DNA of 64,000 bases from a virus, in the IMG/VR virus record IMGVR_UViG_3300046170_000299, one strand, 5' to 3'. Made by a program: the position numbers and the translations under genes. Below are positions 1 through 64,000 of the stretch, piece after piece (within the stretch, counting starts at the first letter, position 1; each line of letters begins with the position of its first letter). The notes under the pieces are model-generated. The model ran no database searches. It was given only the letters and a program-made list of their open reading frames with translations, and was not told the DNA's origin.

Positions 1-1
1 A

Positions 2-442
2 AATGATGAACTTATCACTTTCATCAATGTTGTGCGAACAGAAACGAGGGAACGTCCCTACGAAGAAGTTGCCTTTCCCAGAGGAGTTAACAACCTTGCC
101 AAGTACCGTCACCCTACGGAGATCTATTCCAAAGGAACCCCAATCCATGTGAGGGGTGCTCTCCTGTACAATCATTATGTGAAAAAACATAAGGTAGAAA
201 ACAAACATGCCTTGATACAGGAAGGTGAGAAGATCAAGTTCATGTACCTTAAGACACCAAACCCACTCCATGAGAATGCTATTAGCTTCTTTGGTGAGTT
301 GCCGAAGGAGTTTGGTATTGAGAAGTATGTGGATTATCAAACACAATTTGAAAAGAGTTTCTTGGAACCTTTGAAGAATGTGCTACAATGCATAGGATGG
401 AAGCATGAAAAGACTATTAGCATTGGGAGTTTCTTTGAATGA
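2..442 (+). CDS. gp43: DNA polymerase, family B, C-terminal part (5' truncated by window)
   Basis: T4 gp43-like C-terminus (KGTPIHVRGALLYN, EGEKIKFMYLKTPNP, FEKSFLEPL); lies upstream of uvsX. Confidence 0.95.
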   Translation, partial: NDELITFINVVRTETRERPYEEVAFPRGVNNLAKYRHPTEIYSKGTPIHVRGALLYNHYVKKHKVENKHALIQEGEKIKFMYLKTPNPLHENAISFFGELPKEFGIEKYVDYQTQFEKSFLEPLKNVLQCIGWKHEKTISIGSFFE

Positions 443-615
443 GTAAGAAAATCTTTGTTGTGACATGGACTAACCATCTTGTCGGACAAGTAGGACCAGA
501 GGACATTAAGTGCTTTGAGAACTACGATACTGCTCGTGCGTTTGCAAAACTCATGAGCAATAATTATACTTATGTAAACTTTTACGAGGATGAAGCAACA
601 CAATGGGATTCTTAA
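439..615 (+). CDS. Small hypothetical protein (58 aa, [17 protein letters not shown]...)
   Basis: ATG overlaps gp43 stop (ATGA); fills gap to uvsX; translated by hand. Confidence 0.7.
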
Positions 616-1616
616 ATTCTGTAATTAAAGATAGTGGCAATGAATTTGCTGGTTTGGTTAGTGAAGGAGTCGCTGCTGGCGACATTACTGATTATGTCGA
701 TACTGGCAGTTATATTTTTAACGCCTTGGTTAGTGGTTCGCTTTTTGGAGGTTTGCCTTCAAACAAAGTCACCGCTCTTGCAGGAGAATCAAGCACTGGG
801 AAAACTTTTTTTGCTCTTAGTGTCGTTCGTAATTTCCTTCGTGATAATCCTACAGGCGGCGTCATTTATTTTGAAACTGAATCCGCCATTTCCCGTGACA
901 TGATTGAGTCGCGTGGTATTGATTCCCAACGTATGGTTTTGTTTCCTGTCTCAACCATTGAAGAGTTCAGGACTCAAGCTTGTCGTATCGTTGACAAGTA
1001 TATGAAAGAACCTAAAGACAAACGTGAACCTATGATGTTTGTGTTAGATTCTTTAGGTATGCTTTCAACTAACAAGGAGATGGAAGACGTTGCTAATGAT
1101 AAGCAAGTTCGTGACATGACAAAGAGTCAGTTGATCAAGGGTGCCTTTCGTGTGCTGACACTTAAACTGGGTCAAGCACAGGTGCCTATGATCGTTACCA
1201 ACCATACATATGATGTGATCGGTTCCTATGTTCCTACTAAGGAGATGGGTGGCGGCACAGGTCTTAAGTACGCTGCATCTACTATCATCTATCTTGGTAA
1301 GAAGAAAGAGAAAGATGGTACTGAATTGGTAGGTAACATTATCAAGTGTGAAGCAAAGAAGTCACGTTTAACTAAGGAGGGCAGTAAGATTGAGACACGT
1401 CTATTTTTTGACGACCGTGGACTTGACAAGTATTACGGGTTATTGGAGTTGGGTGAACAATACGGAGTCTTCCAGCGGGTTGGCAATCGTATTAAGGTTG
1501 GTGAATCTTCTGTTTATCCTAAATCTATTCTCTCGAATCCTGAGAAGTACTTCACTGAAGAAGTGATGGCAAAATTAGAAGAGGCAGCTAAACAAGAATT
1601 CACCTATGGCAATTGA
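603..1616 (+). CDS. uvsX: RecA-like recombinase UvsX
   Basis: Walker [30 protein letters not shown]. Confidence 0.95.
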
Positions 1617-1627
1617 CAAGCTGTCTA

Positions 1628-1663
1628 CAGGGGGTTGCACGACCCCCTTTTTCATTGTATAGT
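1628..1663 (+). promoter_or_regulatory. Intrinsic terminator fused with sigma70-type promoter
   Basis: GGGGG-ttgcacga-CCCCC + T tract; TTGCAC (1635-1640), 17 bp, TATAGT (1658-1663). Confidence 0.7.
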
Positions 1664-1690
1664 ATGTCTATCAACCATCGAGGATTACCC

Positions 1691-2380
1691 ATGGATCTCA
1701 CAACATTCAAGCAAAAATTTGATGCGATCAAAGAACGTGGTTACATCAAATCCCATCGCAAAGGTAACACAGGTGTGGGACACACTCTTGAACAAGAACT
1801 AGGACTGACTGAGAACTGTATTTCTGGTCCTGACCTTGAGGGTAATGAACTTAAAGCAGCACGTAAAGGCGCTGGTGGTAAACAGACATTGTTTACTAAA
1901 GAGGGTGATTGGGTTGTACCCCAGAGAGATTATATTGAAACATATGGTTTCCCTCACACCACAAAAATTGGTGAGTTGAGTGGACAATCTACTGTAACTA
2001 AAAACGTTAATAAGCGTGGTCTTCAGATCGTGACTACTGATGACTACTGTGCTATCTGTCATGACAATGTTATTATTGTTATGTGGGATTGGGACACATT
2101 GATTGATCAGTTTGCTAAGAAGTTTCCTGCATGTGTGAAAGTATTTGCTGACGTTGAGAAACGTGACGGTGTAGAATACTTCCACTACAATGAAGCATAT
2201 CGTTTCATTGGTACTGACAAGAACTTGTTTCGCACTGCAATCGAGAATGATATGATTGCTATTGATATTCGTATGCGTACACAGAAGATGATTGGTAAAT
2301 CTCTTCGTAATCGTGGTACTGCATTCCGTATGAATCATGGTAAAATGGAAGAACTATTTGTTAAGGAGATCATCAATTGA
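1691..2380 (+). CDS. MvaI/BcnI-family restriction endonuclease
   Basis: GNTGVGHTLEQELGLTENCISGPDLEGNELKA matches the family signature (G.G.TLE..LG..EN...PD....ELK); likely start ATG 1691. Confidence 0.8.
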   Translation: MDLTTFKQKFDAIKERGYIKSHRKGNTGVGHTLEQELGLTENCISGPDLEGNELKAARKGAGGKQTLFTKEGDWVVPQRDYIETYGFPHTTKIGELSGQSTVTKNVNKRGLQIVTTDDYCAICHDNVIIVMWDWDTLIDQFAKKFPACVKVFADVEKRDGVEYFHYNEAYRFIGTDKNLFRTAIENDMIAIDIRMRTQKMIGKSLRNRGTAFRMNHGKMEELFVKEIIN

Positions 2381-3234
2381 AGGATACTATTCTCTACGGT
2401 GACTGTCGCGAAACTCTTAAAGAGTTTGATAGTAAAGCTAGAATGTGTGTTACCTCACCACCTTACTATGGTCTACGTAACTATGGTGGTGAAGAAGATC
2501 AGATTGGTCTGGAACAAACACCAGAAGAATATGTTGACAATCTTGTAAAGGTTTTTCGTGAGGTAAGAAATTGTCTTACTGATGATGGAACATGCTGGGT
2601 TAATCTTGGTGATAGTTATTACAACTATAGACCAGGTAAAGGTCAAGCTATTCATAAACAATCAGTATCTAAAACTAACCAAGATTTACCTAGCACATGT
2701 GCCAGACGAGGTAACAAACTAGAAGGTCTTAAAGAAAAAGATCTTATTGGTATTCCTTGGATGTTTGCTTTTGCCATGAGAGCAGACGGATGGTATCTAA
2801 GACAAGATATTATTTGGAATAAACCTAATCCAATGCCAGAGAGTGTGAGAGATAGATGCACTAAATCTCACGAGTATATTTTCTTGTTTAGTAAAAGTCA
2901 AAATTATTATTTTGATGTTAATGCTATCAAAGAATCAACTGTGGATGGTAAGGGGTTGAAGCGTAAGAAAACTGTATGGGAAATTAAAACTAAACCATAC
3001 AAGGGAGCACACTTTGCTGTGTATCCACCAGAGTTAATTGAACCATGTATTAAAGCTGGTAGTGAAGAAGGTGATCTTGTATTGGATCCATTTATGGGAT
3101 CTGGTACTACTGCCTTAGTTGCCAAATCATTACAAAGACATTATTTGGGTTGCGAATTACATGAAGACTATGGTAAACTAATTCAAACAAGGTTAAGTGA
3201 AAAATCCTTTGCTAGGTTAAATTTTAATGATTGA
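2377..3234 (+). CDS. Beta-class N4/N6 DNA methyltransferase
   Basis: Motif IV TSPPY precedes motif I DPFMGSGTT; IWNKPNPMPESVRDR; ATGA-type overlap with the endonuclease. Confidence 0.92.
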   Translation: MKDTILYGDCRETLKEFDSKARMCVTSPPYYGLRNYGGEEDQIGLEQTPEEYVDNLVKVFREVRNCLTDDGTCWVNLGDSYYNYRPGKGQAIHKQSVSKTNQDLPSTCARRGNKLEGLKEKDLIGIPWMFAFAMRADGWYLRQDIIWNKPNPMPESVRDRCTKSHEYIFLFSKSQNYYFDVNAIKESTVDGKGLKRKKTVWEIKTKPYKGAHFAVYPPELIEPCIKAGSEEGDLVLDPFMGSGTTALVAKSLQRHYLGCELHEDYGKLIQTRLSEKSFARLNFND

Positions 3235-4612
3235 ACGGATTGAAGAAACTATCCTAAGAAACCTCCTACATAACGAGGAGTATTATCGAAAGGTAGTCCC
3301 ATTTCTCAAAGCAGAATACTACGAGAACTATCATGAGAAGATTATCTTTGAGGAGATTGCCGAGTTTTCTTCTAAGTACGACAAAGTTCCTACTAAAGAA
3401 ATCCTTACGATTAATCTCCAGAATCGTAATGACCTTACTGACGAATCGTTTCAAAGTTCGGTACAGACGGTATCCTCCCTATCAGACGACTGGGTTGACT
3501 ACGACTGGCTCCTTGACGCAACCGAAAAGTGGTGTCAAGACAGAGCAATCTATCTCGCCCTTATGTCCTCGATCAAGATCGCAGATGGAGGCGATAAAAA
3601 ACTTTCGAGAGATGCGATACCCTCCATACTCCAAGAAGCCTTGGCGGTATCGTTCGACGAACACATAGGACACGACTATATTGAACAAGCAACAGACAGA
3701 TATGAATTCTACCATCGCAAAGAAGAGAAGGTTCCCTTTGATCTTGAAAAGTTTAACTTTATCACGAAAGGTGGTATCTCTAACAAGACTCTCAATGTCG
3801 CTCTTGCTGGTACAGGTGTCGGGAAGTCTCTATTCATGTGCCATGCAGCTGGTGCCGCTCTCTCACAGGGGTACAACGTTCTCTACATTACATGTGAAAT
3901 GGCAGAGGAAAAAATTGCTGAACGAATTGACGCAAACCTTTTAAACGTTGCTGTAAAAGATATTACAGAATTACCTGAGGTTCTTTTTACTAGTAAGGTA
4001 AATGAGATTGCTAGGAAAACTCAGGGCAAACTTATTATTAAGGAGTACCCAACAGCGTCTGCACATGTCGGACATTTTAAAGGACTTCTAAGCGATCTCA
4101 GATTAAAAAAAGATTTTAAACCAGATCTTATATTCATTGATTATTTAAATATATGTGCAAGCGTGAGGTACAAAGGTGCCGTTGTTAACTCGTATACCTA
4201 TGTTAAGGCGATTGCTGAGGAGCTTCGGGGTCTTGCTGTGGAAGCTAACGTCCCTATTGTTAGTGCTACTCAGACCACTCGTTCTGGTTTTGGCAATAGC
4301 GATCCAGATCTTACCGATACTTCTGAGTCTTTTGGTCTTCCTGCCACTGCTGATTTTATGTTTGCCCTTATCTCTACTGAGGAGTTGGAACAACAAGGTC
4401 GCATCATGGTCAAACAACTTAAAAACAGATACTCAGACATCGTTACCTCACGAAAATTCATGGTGGGAATTGACAGATCGAAGATGAGGCTGTATGATGT
4501 TGCTGATGATGCCTCAGCTATTGGCATCAGTGAAGAAGCTCCTGGTGAGGACTTCCAGCAATTTGCTGACACACAATCTAGACTATCTAAATTTGCCGAG
4601 TGGAACGTATGA
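3227..4612 (+). CDS. gp41: Replicative DNA helicase
   Basis: AGTGVGKS Walker A, IFIDYLNIC, SATQTTRSG, SESFGLPATAD. Confidence 0.95.
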   Translation: MIERIEETILRNLLHNEEYYRKVVPFLKAEYYENYHEKIIFEEIAEFSSKYDKVPTKEILTINLQNRNDLTDESFQSSVQTVSSLSDDWVDYDWLLDATEKWCQDRAIYLALMSSIKIADGGDKKLSRDAIPSILQEALAVSFDEHIGHDYIEQATDRYEFYHRKEEKVPFDLEKFNFITKGGISNKTLNVALAGTGVGKSLFMCHAAGAALSQGYNVLYITCEMAEEKIAERIDANLLNVAVKDITELPEVLFTSKVNEIARKTQGKLIIKEYPTASAHVGHFKGLLSDLRLKKDFKPDLIFIDYLNICASVRYKGAVVNSYTYVKAIAEELRGLAVEANVPIVSATQTTRSGFGNSDPDLTDTSESFGLPATADFMFALISTEELEQQGRIMVKQLKNRYSDIVTSRKFMVGIDRSKMRLYDVADDASAIGISEEAPGEDFQQFADTQSRLSKFAEWNV

Positions 4613-5013
4613 CTATTAATTTTGAACGCTATGAAGAGTTTGTATCAGCAGTTACTTCAGAAGCTTCTACAAACTTTGTTGATTTCGCTGACCGTATTGG
4701 TGATCTGGATCGACAAGGTGCCAATATTGAGAGACTTCTTACTGCTGGGGTTGGAATTAATGCTGAGGGTGGTGAGTTCCTTGAGATCATTAAAAAAATG
4801 GTCTTCCAAGGAAAACCGTGGAACGAAGATAATCGTGAGCATCTCATTATTGAGTTGGGTGACGTTATGTGGTATGTTGCTCAAGCTACAATGGCACTTG
4901 ATATATCCTTCGATGAAGTAATCGAAACCAATGTCAATAAACTGAAGAAGCGTTATCCTGGTGGTGAGTTCAATGTTCACAACTCAGAAGTTCGTGCCGC
5001 TGGCGATAGGTAA
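4609..5013 (+). CDS. mazG: MazG nucleotide pyrophosphohydrolase
   Basis: EGGEFLEIIKK...ELGDVMWYVAQ...NVNKLKKRYP; typical position after gp41. Confidence 0.93.
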   Translation: MTINFERYEEFVSAVTSEASTNFVDFADRIGDLDRQGANIERLLTAGVGINAEGGEFLEIIKKMVFQGKPWNEDNREHLIIELGDVMWYVAQATMALDISFDEVIETNVNKLKKRYPGGEFNVHNSEVRAAGDR

Positions 5014-5213
5014 TGCTAACACTTTGGATCCATACGGTAGCATTCTTTCAAGTGGTTGTGATGAATTGTATCCAACCAGTTAACTGGCAATACTGCTATC
5101 GTGTTGACCAGTGGTTGTTACCAGAACTCCATGAAGGATATAAAATATGGACAGGTGAATCACACCCTTACCAAAATGAAAAAGAATATCTCAAAGACCT
5201 CTCATCTAAATAG
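5013..5213 (+). CDS. Hypothetical protein
   Basis: 66-aa ORF coupled to mazG stop. Confidence 0.6.
   Translation: MLTLWIHTVAFFQVVVMNCIQPVNWQYCYRVDQWLLPELHEGYKIWTGESHPYQNEKEYLKDLSSK
5207..5212 (+). promoter_or_regulatory. T4-type late promoter core (TAAATA) within a terminator-like hairpin
   Basis: CTAAATA 22 nt before ATG 5235; flanked by acctc...gaggt + T tract. Confidence 0.55.
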
Positions 5214-5234
5214 TTAGACGGGAGGTTTTTTCAT

Positions 5235-6476
5235 ATGAAAGCAGGAGATTTTTTCAGAAATGGTGGAAGGTATCTTGATCGTATGGATACCTTATTTGAT
5301 AAAGCTTTAAGACGTAATGGAAAAGAAAATCTTTTCTCAACAGACATTGGTGTTGTTGAGGTAGCAGGATTTACAGTCACTCGTAAAAATGCAGGTAAGT
5401 ATGTAACTTCACCCTTTCAAGATTTTCATAGTATCAAAGGAAATGCTGGTAAAGAAAATTCTGCAAAGATGCTTTTTGATGCTGTGTGTAGAGAAGGTCT
5501 TCGTGGTAAAAATAATATTGAATTTACATGCAATTTTCCTACAGGAAAAAATGTGTCTCGTGCTGTAAGTAGTGTTGATATTTACTTAGACTTAGAAGAC
5601 TTTACAAAAACTGGTGAGTTTGGTGGACAAATCAAAGGTGGTAAAAAAATTAATATGGGTAATGTTTATGAAGATGATCTTACTCAATCCTTAATTGATT
5701 ATTGTTCTGGTAAAAAACCTAAAAAATATCCAGATCATGTCAATATGATTATTGATGCCATGGTCAAAAAATTTGGAGAAGGACCTACCTTCGCAAAAGG
5801 TGAGGGTGAAAAGAATCAAAAACGTCCTCTTAAAAAGAAAGGAAGTAATATTGTTATCTCTGCTGGTGGTGCAACTACAAATGATATCGGAAAGACAATC
5901 ACAGATATTACACTGACAGTTGCTGACAAACCAGTATACATTTCAGTAAAGTTTGGAAGCACATTATCTTTCTTTAACTGTGGTGTACGTAGTAGTGGTA
6001 AAGATAATCTAGCATTATTTCCAGAAGCAAAATTAAAACTGGGTGAAGTACCTGATGATGGTCAAGAATTTCTAGAAATGTTTGGTATAGATCAACAAAA
6101 ATTTTTAGATGTATTTGCTAACTACGGAACTAAAAGTGGTCCTACAGTAGAAAATCATGTTGATGATACTAAACTATCAGTTTCTGGTAAGGCAGCATTA
6201 CAGGATATGATTAAGAGTGGGGTTGGTTATGGATATTGGATGGCGCACTATACAGGATCTCATTTAGAATTTTATGAGATCGATGAAGACTATATGAACA
6301 AAGCTGCTTCTCTTGTTAGTAATACCGTTGAAATTAATTATGGTGGTGCTACTGGTAAAGGTAAACGTATTGATATGTTATTTGAAACTAAATCATATAA
6401 TTTCAAATTTAATATTAGAAACAAACAAGGTGGAGTTTATCCTACACATACCAATGGAGATTATTATAAGAAGTAA
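5235..6476 (+). CDS. Hypothetical protein with probable PD-(D/E)xK nuclease motif
   Basis: NMGNVYE...TDITLT...YISVK arrangement resembles restriction-endonuclease-like active sites. Confidence 0.6.
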   Translation: MKAGDFFRNGGRYLDRMDTLFDKALRRNGKENLFSTDIGVVEVAGFTVTRKNAGKYVTSPFQDFHSIKGNAGKENSAKMLFDAVCREGLRGKNNIEFTCNFPTGKNVSRAVSSVDIYLDLEDFTKTGEFGGQIKGGKKINMGNVYEDDLTQSLIDYCSGKKPKKYPDHVNMIIDAMVKKFGEGPTFAKGEGEKNQKRPLKKKGSNIVISAGGATTNDIGKTITDITLTVADKPVYISVKFGSTLSFFNCGVRSSGKDNLALFPEAKLKLGEVPDDGQEFLEMFGIDQQKFLDVFANYGTKSGPTVENHVDDTKLSVSGKAALQDMIKSGVGYGYWMAHYTGSHLEFYEIDEDYMNKAASLVSNTVEINYGGATGKGKRIDMLFETKSYNFKFNIRNKQGGVYPTHTNGDYYKK

Positions 6477-7669
6477 TGTCAAACATTAAACAGCTAAAAC
6501 ATTTAGAACATCTAGAAGATGAAATGCTCAACTATGGAGTTGAGGGTTGTAAAGCTGCTGTGTCTTTTTTAAAAGAACTTAAGAAAATGTTGGGTCATCA
6601 AGAGAGTGGTGGTTTTATGCAAACAAAATGGGATGGTGCTCCTTCAGTTATTTGTGGCACAGATCCTCAGACAGGAATGTTTTTTGTTGGCACTAAATCT
6701 GTATTTGCAAAGACTGCTCCTAAACTTTGCTATAGTGAAGAACAGATTGATGGGTGGTATGAGGGTGACCTAGCAGAAAAATTAAAATTCTCTCTTCGTT
6801 ATTTTTCTACTTTGGGTATTGAAGGTGTGGTACAAGGTGATCTTTTATTTACTTCTGATATTAAAAGGGAACGAATTGATGGGGAGGATTTATATACATT
6901 CAGACCAAATACTATTACCTATGGTATTCCAGTAGATCATCCTATTGGTAAGGCAGCAGGTATTGCAAAAGTTGGTGTAGTATTTCATACTCATTATACT
7001 GGAGACGTAGTTGCTGACATGCAAGCAAGAGCTGGTGCAAAAGTAAAAGGATCTGCCGAAGCTTTAGTAGTTCAAAATGATACACCAATGCATAGAGTTG
7101 GTTTTTCTCGTGCAGAAATGAGTGAGTTTGATCGTTATATTTCAAAGATCGAACGCATGTGTGGTATCTGTGGTCCTTTCCTTGATGAATTAGTTACCAA
7201 GACAGGTACTACTGGTGATGCTAAATTCCACATCGCATCTTATCTAAAGCAGTTCTTTAACAATGAGATTAAGAATGCTCGTAGTATCGGCAAAATTGAT
7301 GAGGCGATGTATGACATGTTGAACTTCTACGAAGAGAAAACAAGTAAAGAACTTGCCAAGATCAAGACAGTTGCAAACCTGACTAAGAAGAGAGCTCTTG
7401 TATATGGTAGTCAGAATTATGTTGTGGATAATGTATACAAGTTCAAAGCAATGCTAACACTGTACAAAGAATTGCAAGCAGTGAAGCAAATGGTTATAGA
7501 TAAACTTGACCACCTAGAAGAGTTCAGGACTTTTGTCCAGACAGAGAAAGGATATAAGGTCACAACTCCTGAAGGATATGTTCTGCATAAGGATGGCAGT
7601 ATGATTAAGTTTGTTAACCGTATGGAGTTTGCATACAACAACTTTACTCTTCAGAAGCAATGGCGTTAA
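6476..7669 (+). CDS. Conserved T4-like protein (DUF6267-like) with ligase/capping-superfamily motifs
   Basis: KWDG (I), VQGDLLF (III), PEGYV (IV), IKFV (V). Confidence 0.7.
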   Translation: MSNIKQLKHLEHLEDEMLNYGVEGCKAAVSFLKELKKMLGHQESGGFMQTKWDGAPSVICGTDPQTGMFFVGTKSVFAKTAPKLCYSEEQIDGWYEGDLAEKLKFSLRYFSTLGIEGVVQGDLLFTSDIKRERIDGEDLYTFRPNTITYGIPVDHPIGKAAGIAKVGVVFHTHYTGDVVADMQARAGAKVKGSAEALVVQNDTPMHRVGFSRAEMSEFDRYISKIERMCGICGPFLDELVTKTGTTGDAKFHIASYLKQFFNNEIKNARSIGKIDEAMYDMLNFYEEKTSKELAKIKTVANLTKKRALVYGSQNYVVDNVYKFKAMLTLYKELQAVKQMVIDKLDHLEEFRTFVQTEKGYKVTTPEGYVLHKDGSMIKFVNRMEFAYNNFTLQKQWR

Positions 7670-8223
7670 ATTGTAACAAGTGCTATTTTACATTTGGTAG
7701 GTTTCAACCACCTACTACAGGACACAAAGAAAACTTTGCTGGCGTAAAAGCAGCTGCAGGGTTACACGATTATCGTATCTACATTTCACAGACTGTAGAT
7801 ACAAAAGGTAGCAATCCATTGCCGCCAGATCGTAAAAAGTTTTATATGGATAAGATGTTTCCTGAACATAAAGGTAAAATTTATAGTGGTCCTAGAGATC
7901 CAGTTAAAATTTTACAGGACATTATGCTTGCAGGATACAATGAAGTTATATTCCTTGTAGGTTCTGACAGAGTTGCTGCCATGCAGTTCCTCCATAAATA
8001 TAATGGTAAAGATTTCTCATTCCGTAAAATTGATATCCAATCTTCTGGAAGTAGAGACGCTGATGGTGATACCTTTGCCATTTCTGGAACTAAGATGAGA
8101 CGTGCAGCACATGCTGGTGACTTTGATACATTCAGAAAGGGTATTCCTAGAGCATTAAATGATCGTGATTGTCGTGCTCTTATGGCAGAGATTGCAATGG
8201 CACTACCTAAGAATTTTAAATGA
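7660..8223 (+). CDS. HIGH-family nucleotidyltransferase (cytidylyltransferase-like)
   Basis: FTFGRFQPPTTGH, VGSDR, ISGTKMR. Confidence 0.85.
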   Translation: MALNCNKCYFTFGRFQPPTTGHKENFAGVKAAAGLHDYRIYISQTVDTKGSNPLPPDRKKFYMDKMFPEHKGKIYSGPRDPVKILQDIMLAGYNEVIFLVGSDRVAAMQFLHKYNGKDFSFRKIDIQSSGSRDADGDTFAISGTKMRRAAHAGDFDTFRKGIPRALNDRDCRALMAEIAMALPKNFK

Positions 8224-8447
8224 AAGATTTTAAGAAGCTGCGTGAAGAAGCACTCCGTCAACAACAACGACAGGATGAAGTTTTCAAAGAAGGTGACATT
8301 GTTATGTCATCACGTACAGGAGACAAAGGACACATTCATAGAGCAGGTGGTAACTATGCCATCATTATTTCTGAAGAAGGAAATATGTTCCGTGAATGGA
8401 TAAAGAACATTAGATCTATAAATAATACGAGAAGAACCTCCCTTTAA
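8220..8447 (+). CDS. Hypothetical protein
   Basis: 75-aa ORF, MKDFKKLREE start, coupled to upstream stop. Confidence 0.75.
   Translation: MKDFKKLREEALRQQQRQDEVFKEGDIVMSSRTGDKGHIHRAGGNYAIIISEEGNMFREWIKNIRSINNTRRTSL
8417..8424 (+). promoter_or_regulatory. T4 late promoter TATAAATA
   Basis: Exact gp55-sigma consensus 26 nt upstream of ATG 8451. Confidence 0.75.
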
Positions 8448-8450
8448 GAA

Positions 8451-9242
8451 ATGAAGAAGCCAGATCCTATTAATAAAGTAAGACACAGTGATGAGTTTTC
8501 ATCTGGACTGATGGAACAGTATGGTAAGTGGATGGGTGGCGATTGCTTCCAGAATACTGACATGCCCGACCTCCATGAAGCACCTTTCGATGGCATGGAT
8601 CCGCAATCCAATGGTGCTGAGATTGAGGACACTACTAAGAAAAAGAAGAGTGCTAAGAAAGAGTCTCCTAAAGCACAACTTGATACTAAGGAAGAGTATG
8701 AAGTTTTAGAAAGAGAGGAGGTTGAAATTGATGGCGAACTTTATGTTCTAGAGAAGAGGAGATATGCTACTGAAGGTATGGCAGCAGCTCGTGATAACGT
8801 TGGTGCTTCTACATGCTGGAAAGGATATAAGGCAAAGGGAACTAAGAATAAAGGTGGTAAAGAAGTTCCTAACTGTGTAAAGGAAGAGGAAGTAGCAGAG
8901 CATCATCAAAAAGATGCTGACGGTAAGGTCATTGAGCATGATGGTGAAGAGCTAGAAGAAGCAAAGAAAGGACTTTATGCTAATATCCATGCTAAGAGAA
9001 AGCGTGGGGAAGCACCTGCAAAAGCAGGTAGTGAAGACTATCCTGCCAAGGATGCATTCAAGAAAGCAGCAAAGACTGCTAAGAAAGAAGAGGTTGAACT
9101 AACTGAGAAGAAACTCGATCCAGTTGGTAAGGCAGATGCTGACATCGATAACGATGGTGATGTAGATAAGTCTGACAAGTATTTACATGCACGTCGTAAG
9201 AAGGTTACTAAGATCATCTCAATGACGAAGAAGAAAAAATGA
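8451..9242 (+). CDS. Charged low-complexity protein, probable internal head protein
   Basis: E/K-rich, DADIDNDGDVD EF-hand-like loop, late promoter. Confidence 0.75.
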   Translation: MKKPDPINKVRHSDEFSSGLMEQYGKWMGGDCFQNTDMPDLHEAPFDGMDPQSNGAEIEDTTKKKKSAKKESPKAQLDTKEEYEVLEREEVEIDGELYVLEKRRYATEGMAAARDNVGASTCWKGYKAKGTKNKGGKEVPNCVKEEEVAEHHQKDADGKVIEHDGEELEEAKKGLYANIHAKRKRGEAPAKAGSEDYPAKDAFKKAAKTAKKEEVELTEKKLDPVGKADADIDNDGDVDKSDKYLHARRKKVTKIISMTKKKK

Positions 9243-9601
9243 AATCCTTTGATAAGTTCCGTGAAGAGTGCGGTTGCGATGAAAAGGAAAAGAAGGTAAA
9301 ATCTAAACTAAAGAATAAAAAGTCTGGTAATGTAGAAGTGATGCCTAATATTCCTGATGGTAAGAAAGGGATGACCACCCGCGCAACTAATGAAGCAAAG
9401 AACTATCAAGGTCCTTTGTATGCACCGTGGTCTTCTGTTGTAAAAGGAAGAGGATTTGATCCTATTGAAGAAAGAAAAGTAAAAGAATCATTTGAGGGTG
9501 GTGTTCAAAAAGCACGCCGTGACTATCGTTCTGGTACGTTATTAACTTTCAAACAATTCATGTCAAAGATTACTGATATCTTAGATGAGTGGGAGAAATA
9601 A
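9239..9601 (+). CDS. Hypothetical protein
   Basis: 120-aa ORF, MKSFDKFREE start. Confidence 0.75.
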   Translation: MKSFDKFREECGCDEKEKKVKSKLKNKKSGNVEVMPNIPDGKKGMTTRATNEAKNYQGPLYAPWSSVVKGRGFDPIEERKVKESFEGGVQKARRDYRSGTLLTFKQFMSKITDILDEWEK

Positions 9602-9628
9602 ATAGGCTATGCAATATGATTTAAGATT

Positions 9629-9829
9629 ATGCTATCCTTTCTATTACCACTCGCAACAAAAGTAATTTCAGACGCAGTTGCCAAGATCCCTGAAAATGAG
9701 GAACTTGGAGAAAAACTGATTGACATCTGTTTAGTTATTCTCGGCAAGGCAGTCAAATTGACTAAGACCGATATGGATGACAAACTACTTGAAACTGTTA
9801 CTGCTGCTATTAAAGCAAGAGAAGAGTGA
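9629..9829 (+). CDS. Hypothetical protein
   Basis: 66-aa ORF followed by terminator. Confidence 0.75.
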   Translation: MLSFLLPLATKVISDAVAKIPENEELGEKLIDICLVILGKAVKLTKTDMDDKLLETVTAAIKAREE

Positions 9830-9835
9830 TACTCT

Positions 9836-9864
9836 GGGGGAGCAATCCCCCTTTTTTATAAATA
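9836..9864 (+). terminator. Terminator hairpin abutting late promoter
   Basis: GGGGG-agcaat-CCCCC + T tract running into TATAAATA (9857-9864). Confidence 0.75.
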
Positions 9865-9900
9865 AACATTAGATAATAGTAATATTCGGAGCACACGTCA

Positions 9901-10518
9901 ATGTCCCTTTACGGAAGAACTGACAGCAATGCAAACAAAACCAAAGCTGGTGTGGGCATTGCAGCGTCAAGTCAAGCAAAAACAACTGTCTTTGTTGATA
10001 AAACTGAGGCGCAACTAGCAGAAACTAGATCTCGTGGTATCACCGCTCCTGGTTGGTGGTCCTATTTCACATATACTGATGCGGATGGCAACACTCGCCA
10101 TAAAGCAGAGCAACTTGTGAACATCGCTAACCCTGATCTCAACTCCAACGAGACTCAAACAGATGACACTATCGCAGCAGATGTAGCATCGGCAGTAACA
10201 ATTACTGCACAACCTGCTAACTCCACATCTTCTTCTGGTGCTGGTACATATACTCTTAGCACATCTACAACAGGAACACCTGGAACACTTGCGTATCAGT
10301 GGCAGCGTCAAACTGCAGGCGGTAAGCGTTGGACTAACATCACTGCTTCTCTTGACACTGGTATCACCTATGCAGACTTCACGACAGCAACTCTTGCTTA
10401 CAGTGGCCTCGCTGGCGCTACTCTGGACGGTAACAAGTTTAGAGTCAAGATCACCTCTGCGGGTGGTACTGAAGAAGTAATTTCTAACGGCGCAGCAACA
10501 CTAACATTCGGTAGCTAA
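9901..10518 (+). CDS. Virion structural protein with Ig-like C-terminal domain
   Basis: ITAQPANST...LAYQWQ...KFRVKITS Ig-like pattern; late promoter. Confidence 0.75.
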   Translation: MSLYGRTDSNANKTKAGVGIAASSQAKTTVFVDKTEAQLAETRSRGITAPGWWSYFTYTDADGNTRHKAEQLVNIANPDLNSNETQTDDTIAADVASAVTITAQPANSTSSSGAGTYTLSTSTTGTPGTLAYQWQRQTAGGKRWTNITASLDTGITYADFTTATLAYSGLAGATLDGNKFRVKITSAGGTEEVISNGAATLTFGS

Positions 10519-10521
10519 TGA

Positions 10522-10878
10522 ATGAATATAAGTGAACTGAACCATGAAAACTGGTTATTCTTTGCAATTCAAAATTATAACAACCCGTTGTCCGTAACTT
10601 ATTCAGATTTTGAAGAAGACTTAAAGAGATTTAAGTATATTAAAAGACTACTGAAGAGATACGAGACAACGGGAGAGTTAAAGACTCACCTATTACTTAA
10701 TCATGTGATAGTTTTATATAATGTTTTTGATGATGCAGCAACCCCACTGCTATTTTACAGAATAGAAGCAACATATTGGTCTGTAATCAAGGCGTTCATG
10801 TTGTTTCTAAATAGATTACCACCCAAACTTAATGAGGATGTTGACCAGGAATGTCTAAAGGAACTAAACCTAATATAG
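10522..10878 (+). CDS. Conserved T4-like hypothetical protein
   Basis: FEEDLKRFKYIKRLLKRY...HLLLNHVIVLYNVF. Confidence 0.8.
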   Translation: MNISELNHENWLFFAIQNYNNPLSVTYSDFEEDLKRFKYIKRLLKRYETTGELKTHLLLNHVIVLYNVFDDAATPLLFYRIEATYWSVIKAFMLFLNRLPPKLNEDVDQECLKELNLI

Positions 10879-10883
10879 AAGAA

Positions 10884-11555
10884 ATGATTAATTCCGCAGG
10901 GGATGGTTCTGGTCTCCAGTTACCACCTGCATTTGTCATGGTAAATCCTAGACAACATCGTGCATATAAAAAAGGTAATGAAAATATTGACGGGCGCTCT
11001 AAAGGTGCTCGCTCTCTCTTCGACCGTATCCAAAAAAGAAAAATGAAAGAAGACACAAACGTAACCGAAGCTCTGTCTACAGATACTGAGAGAGCTCAAA
11101 AACAGATTACTCAGGGTAAGAAACTGGGTCGTCAAAAAGATCTCCAGAAAAAACGTGGAGAAGCAAAAGAAAAAATGATGCGTAAATCTAAAGAAATGGA
11201 TACGCTTATGAAAGCACGTCTTTCTGATTTTAAAAAGAAAGCGTCTGATCAAACAAAAAAACTTAAGAAAGAAGAAACTGAAGTGACTACTAATACTATG
11301 AATGAAAACCAAGATGTAATCCAAGTTGCACTTGATGTTGCAACATCTGAACTTAACCCTGCAGGTGAAGGTTCATTTGCTAAGATCCAGTTCTCTGATG
11401 GTGGAGTACAAAACCTAGATAATTTCTCTGCTAAGAGAATTGCTGCTTGTTATGCACAACTAGACGACACACATAAGCCACAGTTTCAGTACATGCTGAA
11501 TAAAAATGCTGCTTCTTATCAATCTGCTCTAGATTTTGCTGTTCGCAACGTCTAA
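10884..11555 (+). CDS. Hypothetical protein (coiled-coil, probable head-associated)
   Basis: Likely start MINSAGDG; K/E-rich. Confidence 0.75.
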   Translation: MINSAGDGSGLQLPPAFVMVNPRQHRAYKKGNENIDGRSKGARSLFDRIQKRKMKEDTNVTEALSTDTERAQKQITQGKKLGRQKDLQKKRGEAKEKMMRKSKEMDTLMKARLSDFKKKASDQTKKLKKEETEVTTNTMNENQDVIQVALDVATSELNPAGEGSFAKIQFSDGGVQNLDNFSAKRIAACYAQLDDTHKPQFQYMLNKNAASYQSALDFAVRNV

Positions 11556-11561
11556 AGGAAA

Positions 11562-11960
11562 ATGTCGGACATTAATTCAGCAATTTTAGAAAGACTAGAA
11601 AAAGTAGTAGACTCATTACAGGAAAATTCTGTAAAGATGGGTCAATTGCTTGCTGTACATAATGAAAAACTAGCTAAACAAGGTGAAGTCGATGGAATTC
11701 TATTTGAAAAGATAGATAGAATTCATTCAGATCTTAATAAGGAGACTGATAGTATAAAAAAGGGATGTGAGAGAGACATCCGTCTTGTAGATGACAGACT
11801 CAGGATGATGGAGAAAAAGATGTGGACTATCTTTGGTGGTCTCGCTGTGATCTCATTCTTGGTCAGTGTGCCAGGTCAATCTTTGCTTAGGACATTGACA
11901 CCTGCTCAACCTTCTGCTAATATGAGCGCAGTGCAAACCTCTCTCATTGAGTTATCTTGA
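11562..11960 (+). CDS. Coiled-coil protein with C-terminal TM segment
   Basis: Heptad-rich N-terminus, hydrophobic MWTIFGGLAVISFLVSV; upstream of primase. Confidence 0.75.
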   Translation: MSDINSAILERLEKVVDSLQENSVKMGQLLAVHNEKLAKQGEVDGILFEKIDRIHSDLNKETDSIKKGCERDIRLVDDRLRMMEKKMWTIFGGLAVISFLVSVPGQSLLRTLTPAQPSANMSAVQTSLIELS

Positions 11961-12936
11961 CGTTAAGTACATAAATTTAATATCCCCTCGCTTGACTCTT
12001 TTCAGTCGTAAGAAGGCAGACCTGTATAATTTCAGGTGTCCTTACTGTGGTGACTCGCAAAAGAGACGCAACAAAGCGAGGGGGTATTTGTTTAAGATTA
12101 AAAACAATTTTACTTATAAATGTCACAATTGTGGCGTAGGTAGATCTCTTGCTAATTTTTTAAAAGATCAAGATACACATCTCTATGATCAATATATCAT
12201 GGAGAAATTTAAAGAAGGCAGCACTGGCAAGGGTACTGCAACTCCAAATCCAAAACTTATTTTTTCCAAACCAAAATTTGTTAAAAAAGATATAGATCTT
12301 GAGAAGATTTCAGAGCTAAATAATTCTCACCCAGCACGAGTTTATCTTGAGCAACGTGGTATCAAAGACCTAGATTATTTTTACTATTGTCCAAAATTTA
12401 AAGAGTGGACAAATAATAGAAAGAGGACATTCGATACCTTAAGACAAGATTCACCACGTATTATTATTCCATTCAAAGATAAAGACGGAAACCTCTTCGG
12501 TTACCAAGGCAGATCGCTCGCCCCCAAGGCAAAACTAAGATACATTACGATCATGCTTGACGAAGATCAACCTAAGATCTTTGGTTTGGACAGAGTAAAA
12601 ACAGATGAACCCATTTATATCGTCGAAGGACCCTTCGACTCGATCTTCATTAAAAACTCGGTTGCTATGGCTGGGTCCGATGCTGATATTCGGACGTTTG
12701 GTTGGAGCAATCATATTTGGGTTTTTGATAACGAACCACGTAACCGAGAGATCGTCGCCAGAATCTCCAAGTCAATTGACAGAGGAGATAAAGTAATCAT
12801 CTGGCCAAAAAATATACAACAAAAAGACATCAATGACATGCACTTAGCTGGACATGATGTACAAACTTTGGTAGAATCAAATGTCTATCAGGGATTAACC
12901 GCAACCCTTAAATTTAACGACTGGAAAAAAGTATGA
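11947..12936 (+). CDS. gp61: DNA primase
   Basis: Zn finger CPYCGDS...CHNCG; TOPRIM VEGPFDS and FDNEPRN. Confidence 0.95.
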   Translation: MSYLDVKYINLISPRLTLFSRKKADLYNFRCPYCGDSQKRRNKARGYLFKIKNNFTYKCHNCGVGRSLANFLKDQDTHLYDQYIMEKFKEGSTGKGTATPNPKLIFSKPKFVKKDIDLEKISELNNSHPARVYLEQRGIKDLDYFYYCPKFKEWTNNRKRTFDTLRQDSPRIIIPFKDKDGNLFGYQGRSLAPKAKLRYITIMLDEDQPKIFGLDRVKTDEPIYIVEGPFDSIFIKNSVAMAGSDADIRTFGWSNHIWVFDNEPRNREIVARISKSIDRGDKVIIWPKNIQQKDINDMHLAGHDVQTLVESNVYQGLTATLKFNDWKKV

Positions 12937-15248
12937 CAAACGGGCATGGAATTAACGTTCGCAAGCGTGATGGGTCTGAGACCGCCCTCAACCTAGATAA
13001 GATTCATAAGGTAGTAGAAGAAGCTTGCGAAGGGTTAGGGAGCGGTGTGAGCGCCTCTCAGGTGGAGATGAACTCTGGTCTGCAATTCTTTGATGGAATT
13101 GAAACCAAAGACATTCAAGAAATTTTGATTCGTTCTGCAAGTGATCTGATTAATTTAGATTCTCCTAACTATCAGTTTGTTGCTGCTCGTCTTCTACTTT
13201 ATGCTGTCTACAAACAGGTTTTTGGATCCGAATGGGTCCAAGGTCTCCCTAGTGTTTATGATCATGCATGTCACTGCACTGATAAACAAGTTTATGATAA
13301 TGATATCCTAGGTAAATATACAAAGGAAGAGTGGAGCAAGATCAATTCTTGGATTGATCATGAACGTGATATGATATTCACCTATGCTGGTTTACGTCAG
13401 GTAGTTGATAAATATCTTGTTCAGGATCGTAGCTCTGGTGTGGTTTACGAATCACCCCAGTACATGTACATGATGATTGCAGTAACACTATTCCAAAATT
13501 ACACAGACAATCGTCTTGAATATGTCCAAAAATACTACAACGCAATCAGCAAACACAAAATCAACATCCCAACGCCAATCATGGCAGGTGTTAGAACGCC
13601 TCTTCGGCAGTTTGCGTCTTGCGTTCTGGTTGATGCTGACGACACCTTGGATAGTATTTTTAGTAGTGATATGGCCATCGGTCGCTATGTCGCTCAGAGG
13701 GCTGGCATTGGTATCAACGCAGGTCGTATCAGGGGCATCAACGCTAAAATCCGAGGCGGAGAAGTACAGCACACTGGCGTTGTTCCTTTCCTTAAAAAAT
13801 TTGAATCGACTGTACGATGCTGTACGCAAAACGGAATCAGAGGAGGATCGGCAACAGTCCACTTCCCAATCTGGCACCAAGAAATAGAAGACATCCTTGT
13901 TCTCAAGAACAATAAGGGTACAGAAGACAATCGAGTGAGGAAACTTGACTACTCAATCCAAATTTCAAAACTTTTCTACGAACGTTTCATTGAGAATGGA
14001 GAGGTTAGCTTATTCTCACCGCATGACGTACCAGGTCTCTATGATGCTTTTGGTACTGATGACTTTGACACTCTATATCGGATGCATGAACTCAATGATG
14101 CTGTTCCGAGAAAGACTATCGGGGCACAGGAATTAATTCTTTCATTGCTTAAGGAGAGAGCAGAGACTGGTCGTATCTATATCATGAATATTGATCACTG
14201 TAATGAGCATTCTTCTTTCAAAGATAAAATTAATATGAGTAACCTCTGTCAAGAGATTACCCTACCTACTGTACCACTTAACCATATTGATGGTGAAGGA
14301 GAGATTGCATTATGCATTCTATCTGCTATCAACGTTGGTAAGATCAGCAAGTTAGATGAATTGGAAAATCTCTGTGACCTAGCAGTCCGTGGTCTAGAGG
14401 AATTGATTGATTATCAGAACTATCCTGTAGAAGCTGCAAAGCGTAGCACTATCAACCGTCGTTCTCTTGGTATTGGTTACATCGGACTAGCACATTACCT
14501 AGCAAAACATGGATATAAATATGACGACCCTGCAGCATGGAAATCAGTCCACGACTTGTCTGAATCTTTCCAGTTCTATCTACTCAAGTCAAGTAACACC
14601 CTTGCCAAAGAAAAAGGTAAGTGTGGTTATTTCGATAGAACAAAGTATGCAGACGGTATCCTCCCAATCGACACTTACAAGCGTGACATCGATGAGTTCT
14701 GTGGGGCGGAGTTAAGTCATGATTGGGAAAATCTTAGAGAATCTATCGTCACCCACGGTCTTAGGCACTCAACACTGTCCGCACAGATGCCTTCAGAGAG
14801 TAGTTCCGTTGTGTCAAACGCAACCAATGGAATCGAACCACCTAGAGGATTCTTGTCCACTAAAAAATCAAAGAAAGGACCTCTTAAGCAGATTGTTCCA
14901 CAGTATGGCACATTAAAAACTAATTATACATTGCTATGGGATATGAAGGATAATGATGGGTACATTAAAATTGTATCTGCCATGCAAAAATTCTTTGACC
15001 AAGCAATTTCTGGCAACTGGAGCTACAATCCAGAAAATTATGACAATAATGAAGTACCTGTATCAGTTATGGCAGGTGACCTTCTTAAAACATATAAGTA
15101 TGGATGGAAGACTTCCTACTATCAAAATACATACGATCAAAAAGGAGAAGAACCTGAATTTACAGAAGAAAAGAAACAGAGTATAGAAGATTTACTTACA
15201 AACATTTTGGAAACAGAGGAAGAAGATTGTGACAGTTGCAAAATTTAG
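12933..15248 (+). CDS. nrdA: Ribonucleotide reductase class Ia alpha subunit
   Basis: ATP cone, RQFASCVL, SNLCQEI, C-terminal DCDSCKI; no intein or intron seen. Confidence 0.97.
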   Translation: MTNGHGINVRKRDGSETALNLDKIHKVVEEACEGLGSGVSASQVEMNSGLQFFDGIETKDIQEILIRSASDLINLDSPNYQFVAARLLLYAVYKQVFGSEWVQGLPSVYDHACHCTDKQVYDNDILGKYTKEEWSKINSWIDHERDMIFTYAGLRQVVDKYLVQDRSSGVVYESPQYMYMMIAVTLFQNYTDNRLEYVQKYYNAISKHKINIPTPIMAGVRTPLRQFASCVLVDADDTLDSIFSSDMAIGRYVAQRAGIGINAGRIRGINAKIRGGEVQHTGVVPFLKKFESTVRCCTQNGIRGGSATVHFPIWHQEIEDILVLKNNKGTEDNRVRKLDYSIQISKLFYERFIENGEVSLFSPHDVPGLYDAFGTDDFDTLYRMHELNDAVPRKTIGAQELILSLLKERAETGRIYIMNIDHCNEHSSFKDKINMSNLCQEITLPTVPLNHIDGEGEIALCILSAINVGKISKLDELENLCDLAVRGLEELIDYQNYPVEAAKRSTINRRSLGIGYIGLAHYLAKHGYKYDDPAAWKSVHDLSESFQFYLLKSSNTLAKEKGKCGYFDRTKYADGILPIDTYKRDIDEFCGAELSHDWENLRESIVTHGLRHSTLSAQMPSESSSVVSNATNGIEPPRGFLSTKKSKKGPLKQIVPQYGTLKTNYTLLWDMKDNDGYIKIVSAMQKFFDQAISGNWSYNPENYDNNEVPVSVMAGDLLKTYKYGWKTSYYQNTYDQKGEEPEFTEEKKQSIEDLLTNILETEEEDCDSCKI

Positions 15249-16410
15249 AACTAACGAACCCATGAGTAGTGTAGAAGGCATGACAGTATTCAATACTGAT
15301 CAAGTAGATACAACTAAACAAACTATGTTCTTTGGTCCTCCTCTGGGAGTACAGAGATATGATAAATTTAGGTATCCCATTTTTGATAAGTTGACACAAA
15401 ATCAACTTGGTTTTTTCTGGAGACCTGAAGAGGTATCTCTGCAGAAAGATAGAGCAGATTATCAAACATTAAACAATGCACAAAAACACATATTTACTAG
15501 CAATCTCAAATATCAAATCCTCTTGGACTCCGTACAAGGTCGTGGTCCTGGCATGGCTTTCATGCCTTATTGTTCTTTACCCGAGCTAGAAGGATGTATG
15601 AACATCTGGCAGACTATGGAGATGATTCATAGTCGTTCATACACACATATTATTAAAAATGTATATCCAGACCCCTCTGTTGTCTTTGACCACATTCTAG
15701 ACGACGAGAAGATCCTCTCACGAGCACAATCAGTTACTAAAGCATACGATGAGTTTATTAATATTGCTCAGAGATATGGAACTGGTAACATGTGGAAGGA
15801 TACTTGGAAAGATTCTCCAACAGCAAAGTGGGAAATCAACGATCTCAAGAGAAATCTATATAGAGCAGTCGCTAATGTCTACATCCTTGAAGGCATTAGA
15901 TTCTACGTATCTTTCGCTTGTTCTTTTGCTTTCGGTGAACTTAAACTCCTTGAAGGATCAGCTAAGATCATTGGTCTTATTGCGAGAGATGAATCTCAAC
16001 ACATGACTGTTACTCAAAACATTCTTAACAACTGGAAAAAAGACGATGACCCTGAAATGAGGGAAATTGCTAAGGAAGAAGAAGAGAATGTATATCAAAT
16101 GTTCCGTGATTCTGTAGAAGAAGAGAAGCAGTGGGCAGAGTATCTGTTCAAGGATGGATCTATCATTGGTTTGAATGATAAATTACTACAGAAATACGTT
16201 GAGTGGACTGCTAATCGTCGTTTGAAGTCTATCGGACTCAATGCAATCTTTGATACTCCTATTACCAACAACCCTCTTCCTTGGACTGCACACTGGTTAT
16301 CCTCTAAGGGTATGCAGGTAGCTCCACAGGAGACAGAGGTTGAATCTTACCTAATTGGTAGTATTAAACAAGACGTAAAGAAAGATACTTTTGCAGGATT
16401 TAAATTATAA
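15229..16410 (+). CDS. nrdB: Ribonucleotide reductase class Ia beta subunit
   Basis: FFWRPEE, EMIHSRSYT, LEGIRFYVSF, RDESQH, APQETE. Confidence 0.97.
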   Translation: MTVAKFRTNEPMSSVEGMTVFNTDQVDTTKQTMFFGPPLGVQRYDKFRYPIFDKLTQNQLGFFWRPEEVSLQKDRADYQTLNNAQKHIFTSNLKYQILLDSVQGRGPGMAFMPYCSLPELEGCMNIWQTMEMIHSRSYTHIIKNVYPDPSVVFDHILDDEKILSRAQSVTKAYDEFINIAQRYGTGNMWKDTWKDSPTAKWEINDLKRNLYRAVANVYILEGIRFYVSFACSFAFGELKLLEGSAKIIGLIARDESQHMTVTQNILNNWKKDDDPEMREIAKEEEENVYQMFRDSVEEEKQWAEYLFKDGSIIGLNDKLLQKYVEWTANRRLKSIGLNAIFDTPITNNPLPWTAHWLSSKGMQVAPQETEVESYLIGSIKQDVKKDTFAGFKL

Positions 16411-16412
16411 CT

Positions 16413-17039
16413 ATGGACCTTTGGAAAAATTACAAAACATCTCTTGCAAACGTTTTTCCAGACATGAAATTTGTTCAGCGACATGCTGAATGGACTAATG
16501 ATAAAGATGTAAACTTGACTGCTGATTTGTATTCAGGTAAACATCTAATCAAATCAAGACAAGTTGAAATTTGGGACAATAAATCTTGCAGCATTTATAA
16601 CAACATATTGTATCCCAGAACAGGATCAAACTTACCCTGTTTTGGTATGGATCTTATGGGAATGAGTGACAAGAGAGTTGTTATTGTGTTTGATTTTCAA
16701 CACCCTGTAGAAAAATACTTGTTTTATACATCAGATCTACCTAAAGTAGAAGGAACGTATAGATTTTTTGAAGCAGGCAATCATTTTTCTGACAATCTTA
16801 TTGTTAGATATTGTAAACCCGATGAGGTAGATGAACATCTGCCTTTGTTTACAAAATATATTCAATACTATAAAAACATGCTAGATGAGCATCAACCAAT
16901 TGGTACTGATACTACACAGTATGTTGATTTTGACAGATACATGATAAGACTTGATCCTATATCTGGGTATTTGTCCAATAGATTTGGCAAGGAAAAATCT
17001 CAAACCTTGATTAAAGAATTCTTTTTCAGTTATGCTTAA
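16413..17039 (+). CDS. pebS: Phycoerythrobilin synthase (ferredoxin-dependent bilin reductase)
   Basis: IYNNILYPRTGSNLPCFGMDLM...VFDFQHP, YRFFEAGNHFS, LDPISGY closely resemble phage PebS. Confidence 0.88.
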   Translation: MDLWKNYKTSLANVFPDMKFVQRHAEWTNDKDVNLTADLYSGKHLIKSRQVEIWDNKSCSIYNNILYPRTGSNLPCFGMDLMGMSDKRVVIVFDFQHPVEKYLFYTSDLPKVEGTYRFFEAGNHFSDNLIVRYCKPDEVDEHLPLFTKYIQYYKNMLDEHQPIGTDTTQYVDFDRYMIRLDPISGYLSNRFGKEKSQTLIKEFFFSYA

Positions 17040-17041
17040 AA

Positions 17042-17731
17042 ATGGGAAGACAAATAATTAATGACTTAGCTAGTATCATTCGTAAACATCAAAATACTTT
17101 ACCTAACATAGAGGAATTAGATGTTGATGATGAATTCAAAGAAGTCTATAAAGAAACACAGGATGGTAGATTGACCATCGAAAATGATATGCACATGTGT
17201 ACTGGATTACGTAAGGTACATATGGAAATTGCTAGTCTAGGACCACTTGATATCTTACATTGTATTTGGTATCCAGATCCTGAATTCGATTTGCCTATTT
17301 TTGGTGCTGATATCATAGCTAACAAAAATATTGTTACTGCTGCTATCACAGATATTTCTCCTGTTGATGATCTATGTCATCCAATCTATGAAGACATTGC
17401 TGATATTAGTAGATACTATTGTTTTAAACATAACAGGGAGATTCCTGCATGGGGTACAATCTTTTCACCTTACTGTAAGTTCGCAAGACTGGATGATGAT
17501 CAAGAAATTGACACATTTTGTCATGTAGTTGATGAATATCTAGATGCATTTGTTGGTGCTGTTTGGAAATCAACTATGGATAGCTGTGGAGCAGAACAAA
17601 GATGGGTAGCACAGTCAAATTACTGCAGTAACCAGAAGAAAAATGACAAAACTAGAAAAATTTTAGAAAATTATTTTGGTGTTCCTTGGGCAGATCATTA
17701 CATCAATAAAGTATTATTTGACGAACCCTAA
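17042..17731 (+). CDS. pcyA: Phycocyanobilin:ferredoxin oxidoreductase
   Basis: LRKVHMEIA, DILHCIWYPDPEFDLPIFGADII, WGTIFS, NDKTRKILE. Confidence 0.9.
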   Translation: MGRQIINDLASIIRKHQNTLPNIEELDVDDEFKEVYKETQDGRLTIENDMHMCTGLRKVHMEIASLGPLDILHCIWYPDPEFDLPIFGADIIANKNIVTAAITDISPVDDLCHPIYEDIADISRYYCFKHNREIPAWGTIFSPYCKFARLDDDQEIDTFCHVVDEYLDAFVGAVWKSTMDSCGAEQRWVAQSNYCSNQKKNDKTRKILENYFGVPWADHYINKVLFDEP

Positions 17732-17756
17732 ATATTGGAGATGATATGATGATCAT

Positions 17757-18236
17757 GTGGAAAAATATAAAGAATATGAGAATGCCTGGATCTATCATGG
17801 CAGCGTCTTTGACGGGTCTCTTATTGGGGACAACTATGGTTTTGTTTACAAAATTACCTGTAGCACCACCAACCGTTCCTACATCGGTAGAAAATACTTT
17901 TGGCAAAAACGAAAGCCTAGAGCTGTGGGTCAAACTACCAAGCGGCGAAGAGTTACTAGTGAAAGTGACTGGAGAAAATACTACGGAAGTTGTCCAGAGC
18001 TTAAAGAAGATGTTAAAAAGTATGGACGGGAGTCTTTTGCTAGAGAAATCCTCTCCCTACACAGGACACCTGGAAGGGTCAACTACGAAGAGACTCGACA
18101 GCTCTTCCTCCATGACGTTCTAACAAAAGCCTTGACAGACGGCACTCCTGTCTACTATAATTCAAACATACTCGGTCGCTACTACAGGAAAGACTATTTT
18201 GATTTTGGAAACGATTCTGGCGTTGACGCCTGCTGA
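17757..18236 (+). CDS. GIY-YIG family endonuclease
   Basis: GFVYKIT...SYIGRK, YYGS, YYNSNILG. Confidence 0.8.
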   Translation: MEKYKEYENAWIYHGSVFDGSLIGDNYGFVYKITCSTTNRSYIGRKYFWQKRKPRAVGQTTKRRRVTSESDWRKYYGSCPELKEDVKKYGRESFAREILSLHRTPGRVNYEETRQLFLHDVLTKALTDGTPVYYNSNILGRYYRKDYFDFGNDSGVDAC

Positions 18237-18588
18237 CTATGACCACCTTGCGCGAGCAGTACAGGTTGAAGCAGCGACTAATACAATGGATGAATACTGT
18301 GTTGCAGTCTCCATTCTAAATAGAGTCAGGTCACCTAGGTATCCTAACACTGTTGCTGACGTAGTGTATGCTCCTGGTCAATACGAAGGTTTCTTATACC
18401 GTCGTCCAGCTGCCAAGACTTCTACAATCACTCGTCTGTTAGATACAAATAAGATGCTTACGGCATATAATATCATTGGAGACAGAACTAATTTTAAAGG
18501 ACAACGTATGTTGCCTTATCGTGTAGTTGCAGAAGATCCTATGTGTGATCCTAAAGGTAATTTCTTTCATTATTATTGGCAATCGTGA
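18199..18588 (+). CDS. SleB/Hydrolase_2 cell-wall hydrolase (endolysin-like)
   Basis: LARAVQVEA...ILNRVRSPRYPNTVADVVYAPGQY. Confidence 0.85.
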   Translation: MILETILALTPADYDHLARAVQVEAATNTMDEYCVAVSILNRVRSPRYPNTVADVVYAPGQYEGFLYRRPAAKTSTITRLLDTNKMLTAYNIIGDRTNFKGQRMLPYRVVAEDPMCDPKGNFFHYYWQS

Positions 18589-19127
18589 TATACTCGATAT
18601 TTAATTACAACTTCTTCGCTCAATTTCAAGCAGTTAATCATGAAAAATTAATAGCAGAATTGAATAGAGAAGTTGTACTTGGTGTTAATGATTATGCATG
18701 GTCTGCTAAGTGTGATGTATCTACAAAAAGATTAGATACAGGTAAGTACACTGAATTACTACAACCAAGCATCAATAAATTTGCAGATACTCTTCAAAGA
18801 AAATTAAATTTTGCAATTGATGAAGCATGGTTAAATAGTTATCAAAAAGGTTCTTATCAAGAGATTCATGATCATGTCCCTTCAGATATATCATGTGTAT
18901 TATTCTTGAATCATGGAAAAAACTTTTCGGAATTTTATTTTAGGGATAGGTACAGTTCAGATGTCTCATTTAGATTGAGACAAACATTAGGTTTTACAGA
19001 TCTATGGACTCCACAAATTAAAGCAGGAGATATATTATTTTTTCCTTCTAATGTTCTTCATGGAGTTTCTAAACATAAGAGTGATACGTTGAGAAAAACG
19101 TTTTCATGTGATATAATAATCAAATGA
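18585..19127 (+). CDS. 2OG-Fe(II) oxygenase-like protein
   Basis: EIHDH (HxH) and FFPSNVLHGV; GTG start overlaps upstream stop. Confidence 0.8.
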   Translation: MIYSIFNYNFFAQFQAVNHEKLIAELNREVVLGVNDYAWSAKCDVSTKRLDTGKYTELLQPSINKFADTLQRKLNFAIDEAWLNSYQKGSYQEIHDHVPSDISCVLFLNHGKNFSEFYFRDRYSSDVSFRLRQTLGFTDLWTPQIKAGDILFFPSNVLHGVSKHKSDTLRKTFSCDIIIK

Positions 19128-19198
19128 CTCAGTAGCTCAGTGGACAGAGCAACTGCCTTCTAAGCAGTCGGTCGTTGGTTCGACCCCAACCTGAGTCG
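19126..19198 (+). tRNA. trnR: tRNA-Arg(TCT)
   Basis: Acceptor GACTCAG/CTGAGTC, anticodon arm ACTGC-CTTCTAA-GCAGT, TTCGA loop. Confidence 0.95.
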
Positions 19199-19201
19199 TT
19201 A

Positions 19202-19284
19202 GTCGGTATGGCGGAATTGGTAGACGCGATAGATTTAGGTTCTATTGTCTTTATGGCGTGGAGGTTCAAGTCCTCTTACCGACA
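19202..19284 (+). tRNA. trnL: tRNA-Leu(TAG)
   Basis: Acceptor GTCGGTA/TACCGAC, ATAGA-TTTAGGT-TCTAT, long variable arm. Confidence 0.93.
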
Positions 19285-19287
19285 TTC

Positions 19288-19359
19288 GGGTGAATAGCTC
19301 AGCGGTAGAGCATCTCCTTTACACGGAGGCGGTCGGGGGTTCGATCCCCTCTTCACCCA
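19288..19359 (+). tRNA. trnV: tRNA-Val(TAC)
   Basis: Acceptor GGGTGAA/TTCACCC, anticodon loop TTTACAC, TTCGA loop. Confidence 0.95.
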
Positions 19360-19389
19360 TCACTTCACAGAGAGGTTAAATGCTTAACA

Positions 19390-19638
19390 ATGTTAACGGC
19401 ACGATGCAAACTATGCAACAAAGAACTGACAAGCACTAGCAAAGTTCAGTTCTGTGGTTGTCCAAATCAGATGAGAGTTTTGGATGATCATGTTGGAGCT
19501 ATTGACTTAAGTCAAGTAGTTCTTACAAAACATAAAGAAAGTATTAAATATAACGGGATTCTTACATCTGATGACCTAAAATACCAAGAGGAACGACGCA
19601 AAAGAAAAGTGCGTCGTATTAAATTCGAGGAACGTTAA
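19390..19638 (+). CDS. Zn-ribbon hypothetical protein
   Basis: CKLC...CGCPN. Confidence 0.75.
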   Translation: MLTARCKLCNKELTSTSKVQFCGCPNQMRVLDDHVGAIDLSQVVLTKHKESIKYNGILTSDDLKYQEERRKRKVRRIKFEER

Positions 19639-19850
19639 TGATCAATCTTGATGAACGGTATCATTCATACCTAATGACAAACAAATGCTTCTATATTGAT
19701 GGTGTTTGTGAGAAAGTTAAAGGTTATGGTTATAACTGTGACAATACCGACATTATTGGTTACTACGTACTCACTACAAAACATAAATTATTCTACAATC
19801 TTGAGGAAAAATTTCTTCGTAAAGAGCTTCTTCCTACGGTTACTATATAA
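19638..19850 (+). CDS. Hypothetical protein
   Basis: 70-aa coupled ORF. Confidence 0.65.
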   Translation: MINLDERYHSYLMTNKCFYIDGVCEKVKGYGYNCDNTDIIGYYVLTTKHKLFYNLEEKFLRKELLPTVTI

Positions 19851-19868
19851 AAAACATTTTTGATTATT

Positions 19869-20516
19869 ATGCGAATTTTTCTAGACACTGCTGACTACGA
19901 AGCAATTGCTGAACGCTATGAGACTGGTCTAGTCGATGGTATTACTACAAATCCTACATTAGTTCGTAAGTCAGGTGTAAACTACCTTGACTTTATCAGG
20001 ACACTTGCTTCTGAATTTCAGTTTGAAAGTATTTCTGCTGAAGTTGAAGGTGATACTGATGTAGAAATGATTCGTAATGCCCAACAATATATTGAGGTTG
20101 GAGAAAACGTTACGATCAAACTGCCCCTCACTAAAGATGGGTTATCTGCATGTAAAGTTCTCACTGATGATGGTATTGAAACTAATGTTACCTTGTGCTT
20201 CAGTGTTGCTCAAGCAATCATGGCAGCGAAGGCAGGTGCCACGTATATCTCACCCTTTGTGGGTCGTTTGAATGACAACTCTTTCAGTGGTGTTGAACTT
20301 GTTCGTGCTATCTCTGGTCTGTATTGTTCTCAGGGTGTAGATACTAAGATTCTTGCTGCTAGTTTGAGAGATGTTCACCATGTCTCTCGTTGTTTCTTGT
20401 ATGGTGCTAATGTATGTACGTTGCCACCAGCTGTGTTTGATAAAATGTATAACCATGTGCTGACTGATTCTGGTCTAGCAATCTTTGAAGAAGACTTTAA
20501 AAAACTAAAAGAATGA
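19869..20516 (+). CDS. talC: Transaldolase (TalC/FSA type)
   Basis: FLDTAD, GITTNPTL, IKLP (Schiff-base Lys), NVTLCFS, SPFVGRL, ILAASLR. Confidence 0.95.
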   Translation: MRIFLDTADYEAIAERYETGLVDGITTNPTLVRKSGVNYLDFIRTLASEFQFESISAEVEGDTDVEMIRNAQQYIEVGENVTIKLPLTKDGLSACKVLTDDGIETNVTLCFSVAQAIMAAKAGATYISPFVGRLNDNSFSGVELVRAISGLYCSQGVDTKILAASLRDVHHVSRCFLYGANVCTLPPAVFDKMYNHVLTDSGLAIFEEDFKKLKE

Positions 20517-20755
20517 TTATAATCTATTCAAAATCTGGTTGTCCATATTGTGTAAAGATAAAAAAAGTGATGGAGATTGAAGAACTCCAACACATATCAT
20601 ATGAACTTAATCGTGACTTTACAAAAGAAGAATTCTATGCTAAATTTGGTGAGGGATCAACCTTTCCACAAGTCACTCTAGATGATCTTCATCTAGGTGG
20701 GTGTCAGGAATCTATTAAACATATGCAAAAGGAGAAAATCTGTTGTCAGCTATAA
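20513..20755 (+). CDS. nrdC: Glutaredoxin
   Basis: CPYC, TFPQV, LGG. Confidence 0.9.
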   Translation: MIIIYSKSGCPYCVKIKKVMEIEELQHISYELNRDFTKEEFYAKFGEGSTFPQVTLDDLHLGGCQESIKHMQKEKICCQL

Positions 20756-20955
20756 TCGAAGTTCCGTTTGCTGAATTTGAAAAAGACTTTGATGCTTACA
20801 TGGATCGCATTGAAGCAGGCGAAACATTTATTGTTCGCAAACCAGATGGAACTGCTGTCATGGCAGTCCCTGCTGAAGAATACAAAGAACTAACAGATCA
20901 GGTTACTGATTTAGATTGGGAAAATATGATGACGAATCACGATGATGCTAGTTGA
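20743..20955 (+). CDS. Phd/YefM antitoxin-like protein
   Basis: EFEKDFDAYMDRIEAGETFIVRKPDGTAVMAVPAEEY parallels the Phd N-terminal fold; TTG start after AGGAG. Confidence 0.6.
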   Translation: MSAIIEVPFAEFEKDFDAYMDRIEAGETFIVRKPDGTAVMAVPAEEYKELTDQVTDLDWENMMTNHDDAS

Positions 20956-21985
20956 AACATTAAAATCTATTGCTACGAATGAACTCTACATGGGTTACAT
21001 TTTTGGTATTATGATCTTGGGTGGATTCATCCGTGAACATAGTGCATTAGAAGATGTATATTCTTTAGCTAAAAAGTATGTAAAGGATCATCGTATTCTT
21101 GTTATTATTACCTCTTTGTTGGGTGGTATTCTTCCTATTCCTGGTCGTGTTGCTCTCTCAGCACCACTCCTTGATGCCATCGCACCACCTGATAAGGAGA
21201 GGCGTTCTGCTTTTGGTGTGATTGATTACCTATCAGTCCACCATTACTATTGGTGGTCCCCACTAGAGAAGACAGTTGTCCTGCCTATGGCAGTGATGGG
21301 TGTATCTTATGGAACTTTCCTAGGATATACTATTATTCCTTTGATTATCACCTTGACATATACATGGTGGTATATTTTCACTAAGGTTCCTGCAAGATCT
21401 GTTGTTCCTAATTTAGAACACGTAAGAGATTTTAACTGGCGTCGTGCTCTTACTGGATGGGCACCACTTATTGCCACTGTTATTCTTCTATTGAATACGG
21501 GTAAGGCAGGAGCACCATTCTTCTTCCCTTGGTTCCTTGGTATGTCAATCTATTACTCGATTGTATATAAGGATTGGAAGTGGGGCAGATGGTTGGATGG
21601 TAAGTTTGCTATTATTGCAACTGTTGTCCTTGCTCTTGGTGGTGTGGTTGGACTGGTCAAAGGACCTGTTATGGAATATCTAAAGGCAGCAACGCCTGAA
21701 ATGCTTATTCCTGCTTCTCTAGTAGCTATGGTTGCTGCTTACATCATGGGTTCATCTGGCAAGTACGCTGGCATGACTTCTGTGCTAGTATCGATCTTCG
21801 GTCCTCAGTATCTCGTGTGGTTCCTCTGCACTGAGTATTCTGGTTATCTGATCTCACCTGCACACAAGTGTCTCATGATTGGACAGCAGTATTTCGGTAC
21901 ACCAATTCGGAAATACTACGTTGTCCTTTCTCGATTGTGTGCTATACTTATTGCATACGCAGCAATCACCACCTTCATCCTATGA
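20942..21985 (+). CDS. Polytopic membrane protein, DUF401/IT-superfamily transporter-like
   Basis: About 9-10 hydrophobic segments; LLGGILPIPG, MGSSG, YLISPAHKC. Confidence 0.6.
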   Translation: MMLVETLKSIATNELYMGYIFGIMILGGFIREHSALEDVYSLAKKYVKDHRILVIITSLLGGILPIPGRVALSAPLLDAIAPPDKERRSAFGVIDYLSVHHYYWWSPLEKTVVLPMAVMGVSYGTFLGYTIIPLIITLTYTWWYIFTKVPARSVVPNLEHVRDFNWRRALTGWAPLIATVILLLNTGKAGAPFFFPWFLGMSIYYSIVYKDWKWGRWLDGKFAIIATVVLALGGVVGLVKGPVMEYLKAATPEMLIPASLVAMVAAYIMGSSGKYAGMTSVLVSIFGPQYLVWFLCTEYSGYLISPAHKCLMIGQQYFGTPIRKYYVVLSRLCAILIAYAAITTFIL

Positions 21986-22218
21986 AACCCGAAGTCATCC
22001 TTGAACGCTATCCTTACCGTTACGTCCAGTGCGGTACGCTAGAGATCAACGGTATGCCAGACTATCGCATCCAGAAGTACAACGACTGGACTAAGCGTTA
22101 TGCTGATATGTACCTCATTGACAATGCTATTCAACTAGATTATGTCATCGAGGACTTTGAATACACCAAGTGGTTAGACCCCGACCCTGAAGTGGGTGCC
22201 TATCGTAAATACAACTAA
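21982..22218 (+). CDS. Conserved cyanophage hypothetical protein
   Basis: MKPEVILERYPYRYVQCG...; ATGA overlap. Confidence 0.75.
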   Translation: MKPEVILERYPYRYVQCGTLEINGMPDYRIQKYNDWTKRYADMYLIDNAIQLDYVIEDFEYTKWLDPDPEVGAYRKYN

Positions 22219-22225
22219 GGTTATT

Positions 22226-22594
22226 ATGAGCGTTACATCACAACTAGAGAAAGCAGAAGAAGCTATCCGTCAGGCATTGATCAACGCTCTTGCAGAGGGC
22301 GAAGATGAATACCTTTCTGAACTGTTTGATTCACTTAATTCAGTTCGAGACCTGAGGACAAAGATCAACAACACCATTCGTTTCAGTGATAATACTGACG
22401 ACTTTTATGACCGATTGAATGATCCTAATTATTCTTTCAACTTGTCATCTCCTTATTTGAGCAGTCTGAAGATTGGAAAAGATTTGGATGCTTTGGATAA
22501 TCTTGACTTTGGTGCAGCAGCAGGTCCAGTCTATGGTTCTGCAAGCGAAGACGTAATTTCTTTTGAAGATTACAAGTCCCGAGATGACTCATAA
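22226..22594 (+). CDS. Hypothetical protein
   Basis: Likely start MSVTSQLEKAEEA. Confidence 0.7.
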   Translation: MSVTSQLEKAEEAIRQALINALAEGEDEYLSELFDSLNSVRDLRTKINNTIRFSDNTDDFYDRLNDPNYSFNLSSPYLSSLKIGKDLDALDNLDFGAAAGPVYGSASEDVISFEDYKSRDDS

Positions 22595-22740
22595 ACTCGC
22601 TCTGGTGCGGATGGGAAACTCTCCTGCCTGGTTTTTTATTTCCAGTTAAAGAATAAATGGTGGATCCAAATTGACCCCTTCCGTGTGGATGATTTCCTGT
22701 TTTGCATCTAAACTAAAACAGGTGGCGTGCATGGTAGACC
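22595..22740 (+). ncRNA. Structured RNA resembling the cyanophage manA/wcaG motifs
   Basis: Intergenic; three UGGYG motifs (22603, ~22659, ~22723), CTGG/CCAG stem whose loop could pair with AATAAA, CCTGTTTT/AAAACAGG hairpin. Confidence 0.6.
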
Positions 22741-22741
22741 T

Positions 22742-23326
22742 ATGAGCAAAGTTCTTAATTATTATTACTTACCTACTGCAGTAGATACTTCTGTTAGTGA
22801 GGTAATTGTTAAACAATTATCTAAACTAAAGTTAGAAGAAGCAGAACTTCGACTATCTCCTACAAAAGTTAATTCAGATGGTAAAAGTGATAAAAAAATT
22901 AGGGACTGCCTGACCCAAGGCATCCCTGCAGATCATTGGGTATCAGGAATGCTCTCACACTTTGTCAATTGTGCCAATACTAATCTGTTTCATTTTGATT
23001 TGTATAACTGGGCGAGCTTTATTCACCTATGTGTATATAATAAAAAAGGATCGCATTATGATTGGCACACTGACCTTGCTTCTGCACTGTACACAGAACC
23101 AAAAAATCATATACGAAAATTAAGTATTAGTATGTGTCTATCATCTAAGAATGATTATGATGGTGGTGAATTCCAACTGTATGTTGGTAGAAAAATGTTT
23201 AGTTTTAAAATGGATCGTGGTGATGCCATTATATTTCCCTCAGATTGTATGCATAGAGTTAGACGAATTAACTCTGGCAGTAGAAAATCATTAGTTGGGT
23301 GGTACGGCGGTCCTCCATTTAGATAA
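22742..23326 (+). CDS. 2OG-Fe(II) oxygenase (PKHD/prolyl-hydroxylase type)
   Basis: YDWHTD, RKLSIS, YDGGEF, FPSDCMHRV, RKSLVGW. Confidence 0.9.
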   Translation: MSKVLNYYYLPTAVDTSVSEVIVKQLSKLKLEEAELRLSPTKVNSDGKSDKKIRDCLTQGIPADHWVSGMLSHFVNCANTNLFHFDLYNWASFIHLCVYNKKGSHYDWHTDLASALYTEPKNHIRKLSISMCLSSKNDYDGGEFQLYVGRKMFSFKMDRGDAIIFPSDCMHRVRRINSGSRKSLVGWYGGPPFR

Positions 23327-23366
23327 ATACTTCTAGCTTAGTGTAACTGTCTTCAGGACTGGAAGT

Positions 23367-25325
23367 ATGTCAAAAATTCTTGCAAATGAAATCGCCAATT
23401 ATGGTGATAATGCGCCTATAGATCTTAAGGAAGGTCTTAATATTCCTGCTGGTAAACCCATCCAAGCAGCAGGTAGTGCAGGAAGTTCGGGACAAATCCT
23501 CAGCACAACTGGATCTTCTATCGCTTGGGTAACACCTTTTGATGGAAGTTATAATAGTCTAACTAACAGACCTAGTATTCCTGCAGCACAGGTAAACTCA
23601 GATTGGAATGCTAGTGGTGGTGTTGCAGTTATTCTTAACAAACCCTCTGTTCCTCCACTACCTAGTGTAATTACAGCAGCTGCTTCTAGTGGTGGTGCTC
23701 TTGCTTATAACTCTGGCAATGGACAGTTTACATTTACACCACCAGATCTTTCTAACTATGACACAGCATATGGTTGGGGAAATCATGCGTCAGCAGGATA
23801 TCTAACTTCACTTGGTGATGCTGCTGGTGTTACTACATCTAAGATTACCAATTGGGACGCAGCATATAGTTGGGGTAATCATGCATCTGCGGGATACTTA
23901 ACATCTTATCTTGAGAGTGACACACTTGATAGTGTTCTTGAAAGAGGTTCAACAACTACCAGAAATATTACTACTACTGGTAAAATACTATACGCTAACA
24001 ACTATGATAACCTAGGAGATCTTCCTGGTGCATCTACTTATCATGGTATGTTTGCACATGTACACGGTACAGGTAAAGGATACTTTGCACATGCTGGTGC
24101 TTGGACTGAATTGCTAGATATCAATTCTTCCATGGCAGATCTTGGAGATGTTGACCTTACCGTTGCACCTACTGATGGTCAGGTTCTTAAGTGGGAACAA
24201 TCTTCTGGTTCATGGAAAGCAGCTAATGATCTTACTGGTGGAGGTGGAGGTGGTCTAGCACTAACAGATCTTTCTGCTTCAAATGCAACTGCATCTGGTG
24301 GTGGATCTCTTTCTTATAACTCTGGTAGTGGTGCATTTACTTTCACACCACCTGATCTCTCTAGCTATCTAACAACAGAAACTGATCCTGTATTCTCTGC
24401 ATCAGATGCAGCAGCAGTAACTTCTGCACAAATTGCTAATTGGAACTCTGCATATTCATGGGGTAATCATGGATCACAAGGTTACCTAGTTGGATATGGT
24501 GCAGTTTCTAATCACAGTGATGTTGCTATCACTGGAGCATCTAATGGTCAACTACTACAATATAATGGTAGTAACTGGGTAAACACCACACCAAACTATC
24601 TAACTTCTTTCACTGAAACTGACACACTTGATAGTGTTCTTGCAAGAGGAAGTGACAGTGTAAGGGACTTGCATTTAACTGAAGGTGGAGAACTAAGACT
24701 TGGATCTGTTGTCTCTGGTGGTTATGGTCAGATCTGGTTAGCTTCTAACACAATGTATGTTAGAAATATTAATAACACTGGTGCTGGTGGAGATATTTAC
24801 TATGCTAGTAGATCAGGACATCATTTCTATAGTGGTGGTACTGCTGGTGGTAATAATTGTCTGAGTTTGACTGGTAGTGGAGTTTGTACTCTTAAGTATC
24901 TTGGATCTGATAGATTAACAACTACCGCTGCTGGTGTTACTATTGGTGGTACTGTTACTGCAACTTCATTCATCAAGTCTGGTGGTACATCATCTGAGTA
25001 TTTGATGGCAGATGGATCTGTCACTACTGGTGGTGGAGGAAGTGGAGCTAGTGTAACTATCTCAGACACACCACCTGCTGCATCTGCTGGTGATCTATGG
25101 TGGGAAAGTGATACTGGTCGCCTCAAGATTTATTATCAGGATACTGATACGACGCAATGGGTTGACACTAATCCACCACTAACTCAAGATAGAATTGCAT
25201 CTTCATCTGCTCCATCTTCTGCTACAGATACTGGAACTCCTGGTGACATTAGATATGATTCTGGTTATGTTTACATCTGCATCTCTAATAATACTTGGAA
25301 GAGAGCAGCACTTACAACATGGTAA
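23367..25325 (+). CDS. Repeat-rich virion fibre/structural protein
   Basis: 3x AY(G/S)WGNH(A/G)S(A/Q)GYL, 2x FTFTPPDLS; TAAATA at ~23326. Confidence 0.8.
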   Translation: MSKILANEIANYGDNAPIDLKEGLNIPAGKPIQAAGSAGSSGQILSTTGSSIAWVTPFDGSYNSLTNRPSIPAAQVNSDWNASGGVAVILNKPSVPPLPSVITAAASSGGALAYNSGNGQFTFTPPDLSNYDTAYGWGNHASAGYLTSLGDAAGVTTSKITNWDAAYSWGNHASAGYLTSYLESDTLDSVLERGSTTTRNITTTGKILYANNYDNLGDLPGASTYHGMFAHVHGTGKGYFAHAGAWTELLDINSSMADLGDVDLTVAPTDGQVLKWEQSSGSWKAANDLTGGGGGGLALTDLSASNATASGGGSLSYNSGSGAFTFTPPDLSSYLTTETDPVFSASDAAAVTSAQIANWNSAYSWGNHGSQGYLVGYGAVSNHSDVAITGASNGQLLQYNGSNWVNTTPNYLTSFTETDTLDSVLARGSDSVRDLHLTEGGELRLGSVVSGGYGQIWLASNTMYVRNINNTGAGGDIYYASRSGHHFYSGGTAGGNNCLSLTGSGVCTLKYLGSDRLTTTAAGVTIGGTVTATSFIKSGGTSSEYLMADGSVTTGGGGSGASVTISDTPPAASAGDLWWESDTGRLKIYYQDTDTTQWVDTNPPLTQDRIASSSAPSSATDTGTPGDIRYDSGYVYICISNNTWKRAALTTW

Positions 25326-25357
25326 TTCTAAATAATACGGAAGGAGCATACTAAGCA

Positions 25358-26413
25358 ATGGCAATTAATTTTCCCTCAACAGCAGGGCAGGCAACTGACG
25401 GTTCGTATACTTATACAGTAGCGGGTATTGTATACGCATGGAATGGATCATCGTGGGAAGCAGCAGGCGCTGGCGCTAGTGCAACTGACAGAACTTTGTT
25501 TAGTGTCACTCAAAATGCTGTTGGAACTGCAGCTCTTTCTTATACTAGTGGCACTGGTGTTTTTAGTTACACTCCTCCTGATCTTTCTGGTTACCTAACA
25601 GCAGAGGCAGATACTATTGATACGGTAACTGGTAGGGGTGCTTCTACTTCAAATAGTATTTTCTTAGGGGATAATACCAAACTAGGTCTTGGTTCTAATG
25701 GTGCTCGTGGCAATGTTGAATTATATTTTGATTCAACAAACACTAGACTTACTTTTGAAGACGTTTCTGGATGTGAATTTAGATTTGAAAATAATATTGG
25801 TGGTAATGCTACTGCTTTCAACTTCCTCAAGAGTGGGAATCCTCTGGCACAAATGTCAGCATCAAGTGTTAGCTTATGGGCTGGTGGAACTCAAAGATTG
25901 GAGACAACATCATCTGGTGTAACACTTACTGGTGCTCTTACTGCTGGTGGTCTCACTTATCCAACTAGCAATGGAACTAATGGACAAGTCTTGACGAGTG
26001 ATGGAGCGGGTGGCGTAACATGGACTGCTGGTGGATTGCAATCAAGAACTACAGCATCTGTAACACAATCGATTGCTAATGCAGGTTCTTCTGATGTTTC
26101 TATTACAACACCTTCGGGTTATGCATTACTTTCTATCGCAACATCACATGCTGCATGGGTAACTCTTTATAGTGATACTACTAGCAGAACAAATGATTCT
26201 ACTAGAGCTATTACTAATGATCCTTTACCAGGATCAGGAGTTCTTGCAGAGGTAATTACAACTGGTAATACTACTCAATTGATTACACCAGGAGTTATTT
26301 GTTTTAACTCTGGTGGTGCTGGTCAGAATACTACTTACGCAAAGATTGTAAACCGAAGTGGTTCTACTAATAACATACAGGTAACCCTTACGTACATCAC
26401 AATCGAGGCTTGA
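25358..26413 (+). CDS. Virion fibre/structural protein
   Basis: MAINFP N-terminus, YTPPDLSGYLT, TNGQVLTSDG; late promoter upstream. Confidence 0.8.
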   Translation: MAINFPSTAGQATDGSYTYTVAGIVYAWNGSSWEAAGAGASATDRTLFSVTQNAVGTAALSYTSGTGVFSYTPPDLSGYLTAEADTIDTVTGRGASTSNSIFLGDNTKLGLGSNGARGNVELYFDSTNTRLTFEDVSGCEFRFENNIGGNATAFNFLKSGNPLAQMSASSVSLWAGGTQRLETTSSGVTLTGALTAGGLTYPTSNGTNGQVLTSDGAGGVTWTAGGLQSRTTASVTQSIANAGSSDVSITTPSGYALLSIATSHAAWVTLYSDTTSRTNDSTRAITNDPLPGSGVLAEVITTGNTTQLITPGVICFNSGGAGQNTTYAKIVNRSGSTNNIQVTLTYITIEA

Positions 26414-26414
26414 T

Positions 26415-28604
26415 ATGTCGGAAAAAATCTACATCGTCACTCTTCATAAGAGAGAAGACTTAGAAGGTTTCTATTCAGAGATGGTAGAGAATGGTTTTCG
26501 TCTAAACATGAAGCGTCCAATGAGTAGATGCACTCATTATTGGATGACTTCCGAACAAGCAGAAGAATTAAAAAAAGATCCTAGAGTCTGGGATGTAGAA
26601 TTGAATCCTGATGATGCTGGATATGAGATGGTTCGTCATTCGTATCCCACTAGTTTAAATCATTCTACTATTCAATTAACAGGTCAATATTGGAAAGATG
26701 ATACTATTGCACCTGTTACAATTGATCCATCTGTAGATACCAACTGGGGACTATATCATCATGCTGGCGTATATGGTATTGGATTTCCTACTAGAGATAA
26801 GAATAATTTTGGAGCAGGTGCGACAGAAAAAATTGGAGATGATATTATCTGGCACAATGATGGTTCTGAAGTTGATGTAGTTATCTGTGATGATCCCGTG
26901 TCTAGTGATTGTGGTGAGTGGTTGAATAGAGTTAATAGACAACCACTACAAGGAGCAGGAACTACAAATAGATTTGTAGAATACCAATGGTTTAATAATC
27001 TTAATGCTGCAGTAGGATCTATTGATGATGACGGACAGACACTACCTACTGGATCTGTAACTTACTATACTAATGGAACAAATACTGTTGAACATGGTAC
27101 ACACGTTGCTGGAACAGTAGCTGGTGGTAACTATGGGTGGGCGTCAGCAGCAAACATATATGGTCTACAAGTTCTTGGAACAATGCCTTCGGGTCAATCT
27201 GTACCAGGATTATTAATTTTTGATTACCTCAGAGCATTTCATAGTGGTAAAGCAATTGATGATAACCTAGGAATTAGAAGACCTACTATCACTAATCATA
27301 GTTGGGGATATGGAATCGCTGCTAATAGTGAAACATTCCCAAACGGTTTTAGTATTGCTGACATCATTGAAATCCAATACCAAGGTGCGATTTATAACTC
27401 ATCTAATCCAGGACCATCTGGTTGGAACATATACGGTATTGAAGTTGATTTTGGTATTGGACAATATAAAACAAAATTTCCTGTACACTACACCTCAATC
27501 AATGCAGACGTTGAGGATGCTATTAAAGATGGAGTTGTCATTATTTCAGCTGCAGGTAATGATAATTTTAATGTTGTTCGTGATGGTGAAGCAGATTGGA
27601 ATAACTATGTCAGAATTAGTGGAGTGAATGGTGGTAGTCAATTATATTACAATAGAGGTTCATCTCCAGCATCATCTCCCAACGCTATTTCTGTTGGTGC
27701 AGTAAGTAAGTATGCAAATCAGAGGAGAGCTAGTTTTTCTAACTATGGAACTGGTGTAGATATCTTCGCTGCTGGACAGAATATTCTTTCTTGCTGGCCA
27801 AACCCTGCTACAATTACTGGTGACTATGCAGGTATTGGATTAGTTGATGTAAAATATAGTCAAGGAACTGGTGACTGGATGTATCCTATCAGTGGTACTA
27901 GCATGGCAAGTCCACAAGTTGCTGGTATCATAGCGTGTGCTGCTACAGGAAAGAATAGATTTACTCAAGAAGATGCTTTTGGTGTTATTGAAAGAGGTCA
28001 TCAAGAAAACTTAATGACTTTTGACACGGGTATTGGTGGTGGATCTATTGCTCTTACATATGATGTAACAGTTACATCACCAAGTTCTGCTTACTATACT
28101 CTTAACGGTCAAACTAGAGATGGAACTATTAGTGGTAACGATATTACTGTTAGGATTTTTGTAGGTGATACAATTAACTTTAATTTGAGTGGAGTTGGTA
28201 GTATTCACCCATTCAAAGTGAGACAGTCTCCTGGCGGAGCGGATGTAAATAATCCTACTATTCCTAACAATGGAGCTACGGGAACAACAACTGTTGCTTG
28301 GACTCCTGCAGCAGCAGGAACTTACTACTATCAATGTAGTGTTCATGCTAGTATGCTTGGTATTATTCAGGTAGATGATTTCTCCACTCCACCGCCAGGA
28401 TCATTTGTTGATGATTCATGTGCAGCAGGCACATTAAATAATACTATTGAGTATAAATTTACTAGGTGGCAGGGCACAGGTGACTGGTCAGGTGGTGGTA
28501 TCGCTGGAGTAGCTGATGATTTTAAGGGTAGAAGAAAACTAAATCAAAACTCATTAGCATACCCACGTAGGAACACTTTATTCCAACCTGCAGTTGGACC
28601 TTAA
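26415..28604 (+). CDS. S8 subtilisin-like protease with N-terminal propeptide and C-terminal cupredoxin-like domain
   Basis: Triad DVVICDD / EHGTHVAG / SGTSMASPQVAG, oxyanion AAGND; IHPF...YYYQCSVHASM. Confidence 0.9.
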   Translation: MSEKIYIVTLHKREDLEGFYSEMVENGFRLNMKRPMSRCTHYWMTSEQAEELKKDPRVWDVELNPDDAGYEMVRHSYPTSLNHSTIQLTGQYWKDDTIAPVTIDPSVDTNWGLYHHAGVYGIGFPTRDKNNFGAGATEKIGDDIIWHNDGSEVDVVICDDPVSSDCGEWLNRVNRQPLQGAGTTNRFVEYQWFNNLNAAVGSIDDDGQTLPTGSVTYYTNGTNTVEHGTHVAGTVAGGNYGWASAANIYGLQVLGTMPSGQSVPGLLIFDYLRAFHSGKAIDDNLGIRRPTITNHSWGYGIAANSETFPNGFSIADIIEIQYQGAIYNSSNPGPSGWNIYGIEVDFGIGQYKTKFPVHYTSINADVEDAIKDGVVIISAAGNDNFNVVRDGEADWNNYVRISGVNGGSQLYYNRGSSPASSPNAISVGAVSKYANQRRASFSNYGTGVDIFAAGQNILSCWPNPATITGDYAGIGLVDVKYSQGTGDWMYPISGTSMASPQVAGIIACAATGKNRFTQEDAFGVIERGHQENLMTFDTGIGGGSIALTYDVTVTSPSSAYYTLNGQTRDGTISGNDITVRIFVGDTINFNLSGVGSIHPFKVRQSPGGADVNNPTIPNNGATGTTTVAWTPAAAGTYYYQCSVHASMLGIIQVDDFSTPPPGSFVDDSCAAGTLNNTIEYKFTRWQGTGDWSGGGIAGVADDFKGRRKLNQNSLAYPRRNTLFQPAVGP

Positions 28605-28652
28605 AGGATAAGACATAAATAAACCTGAGCACTAGTATTTGTTGGTAGTTAA

Positions 28653-31600
28653 ATGGCTGACCGCTTTCCGTTAATTGTAAATCCAGTTTCACAAAAGATT
28701 GAAGAACTGATTTCTGGAGATAATTTAGACCTTACAGGTAACAATTTTGTTATCAGTGGAGACACTGGTAACGGTAAATATCTGACGAGTGATGGAACGT
28801 CAGTTTTCTGGGGAACGCCAGGTAATGTATACCTCACACAAACACAAACTCTCACAAATAAATCATTTGAAGGTTGTACTATTGTTGGTACGCTCAACAC
28901 ATTAACCAACATACCAAACAACTCATTAATCAACTCACAGATTACTGTAAACGGAACCGCTATTGCTCTAGGCGGAACAGTAACTACTCCAGACAACAAT
29001 ACTACCTACGCTATCTCTGCTCAAGATGGTTCTGGTGCTTCTCAAAAAATTCTTAGATTAACATCTGGTGGTAACGCTGGTGCAGGTGTTGATGATGATG
29101 TTATTCTTGCAGTTGGAGTTCCTTCATCTGTTCCCGCTGGTAACAAAGCACTTAGTTTATTCCTTGATAGAAGTGGTGAGGCTATCACAATTTCTGGTTA
29201 TCAAGAAGATGACAATACTGTAACTACACTACAATCTGCTACTGGTGGTACAGCACAGAGTGGTGATATTACTATTGCAGCTGCAGGATCCTCTATTATT
29301 TCTCAGGACGCAGCAACAAAAACAATTACAATTACGTCTAGTTATGTTGATACTATTACTAGACTGAGAGCAACTACTGGTCAGGTATTTGCTGACGCAG
29401 ATTTTACTTTCTTGGATGGTGGTGCAACCACAGTAACTCAAGGTGTTGATGGTAATGGTGATCCTACTATTACATATAGTTCTACTGATACTATCACTAG
29501 ACTCAAGGGTGGCGGCGCAGGATCATTCGTAACTGGTGATACAACAATTACTGGTGGTACAAATGTTACAGTATCACAAGCTGGTAACACTATCTCTGTT
29601 GCAAGTATAGACACAGATACTATTACCAAACTAGGTGCCAATAACGGAGTAGTTTCTTCTGGTGACTTCCAGTTCTCAGGTGCTGGAGCAACTAGTGTTA
29701 GCTCACAAACAGTTGCTGGTGTCACTACATTTACATTCACATCTGCTAACGATGATACAGGTGCTACGCTAACTGCTTCTGGTGGTGTAATTCTTTCTGG
29801 AGTAGATTTTAGAATTAAAAACTATAGTAATTTCAGTGGTAACACTGTAATGAAATGGGATGCAGGTAACCTACAGTTAACAGATACTTTAATTACTGAC
29901 AATGGATCTACAGTCACAATTAATGGAGACTTAGTTGTTGAGGGAACTCAAACAATTCTAAACACTTCTACTTTACAAGTGGAAGATAATGATATTGAAT
30001 TAAGAAAGGGTGTTAATCTTACTGGTGCTAATGGTGGTATCACTCTTAACAGGACATCCGATCCTTCAGGTAACATTACATCATATGTTTCTCTACAATG
30101 GAATGAGTCTTCTGGATACTGGAGATCGTGGGATGGTTCTGTAGAGAAGAGATTTGTTACTGAAGGTGAGACGCAAGTTCTAACTAACAAAACTCTTACA
30201 GCACCAACATTAACTGCACCTATTCTTGGAGCAGCTACAGCTACATCAATCAATGGACTTGAGATTGCTTCTACTGCATCTGCAACTTTAGATATTGCTA
30301 CAAGTAAAACTCTAGATGTTGATAGAGATCTTGTTCTTACATCTGATAACAGTACCTCTTCTATTAGTGTAAACTTCAGGCAAGGTGGTAACGTTGCATT
30401 TACATCAGATACTTTAGCATCGTTTGCATCAACAACATCCACACAGTTACGTGGTTTGATTACAGATACTACTGGTCTTGATAAGTTAGTATTCCAAACA
30501 AACCCAACAATCTTAACTGGTATTACAACAACATCACCTGGATTTAATTTATTAAATTCTGGTGTAACTAATCTAACCATGGCAGGTGCAGCTAGCATCA
30601 TTACAATTGGTGCTGCTGGTGGTACAACAACATTCAATCAAAGTGTAACTGTAAACGAAGACCTGACAGTAGGTGGTGCTTCAACTGATAATCTTTTATG
30701 TAATGCACAGTTTAACTCTGAAAATGCTGACCTGTTAATCAGAGGAACTGGTACTGATCCAATGAGAGTTGGACGTGGTGGTAGTGCTGTCAATACAAAC
30801 ACTGCAATGGGTGTAAGAACACTCAACAGCGTTACTTCTGGATCTCAAAATACTGGTTATGGATACGAAACATTATTCACAACAAATTCAGGTGCATCCA
30901 ATACAGCTTTTGGACACAGGGTTTTAAGAGCAAATGGTATCGGCGCAAACAATATTGGACTGGGTAAAGATGTACTACTGGTCAATACTGCTGGAAGTAG
31001 GAACATAGGTATTGGTAACAATGCATTAGAGCAAAACGTTGATGGAAATCACAACGTCTGTATTGGACACTATGCTGGTTTCGATGTTTTTGGTGACGGT
31101 AACGTTCTTATTGGTCCTGCATACAATGAAAACTCTGGTGATGTAACATTCCGTCCACCTAATATTAGTGGAGACAACCAACTTGTTATTGGTTCAGGTG
31201 GTCAAGCATGGGTTAGAGGTGATTCAAACTTCGATGTTACTTTCAATAATGATGTTACTGTTGACGTTGATCTAACAGTTAAAGGTAATTTAAATGTTCT
31301 AGGACAACAGACAATTACTCAATCTAATATTGTAAGAATTGCTGATAAAAATATTGAACTTGCATACGTTGTAAGTAGACAGTTTGTAGCTACTGCTGTT
31401 ACTGGCACTGCAAACATTACTGCAATCAACCCCACTGCAGGTTTGATTCCTGGTATGGAAGTTACAACTTCTACAAATGGATTTACAGTTCCACCAAACA
31501 CAACAATTGTTTCTATCACTGCTAACGCTGCTGTTCTTTCTAACAACATCACTGGTAGTGGACAGATTACATTAACTGCCATTGGTCCTTCTGATGCTGC

Positions 31601-32438
31601 AGCTGTTGACGGTGGTATGATTGTTAAAGGCACCACTGACAAGTCGATTCTCTGGAAGGGAGCAGACGCTGGTGTCACATATAACACTTGGGTTTCTTCT
31701 GAACACTTTGATCTTGCTTCTGGAAAGTATTTCTCACTGAATGCAATTAAAATTGCAGATCCAAATACATCAACCATCGGACCTAATGCAGGAGCAGCAG
31801 CAGGACAGATTGATGTTGCTGGTGGAACTGCTGGATATACTTTAGGTAGTGCAACTACTGGTGCTGGTGCAACATCATTCAACTTTACTGGAACAGGTGA
31901 GGTTAAGCTACCAGTTGGTGCAACTGCAAATCGTGCTGGAGAGACTGGAAATACTGCAGCACTTGTTGGTATGCTGAGATATAATACTGAGACAAATAAA
32001 TTTGAGGGATATTCTGGTGCTTCTCCTAATCAATCTTGGAGTGCTCTTGGTGGATCAGCAGCAGTATCCAGTGGACCACCAGCAACTCAAAGTGAAGGGG
32101 ACCTTTGGTATGATACTGATGATGGTCGCCTCTTTATCTATTATAATGATGGATCTAGTGCTCAATGGGTTGACACTAATCCATATGGACTCCCAACTAA
32201 TCTAGTTATTGAAGGAAATATTACTCCAGCTGCTGATAATTCAAGTGACCTTGGTTCAGCAACTAAGCGTTGGGCGAACATCTACTCTGCTGACCTTCAA
32301 CTATCTAACGAGGGTGCTGCTAATGATGTAGATGGAACTTGGGGTCAGTACACAATTCAAGAGGGTGAGGAAGACTTGTTCCTGATAAATAGAAGGAGCG
32401 GTAAGAAGTACAAATTCATGCTTCAGGAGGTAAACTAA
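28653..32438 (+). CDS. Long tail-fibre/baseplate-wedge-like protein
   Basis: T/G/S-rich repeats, NT(A/G)xG beta-helix repeats, GMLRYNTETNKFEGY, C-terminal DLGSATKRWANIYSADL. Confidence 0.85.
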   Translation: MADRFPLIVNPVSQKIEELISGDNLDLTGNNFVISGDTGNGKYLTSDGTSVFWGTPGNVYLTQTQTLTNKSFEGCTIVGTLNTLTNIPNNSLINSQITVNGTAIALGGTVTTPDNNTTYAISAQDGSGASQKILRLTSGGNAGAGVDDDVILAVGVPSSVPAGNKALSLFLDRSGEAITISGYQEDDNTVTTLQSATGGTAQSGDITIAAAGSSIISQDAATKTITITSSYVDTITRLRATTGQVFADADFTFLDGGATTVTQGVDGNGDPTITYSSTDTITRLKGGGAGSFVTGDTTITGGTNVTVSQAGNTISVASIDTDTITKLGANNGVVSSGDFQFSGAGATSVSSQTVAGVTTFTFTSANDDTGATLTASGGVILSGVDFRIKNYSNFSGNTVMKWDAGNLQLTDTLITDNGSTVTINGDLVVEGTQTILNTSTLQVEDNDIELRKGVNLTGANGGITLNRTSDPSGNITSYVSLQWNESSGYWRSWDGSVEKRFVTEGETQVLTNKTLTAPTLTAPILGAATATSINGLEIASTASATLDIATSKTLDVDRDLVLTSDNSTSSISVNFRQGGNVAFTSDTLASFASTTSTQLRGLITDTTGLDKLVFQTNPTILTGITTTSPGFNLLNSGVTNLTMAGAASIITIGAAGGTTTFNQSVTVNEDLTVGGASTDNLLCNAQFNSENADLLIRGTGTDPMRVGRGGSAVNTNTAMGVRTLNSVTSGSQNTGYGYETLFTTNSGASNTAFGHRVLRANGIGANNIGLGKDVLLVNTAGSRNIGIGNNALEQNVDGNHNVCIGHYAGFDVFGDGNVLIGPAYNENSGDVTFRPPNISGDNQLVIGSGGQAWVRGDSNFDVTFNNDVTVDVDLTVKGNLNVLGQQTITQSNIVRIADKNIELAYVVSRQFVATAVTGTANITAINPTAGLIPGMEVTTSTNGFTVPPNTTIVSITANAAVLSNNITGSGQITLTAIGPSDAAAVDGGMIVKGTTDKSILWKGADAGVTYNTWVSSEHFDLASGKYFSLNAIKIADPNTSTIGPNAGAAAGQIDVAGGTAGYTLGSATTGAGATSFNFTGTGEVKLPVGATANRAGETGNTAALVGMLRYNTETNKFEGYSGASPNQSWSALGGSAAVSSGPPATQSEGDLWYDTDDGRLFIYYNDGSSAQWVDTNPYGLPTNLVIEGNITPAADNSSDLGSATKRWANIYSADLQLSNEGAANDVDGTWGQYTIQEGEEDLFLINRRSGKKYKFMLQEVN

Positions 32439-32620
32439 TGGCACTATATGTCAACGGCACAAAGATGTTAGGTGCCCTTGCTAGTGATCCAACTAGCAAC
32501 AACACTGAAGGAGATCAATACTTTAATACTGTAGAGAATGCTTACAAAGTATATAACGGTACTGAGTGGGTAGAGATCTTTACTGACTATGTTCCATCAG
32601 GTTCCACCACACTGGGTTGA
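32438..32620 (+). CDS. Small fibre-associated protein
   Basis: EGDQYFNTVENAYKVYNGTEW resembles fibre beta-modules. Confidence 0.7.
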   Translation: MALYVNGTKMLGALASDPTSNNTEGDQYFNTVENAYKVYNGTEWVEIFTDYVPSGSTTLG

Positions 32621-32623
32621 TAA

Positions 32624-35600
32624 ATGGCAAACGAATATTTTCAAAGAACTCCTACCAGTAGTGGTAATAGATCCACGCATACTTGGAGTGGGTGGATAAA
32701 GAGAAATGTTTTAGGTGATTGGACTCGTTTGTTCAGCACTGCAGGGACAAACTCTTTTACAACTTACTGGTTCTAGTCCACCAGATCAAATACGATATCT
32801 TGATCAAACAGGTAGCAATTATGACTTGCGTAGTTCTTCTCTGTTGAGAGATGTTGGTAGCTGGATGCATATAGTTTTATCTGTAGACCATACACTATCA
32901 TTGCCAAGAGACAGAGTTAGAATTTATGTGAATGGTGTTGAACTTGATGATTACTCTACTGATTCTAGTTCAAATGGACCGTCAGAATTGTAGAGCACCA
33001 TATTGGAATTATCAGAAATACGGGCAGCACTTTTGTTAATCCATTTTTAGGTGAACTATTTGATTTATTTTTAGTAGACGGTCAAGCACTCACACCAGAT
33101 GTGTTTGGTTTTTATAAAGATGGAGACGGTTATATGTCTTCTGGAACTACACAAGCAACTGATTTCAGACCAGGACAATGGAGTCCTAGATTACCAAAGT
33201 CAATCAAGTATACGATCAATCGTAGTGGTGGATTCGGTGCCAATGGATTCTATCTGCCTATGAATGATAGTTCTAATCCTGGTGCTGACTTCCACTGTGC
33301 TCCTAATAGTATTATCAAAACTGAAGGGAGAGGACTTACCACAACCACGTAATGGTGCTCCTACAACTTCTGATGCTTATGTCAGTCAGTTAAGAACACA
33401 GACAGGTGAATTGTTTAATGATGGTGTCGTTAAATTTTACTTCAACAAATAGAAATGCATTACAAGATAGTGGCGATGCAATCAATCTTGGAACTGGTGA
33501 ATTTACTGTAGAAGCTTTTGTTTATCATAGTGATATTCCGCAAAATTCTTTGCAGTATATCTTTATGAATTCATCTCAGAGCAATACTACTACATTTGCA
33601 TTTGCTGTTGAATCGGATCGTATTGTTGCTGGTGCATTTGCTGGTAGTTTCTCAAACTCTACAAAAGTAGAAGCAACATTTCCTGTAGGAAGTCTTAAAA
33701 CAGGTAAGTGGTATCATTATGCTGCTTGTAGAAGTGGAAATACACTCCGTCTGTTTATTGATGGTAGAATGGTGGTGGAGGATACTTCCCACACAGAAAA
33801 CTATAATAACACCAGTGCGTTTGGGTGTAGAGTTGGATGCGAAGCAGGTGCTGGTGCTACTGCTGCTGGATTTAAAGCCATCAAGGGATTCATTTCAAAC
33901 GTTCGTGTTGTAAATGGAACTGCCCTTTATACTTCAAACTTTACACCACCAACATCTGCTCTTACCGCAGTAACTAATACTGTTCTTCTTTGTTGCCAGT
34001 CTCCATCATCACCAACTGCTGCTGCTGTATCACCTGGAACTTTATCAGTTCTAACTGAGGGAGATGGTCTAACTGCTGGTAGAAATGAATTAGATGCTTC
34101 TATTGTTCTTGCTGTTCCTGGTATTTCTACTGCGACTGGTGTTAATTTAGTTACGAACGGACATTTTGATACTGATACCAGCGGTTGGAGTTCTTTTAGT
34201 AGCGCAACATTAACTCAAGTAAATGGTACATTAAAAGTAGAATGTACTGGAGGTGATACAGTTTCTGCGGGTAGCTATAATTTTGCTACTGTTAATGGGC
34301 AGAGATATACCGTATCTGTTGAAGTAATATCTAGAACTGGCACTACTGAGTTGGGAATTTCAAATAATTCTACTGTTGGTGCAGGTGCAAATATTTTATC
34401 TACTAATGACGGTTCAGCATCACTTGATTTAGGTTTAAATTCTAGGTCTTTTACTGCTACAGGAACAACAACATACATTGGTCTTTGGACTTCTGGAATA
34501 GCAAATGCAGCAAACACAAATGCAATCTATGATAATGTTGTAGTCAAACAAGAAGACGCACCAAGAGATTACTCTGCTGATATCAAAGGTAGTGGAACTA
34601 ATAAGACACTTACAGCAACTGGTAATGCTGGTGTTGGTTATGATCTTGGTGGATATTATGGAAGTGCTATGACCTTTGATGGAACTGGTGATTTCTTATC
34701 AATTCCCAACAACTCAGATTTTAATTATAGTGATGGTGGAGATTTTACGATTGAACTCTGGTTGTATAGAAAAAATACTGGTGGTAATGATGCCGTAATA
34801 GGCGTTTTTGAAAATAGTGTTGCTAGAAGAGGATGGCAAATTGAACAAAGAGCAAATGAAGCTTTAAGATTTCAGTGGTGGGCAGATGGTTCAACTGGTA
34901 GCGGCACACTTGACACTCCAACTTCTGCTGTACCAATTGACCAATGGACTCATATTTGTGCCGAGAGAAATGGAGATTTAGTAACACTGTATATTAATGG
35001 TGTTGCTAGTGCTGTGGACACATCTGCTGGATCTTTTTATAATAACACCGTAGATCCATTAAGAATTGGTGTATTAAATGCTGCAGGTGATTCGGATTTA
35101 AATGCTAACATCCAAGACGTTCGTATCTACAAAGGTCTAGCAAAATACAAAGGTGGTTTTGATGTTCCCAAACCTTACACACCAGTAGGTATTGAGGCAT
35201 TTAGAACAACTGATGATACTTGTAAGAATAACTTTGCTACTTTGAATCCATTAGATGAAGCTGATATGCCTGTTTCAAACGGTAATTTAGCTATAGATCA
35301 AAGTAGTGGAGGATGGCATACCCTACTAGGAACACAATATGTAAGTAGTGGAAAATGGTATGCAGAAATGAGAATGGATAGATTAGGTTGGATCATGTTT
35401 GGTGTAGATCAAACGTGGTTAGAAACAAACTCAAAACATATTGGTGGTCAGACTGGATCTAAGGGGATGGCAGTAGTATATAATACAGGAAGTCGAGGAG
35501 ATATAACATATAATGGCGCAAATAGCGTATATACTGGGGGAGATACTACAGCAGCAACTGGGGATATTATATCAATTGCTCTTGATTTGGACAATAATAA

Positions 35601-36831
35601 TGTTAAATTCTTCAAAAATAATGTCCAGCAATACAATTTAGATAATTTATTGGAATCAGGAGAACAATATTCAATTGGAGCGTCCCCTTATTCTAATGTT
35701 GCTATAACAATTAACTTCGGTCAAAACCCAACATTCTCTGGTGCTCTAACAGCAGGAACAAACGCAGATGATAGTGGTAAGGGACTGTTTAAGTATGCTC
35801 CTCCAAGTGGTTTCCTAGCATTATGTGAGGATAACTTACCTGCTCCTGCGATTGCTGACCCTGGTAAGCATTTTAAAACTGTGCTCTGGTCTGGTGATGG
35901 TAATAGTGGTAGAAATATTACTGGTGTAGGATTCAAACCAGATTTGGTTTGGATAAAAAGGAGAGATGGTGCTGATGTTCGACATTATCTATTTGATTTG
36001 ATTAGAGGACCTCTTAAAGGATTAGATCCAAGCGATGGTATTGCTGAAGTAGAAGGATCTACATGGTTACAATCTTTTGATTCTAATGGATTCTCGTTAG
36101 GATCTTCTGGTGGTCTCAATGGGTCTGGAAATAACTATGTGGCATGGTGCTGGAAGGCTGGTGGTCCTGCAGTAACAAACACTGAGGGAAATATCACAAC
36201 ACAGGTGAGTGCTAATCCAGAAGCTGGATTTAGTATTATAAGATCACCTGGACCTGGAACCTCTGGGCATGGATTGAATAGTACACCAAAATTTATTATT
36301 CAGAAGTCTGTTGGTACTGGAAATTGGAATGTTGCTCATGCTGACCTATATGCTTCAGGTGGTACTGGCAAAATACTACTTAACCTAAATGGTGGTGTTG
36401 TAGCATCTAGTACAACATATATGCATGAAGCTACTGCTACAACATTTGACCCATTATTTTCTGCAGACCAAATGGCTTACGTGTGGGCAGAAGTAGAAAA
36501 TTTCAGTAAGTTTGGAAGTTATATTGGAAATGAAAATGCTGACGGAAGTTTCATATATTGTGGATTTAAACCAGCATTTGTCATAACAAAGAGAATTGAT
36601 GGCAATGGTAATTGGTTGATACATGACTCTTCAAGAGATCCTGTAAATCCTGTTATGGGAGCATTATATGCAAATGAACCCGATCCAGAAGGAAGCGCAG
36701 TAAGAGTTGATTTTGTTTCTAATGGATTTAAACATAGAAATGCTGATGGTGGAACAGCAAATAATTATGCCAATAATTATATCTTCGCTGCTTTTGCTGA
36801 GTCGCCATTCCAAACAGCTAACGCTAAGTAA
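32624..36831 (+). CDS. Multi-LamG/SPRY adhesin-like virion protein, interrupted by about 4 apparent frameshifts near its 5' end
   Basis: ATG 32624 (MANEYFQRTPTSSGNR); LamG motifs (WMHIVLSVD, WYHYAACRSG, WTHICAERNG) continue across frames at ~32775, ~32985, ~33320, ~33430. Confidence 0.8.
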
Positions 36832-36865
36832 TAAATACATCAGGGTATCTCTAATCTAAAATCAA

Positions 36866-38038
36866 ATGGCAATCAATTTTCCCACTAGTCCCAGTACAAA
36901 TGATACTTTTACTGTAGGATTCATCACATACAAATGGGATGGAGCTAAGTGGATTGGACAGGGTGTTACTCCTGAAACTGATAGATTAGTTGAGGGTAGT
37001 AATAAGTTAGAGATTAATGATAGTAATGAATTAGTTTGGACTGGTGGTGATGCTAAGTTTGGTGGATCCTTGGAAGTTGGTGCCAACATAGATCTAACGG
37101 ATTCCACAGTTGATCTTTACTCTCAAACAACAAACGCAGCATCGAAAACTTTCCAACTGTTTTCTGATATAGGCGGTACAAAAACAGAGAAATTATCCAT
37201 TACAGCAAACGGTGCCGCCACGCTTGGTGGTGTTTGTAAGGTTGACCGTACTGTATCGGGCGATGGTTGCTTCCACGCCGCATTAAATGGGACAGTAAAA
37301 GCTTCTATCACATCAGCAGGCAGCGCCACGTTTCTTGGTGATGTTGGCATTGGAAGTAGTGCTAGTCCTAGAACTGAATTGGATTTATTTGATGGACAAC
37401 TATCATTTAGTCATAGAACAGATTATTCAATAAGATTTTATAATGGTACTGGTAATAACTGGTCTGCAATACTTAATCCTAGCATTAATGATGGAACTAA
37501 CGCTTCTGCGCTATCATTTAAGGTAGCTACAGGTGAAGCACTTCGTATAGATACTGCTGGCGAAGTAACAAAACCAAAGCAACCAGCATTTATTGTTAGG
37601 TATTCTGTTAATGAAACCACTTGGAATGTAGCGACAGACGGTTGGACAAAAATTCCTTTTGACGAAGAAAATATGGATAGGGGTGGTAATTTTAATACTT
37701 CTACTAGTGAATTCACAGCACCAGTTGCTGGTACGTATCTGTTCGGAGCAGAATTACAATTAGAAGCTCCTAATGGAATTAGTAGCGGTTATCTTACAAG
37801 TGGATCTAATTGGATGTATATTACTTTCATAGTAAATGGTTCTACAACATTGGTTGAAAGTGAAGGTGGAACTAGAACTGATGCTAATTTCAATTCGATG
37901 TATAATTCATATAATCCCACTCACCTATTGCAATTAGCTGCTGGCGATACAGTTTGTATGTACCGCAATGGAAACTATTCTACTATTAAATTTAAAGGTG
38001 GTGGCGAATCTGTTTTCTGGGGATACTTGGTAGGATAA
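36866..38038 (+). CDS. Fibre protein with C-terminal globular C1q/TNF-like domain
   Basis: MAINFP start; QPAF...IPFD...GGNFNTSTSEFTAPVAGTYLF...LQLAAGDTV...FWGYLVG. Confidence 0.8.
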   Translation: MAINFPTSPSTNDTFTVGFITYKWDGAKWIGQGVTPETDRLVEGSNKLEINDSNELVWTGGDAKFGGSLEVGANIDLTDSTVDLYSQTTNAASKTFQLFSDIGGTKTEKLSITANGAATLGGVCKVDRTVSGDGCFHAALNGTVKASITSAGSATFLGDVGIGSSASPRTELDLFDGQLSFSHRTDYSIRFYNGTGNNWSAILNPSINDGTNASALSFKVATGEALRIDTAGEVTKPKQPAFIVRYSVNETTWNVATDGWTKIPFDEENMDRGGNFNTSTSEFTAPVAGTYLFGAELQLEAPNGISSGYLTSGSNWMYITFIVNGSTTLVESEGGTRTDANFNSMYNSYNPTHLLQLAAGDTVCMYRNGNYSTIKFKGGGESVFWGYLVG

Positions 38039-38065
38039 ATAGAGCTGTTGTATTATGTGGGAGAT

Positions 38066-38497
38066 ATGTCAGAAGAAGTAAAGAAAGAAGAACCTAAAAA
38101 GAAAGGTATTCTTGGTAAACTGAAAGAAGCAGCAGACGATAAGGAAGAACAACTTGCAATTCTCTCTACCTTTGTCCGTCTTGGTATTCTTGTTTGGTCT
38201 GGTGGAATTCTTACTCTGGCGTATATTAAACTACCTCCTGCCTTGGGAATTCCTGAGCAGAAACTCGATCCAACTTTCATAGCTTCGGTCTTTACTGGAG
38301 TTTTAGCTACTTTTGGTGTGCAAGCAGCAAAGAAAGCAGGAGATGGTGGTGGTGGTAATGGTGGTGGTATCACTAAAGAACAGATGGAGAGACTGATTGA
38401 GAAGGCAGCACAAACTGCTCCTTCACAAACAATTAGAATCGAACAAGCACCTGTTAAGATTACGACCTCGGATAAAGATGACACTTACAAAATGTAA
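38066..38497 (+). CDS. Two-TM membrane protein
   Basis: LGILVWSGGILTLAYI and FIASVFTGVLATFGV. Confidence 0.8.
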   Translation: MSEEVKKEEPKKKGILGKLKEAADDKEEQLAILSTFVRLGILVWSGGILTLAYIKLPPALGIPEQKLDPTFIASVFTGVLATFGVQAAKKAGDGGGGNGGGITKEQMERLIEKAAQTAPSQTIRIEQAPVKITTSDKDDTYKM

Positions 38498-38502
38498 TTA
38501 CT

Positions 38503-38751
38503 ATGCAAAAAATTATTAACGCAATCGCTATTCTCAGTGGTGTAGTATCACTCACAGTTGTGGGTGGTGGAACATATCTTTATATGAATAAAGATACACT
38601 GGTAGAAGATGCTAGAGGAAAAATTACAAAGGCAGTAACTGAAGCAGTTACAGGTTCACTTCCTGGTTTAGTTGGTGGTTCTATGCCAGAACTACCTAGT
38701 CAAACTGGTGGAGCTATTCCTGATATTGGTGGTTCTGCATTGCCATTCTGA
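38503..38751 (+). CDS. Single-TM hypothetical protein
   Basis: N-terminal hydrophobic anchor. Confidence 0.75.
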   Translation: MQKIINAIAILSGVVSLTVVGGGTYLYMNKDTLVEDARGKITKAVTEAVTGSLPGLVGGSMPELPSQTGGAIPDIGGSALPF

Positions 38752-38753
38752 TC

Positions 38754-39318
38754 ATGACTAAACTAAAGATTGTTGCTGCTACTGTTGGAGGTTTATTCGC
38801 AGTAGCACATATCGGATTGTTAGGGTTATGTATTCAGAAGACCCAATATTCCACAGGTTCCTGCTATCAATATTCCCCATGGGGAGTATTCATCTTATAG
38901 TATCAAAGCAGGTAAAGATGGATACCAAATTGATTTTAGAGCAAACGATCCTGCTATCTTAGAATCTGAACAAACACTAGATCTTTTAAAAAATAAGAAA
39001 GGACTGTTTGGTGGTGGTATAGAAGACCGTCTAGAATATCGTCGTGATCAATTCACTATGGATGGGTTTAGAAACCTAGGAGGTGCAACTAATGAGCAGG
39101 GAAAGTCTGCGAAAGAAGTAGAGTGCATCGTGGCGGACGCTGGCGCACGGAGTCAAGGTGCAATGGCAGGTAGTGCTATCGCTGCTGGTGTTGCTGTTCC
39201 TGCCCTTTCTGGCATCCCCTATGTGGGTTGGTTAGCTGGTGGTTGGGCGTTACTTCTAGGTAACAAAGCAGGATCTGAGGCAGGATCACAAATTGGTAGT
39301 GTATTCAATGATTGTTGA
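38754..39318 (+). CDS. Membrane-anchored protein with C-terminal glycine zipper (one +1 frameshift at ~38825)
   Basis: MTKLKIVAATVGGLFAVAHIGLLG joins the 39058 frame if one G is removed; GAMAGSAIAAG...GSEAGSQIG. Confidence 0.7.
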
Positions 39319-40080
39319 TGGAAATTCCTGAAATTAGATTGAGAGGGAGGGGAGATTGATACTATCAAAATCCCTTTCACTCCTGATTATTTGTTAGATC
39401 CACCTCAAGCAATTCCAATCTATCCACCAATAACTGGTGAAATTGGTGTTCCTATTGTAGACATTCCTGGTTGTGTGGAAGCACATGATGTGGATGAAAA
39501 CAATATGCTTGAGACTGCTGACCCAAAAGGTGTCAGGACATATTGTGATGCTGGAATGCCATCTTATAATCCTATTGATTATAATAAAGATGAACTGCAG
39601 TTTACAGGAGAAGCAGAAGTACCTCCTGTGAGATCACCAGAATCACCAGAGGTAGATTCACCTAAAATACCAAAGGATACTAATACTGCTTCAATAAAGT
39701 GTCCTACAGAAGCACAACAACTGAAGGAACCTATTGGTACGTTAGTAGATAACGGAACTAAAAAAATTATTGAGTATAGATTGGTTGGAAAAGAATGTAT
39801 ACCAATCAAAGAAGAGATTACTGTTGTTGATCAATTTATTAAAGGAATACCATCTACAAACCAAGTGACAACAACAGCATCAATTGCTATCGTAGCAACT
39901 GCAGCTGCGACTGCCACTCCTTTCCTATTGAAAGTTGTTAAACCAATTGTCAAACAGATCATTAAAAAAGTTAAGAAGTTATTAGGAAAAGAACCTCCTA
40001 AACTATCTTCTAATGAAATTCAAACTAATAAGTATAGAGAGAAGAGAGGATTACCTCCTTTCAAACTACCCAAAAAATAA
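39318..40080 (+). CDS. Pro-rich protein with C-terminal TM and basic tail (one +1 frameshift at ~39345)
   Basis: ATG 39318 joins 39391 frame; IAIVATAAATATPFLL. Confidence 0.7.
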
Positions 40081-40092
40081 TTTTAAAAGAAC

Positions 40093-40260
40093 GTGACAAA
40101 CTACAAAGAAATTGATTGGCGAGAAGATTATAAAAAGTACACCAACGACCCGAGAGATCTTCGACGTTTAGAAGAGGGTGCAACAAGTTTGGCACAGTCA
40201 TGGCATTTACAAGCCATGTTTTATAGATGGAAGAAGATTGTGGGTATCAATCACCAATAG
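40093..40260 (+). CDS. Small hypothetical protein (55 aa)
   Basis: GTG start, TNYKEIDWREDYKKY...; hand-translated. Confidence 0.55.
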   Translation: MTNYKEIDWREDYKKYTNDPRDLRRLEEGATSLAQSWHLQAMFYRWKKIVGINHQ

Positions 40261-41107
40261 AGATAGGAAGACCTAACACTGATGCATCAGTGCTAACTTT
40301 GGGTTTCGCATTAGGAATCTTATGTACATGTGGAACCATAAAGTTTACACCTTGTACTTGAACGTCTGCACATATCCTTGCATATTTTGTACCAGGTGCG
40401 AATCGAATTCCAGATTTCATTAACTCCCCACAATTTTTAAGACGAGCTATCTCAAAGTCTAATCTTTTATTAGCATTAGCTTGTTGCATCAAAGCAATGT
40501 TAGACTGTGCTGCTTCTTTACATAACTGCTGTAATTTTTTATCTCTTGGAACAGACCATGTTGCACTGATACCAACGGATAAGTTGTAATTATCTTTCTG
40601 TCCAGTTCTAGTTGGTTGCATCCATAATATGTCACCAGGATTATCAGGTGCTCCATCCTCATCCATGTCTCTCATGTCATAGACAGGAGTATCAAAGAAA
40701 TCTTCATATGGTTTTTGTGCTGATGCACTACCAGTAATGAATGGTGTAAAGTTTACAGTTTCACCTTGACACTGAATACCAGCACCATAAGTATTAGTAA
40801 TATATGGTCCTTGTAAAACCTGAATTGCCTGGTTGGTAACTGAGCCTGAGCTATTTGCTACGGGAGATGCGGTTGCACTTACACCCCCTACAGTTTCCGC
40901 CCGAATGGCAGGGACAGTTGCAAGATTTGTTAGACATAGTGTTATTGCGAGAAGATACTTGTTGTGTCGGTTACGCTGGTAACCTCTGTTACTCTTTCGA
41001 TAATCGTATGATTCTGAAGACCTGGTCCGTTGTATGTAGTTGTGAACTGAAAAGCTTCGCCTGGTGTTGTCTGTGTAAACGTTGGCGTGCTGTTTACTCC
41101 TGTCCAT
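40247..41107 (-). CDS. Secreted hypothetical protein (true start probably near 40960)
   Basis: Signal-like YLLAITLCLTNLATVPAIRAE; DMDEDGAPD Ca-loop; Cys pairs. Confidence 0.7.
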   Translation of the reverse strand: MDRSKQHANVYTDNTRRSFSVHNYIQRTRSSESYDYRKSNRGYQRNRHNKYLLAITLCLTNLATVPAIRAETVGGVSATASPVANSSGSVTNQAIQVLQGPYITNTYGAGIQCQGETVNFTPFITGSASAQKPYEDFFDTPVYDMRDMDEDGAPDNPGDILWMQPTRTGQKDNYNLSVGISATWSVPRDKKLQQLCKEAAQSNIALMQQANANKRLDFEIARLKNCGELMKSGIRFAPGTKYARICADVQVQGVNFMVPHVHKIPNAKPKVSTDASVLGLPISIGD

Positions 41108-41388
41108 GATGATGTCACTCCATTAATAGTTACGTTGTTAGAACCTGTACTTGGTGCTAGGTTCCCACTTGCAGTTACGCCTGATCCAGTGACAGAATAT
41201 TGATATCCTGTCGCATAGTCCATGCTGTTTATAGTTTCAGTTACTTTTGAGCTCGTCTCGGTGTGGCTGGTCATACTTCCCTGTTGAAAATTTGGGACCA
41301 CGGGGACCGCCAGAGCAGCGACAGGAATAAGACTCACTCCCACCACAGACATCACAATATATGTGGTTGTCTTTCCAAAAAGGGTCAT
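40942..41388 (-). CDS. Secreted beta-rich hypothetical protein
   Basis: Signal peptide ending VAALA; T/S-rich. Confidence 0.75.
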   Translation of the reverse strand: MTLFGKTTTYIVMSVVGVSLIPVAALAVPVVPNFQQGSMTSHTETSSKVTETINSMDYATGYQYSVTGSGVTASGNLAPSTGSNNVTINGVTSSWTGVNSTPTFTQTTPGEAFQFTTTYNGPGLQNHTIIERVTEVTSVTDTTSIFSQ

Positions 41389-41403
41389 TGCGAATTTCCT
41401 CCA

Positions 41404-41898
41404 TTAATCAATCACAGTGATCTCAGAGACGAATTGTCCTGTTGCCGTAGTGCCAGCTCCACCAGCTGTAATTCCGATGACATTTGCACTAGTGATAGTA
41501 CCTGCTAGAGCACCAGCAGCTCCAGCTGTGTAAGAAGTTACACTACTAAAGTTTGGAACTGCACCTACTGTAGGAGCAGATGATGGTACTGCATCACCTG
41601 CAGTGTATGATTGACTGAAGGAGAAAGCAGCGCCTGCTGTGTCTTGAGTAGCAGCAATAGTACCAGGAGCATATACTCCAGAAGTAATAGTGCCAACAGA
41701 GACTGTTCCTGCTGTGTTACCATCGGTAGTATCAATATTTGAACCAGAGATACTGAATGAGGAACCGATTCTTGAAGCTTGAGACATTGCAGCATCAACG
41801 TTGAGTTGAACACTCGATGCGTGTTTAGTAATAAGTCCACCTGCTTGTGCAGCACTGGTGGTCATCAGTAGCATAACGATAGGAAGGAATTTCTTCAT
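41404..41898 (-). CDS. Secreted beta-rich hypothetical protein
   Basis: Classic signal peptide MKKFLPIVMLLMTTSAAQA. Confidence 0.8.
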   Translation of the reverse strand: MKKFLPIVMLLMTTSAAQAGGLITKHASSVQLNVDAAMSQASRIGSSFSISGSNIDTTDGNTAGTVSVGTITSGVYAPGTIAATQDTAGAAFSFSQSYTAGDAVPSSAPTVGAVPNFSSVTSYTAGAAGALAGTITSANVIGITAGGAGTTATGQFVSEITVID

Positions 41899-41977
41899 AG
41901 CGCATATAATTTGGATCCGTATTTATTTATCAAATCAACTTATGTTCGCAATAAGCAATATTAATTTTGATAGGGGC

Positions 41978-42006
41978 TTGACAAACCTTAATGTTTGCTA
42001 TATAGT
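41978..42006 (+). promoter_or_regulatory. Sigma70-type early promoter for hli
   Basis: TTGACA, 17 bp, TATAGT. Confidence 0.8.
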
Positions 42007-42033
42007 ATTGTAGTATTTCTTTACAAAAGACAA

Positions 42034-42234
42034 ATGACTGTAACAACTGAAGACGGCGGACGCACTAACATGTTTGCACAGGAACCTTCCATGTCCTATG
42101 TTGACAACTATGATGGATATGGTCCTAATGCTGAAAAACTCAATGGTCGTCTAGCTATGATCGGGTTTGTTGCTGGCATTATTTCTTATGTAACATCAGG
42201 AAGCTTCTTCTTCTTCGGAATCCTAGGGTTCTGA
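42034..42234 (+). CDS. hli: High-light-inducible protein
   Basis: AEKLNGRLAMIGF chlorophyll-binding motif. Confidence 0.92.
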   Translation: MTVTTEDGGRTNMFAQEPSMSYVDNYDGYGPNAEKLNGRLAMIGFVAGIISYVTSGSFFFFGILGF

Positions 42235-42282
42235 TTCAATACACAAAACAACACACAATTAACACACAATAGGTACACTATC

Positions 42283-42390
42283 ATGACTCCAGAAGCAGAA
42301 CGTTTTAACGGTTGGGCAGCAATGCTTGGTTTCGTAGCAGCAGTTGGCGCATACGCAACTACTGGTCAGGTTATTCCTGGCATTTTCTAA
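42283..42390 (+). CDS. hli: High-light-inducible protein (35 aa)
   Basis: MTPEAERFNGWAAMLGFVAAVGAYATTGQVIPGIF, hand-translated. Confidence 0.92.
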   Translation: MTPEAERFNGWAAMLGFVAAVGAYATTGQVIPGIF

Positions 42391-42478
42391 TGAACAGACA
42401 CCCAGTGCCCCTTAAGATAGTGCCATACATCTTTATGTTGGCACTGGGGACTAGTACACTTACAACGGCAATAATTTA

Positions 42479-42652
42479 ATGGAACTAGTAACAGAATCAT
42501 ATCCATATTGGAAAGCTATATTATGGTGTCTTTACCCTATGGCATGTTTAGTTGCTATTGAATTATTCTTACGTTTAGCAAACCAAGATGATGATGATGA
42601 CGGCAGTGATGGAGGACTAATGACTCCTGTATTTGCACCATCAGCATCTTAG
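42479..42652 (+). CDS. Small single-TM protein with acidic tail
   Basis: ...WKAILWCLYPMACLVAIELFL...DDDDDGSDGGLMTPVF. Confidence 0.6.
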   Translation: MELVTESYPYWKAILWCLYPMACLVAIELFLRLANQDDDDDGSDGGLMTPVFAPSAS

Positions 42653-42662
42653 TGATATAATT

Positions 42663-42687
42663 AGAGGGGAACACCCCCTCTTTTTTT
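42663..42687 (+). terminator. Intrinsic terminator
   Basis: AGAGGGG-aacac-CCCCTCT + T tract. Confidence 0.8.
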
Positions 42688-43245
42688 ATGAAAAATTTTA
42701 TTGAGGTATATGATAATGCTTTGAGTTCTGATCAATGCAAAAGAATCATTGATTACTTTGAATCATCCGATGAAAAAAAGCGTGGCGTTGTTGGATCAGC
42801 TGATACTTTTAAAGTAGACATAGCTAAAAAAGATAGTACTGATATATTTCTTTTGTTTTCATATGAGAATGAGATAACAAAGATGATTCACAATAGTCTT
42901 TATGATAATACTAAAAAATATGTAAAGACCCATAAGGATTGTTGTAAGGTAGCACCATGGGCACCACAGAATGATTTCAACATACAAAGGTATCATCCAA
43001 AGCAAGGATATAAAGATGTCCATTGTGAACATAGTACAAAGGAAGACACTACAGTCTTGGCGTGGATGTTCTACTTAAACACTGTTGAAGATGGTGGAAC
43101 ATTATTCACTAGCTATGATCTAACAACAGATTGTATTGAAGGTAGGTTAGTTATATGGCCAGTTTATTGGACACACTGTCACCGTGGTATAACTAGTAAG
43201 ACCAAAACGAAATACATTGCAACAGGTTGGACTTGTTTCATATGA
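42688..43245 (+). CDS. 2OG-Fe(II) oxygenase
   Basis: DVHCE (HxE), WMFYLNTVEDGGTLF, WTHCHRG, KYIATGW. Confidence 0.88.
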   Translation: MKNFIEVYDNALSSDQCKRIIDYFESSDEKKRGVVGSADTFKVDIAKKDSTDIFLLFSYENEITKMIHNSLYDNTKKYVKTHKDCCKVAPWAPQNDFNIQRYHPKQGYKDVHCEHSTKEDTTVLAWMFYLNTVEDGGTLFTSYDLTTDCIEGRLVIWPVYWTHCHRGITSKTKTKYIATGWTCFI

Positions 43246-43412
43246 AGACTACTACTTTTCACATATACAAAAAAGGAACGAACGAAGTTATCAAATGCGA
43301 CTTAACAATAGATGAATTGGAACAAATGCTATCAGAAAAACAAATAGATTGGTCACACTGGGAGATCCAACCATGCTATACTGAGTACAGTGCTGAAGAT
43401 GCATCGTTCTGA
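43242..43412 (+). CDS. Small hypothetical protein
   Basis: MKTTTFHIYKK...YTEYSAEDASF. Confidence 0.65.
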   Translation: MKTTTFHIYKKGTNEVIKCDLTIDELEQMLSEKQIDWSHWEIQPCYTEYSAEDASF

Positions 43413-43529
43413 AATTAAAAAGCATCTCAAGTTTCTTAAGGATCTCAAACGAGACTTAAAAAGAAACCCAAAGCACAAGGTCCCCAAGCACCCCTTCAAA
43501 GATAGGTATAAACGCTCATCTTTTAGGGG

Positions 43530-43563
43530 TTGACGGATTCCTCTCCACCTGTTATTATAAATA
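43530..43563 (+). promoter_or_regulatory. Overlapping early (sigma70) and late (gp55) promoters of psbA
   Basis: TTGACG, 17 bp, TG-n-TATTAT (43553-43558) overlapping TATAAATA (43556-43563). Confidence 0.8.
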
Positions 43564-43599
43564 GGTAAACAAATGTAACGATCCCGTTTGGATTCCGTG

Positions 43600-43715
43600 A
43601 CATTGATACGACGCCTTACCAAGACTAAACAGCGTCATTAAATAACAGTCTTTCATACCTCCGCCTGAGGGTGGCGAAGGAATATCATATCAGTGTTTCC
43701 CTGCACTCATACCTA
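43600..43715 (+). ncRNA. PhotoRC-II-like structured psbA leader
   Basis: GAC...AAGACT...AGTCTTTCATACCTCCGCC-TGAG-GGTGGCGAAGG in the psbA 5' UTR. Confidence 0.65.
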
Positions 43716-43726
43716 CCCTAATTTCA

Positions 43727-44806
43727 ATGTCTACAACTCTTTCAAGGCAACAATCCCAATCCTCATGGAATAACTTCTGTGACTGGGTTACTTCCACCAG
43801 CAATCGTCTGTATGTCGGTTGGTTCGGTGTACTGATGATCCCAACTCTGTTGGCGGCAACCATCTGTTTTATCGTCGCTTTCGTAGCGGCACCTCCTGTC
43901 GATATCGACGGGATTCGTGAACCCGTAGCTGGTTCACTCATGTATGGTAACAACATCATTTCTGGTGCTGTTGTGCCCTCCTCCAACGCAATTGGTCTTC
44001 ACTTCTACCCTATTTGGGAAGCAGCAACTCTTGATGAGTGGTTGTACAACGGTGGTCCATTTCAATTAGTAGTCTTCCACTTCCTTATCGGCATCTCTGC
44101 TTATATGGGTCGTGAATGGGAACTTTCATACCGTCTTGGTATGCGTCCATGGATCTGCGTAGCATACTCTGCACCTGTTGCAGCAGCGTTCGCAGTATTC
44201 TTAGTATATCCTTTCGGTCAGGGGAGTTTTTCTGATGCTATGCCTCTTGGTATTTCTGGTACTTTTAACTATATGTTCGTCTTCCAGGCAGAACACAATA
44301 TTCTTATGCACCCGTTCCACATGCTCGGTGTTGCTGGGGTATTCGGTGGATCTCTTTTCTCTGCTATGCACGGATCTTTGGTTACTTCTAGTCTCGTCAG
44401 AGAGACAACAGAAACTGAGTCCCAGAATTATGGTTATAAGTTCGGTCAAGAAGAAGAAACATATAACATTGTAGCTGCTCACGGTTACTTTGGTCGTCTT
44501 ATCTTCCAGTATGCTTCTTTCAACAACTCACGTTCACTCCACTTCTTCCTAGCAGCATGGCCTGTAGTCGGAATCTGGTTCACTGCTCTTGGTGTTAGCA
44601 CCATGGCATTCAACCTCAACGGTTTCAACTTCAACCAGTCCATCTTGGATGCAAATGGTAAAGTTCTCCCTACATGGGCAGACGTATTGAACCGTGCTGG
44701 TCTTGGTATGGAAGTCATGCACGAGCGTAACGCTCACAACTTCCCACTGGATCTAGCTGCTGCTGAGTCAACTCCTGTTGCACTCACCGCACCTGCTATC
44801 GGTTGA
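43727..44806 (+). CDS. psbA: Photosystem II D1 protein
   Basis: Full-length (NRLYVGWFG...[13 protein letters not shown]); no intron. Confidence 0.99.
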
Positions 44807-44827
44807 TCACTCAACCTGTGGTATAAT

Positions 44828-44857
44828 AAAGGGGGTCTACGGACCCCTTTTCTTTTT
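44828..44857 (+). terminator. Intrinsic terminator
   Basis: GGGGTC-tacg-GACCCC + T tract. Confidence 0.8.
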
Positions 44858-44880
44858 GCTCTTCATAATTGTACAGTTTT

Positions 44881-45171
44881 ATGTCTTTCTCTATTACTCT
44901 AAAAACTCCTGATGGGGAAACTATTATTCCATGTGAACCTGATCAATATATTCTAGACGCAGCAGAAGAAGCTGGTGTAGATGTCAACTACTCTTGTCGT
45001 GCTGGAGCTTGCTCTTCATGTGCTGGTAAGATTGAGAGTGGTACTGTTGATCAGAGCGATCAATCTTTCTTGGATGATGATCAGATTGCAGAAGGATTTG
45101 TTCTTACATGTGTAGCATATCCAACATCTGATTGTGTTGTTATTACTGATCAAGAGGAGAACCTTTACTGA
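44881..45171 (+). CDS. petF: Plant-type [2Fe-2S] ferredoxin
   Basis: [10 protein letters not shown]...LTCVAYP. Confidence 0.95.
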
Positions 45172-45392
45172 TGGAAAATTCTCTACTTGAAATTCTGACT
45201 TACTATGTGATCGGTGGTGCTTTAATCATCGGTCCTCCTGCGATCTTCCTTATCATTGCTATGATGGGTGCTATCCAAAATACCAAGGGTCGTATGGTCG
45301 GTTACAAAGACCACAAAACTTATGGTGATATCTCATTCTATGAGAATGCACCAGTTGATCAAAGCAAATTCTATTTGGAACTTAAAAACTAA
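45171..45392 (+). CDS. Small single-TM hypothetical protein
   Basis: Hydrophobic N-terminal half; coupled to petF. Confidence 0.7.
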   Translation: MENSLLEILTYYVIGGALIIGPPAIFLIIAMMGAIQNTKGRMVGYKDHKTYGDISFYENAPVDQSKFYLELKN

Positions 45393-45403
45393 GGTAAATA
45401 AAA

Positions 45404-46459
45404 ATGACGACAAGTACACTAAACATTCCACAGAGGGGGTGGTTCGATGTATTGGATGACTGGCTTAAACGAGATCGCTTTGTCTTTATTGGTTGGTCTG
45501 GACTACTTCTTCTTCCCACTGCTTATCTTGCCATTGGTGGTTGGCTTACTGGCACGACTTTTGTCACGAGTTGGTACACCCACGGACTCGCTACTTCCTA
45601 TCTTGAGGGTGCTAATTTTCTTACGTCAGCTGTCTCGACGCCTGCTGATGCTATGGGTCATTCTCTTCTTCTACTTTGGGGTCCTGAATCTCAGGGGGAT
45701 TTCGTCAGGTGGATCCAACTTGGGGGACTCTGGGCTTTTGTGGCTCTCCACGGTGCCTTCGCTCTCATTGGTTTCATGCTTAGACAGTTTGAAATCTCTC
45801 GTCTTGTAGGAATTAGACCGTACAATGCTATTGCGTTTTCTGGGCCTGTCGCTGTTTTTGTCAGTGTGTTTCTCATCTATCCTCTCGGACAGTCCAGTTG
45901 GTTCTTTGCACCGTCGTTTGGTGTTGCAGCGATATTTAGGTTCCTACTCTTCCTACAGGGCTTCCATAACTGGACGCTCAACCCATTCCATATGATGGGT
46001 GTTGCAGGTATCCTAGGTGGTGCATTGCTTTCTGCTATTCATGGAGTGACTGTCGAAAATACACTCTACGAAGATGGCGAACAAGCAAATACTTTCAAAG
46101 CTTTTGATAGTACACAAGAGGAGGAGACTTACTCGATGGTTACTGCGAACCGTTTCTGGTCACAGATCTTCGGTATTGCTTTTAGTAACAAGCGTTGGTT
46201 GCATTTCTTTATGCTCTTCGTTCCCGTCATGGGTCTCTGGACTAGTTCTATCGGTATTATTGGACTCGCTCTTAATCTACGTGCTTACGACTTTGTATCT
46301 CAAGAGATTCGTGCGGCGGAGGATCCTGAATTTGAAACGTTTTACACCAAAAACATTCTATTGAATGAAGGACTACGTGCATGGTTGGCACCAGTTGATC
46401 AACCTCACGAGAAGTTTGTATTCCCAGAAGAAGTTCTACCTAGAGGCAACGCACTATGA
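45404..46459 (+). CDS. psbD: Photosystem II D2 protein
   Basis: [16 protein letters not shown]...[10 protein letters not shown]. Confidence 0.99.
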
Positions 46460-46701
46460 TTAAATCTCTCTTCACTTTTATGTTTGCTGCATTGATGTGG
46501 GTGCAAGTCCCACAGTGGCAGGATGATTGGTCCAAGTGTGCAGTAGATGTACCAGACACAGCATGTCATTGGTATATCACAGCACCTGATAGCACCATGG
46601 GTGAAGGATTTAGTTGGGCGAATGCTCCATGGTTCAGTGCTGAAGGTCTCCGTGATATTGGAGAACTTCACAATACAGTTCAATCTTTACAGGAAGCATG
46701 A
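46456..46701 (+). CDS. Conserved cyanophage hypothetical protein
   Basis: Signal-like N-terminus, two Cys; overlaps psbD stop. Confidence 0.7.
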
Positions 46702-46809
46702 TAAAGAATAGAGGATGTTGTGGTGCTGGATGTCCAGACTGTCCATTCAGACCACCTATGAAGCGATTAATCGCTTCATGTTTGACCACCTCTTAAAGAT
46801 ATGATATGA

Positions 46810-46833
46810 TGGGGTTGAAAGACCCCATTTTTT
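46810..46833 (+). terminator. Intrinsic terminator
   Basis: ATGGGGT-tgaaag-ACCCCAT + T tract. Confidence 0.75.
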
Positions 46834-46853
46834 TATACATAGAATTAAACCAT

Positions 46854-47117
46854 ATGAATATTACAATTTACACAACAGAAGGATGTGGTTGGTGTGGACA
46901 GATGAAAGAACTCTGTCGTAGAGCAAATGTTGAATACACAGAGGTGCTTTGGTCAACCTTAGATGATGATGAGAAAACTTCTTTCATGAGTAAGTATCAA
47001 GGAAAATTTTCTGGTAGATTTCCAGCAGCTATTATAGATGATGTATTTTATAGTGGTTTAGTTGATGTTGCGAAAAAATTTATGGCAGATGGATTGGTTA
47101 CTGCTCCTAAAAAATGA
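46854..47117 (+). CDS. Glutaredoxin-like protein
   Basis: IYTTEGCGWC, FPAAIID. Confidence 0.85.
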   Translation: MNITIYTTEGCGWCGQMKELCRRANVEYTEVLWSTLDDDEKTSFMSKYQGKFSGRFPAAIIDDVFYSGLVDVAKKFMADGLVTAPKK

Positions 47118-47278
47118 AAGAACTTAAAATAAATAAAGGCATAGAGCTCATGCTCAGGAGGGCAAAACAAAAAGAAATGCTACCCCGTAAGGGATTTACT
47201 ATTACTAAGGCGTTTTCCCTCTTAAAACGAGAAGTTTATTTCAACTTTGAATTTAAGTGGGACAAAAAAGAAACTTAA
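47114..47278 (+). CDS. Small hypothetical protein (54 aa)
   Basis: MKELKINKGIELMLRRAK...; hand-translated. Confidence 0.6.
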   Translation: MKELKINKGIELMLRRAKQKEMLPRKGFTITKAFSLLKREVYFNFEFKWDKKET

Positions 47279-47293
47279 GTTCGGAGTTGAACA

Positions 47294-47524
47294 ATGACAG
47301 AAACTTTATTCGTTTATTTCTCAGCAACAGCATCATTTATATTTCTATGTGTCGGTGTCTTTGCTGGTTGGACAGTAAATGAAAAGATGCATGAATATCT
47401 CTACGTTAGAGAAACAGAAAATGAAAACCTCCACCCAGAAATGTATGATAACCAAGGACAATGGATCAATGAAGAACTACTCTCTGTTCGTTTCTTAAAT
47501 GAAGAGGAATTGGAGGAAGAATAA
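47294..47524 (+). CDS. Single-TM hypothetical protein
   Basis: TM helix then HPEMYD...NEELLSVRF. Confidence 0.75.
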   Translation: MTETLFVYFSATASFIFLCVGVFAGWTVNEKMHEYLYVRETENENLHPEMYDNQGQWINEELLSVRFLNEEELEEE

Positions 47525-47550
47525 ATACTAATTACGGTATACCAATAGTT

Positions 47551-47982
47551 ATGCAATTATTACTAAATGAAGTGCTGCAAAAGGTCAGCAATGCTAAGAC
47601 CAAAGCACAAAAAATCAAACTGCTACAAACATATAATACACCAGCACTCAGACAAATTCTGATTGCTAACTTTGATGAGAGTGTAATCTCTATGCTCCCT
47701 GAAGGAGAGGTCCCCTACAAGGAGAATGAAGCGCCTGAAGAGACAGAACATACGAAACTTGCACACGAGTATCGTAAACTCTATCTCTTCTTCAAGGGCG
47801 GTGCAAGCGTCTCTCAGACTCGTAGAGAAAACCTGTTCATTCAACTGCTAGAGGGTTTACATAAAGGCGAAGCTGAGGTATTATGTCTGATGAAGGACAG
47901 GAAAATCGGCAAACGCTGGAAAATTACCAGACAGTGCGTTGAAGAAGCCTTCCCCCAAATCGAATGGGGAAACCGTAGCTAA
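47551..47982 (+). CDS. Conserved T4-like hypothetical protein
   Basis: LPEGEVPY, RRENLFIQLLEGLH; TAAATA upstream. Confidence 0.8.
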   Translation: MQLLLNEVLQKVSNAKTKAQKIKLLQTYNTPALRQILIANFDESVISMLPEGEVPYKENEAPEETEHTKLAHEYRKLYLFFKGGASVSQTRRENLFIQLLEGLHKGEAEVLCLMKDRKIGKRWKITRQCVEEAFPQIEWGNRS

Positions 47983-47988
47983 TTACTA

Positions 47989-48240
47989 ATGAAAATTCTC
48001 CATGAAAATTGTGATCCAAAACTTGCGAGCGATACATCGCTTCCATACACCGCATACTTGATTGAATACATTGATCAAGGAGAAACTAAATGGGACATTG
48101 CTATATCTACAAAGCAATCAGATATGTTTGATTACTATTGGGATAAATATAAAGCAGTTACCAACATGACTCAATCACAAGGTCGAGTGAGTCCTAAACT
48201 CTGGCAAGATCCAAACGCTAAACCTGCAAAGAAAAAATAA
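47989..48240 (+). CDS. Hypothetical protein
   Basis: 83-aa ORF. Confidence 0.75.
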   Translation: MKILHENCDPKLASDTSLPYTAYLIEYIDQGETKWDIAISTKQSDMFDYYWDKYKAVTNMTQSQGRVSPKLWQDPNAKPAKKK

Positions 48241-48512
48241 TGAGTGCATCACAAACAGGAAACTGGGCAATCTTTTATAGACGAATTGATGATCCACTTG
48301 TGTGGCATACGATGAGACTATGGAGAAGTGATGGTGTGCTTGTGTCTGCTAAAACATATGATCAAGTTTATAAATTTAGACGCTTCAGAGAAGCGTGGGA
48401 GTTTGCAAAGAATTTAATTACAGGTGGAGAATTAGGTATACCTGTTTATGATGCTGAAGTACGCCGTGTTTGTAAAGCTAAAGGTGAAGCATTCTACCTA
48501 GCAGGAAACTAA
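48240..48512 (+). CDS. Hypothetical protein
   Basis: 90-aa coupled ORF. Confidence 0.75.
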   Translation: MSASQTGNWAIFYRRIDDPLVWHTMRLWRSDGVLVSAKTYDQVYKFRRFREAWEFAKNLITGGELGIPVYDAEVRRVCKAKGEAFYLAGN

Positions 48513-48513
48513 T

Positions 48514-48529
48514 TGTATTAAGAAATACA
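48514..48529. promoter_or_regulatory. NtcA box
   Basis: TGTA-ttaagaaa-TACA = GTA-N8-TAC with preferred flanks. Confidence 0.7.
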
Positions 48530-48531
48530 GG

Positions 48532-48560
48532 TTGACAACGCATACATAGTATGGTATGCT
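48532..48560 (+). promoter_or_regulatory. Sigma70-type promoter
   Basis: TTGACA, 17 bp, TG-n-TATGCT; predicted TSS ~48567 at the aptamer 5' end. Confidence 0.8.
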
Positions 48561-48566
48561 TATACC

Positions 48567-48613
48567 ATCGTTCATCCCACTCTTGGGTGGGACGCAAGTA
48601 AGTCGCGGAACGG
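48567..48613 (+). ncRNA. Glutamine-II (Downstream-peptide) riboswitch-like aptamer 1
   Basis: CGTTC/GAACG P1, TCCCAC/GTGGGA P2, CGCAA...CG...GGAACGG. Confidence 0.75.
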
Positions 48614-48616
48614 AGC

Positions 48617-48799
48617 CGTTCATCCCATGCTAGAATTATTATTCTATTCATCACTCACATGTGCTCAAGCTGATAGCATTATGCTACGGATGAGAACAAA
48701 CGAGAATATTCCTCCCGAATATAAGGTGGAATTGATTGAGGTCATGAAGGAATCAACACCTGAATGCTACCCTTGGGACGCAAACGACTAAAGGAACGG
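48617..48799 (+). ncRNA. Glutamine-II riboswitch-like aptamer 2, split by an ORF in the P2 loop
   Basis: 5' half CGTTCATCCCA (48617-48627); 3' half TGGGACGCAAACGACTAAAGGAACGG (48774-48799). Confidence 0.7.
48627..48791 (+). CDS. 54-aa ORF nested in aptamer 2
   Basis: MLELLFYSSLTCAQADSIMLRMRTNENIPPEYKVELIEVMKESTPECYPWDAND; GGAG at 48612-48615. Confidence 0.65.
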   Translation: MLELLFYSSLTCAQADSIMLRMRTNENIPPEYKVELIEVMKESTPECYPWDAND

Positions 48800-48829
48800 A
48801 TTAAAATCCAACTACTTTAGGAGTAACTC

Positions 48830-48997
48830 ATGAACACACTTAATCAAATCAAGAAGCAGATCATCAAGAGATCTGCTCTACACGACGCTCAGATTCTTCA
48901 CACTACATATCGTGGTGTTAAGTATGATACAGGTAGTGTAGAATCTAAAGAGACCCATGGCACATTCTGCTATCGTGGTCAACTTTATAAAAAGTGA
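48830..48997 (+). CDS. DUF4278-family small protein
   Basis: TTYRGVKY and FCYRGQLY repeats; AGGAG RBS; downstream of the aptamers. Confidence 0.8.
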   Translation: MNTLNQIKKQIIKRSALHDAQILHTTYRGVKYDTGSVESKETHGTFCYRGQLYKK

Positions 48998-49011
48998 TTA
49001 ACTTACTTATC

Positions 49012-49040
49012 CAGAGAGGGTTTTAACCCTCTCTTTTTTT
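49012..49040 (+). terminator. Intrinsic terminator
   Basis: AGAGAGGG-ttttaa-CCCTCTCT + T tract. Confidence 0.85.
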
Positions 49041-49185
49041 ATGAGTATAAACCAGTAGGCAATAATATTCGTTGCAATTTTTCTTTAATTGAATGTTCCA
49101 AAAATAAATAGTGGTAGAATTATGCGAGGTGGAAAAATGAACCCTTCTCTCCCCTTTATTATGGTTTATTGCATGGAGAAAATTA

Positions 49186-49359
49186 ATGCACAATCTATTG
49201 TCCAGATCTCAACTTAACCAGTGGAGACACTTAGAAACTACTGTAGACACTTTGGAGGTGGAAAATCAAAAGCTCGATGACTACTATGAATGTTTAGTCG
49301 AATGCGATTTAGAAAACCAAACTTATTGTAAACGAATATGTAGAAAAATTTTAACGTAA
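49186..49359 (+). CDS. Small twin-CX3C protein (57 aa)
   Basis: MHNLLSRSQLNQWRH...YYECLVECDLENQTYCKRICRKILT; hand-translated. Confidence 0.7.
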   Translation: MHNLLSRSQLNQWRHLETTVDTLEVENQKLDDYYECLVECDLENQTYCKRICRKILT

Positions 49360-49365
49360 ATATCT

Positions 49366-49403
49366 AGAGAGGGGTTGCAACCCCTCTTTTTTTATGCTAT
49401 GAT
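49366..49403 (+). promoter_or_regulatory. Terminator fused with sigma70 promoter
   Basis: AGAGGGG-ttgcaa-CCCCTCT + T tract; TTGCAA (49375), 17 bp, TATGAT (49398). Confidence 0.75.
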
Positions 49404-49424
49404 GATATCATCTGTAACATAAAT

Positions 49425-49607
49425 ATGGATAGAGAACGACTAAAACTCATTGTCAAAAACCTTAAATCTCTGGTCAATGCATTGGAGAGTGAAGTGTATT
49501 CTAATGTAGATGCATACAAATACGTTCATCCTTGGGACGAACATGTAAACAAAACAAAAGCCAGAGTATTAACTTCAGAGAACGACGATGACGGATATGC
49601 AGATTGA
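49425..49607 (+). CDS. Hypothetical protein
   Basis: MDRERLKLIVKNLKSLVNALESEVYS. Confidence 0.75.
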   Translation: MDRERLKLIVKNLKSLVNALESEVYSNVDAYKYVHPWDEHVNKTKARVLTSENDDDGYAD

Positions 49608-49848
49608 TTGGCGTTACAGTGATGAACGAATGGACGTGAGAACACAAGGACTTAACATCCTACTCAAGAAATTTGGACCTGAGATATGCTCAGACGGATC
49701 ACCAAGGTATTCATCCCAGAGCATTTACGAATGCATTCACGATTGGGTATCACAAGGTAACGCAAGCACATCTGGAATTGTTGCTTACTACCAAGCGTAT
49801 TATGACCCGAATAAAAGACCAAATAAGATTAGCAAAGAAAGCTATTAA
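49588..49848 (+). CDS. Hypothetical protein
   Basis: DWRYSDERM...IYECIHDWVS. Confidence 0.7.
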   Translation: MTDMQIDWRYSDERMDVRTQGLNILLKKFGPEICSDGSPRYSSQSIYECIHDWVSQGNASTSGIVAYYQAYYDPNKRPNKISKESY

Positions 49849-50068
49849 GGAAGCAAAGAAGAAACCTGATCTGTATACAGATGAGGAATTGCAATACATG
49901 ACATTAGCACTTGTACGTGCTAAGATACAACTAAAATTAAAACAACAACAAAGAAAACAGGAGAAGGGATTTAGTAATGAACTCAGTGAAACTCGTAACA
50001 GTGACACCAGACGCAGAGAAGATGATGGGGTACGTGGCGAGAGTATCGAACCCCAACAATCAGGATAA
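49802..50068 (+). CDS. Basic hypothetical protein
   Basis: Likely start MTRIKDQIRLAKKA; 3' end overlaps thyX. Confidence 0.55.
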   Translation: MTRIKDQIRLAKKAIKEAKKKPDLYTDEELQYMTLALVRAKIQLKLKQQQRKQEKGFSNELSETRNSDTRRREDDGVRGESIEPQQSG

Positions 50069-50615
50069 CCCTAAGGTTGCTGGTCTATTAAAGTACTGTA
50101 TCAAGCACAACCACTGGAGTGTCTTTGAGCAGGCACACATGACGCTTGAGATCGAGACCTCTAGAGGAATCGCAGCTCAAGTGCTACGACATAGATCTTT
50201 TACATTCCAAGAGTTTTCTCAACGGTATGCTGATAGTTCTATGCTGGCAGATATAATCCCTCTACCTAATCTACGTCGTCAGGACACAAAGAATCGTCAG
50301 AATTCTACTGATGATTTAGATGCTTTTCATAAGCAAGAGTTTGAGATTGCTATTCAAAGACACTTTGTTTCTGCTATGGATCTATACCAGACTATGCTTG
50401 ATCACGGTGTGGCAAAGGAATGTGCTAGATTTGTGCTTCCTTTAGCAGTTCCTACAAAAATCTACATGACAGGCTCAGTTCGGTCATGGATCCATTACAT
50501 CGAATTGCGTTCTGCTCATGGAACGCAGAAAGAACACATGGAAATCGCACTAGATGCTAAGCGTGTGTTCGCTGAACAATTTCCTATTTGTGCGGAGGCA
50601 CTTGACTGGTTATGA
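49977..50615 (+). CDS. thyX: Flavin-dependent thymidylate synthase
   Basis: HWSVFEQ, RHRSFTFQEFSQRY ThyX motif. Confidence 0.96.
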   Translation: MNSVKLVTVTPDAEKMMGYVARVSNPNNQDNPKVAGLLKYCIKHNHWSVFEQAHMTLEIETSRGIAAQVLRHRSFTFQEFSQRYADSSMLADIIPLPNLRRQDTKNRQNSTDDLDAFHKQEFEIAIQRHFVSAMDLYQTMLDHGVAKECARFVLPLAVPTKIYMTGSVRSWIHYIELRSAHGTQKEHMEIALDAKRVFAEQFPICAEALDWL

Positions 50616-50842
50616 AACTATTAACGTTGGAAGATTATGAATTGGCAGGTCAAACATTCTGGCCAAAGTATTGGTACGTTTCCAAAGAACTTGGTGAAGG
50701 TGCTAAGACAGAAGACATTCTTAAATGTATGGAAGCTATCGGTGGTGTTGCACTGAAGTTAGCACTAGAAGAGAAGGGAGCAGGTCCATTTGGATTTTAT
50801 AAAAAAAAGGAGGGTGACGATGGCGACGTATCCAGTTATTAA
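50612..50842 (+). CDS. Hypothetical protein
   Basis: 76-aa coupled ORF. Confidence 0.7.
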   Translation: MKLLTLEDYELAGQTFWPKYWYVSKELGEGAKTEDILKCMEAIGGVALKLALEEKGAGPFGFYKKKEGDDGDVSSY

Positions 50843-51086
50843 TAAAGAGACTGGTGAACAAAAAGAAGTAAGACTTAGTGTTCACGAGTGGAGTCAGTGG
50901 AAAGATGACAATCCAGAATGGGACAGAGACTGGAGTGATCCCTCTACTTGCCCTGCCTCTGGTGAAGTGGGAGAATGGAGAGATAAGATGGCAAAGACCC
51001 ATCCTGGATGGAAAGACATTATGAAAAACAAAGTGATTCCTAAAGCACCTCGTAACAAAACCATTACCGATAAGTACAACTACTAA
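50820..51086 (+). CDS. Conserved hypothetical protein
   Basis: MATYPVINKETGEQKE; AGGAGG RBS. Confidence 0.8.
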   Translation: MATYPVINKETGEQKEVRLSVHEWSQWKDDNPEWDRDWSDPSTCPASGEVGEWRDKMAKTHPGWKDIMKNKVIPKAPRNKTITDKYNY

Positions 51087-51088
51087 TT

Positions 51089-51841
51089 ATGCCTGTTAGA
51101 AAGAAGACAACTAAATCACCTGGTCAAGGGATGACTGCGAAGCAACGCAAGCGTCGTAAACCTATTGATGAAGCATACATGCTTCCTGTTGAACCCATCA
51201 CTGATAATCAAAAGATTTTCTTTGATGAGTGGGATAAAGGACAGATGTTATATGCATATGGTGTAGCAGGTACAGGTAAGACATTCATTGCACTGTACAA
51301 AGCACTTAAAGATGTACTGAATGAGTACACACCATACGATAAAATATACATTGTTAGATCTCTAGTAGCTACTAGGGAGATTGGTTTCTTACCTGGCGAC
51401 CATGAAGATAAGTCTTCTCTCTATCAAATTCCTTACAAGAACATGGTTCAATCCATGTTTGAGATGCCTGATGATGCATCATATGAAATGCTCTATGATA
51501 ATCTCAAGGCACAGGAAACTATCTCGTTCTGGTCCACTAGTTTCATACGTGGTACTACACTAGACAATGCAATCGTTATCATTGACGAGTGTCAGAACTT
51601 GAACTTCCACGAACTTGATTCAATCATCACTCGTGTTGGACAGGACAGTAAGATTATCTTCTGTGGTGATGCTGCACAGACTGACTTGCAAAAGATCAGT
51701 GAGCGTACAGGCATCATTGACTTCCAACGTATCTTACAGAACATGGAAGAGTTCTCACTGGTTGAATTCGGTGTAGAAGATATCGTTCGTTCTGGTCTTG
51801 TTAAATCTTATCTCATCAACAAAATCAATCTAGGTTTATGA
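51089..51841 (+). CDS. phoH: PhoH-like ATPase
   Basis: GVAGTGKT, GFLPGD, FIRGTTL, IDECQN, GDAAQTDL. Confidence 0.95.
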   Translation: MPVRKKTTKSPGQGMTAKQRKRRKPIDEAYMLPVEPITDNQKIFFDEWDKGQMLYAYGVAGTGKTFIALYKALKDVLNEYTPYDKIYIVRSLVATREIGFLPGDHEDKSSLYQIPYKNMVQSMFEMPDDASYEMLYDNLKAQETISFWSTSFIRGTTLDNAIVIIDECQNLNFHELDSIITRVGQDSKIIFCGDAAQTDLQKISERTGIIDFQRILQNMEEFSLVEFGVEDIVRSGLVKSYLINKINLGL

Positions 51842-52536
51842 AATTGTTTAATCATGTAGGTGGCATTGAACCTATTGAAATGTCTGCTGAGATGGTCGAA
51901 GGAAAAAGACTTTATCTCACACCCGAAGGCATGAAATTTCCATCTGTCACCACTGTGATTGGTAACAATGCTAAAAAGATGGCGGGTATTGCCAAGTGGC
52001 GAGCTCGTGTTGGTGAGAAGGCAGCAAATGCCAAGTCCACTCGTGCTACTGGTCGTGGCACAAAGTATCATTTAGTTGCAGAAGATTATCTTAACAACGA
52101 TTTAGACTTAAAGAAATACAAATCACATCCCCTTCCTGTGCTGATGTTTCACCACAGTCGTCCTACTTTGGACCGTATAAATAATATTTACTTACAGGAA
52201 GCTGCGCTCTACTCTAAACATTTAGAATTAGCAGGGCGTGTAGATTGTATCGCTGAGTTTGATGGTGTGTTGTCTATTATTGACTTTAAGACAGCAGAAC
52301 AACCTAAGCGTGAAGAATATCTCTACGACTATTTCGTTCAAGAAACTGCATACGCATGTATGCTTCAAGAAAACTACGGGTTGAGTGTCAAACAACTCGT
52401 CACAATCGTTGCTTGTGAAAACGGAGAGACCCAAGTGAAGGTGCTTCCACCTAAGAAAGAATACTTCATCAAGTTGATGGGTTACATCGACGAATACCAA
52501 GAACGATATGGACAAAAAACAATTATTAGAGGATAA
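51838..52536 (+). CDS. PD-(D/E)xK exonuclease
   Basis: FPSVTTV, RGTKYH, AGRVDCIAEFDG..SIIDFKT, QETAYA. Confidence 0.9.
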   Translation: MKLFNHVGGIEPIEMSAEMVEGKRLYLTPEGMKFPSVTTVIGNNAKKMAGIAKWRARVGEKAANAKSTRATGRGTKYHLVAEDYLNNDLDLKKYKSHPLPVLMFHHSRPTLDRINNIYLQEAALYSKHLELAGRVDCIAEFDGVLSIIDFKTAEQPKREEYLYDYFVQETAYACMLQENYGLSVKQLVTIVACENGETQVKVLPPKKEYFIKLMGYIDEYQERYGQKTIIRG

Positions 52537-52762
52537 ATTTATGACCGCTGCGAGATTTTCGCAGGAAGTGGAGAAGATTGCATTACACAATCCATCAATG
52601 AATTATATTGATTCTGTTATTCACTACTGTGAGGAAAATGAAATCGAATTAGATAGTGTAAGTAAACTAATTAGTAAACCATTAAAAGAAAAGTTGCGTC
52701 ATGATGCACAGCAACTCAACTTCATGAAAAAAACAAGTCGTGCCAAGTTAATGTTAGTATGA
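52508..52762 (+). CDS. gp33: Late-transcription coactivator
   Basis: FSQEVEKIA...YIDSVIHYCEENEIE...LKEKLRHDAQQLNF. Confidence 0.88.
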   Translation: MDKKQLLEDKFMTAARFSQEVEKIALHNPSMNYIDSVIHYCEENEIELDSVSKLISKPLKEKLRHDAQQLNFMKKTSRAKLMLV

Positions 52763-53094
52763 GCTTCTTTAAATCTGATATAGTTAGAGGTGACATCCAA
52801 GAAATGTTGGAGCTCCAGCAGTTCTGTTTTAGATCCGCTATGAATTTTGTTCTTCTTGAAGACGAAAGGAAGATGGATTATTTTGATGCACTTGAAACTC
52901 TCATTGAAAAACAAAAGATCTTTTATGCTCGTGCTAAACTGAGTGATGATCCCGAAGCTAAATCGGTCATCGAGACCATGAAGCAGGGGGTTGTCATGCT
53001 AGGAGCTACACCTGACACGTCCATCGAATCCATGTTTGATGAACTATTGTTAAAGGTTCAACGCATGAAGCAACAATTAGAGGCAGGGGGTTGA
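52759..53094 (+). CDS. Conserved cyanophage protein (DUF1825-like)
   Basis: MSFFKSDIVRGDIQEM, LIEKQKIFYARAKLSDDPEA. Confidence 0.75.
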   Translation: MSFFKSDIVRGDIQEMLELQQFCFRSAMNFVLLEDERKMDYFDALETLIEKQKIFYARAKLSDDPEAKSVIETMKQGVVMLGATPDTSIESMFDELLLKVQRMKQQLEAGG

Positions 53095-53119
53095 CGCCCG
53101 TCCCCTTGCCTGTTATTAT
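53091..53119 (+). promoter_or_regulatory. Sigma70-type promoter of gp32
   Basis: TTGACG, 17 bp, TG-n-TATTAT; same GGGGTTGACG...CCTGTTATTAT frame as the psbA promoter. Confidence 0.8.
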
Positions 53120-53192
53120 GTTCAAGTGATGAGGGCACCATTGGGTTCCAACCCAATACACAAACCAAATCCGATTAAATCCGAGGTAATCT

Positions 53193-54113
53193 ATGTCATT
53201 CGCAGACTTAAAGCGTAAATCTCAGAACAACTTCTCCTACCTTCAGAAGGAACTTGAGAAGTCATCCAGCGGTAAGAACGTTGATGATAGGTTCTGGAAA
53301 CCAGAAGTTGACGCTGCTGGTAACGGATATGCCGTTATCAGATTCCTTCCTGCCCCTGATGGTGAAACCATCCCATGGGCAAAGGTGTACTCCCATGCCT
53401 TCCAAGGTATTGGTGGTTGGTACATTGAAAACTCCTTAACTACACTCAACGAAAAGGATCCCGTTGGTGAAGTGAACCGCCGTCTCTGGAACAGCGGTGC
53501 TGATGAGGACAAAGAGACTGCACGTAAGCAGAAGCGTAAGCTTTCTTACTACAGTAACATCTATGTTGTAAAGGATCCTAAGCACCCTGAGAACGAGGGT
53601 AAGACATTCTTGTATAAGTATGGCAAGAAGATCCATGACAAGATCCTTGCTGCCATGCAACCCGAGTTCCAAGATGAGACACCAGTAAATGTCTTTGATC
53701 TTTGGGAAGGTGCTAACTTCAAATTGAAGATCAAAAAAGTAGCAGGGTACTGGAACTATGATAGCTCTGAGTTTGATAGTGTTAGTGCTTTGTCTGCAGA
53801 CGATGATGAACTTGAAGCAACGTGGAAAAAAGAATACTCACTAGAGTCATTCACTTCCAAAGAGCAGTTCAAATCATACGAAGATCTTGAGCGTCGTTTG
53901 AATCTTGTGCTAGGTATCAGCGCACGTCCTGCTCCCCGTCCAGTTGATGAGTCCTTCGAGGATGAGTCTGAAGGTCGTGGTAGTTTCAACGCCCCTCCTT
54001 TAGTCGTTGACAATCAACTGGTTGATGGTCACCATCGTTCTCCTGTCAAGCAGGAAGCAGTTGTAGATGACGATGATGCCCTGTCCTACTTCGCACGTCT
54101 TGCTGAGGAGTAA
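53193..54113 (+). CDS. gp32: Single-stranded DNA-binding protein
   Basis: DDRFWKP..D.AGNGYAVIRFLP, GANFKLKI, acidic tail DDDALSYFARLA. Confidence 0.96.
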   Translation: MSFADLKRKSQNNFSYLQKELEKSSSGKNVDDRFWKPEVDAAGNGYAVIRFLPAPDGETIPWAKVYSHAFQGIGGWYIENSLTTLNEKDPVGEVNRRLWNSGADEDKETARKQKRKLSYYSNIYVVKDPKHPENEGKTFLYKYGKKIHDKILAAMQPEFQDETPVNVFDLWEGANFKLKIKKVAGYWNYDSSEFDSVSALSADDDELEATWKKEYSLESFTSKEQFKSYEDLERRLNLVLGISARPAPRPVDESFEDESEGRGSFNAPPLVVDNQLVDGHHRSPVKQEAVVDDDDALSYFARLAEE

Positions 54114-54114
54114 T

Positions 54115-54273
54115 ATGGGAGCTGAATTCTTGGCAATGCCTGACACTCTAGCGATGCTAGATGGAGCAGTTGGAGCATGGAATTCTATGAGCTACGGGGA
54201 GGGGTTTCTCTTCTCCCTTTGGGTCGTAGGAATGTATTACATCAAACTTCGTATGGATAAATTCATTAAGTGA
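54115..54273 (+). CDS. Small membrane protein
   Basis: MGAEFLAMP...FLFSLWVVGMYYI. Confidence 0.6.
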   Translation: MGAEFLAMPDTLAMLDGAVGAWNSMSYGEGFLFSLWVVGMYYIKLRMDKFIK

Positions 54274-54464
54274 AGAAAGTGTTTGAGGTTCTCTTTCATC
54301 CAGTTACAGTTTTAAACTTAACTTTTGTTGGATCCTTAGGATTGATTCAGGTAGTCCACACCAAAGCACACCTTACTATAGAAACAGATGTTCATGGTCA
54401 TGTGCATCGAGCACTGAAAAAGAATCCAGAGTTGGCACGATCAGCTTGTTATGAACTTAACTAA
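54270..54464 (+). CDS. Small hypothetical protein
   Basis: GTG start, hydrophobic N-terminus. Confidence 0.65.
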   Translation: MKKVFEVLFHPVTVLNLTFVGSLGLIQVVHTKAHLTIETDVHGHVHRALKKNPELARSACYELN

Positions 54465-54592
54465 TGAAGAAAAAAGAAATGATCGAGGCACTACAAAAGC
54501 GTCTCGATCAGGTGGAGGCAGACAACCTAGTTCTCCTCACACGAATAGCAAAACTAGAGACGAAATTCGATAATCAAATCTGTGAAAAGTGA
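54464..54592 (+). CDS. Small coiled-coil protein (42 aa)
   Basis: MKKKEMIEALQKRLDQVEADNLVLL...; hand-translated. Confidence 0.55.
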   Translation: MKKKEMIEALQKRLDQVEADNLVLLTRIAKLETKFDNQICEK

Positions 54593-54628
54593 AAAAAATT
54601 CTCCGCCAATTTTTTGGTGAAAAAAGTC
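54582..54628. repeat. A-tract-rich intergenic motif, copy 1
   Basis: TGAAAAGTGAAAAAAATTCTCCGCCAATTTTTTGGTGAAAAAAGTC. Confidence 0.55.
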
Positions 54629-55259
54629 AACCAGTTTTCTTTAGACGCTGACTAATATAGTTGGTGTCTTTTTTGTATAGATTTTGTTTTCTGAAATCAT
54701 CTACAAAAGATTGTAAGTATTGTTTTTTAAGAAGATATATTTCTCTCTTCTTATCATTTTCTTCTTGATAATATTCTGCAACGGTAATGGGACTACAAAT
54801 CTCATTGCCGTTTTTTAATGTCATGGCACCATTGATATTTAATTTATGCTGTCCATTGTAAAATGTTTGATCAACATGCAAACCAGCAGCATAGTGTCCT
54901 ATCGATTGTTTGATTTCGTAATGATTGATCTGACTATATGGATCATCAAATTCTTGCTCTAATACTCTATAGAGTTCATAGTTATTCATTGGCCAATCAT
55001 ACTGTGCATTGACCATGTTGTTAGTCAAAAGAATTACCCAATCATAAAATTGATTTCCGTAAAAATTCCTAGCTAAAATATCTGGACGTTCTCCATCTTT
55101 GATTGCATACTTTTTAAAGTAAACAACATTAGAAAAGATATCATCATTGATTTTATATCTACGAAAAAAATTCTTCGCGACTGTAAAATCTGATGTTGAA
55201 AAAGGAGAGTTGATTGGTTTCTCGTCGTAAGCGAGATCTGGTATGATTGAAAAATACAT
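54627..55259 (-). CDS. gp53: Baseplate wedge subunit
   Basis: YAIKDGERPDILA..FYG..FYDWVILLTNN...QYDWP LysM-like motif. Confidence 0.92.
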   Translation of the reverse strand: MYFSIIPDLAYDEKPINSPFSTSDFTVAKNFFRRYKINDDIFSNVVYFKKYAIKDGERPDILARNFYGNQFYDWVILLTNNMVNAQYDWPMNNYELYRVLEQEFDDPYSQINHYEIKQSIGHYAAGLHVDQTFYNGQHKLNINGAMTLKNGNEICSPITVAEYYQEENDKKREIYLLKKQYLQSFVDDFRKQNLYKKDTNYISQRLKKTG

Positions 55260-56419
55260 TATCGAACAGAACCTGAGATAACTTCTTCTGCAAAGTTGAT
55301 TTTTGTTTCTTGAAAATTAAGTGTTAATTCGATGGCAACAGGTTGACCATCATCTCTATATGTAGCATATGCTCCATCAGGAGTGTAATTTACACTTACT
55401 TCAGTAACAGCTAACATTTTATATCTTGGAAGAACTTGATGTTCATTTGCTCCACGCATAAAAGAAACTCTACAAAGATTTGGTACACCAATAAACGCAG
55501 ATACAATTCCCTCGTTTACCATTTTGTCTGGATCATTAAATCCCATTACTTGTCCAGGATCACGGCGTGGTAAAGTACATGCTTTAAATATTTGTACAAT
55601 TCGATTAATCTCTGTAGATTCACCCGCATTTCTTGGAACTAATTTGAATTTTAAAGCAAAGTTTCTCATGTCAACACTTTGGAACATCAATTCAGTATTG
55701 GGATTCATGATTGCCCCTGATATGCCACCAAAAATATCATCTTTAGTAAGTGAATCACCACCAGCTGCTTTAACACTTTTCTGTAAAATTGCAGCAGCTG
55801 TTAGACCAAGAGCTCTTTGCGCTGCACCACTAAGTGTACCAAAACCCCCAGCAATTTTGTTTAATGCCCCTGCCTGACCTGCCGATGTTAAAATACCTGC
55901 ACCAGTCGTACTGAATGCTTTACCACCCCAATTACCTCTAAAACCAGTAGAAATATCTTCTGGCATATACATTATGATAGATGGATAATCCTCTCCAGCA
56001 TCGTCATAATCTTGAACTTGATTGTAATCAATTTCCTGATTAAAGTAACTTCCTAAATTATCCTCTTTAACGTTTAATGATGGAACATCATTTTGAAATG
56101 AATTCACACCAAACCCACCCAATCTTGTACCCGATTGTATACCCGTTCTATTTCTTTGTCTAAAAGGTGGATTGTATTTTTTAAATTGAAACAATACATA
56201 ATCACTATTCTCACCAATAGTCTGAGAATTTGGATATTTTAGAATACCAGAAGATGAATAATTTTGATCTGGTTTATCAAATGATCCGAGTCTAGTTAAA
56301 GCCTCGAATTCTGAAGGAGTCACACCTGCAGCTGCCGCTTCCGCCTTCGCGCCATCGATTTCTGCCTGAGACTTCTTTTGCTGTTCATCAAGTTGTCCTC
56401 CTGTTCCTCCCCAAGCCAT
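55259..56419 (-). CDS. gp48: Baseplate tail-tube cap
   Basis: YMPEDIST, NPNTELMF...RNF..KFKLVPRN, NYTPDG, LNFQETK. Confidence 0.88.
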   Translation of the reverse strand: MAWGGTGGQLDEQQKKSQAEIDGAKAEAAAAGVTPSEFEALTRLGSFDKPDQNYSSSGILKYPNSQTIGENSDYVLFQFKKYNPPFRQRNRTGIQSGTRLGGFGVNSFQNDVPSLNVKEDNLGSYFNQEIDYNQVQDYDDAGEDYPSIIMYMPEDISTGFRGNWGGKAFSTTGAGILTSAGQAGALNKIAGGFGTLSGAAQRALGLTAAAILQKSVKAAGGDSLTKDDIFGGISGAIMNPNTELMFQSVDMRNFALKFKLVPRNAGESTEINRIVQIFKACTLPRRDPGQVMGFNDPDKMVNEGIVSAFIGVPNLCRVSFMRGANEHQVLPRYKMLAVTEVSVNYTPDGAYATYRDDGQPVAIELTLNFQETKINFAEEVISGSVR

Positions 56420-57108
56420 TATTTTGCCATCTCCTTAGATTGTGGTGTTCCGTATCCTTTCACTAGTCTTTGACCTCGGATTTTATCATAGAAGTTCTCA
56501 TCAGTATCTTTCCATACTTCAGATTTATCTATTGGAAATACCATGCCATTAACATTTTTTACAAAATCTTCTGTTGGTAATAGGATTGCAGTATCCCATT
56601 CACTTGAAGATAGATCTAGGTATAACCCTTCTACATGTGGACTTAGGTATTTATGGAAACATCTCTTAGGAATGTCAATTCTTCCTTGCATTAATTTTTT
56701 AGTAGCTATAATTCTCTTCTTTGGTGACAAGTAATGTAGGTTAGCACCCCAAAATTCAGTTTTACCTGCTGCTTTGATTACATACACTAAAGGAAACCTA
56801 TCATAGTAAGGAAGATACTTCATCTTTGCCTTATACTCAAACATATAAAGGTGTCCTGCTACTGTGTATCGACGCAATTCATTTGCATCTTGTTCATCAG
56901 CAGCGCCTACTCTGTCACTCTTTTCATTTAATATATACTTACTAAAATTTTTCTTATAACTACTAGCTTCTGATTTCACTGCATTTCTATACCATGCAAG
57001 TGATTTTTTTTCTCCGTTTGTTTTAGCGGAGACTTTTTCAAATAATGTTTTGTATCCTGGTTCTTTATTTACGTTGTTGCGCTGTATAGCGGCGAATCCT
57101 GTTGTCAT
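56419..57108 (-). CDS. gp2: DNA end protector protein
   Basis: YMFEYKAK..LPYYDRFPLV, GANLHYL, FHKYL. Confidence 0.88.
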   Translation of the reverse strand: MTTGFAAIQRNNVNKEPGYKTLFEKVSAKTNGEKKSLAWYRNAVKSEASSYKKNFSKYILNEKSDRVGAADEQDANELRRYTVAGHLYMFEYKAKMKYLPYYDRFPLVYVIKAAGKTEFWGANLHYLSPKKRIIATKKLMQGRIDIPKRCFHKYLSPHVEGLYLDLSSSEWDTAILLPTEDFVKNVNGMVFPIDKSEVWKDTDENFYDKIRGQRLVKGYGTPQSKEMAK

Positions 57109-57111
57109 TTG

Positions 57112-57543
57112 TCATACTCCTAAATGATCCTCGGTTAATATTAAGAAGTTCATCTGCCTATCTTCACAATATTCACGAGCAGCAGACCATTTAGTTTGGT
57201 TCTTTGCGTATGTTAATACAGCATTACGATATGAGGCAGTTCGTTTATTTTTCTCATTCGGTGGTTGTGTTTGTTTTTTGGGTTTTACTTCAATAATATA
57301 CTTCGCAAGATTACCAGACTTTTCACGAACTTTGATATAAAAGTCTGGATAGTATCGCCTCACCTTACCATCAGGAGCTCTGTATGGTATAATAATCTCT
57401 TCACTTCCCCACTGTAATATTGAAGGGTTATTGTCACAGAACACCATGAACTTACGTTCCCATAGCGACCTGTAAACAACGTTTGTCGGGTTGCCACGGT
57501 ACTTCTGAGGGTTTTTAGGTTTAAAATACCCAGAGTACGCCAT
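57112..57543 (-). CDS. gp4: Head completion nuclease
   Basis: YRSLWERKFM, WGSEEIIIPY, YYPDFYI, IEVKP. Confidence 0.93.
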   Translation of the reverse strand: MAYSGYFKPKNPQKYRGNPTNVVYRSLWERKFMVFCDNNPSILQWGSEEIIIPYRAPDGKVRRYYPDFYIKVREKSGNLAKYIIEVKPKKQTQPPNEKNKRTASYRNAVLTYAKNQTKWSAAREYCEDRQMNFLILTEDHLGV

Positions 57544-57574
57544 AAATATAAATGATCCAACATAGGTATTTAGC

Positions 57575-58342
57575 GTGGCAGCGGGAATTACTTCATTTTT
57601 ATCTCAGGTCAGTCGTCAAGGCGGATTCTCGTTTAGTAATAATTTTCTGGTGGAAATAAAATCTTCTCAGGAGGGTGCTAACCCATCTGATCTATTCGAT
57701 CCTAATTTGTTAGAGATCTTTTGTGAAGAAGCACAACTGCCTAACTCAAATACTGCAACTGGAACACAAATTGGATTAGTCACTGGTCTTGGTTCTGTAG
57801 ATTATCCACACACAAGAGTGTTTACAGAATTTTCTCTTACATTTATGCTAGATGCTAACTTAAATATTTTGAAAAGTTTGAATGAATGGTATTATGGTAT
57901 TATTGGTCAAGAGAATAATGTCTCAGGAGGAATTCCAATATCTCCTGATAGAGTGATGAGAGTCGGTTACAAAGATGACTATGTGTGTGACATTTATATT
58001 ACAAAGACAGAGGCTGGAAAAGATTCTTCTACTGAGAGAAAACCATTGACTTATGTCATGGAGAAAGCATGGCCATACCAAATTGATGCTATCCCACTTC
58101 AATTTGGATCCTCTCAAATAACAAAAGTAACTGCACAATTTAAATACGAAAGACATTATACTATAGCAAGAGATATTAGATCAGCTCCTCAAATTACTAA
58201 AGGTGATGGATTGGGTCCCTATGAAAGTGTTACTCCTCTTACAGATGAGCAACGATTAGAGAACTTTAAGAGGGAAGTAGCTGTGACTGGTAATAGAAAT
58301 CTTGCGAGACGAATGGTGAATGCCTTCCCCATGGATCAGTAG
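57575..58342 (+). CDS. Tail-tube-like protein (gp19/gp54 family)
   Basis: FCEEAQLP, FSLTFMLD, AWPYQIDAIPLQFG...VTAQFKYE; divergent from gp4. Confidence 0.8.
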   Translation: MAAGITSFLSQVSRQGGFSFSNNFLVEIKSSQEGANPSDLFDPNLLEIFCEEAQLPNSNTATGTQIGLVTGLGSVDYPHTRVFTEFSLTFMLDANLNILKSLNEWYYGIIGQENNVSGGIPISPDRVMRVGYKDDYVCDIYITKTEAGKDSSTERKPLTYVMEKAWPYQIDAIPLQFGSSQITKVTAQFKYERHYTIARDIRSAPQITKGDGLGPYESVTPLTDEQRLENFKREVAVTGNRNLARRMVNAFPMDQ

Positions 58343-58367
58343 GGTCAAATCGCAATTTTCAATTCCA

Positions 58368-58412
58368 TGAAAGTGGGAAAAAAATTCCCGATATTTTTCG
58401 TCTGAAAAAGTC
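58368..58412. repeat. A-tract-rich intergenic motif, copy 2
   Basis: TGAAAGTGGGAAAAAAATTCCCGATATTTTTCGTCTGAAAAAGTC. Confidence 0.55.
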
Positions 58413-58418
58413 GCTAAA

Positions 58419-58426
58419 TATAAATA
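58419..58426 (+). promoter_or_regulatory. T4 late promoter TATAAATA
   Basis: Exact consensus upstream of gp26. Confidence 0.8.
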
Positions 58427-58445
58427 TGACCTTGGAGTTAATATA

Positions 58446-59159
58446 ATGGCGTTGCCACAAGTTGTTCTCCCAACTTATGAGTTGGAAATTCCTTCTAATG
58501 GGAAAAAATTGAGATATCGTCCTTTTGTTGTAAAAGAAGAAAAGGTACTTCTAATAGCTTTAGAAACTCAGGATGAAAAAGAAATTGAAAAAGCTGTCAA
58601 ATTTCTCTTAAAGGGTTGTATTCAGTCAAGAATTAAACTTGAGGATTTAGCAATGTTTGATTTGGAATATATTTTCCTTCAAATTCGTGCTGTATCTGTT
58701 GGTGAAATTGTACAGATGAATGTAACTTGTAAAGATGATGAAAAAACGCAAGTTAAGTATAATCTGAATCTGACTGAGGTTAAGGTTAACAAACCAGAAG
58801 GACATGACTCTAAAATCATGCTAAATGATGAACTTGGTGTTATTATGAAGTATCCTTCTTGGACTGAATTCATTAGTGGATCTATTATGGGTCAAACTCC
58901 ATCTACAGATGGTATAGTTGAAATTATTGCTGAATGTATTGATCAGATCTTTGATAAAGAGGATGTATATGACAAATCTACTACTACTAAAAAAGAATTT
59001 GTCCAATTTGTAGAAGGATTGACCAATACTCAATTTGAAAAAATTCAAAAGTTTTTTGAGTCTACTCCTAGATTAGAACATACATTTACGGTTACAAATC
59101 CAGAGACAGGAGTTGAATCTGAGTTTTTAATTAATGGATTAACTAATTTTTTCGGATAG
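58446..59159 (+). CDS. gp26: Baseplate hub subunit
   Basis: YRPFVVKEEKVLL, FDLEYIFLQIRAVSVGE, GLTNFF. Confidence 0.92.
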   Translation: MALPQVVLPTYELEIPSNGKKLRYRPFVVKEEKVLLIALETQDEKEIEKAVKFLLKGCIQSRIKLEDLAMFDLEYIFLQIRAVSVGEIVQMNVTCKDDEKTQVKYNLNLTEVKVNKPEGHDSKIMLNDELGVIMKYPSWTEFISGSIMGQTPSTDGIVEIIAECIDQIFDKEDVYDKSTTTKKEFVQFVEGLTNTQFEKIQKFFESTPRLEHTFTVTNPETGVESEFLINGLTNFFG

Positions 59160-59338
59160 CCCTCTTCCATAACACGCTAGAGGGATACTACAAAACTAAC
59201 TTTGCTTTGATGCATCATCATAAATACTCTTTGACTGAGATTGAAAATATGATGCCATGGGAGAGACAGGTATATACTAGTCTCTTAATGCAACATCTAG
59301 ATAATGTCAAAAAAGCACAAGAAGCTAAGCAAAAATAA
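59156..59338 (+). CDS. gp51: Baseplate hub assembly catalyst (start uncertain; ATG at 59210)
   Basis: YYKTNFALMHHHKYSLTEIENMMPWERQVY. Confidence 0.85.
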   Translation: MALFHNTLEGYYKTNFALMHHHKYSLTEIENMMPWERQVYTSLLMQHLDNVKKAQEAKQK

Positions 59339-61900
59339 TGGCACACGGATTTTTATCATATCAAGATAGCAGAGGTAAATCTGGGATTGAGAGAGCTCTG
59401 GAGGATTATCTTGAGAAGAAATTTAAAGATCTAAAAGAACATTTATTCAGAGAACGTAAAAAAACAGACCAGAAAATTGATGAAGTTTCTGTAAAAGTAG
59501 AAGGACCTGCTGCTCTGGGAGCAGGACAACAACCTTTATTATCGGGTGGAAATCAAAAAGCAGTAGCAGCAGCACCTTTACAAAGAATGCTTGGTGGCAC
59601 TGCATTACAAAAATCAATTGCAGCAGGTCCTTCAGCAATAAATCCAGAGGTTTATGGTGGTGGATTAGCTAGGGGTGGATTTAATGGAAGACCACTAAAA
59701 TCAGAAGGATTTGTTTCTGATAGAATTGTAAATATCGGTTCTACAAATCTTGGTGTAGAAAGAGATATTGGCGGTGACGATATGTTCGTCAAACGCATGG
59801 AACCTGTTGGTGGAGATAGTGGAGAAGTAGTACAGGCAATTGATAGATTGACCATGGTCACCATGGGTCTAGTTGCTGCTACAAAACAACAAACACAAGT
59901 TCAACAACAGATTGCTCAAACACAGCAACAAGAAGCAGAAAAATTAGGAAGAAAATCACTAGCAGCTTCAGAAGAATTTGCTCTAGAACAAGGTGGAGAC
60001 TTCTCTAACAACGCTGCTTATATGGGTCTTGGAGCAAACGGCATGGCCTTGATGGGTGCTGGTGGTGGTGGATCACGTAGAGGTGGTGGTCCTGGCATGG
60101 GTTTTGGTGGCAAAGCAATGGCGGCGCGACTAGGAAGAACTGTGATGAAGAGAGGTGGCGCTAGAGCTGGAACAAGACTTGGCATTGCTCTGGGTGGTAG
60201 GATGAGCAAAGGTCTTGGAAAAGGTTTAGGAAAAAAATTAGGTGGAAAAGCAATTGGTAAACTTGCTGGTGGAGCACTTGCAAAGAGTTTAGGAAAGAAA
60301 ATTCCACTGGTAGGATTAGGACTAGGTGCTGTTTTTGCTGCTCAAAGAGCACTACAGGGTGATTTCCTTGGTGCTGGTTTAGGAATTAGCTTCTGGTGCA
60401 GCATCTACTATTCCTGGTGCTGGTACTGCTGCTTCTGTCGGTATTGATGCTGCTTTAGCTGCAAAAGATATGACATCCTTCTCAGAAGGTGGAATTCCTA
60501 CTGGAGACAATGTTGTTGCTTTACTTAATGATAGACCAGATAAAAAACGAGAGGCAGTATTGCCTCTAACTGATAAAACTTTCTTAGACTTTGGTGAAGG
60601 AATTTTAAATGCACAGAAAAAAAATAAAAATACGTTTGCTAAATTGCAAGCACAAGGAATGGCGCAATACTATGATAAGCAAAGTGGTTGGTCAGGGTTT
60701 ATCGATGGTTTCATAAAAGTCTTTAAACAGTTAACTGGTGGAATCAAGATTTTTGGTAAAAAACTCTTTAATTGGGGAAATGATGGAGATGATGATTCCT
60801 CATCAAATGATGGTATTAGTGGAGAAAAAGGAGATCCAAAAATAAAACTAGGTAGTTCCGAAGAAGCAAGAATTGCTGCTGCTCTAGTAACTGAAGGTGC
60901 TGGTGGAACTGCTTCTACTGATATTTTACAGGTTCTAGCAAATAGAATGGAAAGTGATAAATATGGAAACAAGTTATACTGACATTCTATCTGCAAGAGG
61001 TCAATTTGCTGGTGTATTTGATAGATATGGCGCAGGAAATGAAGAAAAAGCAATTTCTGAATTCAGAGGAATTAGTTCTATTGAAGATGCAGCTGCATTT
61101 GCAGGTGTTTCAGAGAAGGTAATTAAACAAAGAATTGCTGATATGAGAAATGCTGAATTAAGAAAGAGTTCCGCAGAACATGTTGGTGGAGCACTAGAGT
61201 TTAGAGCAGCTCCTGGTTACTATACGGCAGACGGAGGAGAACGTCTAGTTGAAGGTGAAATGGGATCTGATGGTAGATTCTATGGTTCTTCGTGGAGAGG
61301 TGGATCAGGTGACAACCAGTATTTGACAACTGCTGGTAAAGATCCAATGCTTTCTAGGTGGTGCGGCAAGTGTTGACTATGATGGAATGACAACTACTCC
61401 AGACGCAAAACCAGACCGAAAAACCAGACCCACCAGCTGGTGCTGACTGGACAAAATCATTGAATCTGGGTAACCAACCGTTTATTGATTTTGGTGATGA
61501 TAATCAGTTTCGTGCTGCCAAGAACGGTAATGGTGGGTATACTATCACGAAAAAAACAGGTTTTCTTGGTGCTAGGCAACGCATTGAAACTAAAGGTAAA
61601 AACCTTGACTTAAAACCTCTATTAATAGAGGCTGCTGCAAAAGAAGTAAGTTCCTTAAATCCAACAACAGATAATGACTCAAACAAACTTGCTACAACTG
61701 TTGATAATCCCGATGCATTAAATATAGCTTCTGTAGATGCTCAAACTGCTTCTGCAGGAGCAACTACAATTAACTACATCACCAACAACACATCTGGTGA
61801 TAAATCTTCTGGAGGAGGAGATGATGTAGCATTAGGAACTAACTTTGATGGTATGGGTCCTAATCCAATCTTTACTACTATGGCATTTAGAGCTGCCTAA
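59338..61900 (+). CDS. Tape-measure/baseplate-hub-like protein with embedded cell-wall hydrolase domain; about 4 apparent +1 frameshifts
   Basis: G/A-rich KKIPLVGLGLG segment; VTEG...VLANR...SARGQF hydrolase motif; frame breaks at ~60380, ~60975, ~61355, ~61420. Confidence 0.75.
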
Positions 61901-61903
61901 ACT

Positions 61904-63337
61904 ATGGAAAATTTTTCTTCACCAACTGATTTCGTACTTAAAAGTTTTAGAATTTTTAAGGGAGGAACTAATACAGATATTGAGATTAAAAAATTAGTTG
62001 CAAATTTTGAATATATTGAGTCTATTTTAAGTCCCTTTATAGTAGCTGGTGCTACTCTAGTTGATAGTGCTGGTTTACTTGGATCTCTTCCTATTAAAGG
62101 TGGAGAAAGGGTAATTATTGAAATGTTGACAAATATTAGTGAGGTTCCAATTCGATATGATATGGTTCTTTGGAGAGTCTCTGATCGTTTTGCTCAACAA
62201 CAGAAACAAGTATATAAAATTGGTTTAATATCTCCTGAAGCATTGGCGAATGAAATTACAAGAGTTAATGTTGTAATGGAAGGTAATCCTGAGGGGATTA
62301 TTAAAAAGATGATAAAACAACCAGAATATATTGGTAGTCAAAAAGAGTTTTTCTCAGAACCTTCTTTATTTGAAAATAAAATAATTCCTAATAATAAAAG
62401 ACCATTTGATCTTATTACACAACTAGCAGTTAAGAGTATTTCTCCTAAAGCTAAGTTTGAAACTAAGAATACATCAAACAATAATAAATCAGAACAACAA
62501 ATTAAAGGCAGTGGTGGATTTTTCTTTTGGGAAACACGTAGAGGATATAATTTCTTTGCAGTTGATTCTTTATGTGCTGATGATAAAAGTCCTCTAAAAT
62601 CTGATAGATTACAGGTAAAAGCATGGGGTGATGCACCAAATAAACCTTATACTGAAAGATTGGGAAATATTGGAGATGGTGCGGATGAAAGATTTACAAT
62701 TAAAAAATCTATCTTTGATTCTGAGGTTGATACTCTTGCATCTTTAAGAGTGGGAAAATATTCTTCTTTAATAGTATTCTTCAATCATTCAACAGGGCAA
62801 TATGAAGAGTATGTCTATAAAATTAAAGATAGTTATGATAACATGTCACATCTTGGAGGACAAGATTCTCTTTCTTTAATTCCTGTACAAAATGTAGAAT
62901 TATCTGATTACCCTAGTAGAATTATGTCAGTATACTTAGATCATGAATCTTGGTCTAATGAACTCGAACCTGCTTCACCAGAACCAAGAGATAAATCTAA
63001 ATCCCCAACAAAATTTGCTGATTGGCAAAAATATTATATGGCACAATCTATAGCAAGGTATAGGTTACTTACAAATCAGAAGTGTAGTATCGTAATACCT
63101 GGAAATGCTGAAATATGTGCAGGAGACAGAATTAATGTTAGACTAGTCAGTAAGCTACCAACTTCATTAGGAAAGGACGAACCTTTCGATTTGGAGAGTA
63201 GCGGACAATACTTGATTCAAGAAGTAACGCATTCTTTTGATCCTTTATCTGGATCAAATGGTACATTTTACACCACATTGCGCTTGATGAGAGACTCTTA
63301 TGGACAAAAGGATAAAGTGTCCTCACATAGTAAATAA
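61904..63337 (+). CDS. Baseplate hub/tail protein (gp27/late-control-D-like)
   Basis: YIESILSPF, FFFWETRRGYNF, IPGNAEICAGD, SGQYLIQEVTH. Confidence 0.75.
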   Translation: MENFSSPTDFVLKSFRIFKGGTNTDIEIKKLVANFEYIESILSPFIVAGATLVDSAGLLGSLPIKGGERVIIEMLTNISEVPIRYDMVLWRVSDRFAQQQKQVYKIGLISPEALANEITRVNVVMEGNPEGIIKKMIKQPEYIGSQKEFFSEPSLFENKIIPNNKRPFDLITQLAVKSISPKAKFETKNTSNNNKSEQQIKGSGGFFFWETRRGYNFFAVDSLCADDKSPLKSDRLQVKAWGDAPNKPYTERLGNIGDGADERFTIKKSIFDSEVDTLASLRVGKYSSLIVFFNHSTGQYEEYVYKIKDSYDNMSHLGGQDSLSLIPVQNVELSDYPSRIMSVYLDHESWSNELEPASPEPRDKSKSPTKFADWQKYYMAQSIARYRLLTNQKCSIVIPGNAEICAGDRINVRLVSKLPTSLGKDEPFDLESSGQYLIQEVTHSFDPLSGSNGTFYTTLRLMRDSYGQKDKVSSHSK

Positions 63338-63361
63338 ATAACTAAAGGAAACTACCTACTT

Positions 63362-63589
63362 ATGGACAGTATCGAACAGCATATCGAAAAGGACAAAGAG
63401 ATTCTTGAGAATCCTACTATTTCACCGCAACAACGTCGTCACATTGAAGGTGAACTGCATGAATTAGAAGAGTATGCAGAACATAATAAGAAAGATATTG
63501 AAGCAGGTGATCATCACGATCCTTCATATCTTGAACTTTATTGTGATCAAAACCCTTCTGAACCAGAATGTTTAGTATATGATGATTGA
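63362..63589 (+). CDS. cp12: Calvin-cycle inhibitor CP12
   Basis: C-terminal LELYCDQNPSEPECLVYDD; TAAATA upstream. Confidence 0.92.
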   Translation: MDSIEQHIEKDKEILENPTISPQQRRHIEGELHELEEYAEHNKKDIEAGDHHDPSYLELYCDQNPSEPECLVYDD

Positions 63590-64000
63590 ATATGGATGAC
63601 TCATTATCACGGTTAGTACCAGTAAATCAAATTGGATCCGATGGATACGCTTGGTGGATTGGACAAGTAGAAGGAACTGTAGATGACGATAAAAACAATA
63701 AAGGTGGATATCGTTATAAGGTAAGAATTGTAGGAGATCATCCTGGTAATAAGGATATTCTTCCTACTGCTGCTTTGCCATGGGCAACCGTGATGATGCC
63801 AGTTACAACACCATTCATGCCAGGTAATGTTGGTGGTGCAGCTTCTCAGTTAATTGAAGGTTGCTGGGTAACTGGATTTTATGTAGACGCAGACAAAGCA
63901 GAAACCTATTATCTTAGGTTCTATTGGTCAAACACCTGCAGCTACAAAGATTATTAATACGCCAGGACCAGAAAGAAAAGCATTTGTTACAGGAGAGAGT
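63586..64000 (+). CDS. gp5: Baseplate hub/tail lysozyme N-terminus (3' truncated; +1 frameshift at ~63897)
   Basis: WWIGQVE...RYKVRIVGDH...LPWATVMMP OB-fold; removing one A restores DKQKPIILGSIG. Confidence 0.9.

Follow-up and report, generated by a model that had tools for sequence, protein, structure and literature searches.

Organization of the cassette

Between a phrog_6087 gene and the thyX region of the window (the whole 64,000-nt stretch of viral DNA analysed), a compact set of elements is found, consisting of an NtcA-like box, a sigma-70-type promoter, two CGTTCA...CGCAA...GGAACG units, a DUF4278-like open reading frame (ORF) and an intrinsic terminator (Table 1). All of these had been listed in the initial annotation and were read from the sequence at the positions given there. 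Its description of the locus as a self-contained cassette was also borne out, the promoter, the glutamine-riboswitch-type RNA, the DUF4278 gene and the terminator being kept across cyanomyovirus genera. A suggested correspondence of the RNA to the cyanomyovirus CfrI RNA was rejected: CfrI, at about 225 nt, runs antisense to psbA and to a homing endonuclease gene (PMC2984593), whereas the RNA described here is the sense leader of a small operon.

Table 1. Features of the cassette, with positions in the window.
Feature	Position	Strand	Remarks
NtcA-like box GTA-N8-TAC, with flanks TGTA-N8-TACA	48515..48528	+	3 nt 5' of the -35 hexamer
Sigma-70-type promoter	48532..48560	+	TTGACA (48532-48537), 17-nt spacer, TATGCT (48555-48560); 10/12 consensus matches; TG just before -10
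CGUUCA(1): outer P1 5' strand CGUUC and joining A	48569..48574	+	Invariant in all loci; aligns to P1 of RF01739
Hairpin 1 (outer-core P2)	48575..48592	+	Compact in the window phage; covariation
CGCAAGUA: ligand-pocket CGC and E-loop 5' half AGUA	48593..48600	+	Invariant; aligns to CGGAAGUA of RF01739
P3 5' strand AGUCG	48601..48605	+	Pairs with CGACU 48785-48789
GGAACG(1), linker GAGC, CGUUCA(2)	48607..48622	+	Proposed inner P1' hairpin, GAACG with CGUUC
Hairpin 2 (inner-core P2')	48623..48778	+	UCCCA 48623-48627 pairs with UGGGA 48774-48778 across 146 nt
Embedded gene, 54 aa	48627..48791	+	phrog_504 (E 9e-31); cyanophage T4-GC_430
CGCAAA: inner-core CGC strand and linker	48779..48784	+	CGCA(A/C)A in nearly all elements
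P3 3' strand CGACU	48785..48789	+	Pairs with AGUCG 48601-48605
Helix CUAAAG (48788-48793) with CUUUAG (48815-48820)	48788..48820	+	Encloses GAACG(2) and a small hairpin
AAAG-GAACG-G: E-loop 3' half, outer P1 3' strand GAACG (48794-48798), long-range-pair G	48790..48799	+	Counterpart in compact relatives aligns to GAAGGAACG of RF01739
DUF4278-like gene, 55 aa	48830..48997	+	phrog_545 (E 1e-30); T4-GC_937; motifs YRGVKY and YRGQLY
Intrinsic terminator	49013..49042	+	9-bp stem (49013-49034), 4-nt loop, T-run

The cassette appears as a single copy in more than 400 marine T4-like cyanophage records. A 44-nt junction occurs once per record in 422 cyanophage records, and a pattern of this junction gave six matches in 185,579 species genomes, of which five were cyanophage-like contigs within the assemblies and one was due to chance. 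No host chromosomal copy of the arrangement was found with the junction pattern in these 185,579 genomes. Metatranscriptome contigs of three studies span the cassette, one contig of 443 nt extending from 48618 to 49060; such contigs are blind to starts, strands and levels and may reflect DNA carry-over, and they were not counted toward expression or start site. No published description of the cassette was found in the literature, though its nested form may be included in Ames and Breaker (2011).

Promoter and NtcA-like box

Because CGTTCA(1) begins 9 nt after the -10 box, the predicted sigma-70 start falls 1-3 nt before the RNA element. Transcription from this promoter, behind the NtcA-like box, would give an RNA of about 470 nt that begins just before the putative double glutamine sensor. 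The promoters of relatives combine TTGACT or TTGACA with TATAAT (78 of 107), spaced by 17 nt in 84 of 107, and end 7-9 nt before CGTTCA.

The motif GTA-N8-TAC is present 26 times in the window, with 13.8 expected, and a single occurrence by itself means little. The exact box was found in 62 of 107 distinct upstream regions of relatives in a first set and in 109 of 179 (61%) distinct upstream 90-mers, at a fixed place 5' of the promoter. The background elsewhere in the same loci is 0.03 per 90 nt (3%), giving an upstream enrichment of about 20-fold. The gap between box and -35 hexamer takes one of two fixed offsets, 2-3 nt or 8-9 nt, and approximately 39% of relatives are without the box.

NtcA-activated (class II) promoters have GTA-N8-TAC near -41.5, about 22 nt 5' of a TAN3T -10 element, and no -35 element. 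In the window, a TAN3T hexamer (TATGGT, 48550-48555) lies 21 nt 3' of the box and is overlapped by the consensus promoter, and the box is centred at about -45 (about -50 in most relatives). Its position is unlike the textbook activator layout because a consensus -35 is present. The palindrome may instead be bound as an operator by a different dimeric protein, of the host or the phage, or belong to the promoter as an upstream element, a reading that deserves weight although we doubt it. The off-centre placement with the -35 not replaced, the relatives without a box and the mere six fixed bases of the motif all agree with such a reading, but GTA and TAC are conserved around eight drifting bases, the flanks often read TGTA-N8-TACA and the 20-fold enrichment is at fixed offsets. 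In addition, Sullivan et al. (2010; PMC3037559) reported NtcA sites in every one of the 16 cyanomyovirus genomes that they analysed, and the host counterpart, gifB, is under NtcA control (PMC7760959). We favour a candidate NtcA box through which host NtcA, together with 2-oxoglutarate, probably modulates transcription, whether upwards or downwards. The promoters of Sullivan et al. (PMC3037559) likewise have an intergenic GTA-N8-TAC 5' of a phage gene. The box described here differs in that it abuts a consensus -35 instead of replacing it and in that it is tied to a glutamine sensor, riboswitches being unmentioned in that paper.

The putative glutamine sensor RNA

Unit 1 of the sensor extends from 48569 to 48613, and unit 2 is composed of a 5' half (48617-48629) and a 3' half (48774-48799). 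The initial annotation considered the units to be two plain glutamine-II aptamers, to be checked with the Downstream-peptide/glutamine-II model. This model (RF01704) matched unit 1 at 25.0 bits (E 6.6e-4) and did not reach its gathering score of 33. The best Rfam match was to the glutamine-I model (RF01739) instead, at 29.1 bits (E 4e-4), again to unit 1 only and below the gathering score of 35; in a search of the whole 64,000-nt window at the gathering threshold, Rfam gave no glutamine match. Relatives with two short hairpins pass RF01739 with 40.3-43.6 bits, and their alignment runs from CGUUCA(1) through GGAACG(2) with the second core inside P3. A 99-nt RF01739 match of 44 bits has been published for S-CREM1 (PMC9964418). 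Entire genes lodged in one or both hairpins extend the sensor, and standard scans mostly miss it for this reason.

The outer core would form a glutamine-I three-way junction, made up of P1 (CGUUC 48569-48573 with GAACG 48794-48798), the P2 hairpin (48575-48592), an AGUA/AAA E-loop and P3. Both the CGUUC/GAACG pairing of P1 and a P2 hairpin closed by A-UCCC...GGGA are present. P1 offers no covariation because its strands are invariant. In hairpin 1, positions 1-5 are paired in 94.5% of cases with many pair types (47 distinct compact versions), versus 74% when partners are shuffled. The four scored pairs of P3 (AGUC with GACU) are formed in 213 of 213 elements by eight combinations, including AGUC/GACU, GGUC/GACU, AAUC/GAUU, AUUC/GAAU and AGAC/GUCU. 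Compensatory changes on both sides occur at P3 positions 2, 3 and 5, the fifth pair being G-C, U-A or A-U. P3 thus has the covariation of a glutamine-I helix, and it joins both units, enclosing the second core rather than a short loop. These findings did not uphold the description as two plain glutamine-II aptamers.

The E-loop places AAGUA (48596-48600) opposite AAAG (48790-48793) in the window, and opposite GAAG in most relatives. The bases of the long-range C-G pair (CGC, GAACGG) are present in both units, as tested by base presence alone, and the role of the CGC strand is assigned from the glutamine-II structure (PMC6698751). Since these linchpin bases (CGC...GAACGG) are of the glutamine-II kind, the RNA appears to be a hybrid of the two classes.

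Nested and side-by-side registers

The two cores are best read as interlocked rather than side by side. In the nested register, P3 would enclose a second, circularly permuted core, in which GAACG(1) pairs with CGUUC(2) over a 4-nt loop, followed by hairpin 2 and then by the second CGC strand. In 108 of 108 complete elements this register is favoured by 2.4-7 kcal/mol, and an unconstrained minimum-energy prediction for the loop-trimmed window RNA arrives at it. The linker between the units is 3-4 nt in the same 108 of 108. The E-loop flanks P3 in the nested register only, and its consensus AAGUA...GAAGGAACG arises solely when unit 1 is joined to unit 2. The inner P1' shows no covariation because both of its strands are invariant. 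The long-range pair of the inner core may be unable to form over a loop of only 3-4 nt. P3 itself fits both registers: it could be a junction helix in the one and, in the other, a P2 of the glutamine-II-like kind accompanied by pseudoknots.

Alternatively, the leader may hold two independent aptamers, with CGUUC(1) paired to GAACG(1) and CGUUC(2) to GAACG(2), each a glutamine-II-like pseudoknot. The role of P2 would then fall to P3 in unit 1 and to CUAAAG/CUUUAG in unit 2, and together the aptamers would respond more steeply to dose, an effect that has been proposed for other glutamine riboswitches in tandem. Covariation does not separate the two registers because CGUUC and GAACG are invariant. 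The side-by-side arrangement is the register in which unit 1 alone obtains its 29.1 bits (RF01739) and 25 bits (RF01704), but when compact relatives are matched to RF01739 over their full length, the alignment is in the nested register, with a score 11-15 bits higher. Our own covariance model, built on 16 compact double cores, also matched unit 1 of the window side by side (28.6 bits), although it failed to bridge the 158-nt insert and has no bearing either way on the split unit. In favour of independent aptamers are the glutamine-II-type linchpin (PMC6698751), the frequency of tandem glutamine riboswitches (157 doublets reported; PMC9481103) and the earlier transcription of unit 1, which could fold before unit 2 exists. 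The units are 66 to more than 100 nt apart in three relatives, against the 3-4 nt linker of every complete element. Side-by-side folding is also the less stable in all 108, needs two interleaved pseudoknots whose P2 helices share 2 nt, and would leave the E-loop consensus on both sides of P3 to coincidence. We regard two independent aptamers as unlikely and retain the nested register.

The gene embedded in hairpin 2

The second unit of the initial annotation is present, but it is split by a 54-codon ORF that was not mentioned there. This ORF starts with an AUG inside the 5' strand of hairpin 2 and ends with a UAA (48789-48791) that overlaps the last base of P3 and the E-loop. The ORF is annotated in relatives, and its length changes in multiples of three. 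Variability at the three codon positions is 0.295, 0.128 and 0.397, a pattern by which the ORF is a real gene. In the last five codons the third positions vary by just 0.01-0.02, and this near-invariance therefore points to an RNA rather than a protein constraint. The encoded protein was predicted by AF2 to be a helical hairpin (pLDDT 81) with conserved C12 and C47. It belongs to no Pfam family, a Foldseek search of the PDB gave no structural match (best E 4.2), and in the ESM Atlas it fell only into unnamed clusters.

Hairpins 1 and 2 covary even across embedded genes, the 5' strand being outside the ORF. Among 50 distinct ORF-bearing versions of hairpin 2, positions 1-5 are paired in 96.4%, versus 89% after shuffling and at most 92.8% in 1000 shuffles; position 4 is C-G in 36, U-A in 10 and U-G in 3. 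Hairpin 2 is compact (12-27 nt) in six relatives, and the loop of hairpin 1 houses a gene of about 66 codons in 31 relatives. The loop genes of the two hairpins are homologous (hhalign probability 91.5%, E 9e-7). The hairpin loops act as insertion ports: some relatives carry the paralogue in hairpin 1, and others have both loops free of genes.

The embedding also allows a reading in which unit 1 alone works as a sensor and the second motif set is a relic, persisting as the coding sequence for the C-terminus of the embedded protein (WDAND) and as the DUF4278 leader. Unit 2 does reach into the ORF with its 3' half (48774-48791), and the inner core has CGA instead of CGC in a few relatives. A relic is nonetheless very improbable: third positions vary by 0.23-0.70 outside the last five codons, the non-coding strand 5' of the AUG covaries with codons at the end of the ORF, P3 covaries, and the six relatives with compact hairpins possess unit 2 without any ORF. 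A functional second unit remains the preferred reading.

The DUF4278-like gene and the proposed switch

The 55-aa protein of the window scored 23.7 bits (E 6.5e-5) with PF14105 (DUF4278), just below the gathering score of 25.3, and 26 of 30 diverse relatives matched this family at E <= 0.01 (best 1.9e-6). Homologues numbered 527, and the YRG motifs are nearly invariant. A search of PDB sequences with the DUF4278 profile found nothing, and hence no solved relative. The parallel to host gifB that had been drawn initially is documented: gifB is repressed by NtcA, and a glutamine riboswitch turns IF17 on (PMC7760959, PMC6212724). The IF17-like proteins of Prochlorococcus are short and without the C-terminal, IF7-like part by which IF17 contacts glutamine synthetase (PMC6212724); the 55-aa phage peptide may or may not act on that enzyme.

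The CUUUAG strand of the last helix overlaps the Shine-Dalgarno site of the DUF4278 gene (AGGAG, 48819-48823). The helix was fully paired in 104 of 106 elements of one set and in most of the 180 elements of another; its position 3 is G-C, A-U or G-U, and A is never opposite C. It shares 2 nt with P3 and 3 nt with the E-loop, and the two folds are therefore mutually exclusive. Without glutamine, CUAAAG would pair with CUUUAG and cover part of the Shine-Dalgarno site. Glutamine would stabilize P1, the E-loop and P3, which are built from the same bases, so that the ribosome site would be freed and the IF17-like protein turned on, much as the gifB leader works in the host. In hosts, riboswitches of both types activate the expression of DUF4278 and IF17 (PMC6212724, PMC6698751). 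From the overlap of the two folds and from this parallel, we infer that glutamine turns DUF4278 translation on. As a whole, the cassette is with fair probability explained by a promoter with an NtcA-like box, a nested double sensor around a 54-codon gene and glutamine-ON translation of DUF4278.

The helix that encloses GAACG(2) covaries and overlaps both P3 and the Shine-Dalgarno site, and it may be the OFF structure; it could also be a glutamine-II-type P2 of unit 2, which would make it the bound state instead. Ribosomes ending on the embedded gene would also open this helix and could bypass the switch.

Because translation of the embedded gene starts within hairpin 2 and stops at a codon overlapping P3 and the E-loop, ribosomes on this gene and the folded sensor should be mutually exclusive. 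It is conceivable, though on balance we think it rather unlikely, that the sensor assembles only on ribosome-free RNA, and that the nested, permuted double aptamer is a toggle gated by ligand and translation. If so, low glutamine would yield the loop-encoded Cys-hairpin protein and high glutamine the IF17-like protein.

Comparison with known systems

Riboswitches are considered rare in phages, and a survey listed just two glutamine aptamers in cyanophage genomes (PMC5473149), whereas the same sensor core is found once in each of 422 cyanophage records. By a testable route, cyanophages could read host 2-oxoglutarate through NtcA and glutamine through the RNA, and so time an IF17-like protein. 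Should glutamine synthetase be the target of this protein, nitrogen assimilation in some of the world's most abundant phototrophs would have an auxiliary, phage-encoded regulator.

The closest known RNA classes each share part of the element. With glutamine-I (the glnA RNA motif, RF01739, including the gifB/IF17 leader of Synechocystis; PMC6212724) it has in common P1, the P2 hairpin, the AAGUA...GAAGG E-loop and P3, as well as a place 5' of a DUF4278 gene, a ribosome-site helix expected to open with glutamine and a host gene that is also NtcA-controlled, and compact phage relatives pass the RF01739 gathering score. It differs from glutamine-I in being phage-encoded, in a P3 that encloses a second permuted core instead of a simple hairpin, in hairpin loops that hold whole genes, in a linchpin of glutamine-II orientation and in a window score (29.1 bits) under the cut-off of 35. 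With glutamine-II (Downstream-peptide, RF01704; yfr6 and DUF4278 peptides of marine picocyanobacteria; PMC2864571, PMC6698751) it shares the CGUUCA-hairpin-CGCA...GGAACGG core, the bases of the C-G long-range pair, a helix around GGAACG(2) and a short downstream ORF of the YRG type; marine picocyanobacteria are also the host group of the cassette phage. In contrast, the E-loop and P3 are without counterpart in glutamine-II, the helix around GGAACG(2) here overlaps P3 and the Shine-Dalgarno site, and the score is 25 bits against a cut-off of 33.

Tandem glutamine riboswitches (157 doublets and 4 triplets; PMC9481103) similarly have two glutamine-sensing cores per leader. In those tandems, distinct riboswitches are described as following one another, each equipped with an expression platform, whereas the cores described here lie 3-4 nt apart, are connected through a covarying helix and share one expression platform. 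The element would be a natural nested or permuted double aptamer, its core-joining helix backed by covariation, and a natural case of genes lodged in an RNA fold of the ligand-binding type. In group I and group II introns, a protein-coding ORF is likewise found in a terminal loop of a structured RNA, with a helix closing around it. Unlike those introns, the cassette has no splicing, endonuclease or maturase, its RNA is a putative ligand sensor, and the start and stop codons of its embedded ORF sit in functional helices.

Genomic context of the cassette

The window is part of the genome of a T4-like cyanomyovirus in the family Kyanoviridae that infects marine Synechococcus, and matches to the region comprised 419 cyanophage records and nothing else. 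The cassette is flanked by a phrog_6087 gene (48240-48512) on one side and by small genes preceding thyX on the other, a gene order that is the same in relatives. All elements listed in the initial annotation were found where it had placed them by sequence, promoter/terminator and Pfam checks. The next unit after the cassette contains a small gene (49186-49389 region) coding for a 57-aa phrog_665 protein with several cysteines, and has its own strong terminator (49366-49389). Besides three tRNA genes, the window has two further RNA elements, a wcaG RNA (68.6 bits) and a PhotoRC-II RNA (54.8 bits).

Features of the cassette and further RNA elements; (1) and (2) denote the two motif units
Feature	Position	Basis
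NtcA-like box, GTA-N8-TAC	48515-28	sequence
Promoter: TTGACA, 17-nt spacer, TATGCT, TG upstream	48532-37, 48555-60	sequence
CGTTCA(1)	48569	sequence
CGTTCA(2)	48617	sequence
ACGCAA, two copies	48592 and 48778	sequence
GGAACG, two copies	48607 and 48793	sequence
P3 strands	48601-05 with 48785-89	pairing across relatives
Shine-Dalgarno-adjacent helix	48788-93 with 48815-20	
Shine-Dalgarno site AGGAG of DUF4278 gene	48819-23	
DUF4278 ORF, 55 aa, two YRG motifs	48830-48997	
Terminator	49013-49042	
wcaG RNA, PhotoRC-II RNA, tRNA genes (listed together)	22573-22671, 43598-43693, 19126-19359	Rfam scan

A putative glutamine-sensor RNA split by genes

At the Rfam gathering threshold, no glutamine-family match was found in the window. 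With permissive filters, the first CGTTCA...CGCAA...GGAACG unit (48566-48620) scored 29.1 bits against the Glutamine model RF01739 (cut-off 35). The glutamine-II model (RF01704), the class first proposed for both units, also matched unit 1, but its 25 bits did not reach the cut-off of 33. Both units are present as described earlier, but unit 2 is not contiguous: its 5' half, CGUUCAUCCCAUG (48617-29), and 3' half, UGGGACGCAAACGACUAAAGGAACGG (48774-99), are 146 nt apart, and the gap is filled by an ORF (48627-48791).

A set of 108 distinct complete elements was compiled from twelve isolate genomes and from 118 viral contigs that share an invariant core 24-mer. Hairpins 1 and 2 are the P2 hairpins of the proposed outer and inner sensor cores. 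In the window's form (72/108) hairpin 1 is compact and hairpin 2 carries a gene; both carry genes in 30, both are compact in five, and one element has a gene in hairpin 1 only. The compact-compact relatives exceed the RF01739 threshold (40.3-43.6 bits) in a single alignment from CGUUCA(1) to GGAACG(2), in which hairpin 1 is P2, ACGCAAGUA and GAAGGAACG are the E-loop strands, AGU/ACU is P3, and P3 encloses the entire unit 2. The RNA also has the bases for a glutamine-II-type long-range pair (CGC with GAACGG; PMC6698751), and is thus a hybrid of the glutamine-I and glutamine-II classes.

P3 was examined by four pattern scans, each barring the common base at one AGUC position. Both strands were fully paired in 213 of 213 elements, as AGUC/GACU, GGUC/GACU, AAUC/GAUU, GAUC/GAUU, GGUC/GAUU, AUUC/GAAU, AGAC/GUCU or AGUC/GAUU, with a fifth pair of G-C, U-A or A-U. 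The linker following hairpin 1 therefore pairs with that following hairpin 2. The simplest fold would be an outer glutamine-I-type three-way junction, with CGUUC(1)-GAACG(2) as P1, and a circularly permuted core nested inside P3, running GGAACG(1), 3-4 nt loop, CGUUCA(2), hairpin 2 and CGCA. For this nested register count the E-loop consensus, which arises only across both units, and the GGAACG(1)-CGUUCA(2) linker, which is 3-4 nt in 108/108 elements. The register is favoured by 2.4-7 kcal/mol in all 108, and unconstrained folding of the window RNA with its loops trimmed gives the same register as the energy minimum. Pairing within each unit, side by side, is a possible alternative, since CGUUC and GAACG are invariant; P3 may then be a glutamine-II-like P2 accompanied by two pseudoknots, and a custom covariance model places the window's unit 1 in this register. 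Some relatives (L077, L119, L135) have CGA instead of CGC in the inner core, and with it no C for the long-range pair; decay of the inner core may be under way in these lineages.

In 50 distinct versions carrying an ORF, positions 1-5 of the helix closing hairpin 2 were 96.4% paired, against 89% after partner shuffling (maximum 92.8% in 1000 shuffles), and position 4 occurred as C-G (36), U-A (10) and U-G (3). Because the 5' strand precedes the AUG, coding sequence cannot account for its covariation with the end-of-ORF codons. In S-RSM4 the pairing is UCCU-AGGA and the tryptophan codon has become a lysine codon. In gene-bearing hairpin 1, AUG and UAA both fall within the helix (UCUUAUG paired with CAUAAGA in S-CAM1). 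In L076, L112 and L129 the GGAACG(1)-CGUUCA(2) linker has given way to 66 to >100 nt with a longer gene or a tiny ORF (MIYCTYYSSL or similar); this suggests a third port for insertions, in the loop that the proposed inner P1' would close.

The embedded genes

Judged by their sequences, the hairpin-loop inserts are genes. Their length differences are multiples of three, and variability by codon position is 0.295, 0.128 and 0.397. The 54-aa window product matches phrog_504 (E 9e-31) and the hairpin-1 product phrog_6471. The two families proved homologous by hhalign (probability 91.5%, E 8.8e-7); each has a hydrophobic stretch at the N-terminus and two conserved cysteines. AlphaFold predicts the 54-aa protein as a helical hairpin (pLDDT 81); structure and family searches with it matched nothing informative. 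In the last five codons (WDAND, UGGGACGCAAACGAC) third-position variability is only 0.01-0.02, a pattern by which their sequence appears set by the RNA and not by the protein.

Many database entries for the 54-aa protein are 80-82 aa long, which suggests that gene callers may have placed the start upstream, within the sensor RNA. Some records carry an overlapping CDS in the sensor region (S-BM3, CDS 1029-1250 in locus L006), and the start codon of the loop gene is TTG in L077 and L119.

Proposed expression platform and the DUF4278 gene

Downstream, CU(G/A)AAG, whose strand ends on the first G of GGAACG(2), pairs with (C/U)UU(C/U)AG, directly followed by GAG 9-11 nt upstream of the DUF4278 AUG. 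This Shine-Dalgarno-adjacent helix is fully paired in 104/106 versions, and A opposite C was never seen. It has two bases in common with P3 and three with the E-loop, so that the two covarying structures are mutually exclusive. In the gifB leader, glutamine turns IF17 on, by the proposed melting of an inhibitory duplex (PMC6212724), and the glutamine-II riboswitch behaves as an ON switch (PMC6698751). By analogy with both, we infer that the sensor would be a translational ON switch for the DUF4278 gene. The same helix may instead be P2 of a glutamine-II-like bound state.

The embedded AUG (48627) lies within hairpin 2, five bases past CGUUCA(2); the sole Shine-Dalgarno-like GGAG (48612-15) falls where inner P1' and its loop are proposed, and the stop codon (48789-91) overlaps the E-loop and the final P3 base. 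A ribosome that initiates or elongates on this gene would thus be incompatible with the folded sensor, and a terminating one would open the Shine-Dalgarno helix too. Owing to the nested gene, the two proteins may be expressed reciprocally or in a coupled manner.

The window's DUF4278 protein scored 23.7 bits in Pfam, below the cut-off of 25.3; PF14105 was matched by 26 of 30 diverse relatives, and both YRG motifs are nearly invariant in the protein alignment. Two forms occur, one of 55 aa with an N-terminal MNTL...ALHDAQ helix and one of 47 aa (MTTITYRGVKY...KFASKS). The suggested effect on glutamine synthetase is hypothetical only, because short Prochlorococcus IF17-like proteins are missing the part of IF17 that contacts the enzyme (PMC6212724).

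Distribution

The 44-nt junction (48586-48629) occurs once per record in 422 phage records, all cyanophages; in the species-genome collection only phage-like contigs have it. In the literature, scans have recorded two cyanophage glutamine aptamers (PMC5473149) and a single RF01739 match, in S-CREM1 (PMC9964418); the riboswitch also features in reviews of cyanophage RNAs (PMC9602691). The searchable literature yielded no description of genes inside aptamer loops, joined cores or a phage IF17-like gene, and the sensor RNA was unannotated in all 12 inspected records of relatives. The possible identity with CfrI was rejected; CfrI is a different RNA (PMC2984593).

Promoter and NtcA-like box

From the position of CGTTCA(1), the predicted sigma-70 start lies 1-3 nt upstream of the RNA element. 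Relatives keep the promoter as TTGAC(T/A), 17-nt spacer and TATAAT, ending 7-9 nt before CGTTCA. An exact GTA-N8-TAC is present in 62/107 distinct upstream regions (109/179 in an enlarged set), against 0.03 per 90 nt in the rest of the same loci. The inner eight bases drift, while GTA and TAC are retained, often together with a flanking T and A. Between the box and the -35 element lie 2-3 nt, as in the window's group, or 8-9 nt, which puts the box centre near -45 or -50, neither at -41.5 nor replacing the -35 element. TATGGT lies 21 nt downstream of the window's box, and an overlapping NtcA-type promoter is conceivable. Sullivan et al. [quoted passage not shown] Candidate repression by NtcA would make a coherent regulatory scheme, confining expression to times of plentiful nitrogen. 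The whole window has 26 GTA-N8-TAC sites, mostly inside coding sequence by a crude ORF map, against 13.8 expected from shuffles (sd 3.8; 0/100 reach 26).

A palindrome covers the -10 box (within 48542-48568; ATGGTAT 48551-57 with ATACCAT 48562-68). Arms of at least 6 bp occur in 74/107 relatives and in 8/107 after shuffling, and their sequences vary (GGTCTA/TAGACC, ATGGTA/TACCAT, GGTGTTA/TAACACC). The promoter spacer holds a T4-late-type NTAAATA in 54/107 relatives, ending 25-27 nt before CGTTCA (ATACATA in the window). A late transcript from this motif would carry the palindrome as a 5'-terminal hairpin, and early and late promoters may thus be superimposed.

Follow-up and report, generated by a model that had tools for sequence, protein, structure and literature searches.

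Riboswitch aptamers are usually treated as compact, noncoding leader elements. The glutamine aptamers were reportedly first characterized by Ames and Breaker in 2011. In the solved structures of glutamine-I and glutamine-II, the ligand occupies the major groove of a CGUUC/GAACG helix, where it contacts the C1:G59 pair and the triple of G22 with G2:C58 (PMC6698751). A survey from 2017 counted no more than two glutamine aptamers among cyanophage genomes (PMC5473149), and in the cyanophage papers that we found, the riboswitch appears only as an Rfam match. In the literature, Ames and Breaker 2011 aside, we found no published ORF inside a glutamine aptamer and no gene inside any aptamer.

Here we analyze a cyanophage leader that encloses a small gene. 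With glutamine-I (RF01739), as found in the Synechocystis gifB leader (PMC6212724), it has in common the CGUUC/GAACG P1, a P2 that follows a single A, the CGNAAGUA and GAAG joiners, P3, and the ligand-contact bases. A DUF4278/IF17-like gene follows in both. The known glutamine switches of such genes (the gifB leader and those of Prochlorococcus) are translational ON switches (PMC6212724), and the phage element is probably one too. Unlike in glutamine-I, the P3 of the phage RNA opens into a second aptamer-like junction and not into a hairpin, its P2 loops (one or two) hold whole genes, its P1 strands appear to be swapped, and its Rfam score is below threshold. With glutamine-II (the Downstream-peptide motif, RF01704), the locus shares the CGUUCA-stem-CGCA 5' module, a GGAACG partner, and a predicted pocket. 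Since the glutamine-II aptamer is functional as two separate strands (PMC6698751), the GGAACG strand can come from elsewhere. However, glutamine-II folds into an H-type pseudoknot whose hairpin loop contains GGAACG, and it has no nested ORF, whereas GGAACG of the phage inner core lies just upstream, in a plain hairpin.

Three further groups of RNAs are comparable. Tandem riboswitches (glnA RNAs, PMC2864571; tandem glycine) also combine two cores, one leader, and one gene, possibly for a sharper response, but the phage cores are interlocked via a common helix, as judged by covariation, and a gene lies inside one of them. Group I and II introns with homing-endonuclease or maturase ORFs likewise tolerate a whole ORF in a loop, and there too the ORF differs by lineage. 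In contrast to these introns, the phage host RNA would be a metabolite sensor in an mRNA leader and not self-splicing, the ORF ends overlap the conserved core, and there is no sign of a mobility function. Dual-function RNAs (tmRNA, SgrS/SgrT, and RNAIII/hld) serve as structured regulator and message in one molecule; their two parts are mostly separate, whereas in the phage RNA the sensor surrounds the coding region, of which five codons are themselves core.

Results

The locus and its transcription unit

The window, by which we mean the whole stretch of 64,000 nucleotides that was analyzed (IMG/VR record IMGVR_UViG_3300046170_000299), originates from a T4-like cyanomyovirus, its top DNA matches being Synechococcus phages of the Kyanoviridae. 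Its features are listed in Table 1. The 3' half of the sensor, GGGACGCAA-N9-GGAACGG, occurs exactly twice in the 64 kb (at 48589 and 48775), with 0.00 occurrences expected by chance, and the 5' half, CGTTCATCCCA, is found at 48569 and 48617, the sole such motifs in the window.

Table 1. Positions of the features discussed, counted from the first base of the window
Feature	Position	Strand	Remark
Three tRNA genes, wcaG RNA (68.6 bits), PhotoRC-II RNA (54.8 bits)	19126-19359, 22573-22671, 43598-43693		All exceed Rfam gathering scores
Sigma-70-like promoter, TTGACA + 17-nt spacer + TG-TATGCT	48532-48560	+	Consensus scan, 10/12 matches
Outer P1, 5' strand CGTTC	48569-48573	+	Pairs with 48794-48798; invariant in 210 unique loci
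P2a hairpin TCCCACT/GGTGGGA, loop CTTG	48575-48592	+	Compact in the window phage
Outer-core J2/3 CGCAAGTA	48593-48600	+	Contains G48594 (equivalent of ligand-triple G22); (nearly) invariant
Shared helix P3, 5' strand AGTCG	48601-48605	+	Pairs with 48785-48789
Inner P1' hairpin	48608-48621	+	GAACG 48608-48612, loop GAGC, CGTTC 48617-48621
P2b, 5' strand TCCCA	48623-48627	+	A48627 is first base of ORF54 start codon
ORF54, small gene of the gp197 family (PHROG 504)	48627-48791	+	Fills the P2b loop
P2b, 3' strand TGGGA	48774-48778	+	Also encodes Trp-Asp
Inner-core J2/3 CGCAAA	48779-48784	+	G48780 is equivalent of ligand-triple G; encodes Ala-Asn
Shared helix P3, 3' strand CGACT	48785-48789	+	T48789 is first base of ORF54 stop
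J3/1 AAAG (GAAG in most phages), then outer P1, 3' strand GAACG (48794-48798)	48790-48798	+	
Short hairpin GGAT/ATCC	48798-48809	+	Candidate expression-platform helix; takes G48798 from outer P1
SD AGGAG (48819-48823) and DUF4278 (IF17-like) gene (48830-48997)	48819-48997	+	
Intrinsic terminator, 9-bp stem then T run	49013-49043	+	Ends the two-gene unit

The unit between the promoter and the terminator encloses two small ORFs, ORF54 and the DUF4278 gene. Judging from the predicted promoter, the RNA would start a few bases 5' of the sensor. The DUF4278 gene, which is separated from the outer P1 by 31 nt, matches Pfam DUF4278 with an E value of 6.5e-5, just under the cut-off, and PHROG 545 with an E value of 1e-30. 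A local fold at the position of the hairpin at 48798-48809 was predicted in most of 141 variants of the downstream tail, with differing stem sequences, and no convincing anti-SD that would act on the DUF4278 gene came to light. RNA-library contigs of three studies span ORF54 and the sensor halves, which documents presence only and not strand, level, or ends; one of them stops at 49060, and another extends upstream of the predicted promoter.

Several other elements flank the unit. A palindrome at 48515-48528, GTATTAAGAAATAC, matches the NtcA consensus GTA-N8-TAC and adjoins the TTGACA -35 box; phage S-SSM4 has GTTAC-N3-GTAAC at the equivalent position. An inverted repeat at 48552-48565 is centered on the -10 box, directly before the sensor, and is also present at the equivalent positions of loci L081 to L093. 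Its symmetry is kept while its sequence changes (GGTATgcttATACC in the window, GGTAtaatTACC in S-CAM4, and GTCATgctatcATGAC in S-SSM4), and it may act as an operator or fold into a hairpin at the 5' end. Downstream of the operon lies a Cys-rich ORF of 57 aa (49186-49359) with its own terminator-like hairpin at about 49368-49392; this region is conserved in ACG-2014e/j and S-CAM4.

ORF54 is conserved as a gene

A preliminary description of the locus had proposed a 54-aa ORF in the loop of an aptamer P2 stem whose strands, TCCCA and TGGGA, are 146 nt apart. It placed the A of the ATG on the final base of the P2 5' strand, had the C-terminal W-D-A-N-D-stop written by the aptamer 3' half (TGGGACGCAAACGACTAA), and let the putative SD, GGAG, begin at the 3' edge of the P1 of aptamer 1. 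All of these elements are present in the sequence as described, GGAG (48612-48615) starting on the last base of the GAACG strand. The broader claim, that a P2-type stem in a glutamine aptamer has a conserved coding ORF in its loop, is supported by the open frame, by dN/dS, and by covariation of the stem, as detailed below.

We parsed 305 related loci, comprising 288 from IMG/VR, 16 annotated phage-record regions, and the window stretch. ORF54 homologues were found by tblastn in 329 phage records, with divergence down to about 45% amino acid identity, and are annotated as CDS in Syn9 (gp197) and other phages; ORF54 itself matches PHROG 504 with an E value of 9e-31. Among 201 unique ORFs, which measure 52 to 57 aa and differ in length by whole codons, the frame was open in all 201 and both alternative frames were always closed. 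The dN/dS ratio had a median of 0.31 and was below 1 for each pair. Two cysteines, one glutamate, and one proline are (nearly) invariant, and the codons for these residues vary. ORF54 is thus, on comparative grounds, a real protein gene. Its AlphaFold (AF2) model is a two-helix hairpin (pLDDT of 81), for which a Foldseek search against the PDB gave no match (best E value of 5). Pfam holds no family for ORF54, and the Atlas only unnamed clusters.

The ends of ORF54 overlap aptamer sequence

The start codon, the last five codons, and the stop of ORF54 lie in sensor sequence, in agreement with the suggestion of a dual-coding RNA. Across 295 related loci, the flanks are near-invariant, in contrast to the interior of the ORF with its divergence to the roughly 45% identity given above. 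Synonymous diversity, which ranges from 0.04 to 0.78 at interior codons of the family, is zero across the last five codons of the 201 unique ORFs: GAC is used in 198 of 198 cases, GCA in 201 of 201 (alanine being four-fold degenerate), and AAC in 167 of 167. GAT for the last aspartate occurs only in loci where the P3 partner strand covaries. Because the tail is devoid of synonymous variation, we conclude from codon use that it is held by the RNA and not by the protein. In S-CAM1, the ORF ends 11 nt 5' of the 3' half, which is still intact.

The long-range P2 stem across the ORF, P2b, was also supported by covariation. Compared to the usual TCCC/GGGA, we found the compensatory pairs CCCC/GGGG (4 loci, in which Trp-Asp becomes Trp-Gly), TCCT/AGGA (1 locus), and TCTT/AAGA (1 locus), as well as U.G intermediates in which TCCT or TCTC faces GGGA; 15 compact loci carry a U.G pair. 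In L281 and L294, a different ORF of 57 aa stops exactly on the P2b 3' strand, where TAG/TAA stands in place of TGG, and the 5' strand of P2b is altered to match. The position of the start codon is also constrained, the ATG of the ORF54 family being 4 nt into the P2b 5' strand in 207 of the 210 unique loci.

Pairing of the P1 strands

The halves of the sensor had been read as two aptamers side by side. Covariation, RNAalifold, and the minimum free energy (MFE) fold favor instead two cores with swapped P1 strands and a common central helix, and the side-by-side topology is probably wrong. In a covariation test on 124 compact loci, 99.7% of the cells were paired and 7 pairs showed double changes, a result reached by 0 of 500 shuffles. 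Compensatory changes were seen in P2a (double changes in three of the four counted pairs), P3, P1', and P2b, and no pair was broken in P3, P1', or P2b. For the central helix P3, they comprise AATCG/CGATT, GATCG/CGATT, AGACT/AGTCT, and AGTCA/TGACT, with G.U intermediates and not a single locus with a broken pair. The split loci and six ORF-free loci (see below) provided extra compensatory cases.

The pairing of the P1 strands themselves is indicated by five loci (L179, L200, L204, L280, and L285) in which GAACG/CGTTC has become CAACG/CGTTG. There, GGAACG is changed to GCAACG together with the adjacent CGTTC to CGTTG, and the distal CGTTC and GGAACG are unaltered. With tandem pairing, these loci would have a mismatch in both P1 helices, whereas the hairpin between the 3' strand of "aptamer 1" (E2) and the 5' strand of "aptamer 2" (E3) stays perfect. 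Because the five loci compensate only in this way, E2 appears to pair with E3. They represent two backgrounds, one with loop GTTC and a compact P2a and one with loop GAG and a split P2a, so that this pairing rests on about two independent events and is not final. For the outer P1, whose strands are without covariation of their own, the pairing derives from the MFE fold, from RNAalifold, and from exclusion via the E2:E3 covariation.

Both RNAalifold on the 124 loci and the single-sequence MFE fold of the window gave the nested topology unguided. The constrained energies are 0.4 kcal/mol apart (-62.0 kcal/mol for the nested and -61.6 kcal/mol for the tandem form), and the nested and tandem forms account for about 0.79 and 0.19 of the ensemble, respectively. 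Furthermore, the joiners of the RF01739 consensus (CGCAAGTA as J2/3 and RAAG as J3/1) meet in one core only under the nested reading, in which the outer core is a nearly perfect match to a glutamine-I aptamer with P3. The candidate SD of ORF54, GGAG, is kept in 206 of the 210 unique loci. Its position at the edge of "aptamer 1" is as previously noted, but in the nested reading it lies in or at the loop of the inner hairpin P1' and not in a free linker gated by aptamer 1.

RNAalifold also proposed an extra 3-bp helix, GCG/CGC (48605-48607 with 48779-48781). It is invariant, and it is broken in L224; the fifth P3 pair was preferred. In L243 (approximately 905-945 and 1085-1115), AGCCGACT flanks P3 twice, once on its 5' side and once on its 3' side, the copies being identical rather than complementary, which the P3 model does not explain. 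This variant is real, since it recurs in a metatranscriptome contig (with loose ends at 48785).

Relation to the glutamine aptamer families

At the gathering threshold, Rfam gave no match at the sensor locus. Below it, RF01739 scored 29.1 bits for the compact copy at 48567-48616 (gathering threshold, 35) and gave no match for the split copy, and RF01704 scored 25.0 bits (gathering threshold, 33). We compared the locus with the families feature by feature. As in RF01739, a CGUUC/GAACG P1 (48569-48573/48794-48798) closes a three-way junction in both the MFE and the RNAalifold structures, a covarying P2 directly follows CGUUCA in the case of both P2a and P2b, and the element is the leader of a DUF4278/IF17-type gene. 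The joiners CGGAAGUA and GAAG around P3 are present in the outer core only, the inner core having CGCAAA and CG. The outer-core J2/3 CGCAAGTA agrees with the consensus CGGAAGUA, and J3/1 with the outer P1 3' strand is invariant and agrees with the consensus GAAGGAACG. The H-type pseudoknot of RF01704 has no counterpart at the locus, where no enclosing 3' stem was found and the supported structure is fully nested.

The equivalents of the ligand-contacting bases (C48569, G48570, C48797, G48798, and G48594 in the outer core; C48617, G48618, C48611, G48612, and G48780 in the inner core) are invariant in both cores across the 124 loci. The sole covarying P1 pair adjoins P2, and the same pair is reported to be nonconserved in glutamine-II (PMC6698751). 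By analogy with the solved structures, the CGUUC/GAACG helices of both cores would accommodate glutamine in their groove, and glutamine would control ORF54 and the downstream DUF4278/IF17-like gene. In the inner core, which is without E-loop joiners, ligand binding is less certain than in the outer core and may be absent.

Variants of the element among cyanophages

Both riboswitch flanks were identified in 295 of the 305 loci, the remainder being contig ends or a false match. All 295 complete gp197 loci carry the flanks, and gp197 was never seen outside the loop. In 86 of the 210 unique loci, including those of Syn9, S-IOM18, S-CAM1, and S-TIM66, P2a is stretched as well, around a 66-aa gp196 gene (PHROG 6471). 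The stretched P2a covaries over about 200 nt (TCTCA/TGAGA, TCTTATG/CATAAGA, and TCTCATGCT/AGTATGAGA), and the start codon of its ORF is found 4 nt inside the 5' strand of P2 in 65 of 83 cases, with the stop falling within helix or joiner sequence. Paralogy of gp197 and gp196 is not supported (hhalign probability of 5%). Six viral contigs harbor a fully compact, ORF-free version 5' of a DUF4278 gene, which Rfam reads as two sub-threshold tandem matches to RF01739 (28.4 and 21.3 bits); no homologues of gp196 or gp197 were found near these loci in the six contigs.

Other ORFs also occupy the loops. An ORF of 57 aa in L281 and L294 (937-1107 in both) and one of 75 aa in L150 (429-653) replace gp197/gp196 in the P2b/P2a loop. 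They have a common hydrophobic N terminus, the 57-aa ORFs carry a pair of cysteines about 36 residues apart, and a PHROG search with one ORF of this set gave no match. In L176 (595-695), the inner GGAACG/CGTTC hairpin has a 105-nt insert in its loop, which makes this the third loop found to tolerate one. Finally, a metatranscriptome contig (loose end before 48785) shows a compact single aptamer, CGTTCA-TCCC-TTTA-AGGGA-CGAAAACGC, with the same CGACTAAAGGAACGG 3' end, and may be a one-core relative. A search for the central-junction pattern in genome contigs gave, among the matches listed, only chance ones in GC-rich bacteria.

Discussion

The explanation that we favor, and hold to be somewhat better than even, is that the leader forms a strand-swapped double glutamine sensor which encloses a gene and in which ribosomes and RNA folding compete over two outputs. 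The outer core would be a near-consensus glutamine-I three-way junction made of P1, P2a, the joiner CGCAAGTA, P3, and the joiner AAAG. Inside P3, a second aptamer-like junction would form, with P1' as a local hairpin and P2b closing around the complete 54-codon gene. A 30S subunit at the ORF54 start would cover the inner hairpin and the P2b 5' strand, and a ribosome terminating at 48789-48791 would cover P2b, P3, and the outer P1 3' strand. Since initiating and terminating ribosomes would cover helices of the sensor, translation and the folded sensor should be mutually exclusive. To that extent, the earlier proposal that ribosomes on the ORF unfold an aptamer holds up; its wiring from aptamer 1 to aptamer 2 is not supported.

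Because the 3' end of ORF54 completes the sensor, ribosomes could load onto ORF54 only with the inner core open, that is, before the 3' end of the gene is transcribed or at low glutamine. Each terminating ribosome would then unzip P2b, P3, and the outer P1, resetting the sensor. High glutamine would lock the fold, which would shut the ORF54 start and free the ribosome site of the DUF4278 gene, as happens in the ON switches of gifB and Prochlorococcus. The element would thereby split translation between two small proteins according to the nitrogen status of the host. The direction of ORF54 regulation in this scheme is purely what we infer. We offer as a tentative proposal, in which we have limited confidence, the full form of this reading: an aptamer encloses a gene under its own control, and two strand-swapped glutamine sensors form a two-output translational switch, in which the nested gene or genes are read at low glutamine and keep the sensor unfolded, and the nested gene is silenced and the IF17-like gene is on at high glutamine.

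The small genes could instead have colonized tolerant riboswitch loops as a passive landing pad, comparable to intron loops that house homing-endonuclease genes, and be translated without any designed coupling to sensing. The presence of at least three unrelated ORF families in the loops (gp197, gp196, the 57-aa ORF of L281/L294, and the 75-aa ORF of L150), the lack of detectable relatedness between gp196 and gp197, the ORF-free form, and the 105-nt insert of L176 in a third loop would all fit such an origin. The start positions, however, are fixed (P2b, 207 of 210 loci; P2a, 65 of 83) and the stops fall in a helix or joiner, which is far tighter than expected of random insertion; gp197 was not seen outside the loop, and the clash between ribosome and fold would be unavoidable whatever the origin. 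We thus regard passive colonization as unlikely.

Two further alternatives concern the topology. The original cascade, in which aptamer 1 (48569-48612) gates ORF54 and the ribosomes on ORF54 unfold aptamer 2 (48617-48798), which gates the DUF4278 gene, profits from the four P1 strands being identical in most phages, so that tandem pairing is possible, at nearly the same energy (-61.6 versus -62.0 kcal/mol). Moreover, Rfam places two tandem matches on the compact forms, and the first core can fold tandem-wise before the remainder is transcribed. Yet the five E2:E3 loci leave both tandem P1 helices mismatched, the AGTCG/CGACT covariation would have to reflect a pseudoknot between single-stranded joiners, the consensus joiners would be divided between two "aptamers," and both RNAalifold and the MFE fold choose the nested form; the cascade is therefore decidedly improbable. 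The RNA might also toggle between the two topologies, with glutamine or the passage of a ribosome setting the trapped state as the regulatory event. The near-equal energies, with the tandem form making up 0.19 of the ensemble, a transcription order that favors the tandem form first, and the identity of the four P1 strands in 207 of the 210 unique loci, which is stricter than helix formation needs, speak for such a switch. That strand invariance is, however, already accounted for by the ligand contacts, and in the variant loci it is the nested pairing alone that stays perfect, which makes toggling quite unlikely too.

Under the nested double-sensor reading that we prefer, more than 300 sequenced cyanophages would carry a glutamine-type sensor that has been missed by models because genes sit inside it. 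The layout would be a natural case of ribosome passage competing with ligand-dependent folding, and it presents five codons apparently fixed by RNA function, together with a sensor whose two sites interlock. The layout also suggests that the phages control the nitrogen status of the host via an IF17-like protein and two small proteins. If true, the two-output switch would represent a new coupling between the sensing of a metabolite, the traffic of ribosomes, and a dual-coding sequence, and most marine T4-like cyanophages would use it.
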